Positions 1-7,339 are shown, counted from the first letter of the stretch. The stretch: DNA of 7,339 nucleotides from Betaproteobacteria bacterium (GCA_009921265.1 RFYV01000104.1:1-7339); one strand, 5' to 3'. Numbers and translations: made by a program. Notes: generated by a model not told the origin, from the sequence alone.

Positions 1-5063: not shown

Positions 5064-5630
5064 TTAAACTTTGTTAAACAAAAACAACTCCCACTTTGCA
5101 ATCGAAAGATTAACAAGAGCAGAACTTTCAATGATGTACTTAAATTTGCGTCGGTGCTCAATAATATCGTTTACATAACCCCAAGAAATATCTTTACTCT
5201 TGGCACTTGTGTAAGACAAAATAATTCTATCTACAGGGCAAATTTTTGGTTCTTGAATTAAGTTCAAGCACCACAAATACTTTATGTAAATCGAAATGCT
5301 TTTCTGTGCATGGGAGATTCTAAATTCCGAACCATCTCGACTATTGCTTTGGAAATATGCTCCGAATTTATTGTTCATTTCTTTTTTAAGTTCAGAAACA
5401 ATTAACTCATATTCAGATATTGCAACCTCATTTTCAAACTTCAATCCAATTTTTCGCAAGCAGTCAAACCAGTAACTTCGAATCTCTTTTCTTATCGGTA
5501 TTGCCAAATCTTTTGTGTATAAAACATTGTGTTGTACGGCCGCTTTTACTGCATTCGATAAAGCAACTTCAATCGAATTAGTTGGATTGTATTTTTTTAA
5601 GAACTCTGTTTTACACACTTCAACATTCAT
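5064..5630 (-). CDS. hypothetical protein (188 aa), first gene of the AT-rich cassette
   Basis: ATG at 5630-5628 lies 1 nt after the stop codon of the integrase relic. The product appears helical and contains FRISHAQKSISIYIKYLWCLNLIQEPKICPVDRIIL. I cannot assign a family from memory. Confidence 0.8.
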   Translation of the reverse strand: MNVEVCKTEFLKKYNPTNSIEVALSNAVKAAVQHNVLYTKDLAIPIRKEIRSYWFDCLRKIGLKFENEVAISEYELIVSELKKEMNNKFGAYFQSNSRDGSEFRISHAQKSISIYIKYLWCLNLIQEPKICPVDRIILSYTSAKSKDISWGYVNDIIEHRRKFKYIIESSALVNLSIAKWELFLFNKV

Positions 5631-5631
5631 C

Positions 5632-5724
5632 TCACGCCAATCTTTCTGCTGCCATTGTTGCGGTTAGTTTGCTGTAGTGCTGTTCCAAAATTCTCACGCT
5701 ATTGCCCATTTGCTTGCTTAACGT
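5632..5724 (-). pseudogene. relic of the last 30 codons plus stop of a second, diverged tyrosine integrase
   Basis: The minus-strand translation TLSKQMGNSVRILEQHYSKLTATMAAERLA-stop matches the C-terminus of the intact integrase at 29 of 30 residues. It includes the catalytic-Tyr region. No upstream integrase sequence is attached. Confidence 0.85.
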
Positions 5725-6053
5725 TATTTTGGTTTTCCATCTTTGTCAGATACACGCCATCCTTTATAAGCAAGACAACTTCTTACTTGTTGTTCGTTAG
5801 CCTCGCATCTTGTACCGCCAGGAGTTGAGTTTGTAAAACAGTCCATTCCACCAGTTAATGCATTTTTATTACAACTTGTATATGAACTTGGGCCGTATTG
5901 TTGGCAATTATTTCTCGCACTTTCAGATTTGCATTCAGCCTCTTCAGACTTAAACATGTATCCTGGCTTTGAAGCATGAGAATAGTATGTAGTACACGCA
6001 GTTAAAACTGTTGTTGTAATTGCAGTAATTAGTAATTTAGCAGTTCTATTCAT
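5724..6053 (-). CDS. small cysteine-rich lipoprotein (109 aa precursor)
   Basis: ATG at 6053-6051. The signal peptide MNRTAKLLITAITTTVLTAC ends in the lipobox LTAC. The mature part contains six further Cys. The track's 174-aa version is an out-of-frame extension into the integrase gene. Confidence 0.85.
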   Translation of the reverse strand: MNRTAKLLITAITTTVLTACTTYYSHASKPGYMFKSEEAECKSESARNNCQQYGPSSYTSCNKNALTGGMDCFTNSTPGGTRCEANEQQVRSCLAYKGWRVSDKDGKPK

Positions 6054-6055
6054 AG

Positions 6056-6148
6056 TTACGCCAGCCTTTCCGCCGCCATCGTTGCCGTTAACTTGCTGTA
6101 GTGCTGTTCCAACATACGCACGCTGTTGCCCATTTGCTTGCTTAACGT
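6056..6148 (-). repeat. integrase 3' terminus, direct-repeat partner of 5632-5724
   Basis: In a hand alignment, 79 of 93 nt are identical. Homology stops sharply at 5724/6148 on one side and at the stop codons on the other. Confidence 0.85.
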
Positions 6149-7339
6149 GTGTATGTCTGTACCAGACAACAGTTCCTGTGTAGCGTATGTGTGTCGCAGA
6201 CTGTAGAGCGTGCGTCTCTGCCCTGCCCCATCCGTAAGTAACCCACATTCTCTTACAAGTTTCATAAACATACCATTAAAAGTACGTGGACGCAATCCAT
6301 TTGCGTTTCTAAATATGTACTTGTTAACCCTACTCAATACCGCGTCTAACGGCTGTCCCGCCAAGTCCAGTTGACGACTACACAATCGTTGCAGAACTGT
6401 GACAGCCTCGTGTTTGGCTATTAGGTAACGTTCGCCAGTTTTGCCGCTTACTCGCACACGCAGATAACGCACCTTGTCGTACTCGTACCATTCGCAATCA
6501 CGCCATTGCACATTCATTGCTTCTGTTCCGTGTCGCATTCCTGTTAACAAAAGAAACTCTACGTAGTCGCAAACTAACGGACGTTGCAATCTGTCAAACT
6601 CTTGTGTGCCTTGCAGTTCCCAAGTTGCCATAAATGCACGTAACTGTGCAATTTCTTCTGCACTAAATGCAGGACGCACACTACCCTTCTCACCTTTACG
6701 TGACAATTTAGGCAACGGCACACGCTCGCTAATCCACCCACGCTGTATTGCAGTTGTGCAAACACGGTTAAATGCACTTGCAAAGTTCATTAGCGTGCTT
6801 GATTTAGGTTTGCGTTGCATTTTGTTGTTTCGCCAACGCTCAAACTCTGCAATGTTGTCGTGTTTTATGTTTTGCAGATGACGTTCGCCAAAAAACGGTA
6901 CAAAGTAGCGTTCAATAATGCTGATGTAATCAACATAAATCTTCTTACCTGTGCCTGTAGTCAAGTCACGTTGCAATTCTTCTACAGTAATGCGTGCAAT
7001 TTCTGCAAATGTCTTCTGCACTGGTGCAAGTCCAAGCCGTTCTCTGTAGCGTGCTTCGTCATACAAGTCGCACGCAATCTGTTGTGCGTACTCCAATGCA
7101 GTTTTTCGTGTGCTTACACGTACCCACGCACCATTATACAGTCTGTATCTGCATTGCCACACGCGACTGCGTGCACGTTTGTATAAAACAACTTCTCCGT
7201 CACGCAAATAATGCAATGTTTCTTGTGCTGGCTGTTGTAAGTAGTCTGCAATTGCAACAATTTTGCGTTGTGCAGATGCAATTGCAGTTGTGATTTGCAG
7301 ACTGCGTGCAAATGGATACGTTAATTGCGTTTGTTTCAC
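6056..7339 (-). CDS. int: tyrosine integrase of the island (427 aa or more; the start is at or beyond the window edge)
   Basis: The N-terminal arm-type region reads VLYKRARSRVWQCRYRLYNGAWVRVSTRK. The catalytic domain has LLLTGMRHGTEA (Arg), LYSLRHTYAT (Arg-His) and LEQHYSKL (Tyr). The codon at 7339-7337 is GTG, so the ORF may continue upstream. Confidence 0.93.
   Translation of the reverse strand: MKQTQLTYPFARSLQITTAIASAQRKIVAIADYLQQPAQETLHYLRDGEVVLYKRARSRVWQCRYRLYNGAWVRVSTRKTALEYAQQIACDLYDEARYRERLGLAPVQKTFAEIARITVEELQRDLTTGTGKKIYVDYISIIERYFVPFFGERHLQNIKHDNIAEFERWRNNKMQRKPKSSTLMNFASAFNRVCTTAIQRGWISERVPLPKLSRKGEKGSVRPAFSAEEIAQLRAFMATWELQGTQEFDRLQRPLVCDYVEFLLLTGMRHGTEAMNVQWRDCEWYEYDKVRYLRVRVSGKTGERYLIAKHEAVTVLQRLCSRQLDLAGQPLDAVLSRVNKYIFRNANGLRPRTFNGMFMKLVRECGLLTDGAGQRRTLYSLRHTYATQELLSGTDIHTLSKQMGNSVRMLEQHYSKLTATMAAERLA

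Follow-up and report, generated by a model that had tools for sequence, protein, structure and literature searches.

Campbell-type or 'ends-in' insertion-duplication, known from suicide plasmids and amplifiable units, proceeds by recombination with a target copy, leaves direct and reciprocally hybrid repeats on the two sides of the insert, and finds its counterpart in an empty site in relatives. The translocatable unit of IS26 consists of one copy of the repeat plus the adjacent cargo and is incorporated beside an existing copy; a RecA-dependent route for this incorporation exists, and the units build arrays of direct repeats interleaved with cargo. In integrons promoterless genes are stacked by the integrase and expressed from upstream, the newest lying nearest to the integrase and each unit having its repeat. 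Islands that regenerate the 3′ end of a gene (tRNA genes; orfX/rlmH in the case of SCCmec) bring a replacement end, carry the displaced end as a repeat on their far side and can be stacked serially. Tandem accretion at one att site and minimal mobile elements combine cargo, with conserved flanks permitting replacement of what lies between them.

The locus described here, a joint inside the 3′ coding end of the integrase gene of a small integrative element, resembles each of these systems and differs from each. It shares with Campbell-type insertion the repeats and the empty site, but the events are natural, recurrent and take place between mobile elements, via a circular intermediate that we infer; since homology is provided by the 3′ coding end of the integrase that the element itself encodes, the gene is regenerated, unlike in plain Campbell-type insertion. 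Whereas IS26 supplies its own transposase, the repeat here is an integrase fragment of 12–150 codons without a transposase function of its own. In contrast to integrons, there is no IntI-type integrase, attI or attC, the cassettes follow the integrase gene and are read in the same direction, and the exchange is apparently homologous or illegitimate rather than site-specific. Insertion into tRNA genes and orfX is site-specific with a fixed core, whereas here the edges vary, a core is not detectable and the inserts contain no recombinase. Finally, in tandem accretion and at flanked hotspots the seam lies at an att site or between genes; here, where the integrase and orf77/orf302 are the conserved flanks, it lies within the integrase coding end and leaves coding relics. 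Searches of the accessible literature turned up nothing on DUF6641, on this family of elements or on relics of integrase ends that act as joints for cargo.

The window (the whole stretch of 7,339 nt that was analysed, the reverse complement of positions 1048–8386 of contig L001) is a 7,237-bp (7.2-kb) tRNA-Cys integrative element of freshwater Comamonadaceae, which exists in circular form too, at least in the assemblies. On L001 a tRNA-Gly and a tRNA-Cys gene are located just upstream of the integrase, the latter at a distance of 165 nt, and the far end of the element carries a repeat of the tRNA 3′ half (attR; Table 1). Three contigs (L003, L005 and L007) contain the sequence of the window in circularly permuted form. 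The ends of L005 overlap by 99 nt and its attP junction consists of the attR-left arm joined to the attL-right arm, which makes an excised or episomal form likely. With a tRNA-adjacent integrase, a tRNA 3′ repeat at the far end and a circular form, the element is of the tRNA-targeting integrative type. Scans of the window for tRNA genes and Rfam families found nothing, the att fragment being a partial tRNA only.

The integrase belongs to a large family (2,482 matches at E<1e-20), the named hosts of which are freshwater Burkholderiales, namely Limnohabitans, Polynucleobacter and metagenome-assembled genomes of Comamonadaceae. IMG/VR contains only 3 relatives of the element, so the family is not obviously viral. 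In the 169 loci fetched for comparison, tblastn revealed a conserved order of integrase, variable cargo, orf77, orf302, a 190-aa tyrosine recombinase on the opposite strand, orf102, DUF6641 and orf62. The lipoprotein gene, orf188, orf124 and orf54 of the window have no homologues in these 169 loci (tblastn), from which we conclude that the stretch right behind the integrase is a variable cargo slot. In the window the slot is AT-rich (27–37% GC, versus 44–46% for integrase and backbone). Neither promoter-like nor terminator-like sites turned up on the coding strand from 4400 to 6400; given the tight spacing of the genes, the cargo, all of which would form a single operon immediately behind the integrase, would most simply be read through from it. 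The 190-aa recombinase, which is kept in about 90 related loci, has a catalytic domain only and gives weak matches to models of Xer and Fim-type invertases; upstream of its gene about 880 nt (1865–2742) are devoid of a convincing open reading frame. Two related elements stand in tandem at one tRNA gene (Phe, Met) in L046 and L138, and also in L040 and L103.

Table 1. Features of the window and lengths of the integrase-end relics in related loci (A-type, sequence like that of L175; B-type, sequence like that of L170).
Feature	Position	Strand	Evidence or length
Complete tyrosine integrase, 427 aa, GTG start at 7339, TAA at 6058-6056	6056..7339	-	Pfam PF00589 (1.4e-9); PHROG 1 integrase (2e-39); gene call in L001
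Resident repeat copy: last 30 codons plus stop, catalytic Tyr in ...HYSKL...	6056..6148	-	sequence type matches L170/L013
Putative inserted module, 424 nt: B-type integrase end, ct, lipoprotein gene	5725..6148	-	absent from L174/L175; present in L170; breakpoint
Gene for predicted 109-aa cysteine-rich lipoprotein, cargo of the module	5724..6053	-	open reading frame; signal peptide plus lipobox LTAC read from the sequence
Relic: displaced A-type integrase 3′ end, 30 codons plus TGA	5632..5724	-	joined to downstream gene by TGA-g-ATG
Older cargo block orf188-orf124-orf54, GC 27-35%	4518..5630	-	orthologous to the block directly behind the integrase in L174/L175
orf188	5064..5630	-	
Start of conserved backbone (far end of the variable cargo slot)	2743..4497	mixed	tblastn across 169 loci
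orf77	4497-4264	-	backbone, tblastn
orf302	4220-3312	-	backbone, tblastn
190-aa tyrosine recombinase	2743-3315	+	backbone, tblastn
attR, 75-nt repeat of tRNA-Cys 3′ half plus 21 nt	247..321	-	end of the 7.2-kb element; 96% identical att repeat
Relic in L012			12-14 codons
Relic in L127			about 15 codons
Relic in L091			23 codons
Relic in L014			27 codons
Relics in the window and L170			30 codons
Relics in L017, L018, L020			31-33 codons
Relic in L169			40 codons
Relic in L058/L109			51 codons, plus degenerate third copy
Relic in L025			62 codons
Relic in L122			88 codons
Relic in L071			150 codons

The integrase is a member of the tyrosine recombinases, its PF00589 score being 38.4 bits against a cut-off of 27.1 bits. 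The motif LRHTYAT...HYSKL is invariant in 37 homologues, and the part of the gene that is repeated includes the catalytic tyrosine of HY. An assignment to the integron integrases was rejected (TIGR02249, 20 bits versus a cut-off of 265; PRK15417, 16.6 versus 435).

A repeat scan of the window yielded one outstanding pair of direct repeats, 5634–5724 and 6058–6148 (91 nt at 87% identity), all others being at most 29 nt long at about 75%. This bears out the initial annotation, according to which the 3′ end of the integrase is present twice, around a single lipoprotein gene. Aligned codon by codon (MAFFT), 5632–5724 and 6056–6148 are identical at 80 of the 93 nt that make up 30 codons plus stop, and the 13 differences amount to ten synonymous codons, one exchange of Met for Ile (M409) and a change of the stop from TAA to TGA. 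A count by hand of 79 of 93 nt with 14 differences, 12 of them synonymous, had the single Met-Ile exchange and the stop right and the identity and the synonymous changes wrong; the AGA/CGT pair, once taken for a three-base swap, differs at two bases only. M409 is invariant in 37 aligned integrases and Ile is found in the copy at 5632–5724, which indicates that this copy is a relic that has begun to decay. The longest exact runs shared by the two copies are 23 and 20 nt. As had been annotated, the homology stops at 5724/6148, 5724 being the last-read base of the lipoprotein TAA, and the joints are those seen at the outset: read along the minus strand, the integrase (7339–6056) is followed via TAA-ct-ATG by the lipoprotein gene (6053–5724), this by the relic (5724–5632), and the relic via TGA-g-ATG by the 188-aa gene (5630–5064). 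The insert is therefore flanked by direct repeats of its target (6056–6148 and 5632–5724), as in insertion-duplication. Other identities considered for the relic were discarded: as a pseudo-att it is no more similar to the tRNA-Cys att than shuffled sequence, and as an attC or RNA structure it has a fold z of 0.13, no Rfam match and no excess of synonymous conservation.

The gene between the two repeats, for a putative lipoprotein, starts 2 nt after the integrase stop. The predicted N-terminus of its product, from signal peptide to lipobox, reads MNRTAKLLITAITTTVLTAC, and the homologue on L170 keeps LTAC. Pfam, PHROG, NCBIfam and PADLOC returned no match for the protein; its sole homologue among 5.8 billion proteins (P0122, 81% identity) occupies the same position on L170. 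As to the extent of the module, the crossover point is ambiguous within the first approximately 23 identical nt of the repeat. Some gene callers report a 174-aa open reading frame at 5724–6248 on the minus strand (L009), which overlaps the integrase end in another frame and is an upstream extension of the lipoprotein frame; in L005–L008 nothing is called there, and automated annotation of the joint is thus inconsistent.

In the relatives L174 and L175 the site is empty: a complete 427-aa integrase is followed directly by TGA-g-ATG-orf188-orf124-orf52, the orf188 homologue being 93% identical to that of the window at the amino acid level. This is the variant, with the integrase immediately before the 188-aa gene, the existence of which had been predicted. 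The last 93 nt of the L175 integrase differ from the relic of the window at 4 of 93 positions and from the resident end of the window at 12 of 93, while the relic differs from the window's own integrase end at 13 of 93; the relic thus stems from another integrase allele, and a recent local duplication is not its source, as had been deduced from the pattern of differences. Homology between the window and L175 resumes exactly at the left edge of the relic and continues for 1.2 kb at 90%. The empty target site in the relatives therefore matches the displaced copy, again as in insertion-duplication. Behind orf52, L175 carries a second integrase-end relic of 25 codons, followed by TGA-aa-ATG and a signal peptide, which suggests that the orf188 block itself was added earlier in the same manner. 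For orf188, orf124 and orf54 no function emerged from Pfam, PHROGs, NCBIfam and PADLOC. The AlphaFold model of orf188 has a pLDDT of 94 and consists of an all-helical domain, for which there was no PDB match at E<0.001; of the 42 homologues of orf188 some are found in other mobile-looking gene arrays (in the neighbourhood of a DUF927 primase), contexts that are uninformative.

L170, the diverged relative, has the layout integrase end, TAA-cg-ATG, lipoprotein gene (81% aa identity) and, through an identical junction (CCAAAATAA followed by CGT), a relic, which is of the same sequence type as the integrase end of L170 itself. Over alignment columns 900–1080 the body of the L170 integrase is only 64–83% identical to that of the window. 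The same lipoprotein and the same junction behind so divergent a body mean that the module sits in two integrase backgrounds.

With L175 as proxy of the 'A' parent and L170 as proxy of the 'B' parent, the integrase of the window is A-type (like L175, L014 and L091) up to column 1212 and B-type (like L170 and L013) from column 1215 on. The informative sites are 44 A versus 10 B up to column 1212 and 1 A versus 11 B from 1215, and the maximum chi-square breakpoint falls at position 21–24 of the repeat (permutation p=0.0002), where the 23-nt run that is identical in both copies of the window ends. A breakpoint near codon -31 had been proposed as a feature to look for, and there it is. About 1,190 nt of the integrase are A-type and only the last 70–90 nt or so are B-type; the switch in parentage hence lies inside the resident copy of the repeat, where insertion-duplication would place it. 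L175 and L170 are cousins of the true parents (93% nucleotide identity for the integrase, 86% for the lipoprotein gene), so that the parentage is read through proxies. Two B-type sites just upstream of the repeat (columns 1174 and 1179) were counted against the insertion. Moreover, the integrase genes of this clade are mosaic in general, and a separate crossover could by coincidence have occurred near the repeat. L011 shows an independent crossover within the 93 nt of the repeat: the left part of its integrase end is B-type, the right part A-type, and A-type cargo is joined to it. Micro-relics were looked for in L011 without success. The clade of L017 and L018 gave no usable breakpoint because the integrase ends are nearly identical to those of the relatives.

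We consider it probable that the 424-nt promoterless module entered by homologous recombination inside the integrase terminus, that is by insertion-duplication. The ancestor would have resembled L174/L175, with the integrase stop, one base and the ATG of orf188. The module would have consisted of the last approximately 93 nt of a related B-type integrase plus the lipoprotein gene and would have been inserted in the Campbell or 'ends-in' manner, by a crossover in the 23-nt run identical in both alleles. The incoming end would then complete the integrase, and the original end would be displaced downstream as the 93-nt relic still fused to orf188. The module probably came from an element resembling L170, with near-identical integrase ends already present on both sides of the lipoprotein gene; from there it could have been looped out, or both repeats could have served as homology arms. 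The route of the recombination (circle or linear DNA, dependence on RecA) and the direction of the transfer we infer. As a circle, the element would give co-resident copies a chance to recombine. Against this history counts that the homology extends over only 93 nt at 86%, a length and identity at which RecA-type recombination should be rare; nor was a circle of the 424-nt module or the reciprocal product of the crossover observed. The origin of the first duplication lies outside the route proposed and needs one illegitimate junction.

Integrase-end relics mark at least about 10 independent events among about 170 related loci and are sometimes stacked. A motif scan, tblastn and an HMM of the last 60 residues detected additional integrase C-termini, all of them behind a complete integrase and in the same orientation as it, with lengths of 12, 15, 23, 25, 27, 30, 31–33, 40, 51, 62, 88 and 150 codons (for the loci, see Table 1). 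Of the 13 loci of the tRNA-Cys clade whose sequence continues for at least 1.4 kb past the integrase, 6 have a relic. L017 and L018 diverge from each other exactly at the integrase stop, as do L014 and L091, and in both pairs homology returns further downstream, which makes the joint a site of turnover. The idea that the integrase 3′ end is a hotspot of cargo exchange thus holds, with some ten or more independent joints and close relatives that differ exactly at the stop. In the sub-clade of the window the next gene typically begins 0–2 nt after the stop of the integrase or relic and often encodes a small lipoprotein with a MINKIKLL-type signal peptide. Throughout the family the conserved integrase terminus would serve as portable homology by which cargo is swapped or added at the integrase stop, a relic remaining whenever the event adds instead of replacing. 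Short relics predominate, presumably because recombination with the resident gene would eliminate long integrase repeats; the final few dozen nt of a relic would provide the following gene with its native upstream sequence, the ATG of that gene lying 1–2 nt past the stop.

Several of these loci deserve mention in their own right. In L058 (about 9100–10100) and L109 (about 10100–11100) the full integrase, a degenerate relic of about 19 codons followed by TAATG, and a 51-codon relic are arranged in series; three serial integrase ends imply two successive additions. In L122 (9001–10510) a tRNA-Lys integrase, 55% identical to that of the window, is followed after 26 nt by an 88-codon relic of the tRNA-Cys type (88% identical), as if, on an otherwise related element, the integrase and with it the target specificity had been exchanged. 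In cargo that is orthologous apart from this segment, L018 has 233 nt including a relic (2809–3041) where L023 has 153 nt of unrelated sequence (2809–2961), between flanks that are 93–96% identical; the relic itself is therefore polymorphic.

The main competitor, in which two islands stood in tandem at tRNA-Cys, a B-type one with the lipoprotein gene and an A-type one with orf188, and an illegitimate deletion ran from behind the lipoprotein gene to codon -31, is unlikely in our judgement. Arrays from which to start do occur among the related elements (in L046 and L138 the second integrase is preceded by another copy of the tRNA 3′ end, and the two integrases of L040 and L103 are 6–7 kb apart), the relics of 88–150 codons and the partial second integrases of L071, L143 and L169 resemble deletion products, and relic edges vary as illegitimate deletion would make them; tandem arrays probably explain some of the longer relics elsewhere in the family. 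In the window such a deletion would have left a wholly B-type resident integrase, yet the A-type stretch of the gene is about 1,190 nt long and gives way to B-type only at the repeat, so that an extra homologous crossover at that very place would be needed. The identical lipoprotein/relic junction behind the other integrase body of L170 would in any case require a later transfer by recombination, and the tRNA-Lys integrase with a tRNA-Cys relic in L122 cannot derive from a tandem array at one tRNA. Of the two histories drawn up initially, tandem islands with a deletion or entry of a cassette of about 425 nt by recombination in the integrase terminus, the breakpoint thus favours the latter. Quite improbable is a one-step, homology-facilitated illegitimate recombination in the window lineage, with the integrase homology as anchor and the far end joined at codon -31, L170 having received the arrangement later. 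Some such event must have made the first junction, the relic edges of independent events do differ (-23, -25, -27, -30 and -32 codons), and in L014 an upstream cargo reading frame runs into the relic as it would at an imprecise joint. One step fails, however, to give a B-type relic in L170 and an A-type relic in the window behind the same junction, unless homologous exchange within the repeat is added, whereby it becomes the insertion-duplication that we prefer.

We assign a very low probability to a dedicated integron-like system, in which one of the two tyrosine recombinases of the element would recognise a core site within the integrase 3′ end and insert circular cassettes there. Promoterless cassettes stacked by the integrase, each preceded by the same repeat, the fastest turnover in the integrase-proximal slot and a second small recombinase conserved in the backbone would all suit it. 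The left edges of the relics, however, vary from 12 to 150 codons and define no fixed crossover core; in 136 integrases the last 30 codons have a synonymous diversity of 0.81 and the remainder of the gene one of 0.84 (normalised codon entropy at conserved residues), so a constraint at the DNA level is not visible in the integrase end; and the same cassette is not found in many contexts, the lipoprotein having one homologue. The likeness to the regeneration of tRNA 3′ ends, drawn in the initial annotation, does not extend to the mechanism, since nothing indicates a dedicated site-specific one. That the arrangement is an assembly or chimera artefact is next to impossible. All sources are metagenome assemblies, but ten contigs from different samples and assemblers have the same arrangement at 99.8–100% identity, which argues against an error of assembly, and the diverged orthologue L170 keeps the architecture; two repeat copies that differ at 13 sites cannot be a collapsed or duplicated read path.

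Similar scars in many related elements indicate that cargo genes are regularly swapped at the integrase end. The mechanism supported is insertion-duplication and its like, ordinary homologous and occasionally illegitimate recombination between related elements, for which no new enzymatic mechanism is required. Very small integrative elements can in this way shuffle and stack cargo without a dedicated cassette recombinase, and since each additive event leaves a datable scar, the relics record the order of cargo acquisition. The family is widespread in abundant freshwater bacteria (Limnohabitans, Polynucleobacter and other Burkholderiales), and the slot is rich in fast-evolving small lipoproteins, which may affect interactions at the cell surface, for example resistance to phages or grazers. 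If frequent or selected, the process would be a simple integron-like accretion of cargo that annotation pipelines miss or read as 'truncated integrase'. We are doubtful about the stronger proposal that the integrase 3′ terminus is a selected, recombination-based docking joint, a RecA-dependent counterpart of the integron, with relics kept for translational coupling. Under that proposal promoterless cassettes, mostly small lipoprotein genes, may travel as 'integrase end plus gene', co-transcribed with the integrase and starting 0–2 nt after a stop codon, and the relic, an in-frame ATG-to-stop mini-ORF ending 1–2 nt before the next ATG, may preserve the coupling.

In L011, L012, L013, L014, L016, L091 and L175 the cargo slot is occupied by different small lipoproteins and secreted proteins. 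Several cargo genes of the tRNA-Cys clade share a signal peptide of the MINKIKLL/MTNKIKL type and start 2 nt after a stop codon; such shared 5′ ends may extend the homology available for recombination. L173 (IMG/VR UViG_3300000553_003694) has a lone 23-codon relic at 8001–8069, with a C5 DNA methyltransferase gene on either side; the 8 kb upstream of this relic contain no integrase. The same joint is slightly altered in L013 (about 1518–1533; P0002), where the integrase has lost its stop, GCA AAA being found in place of GCG TAA, and the protein is extended by the four codons KQLT.
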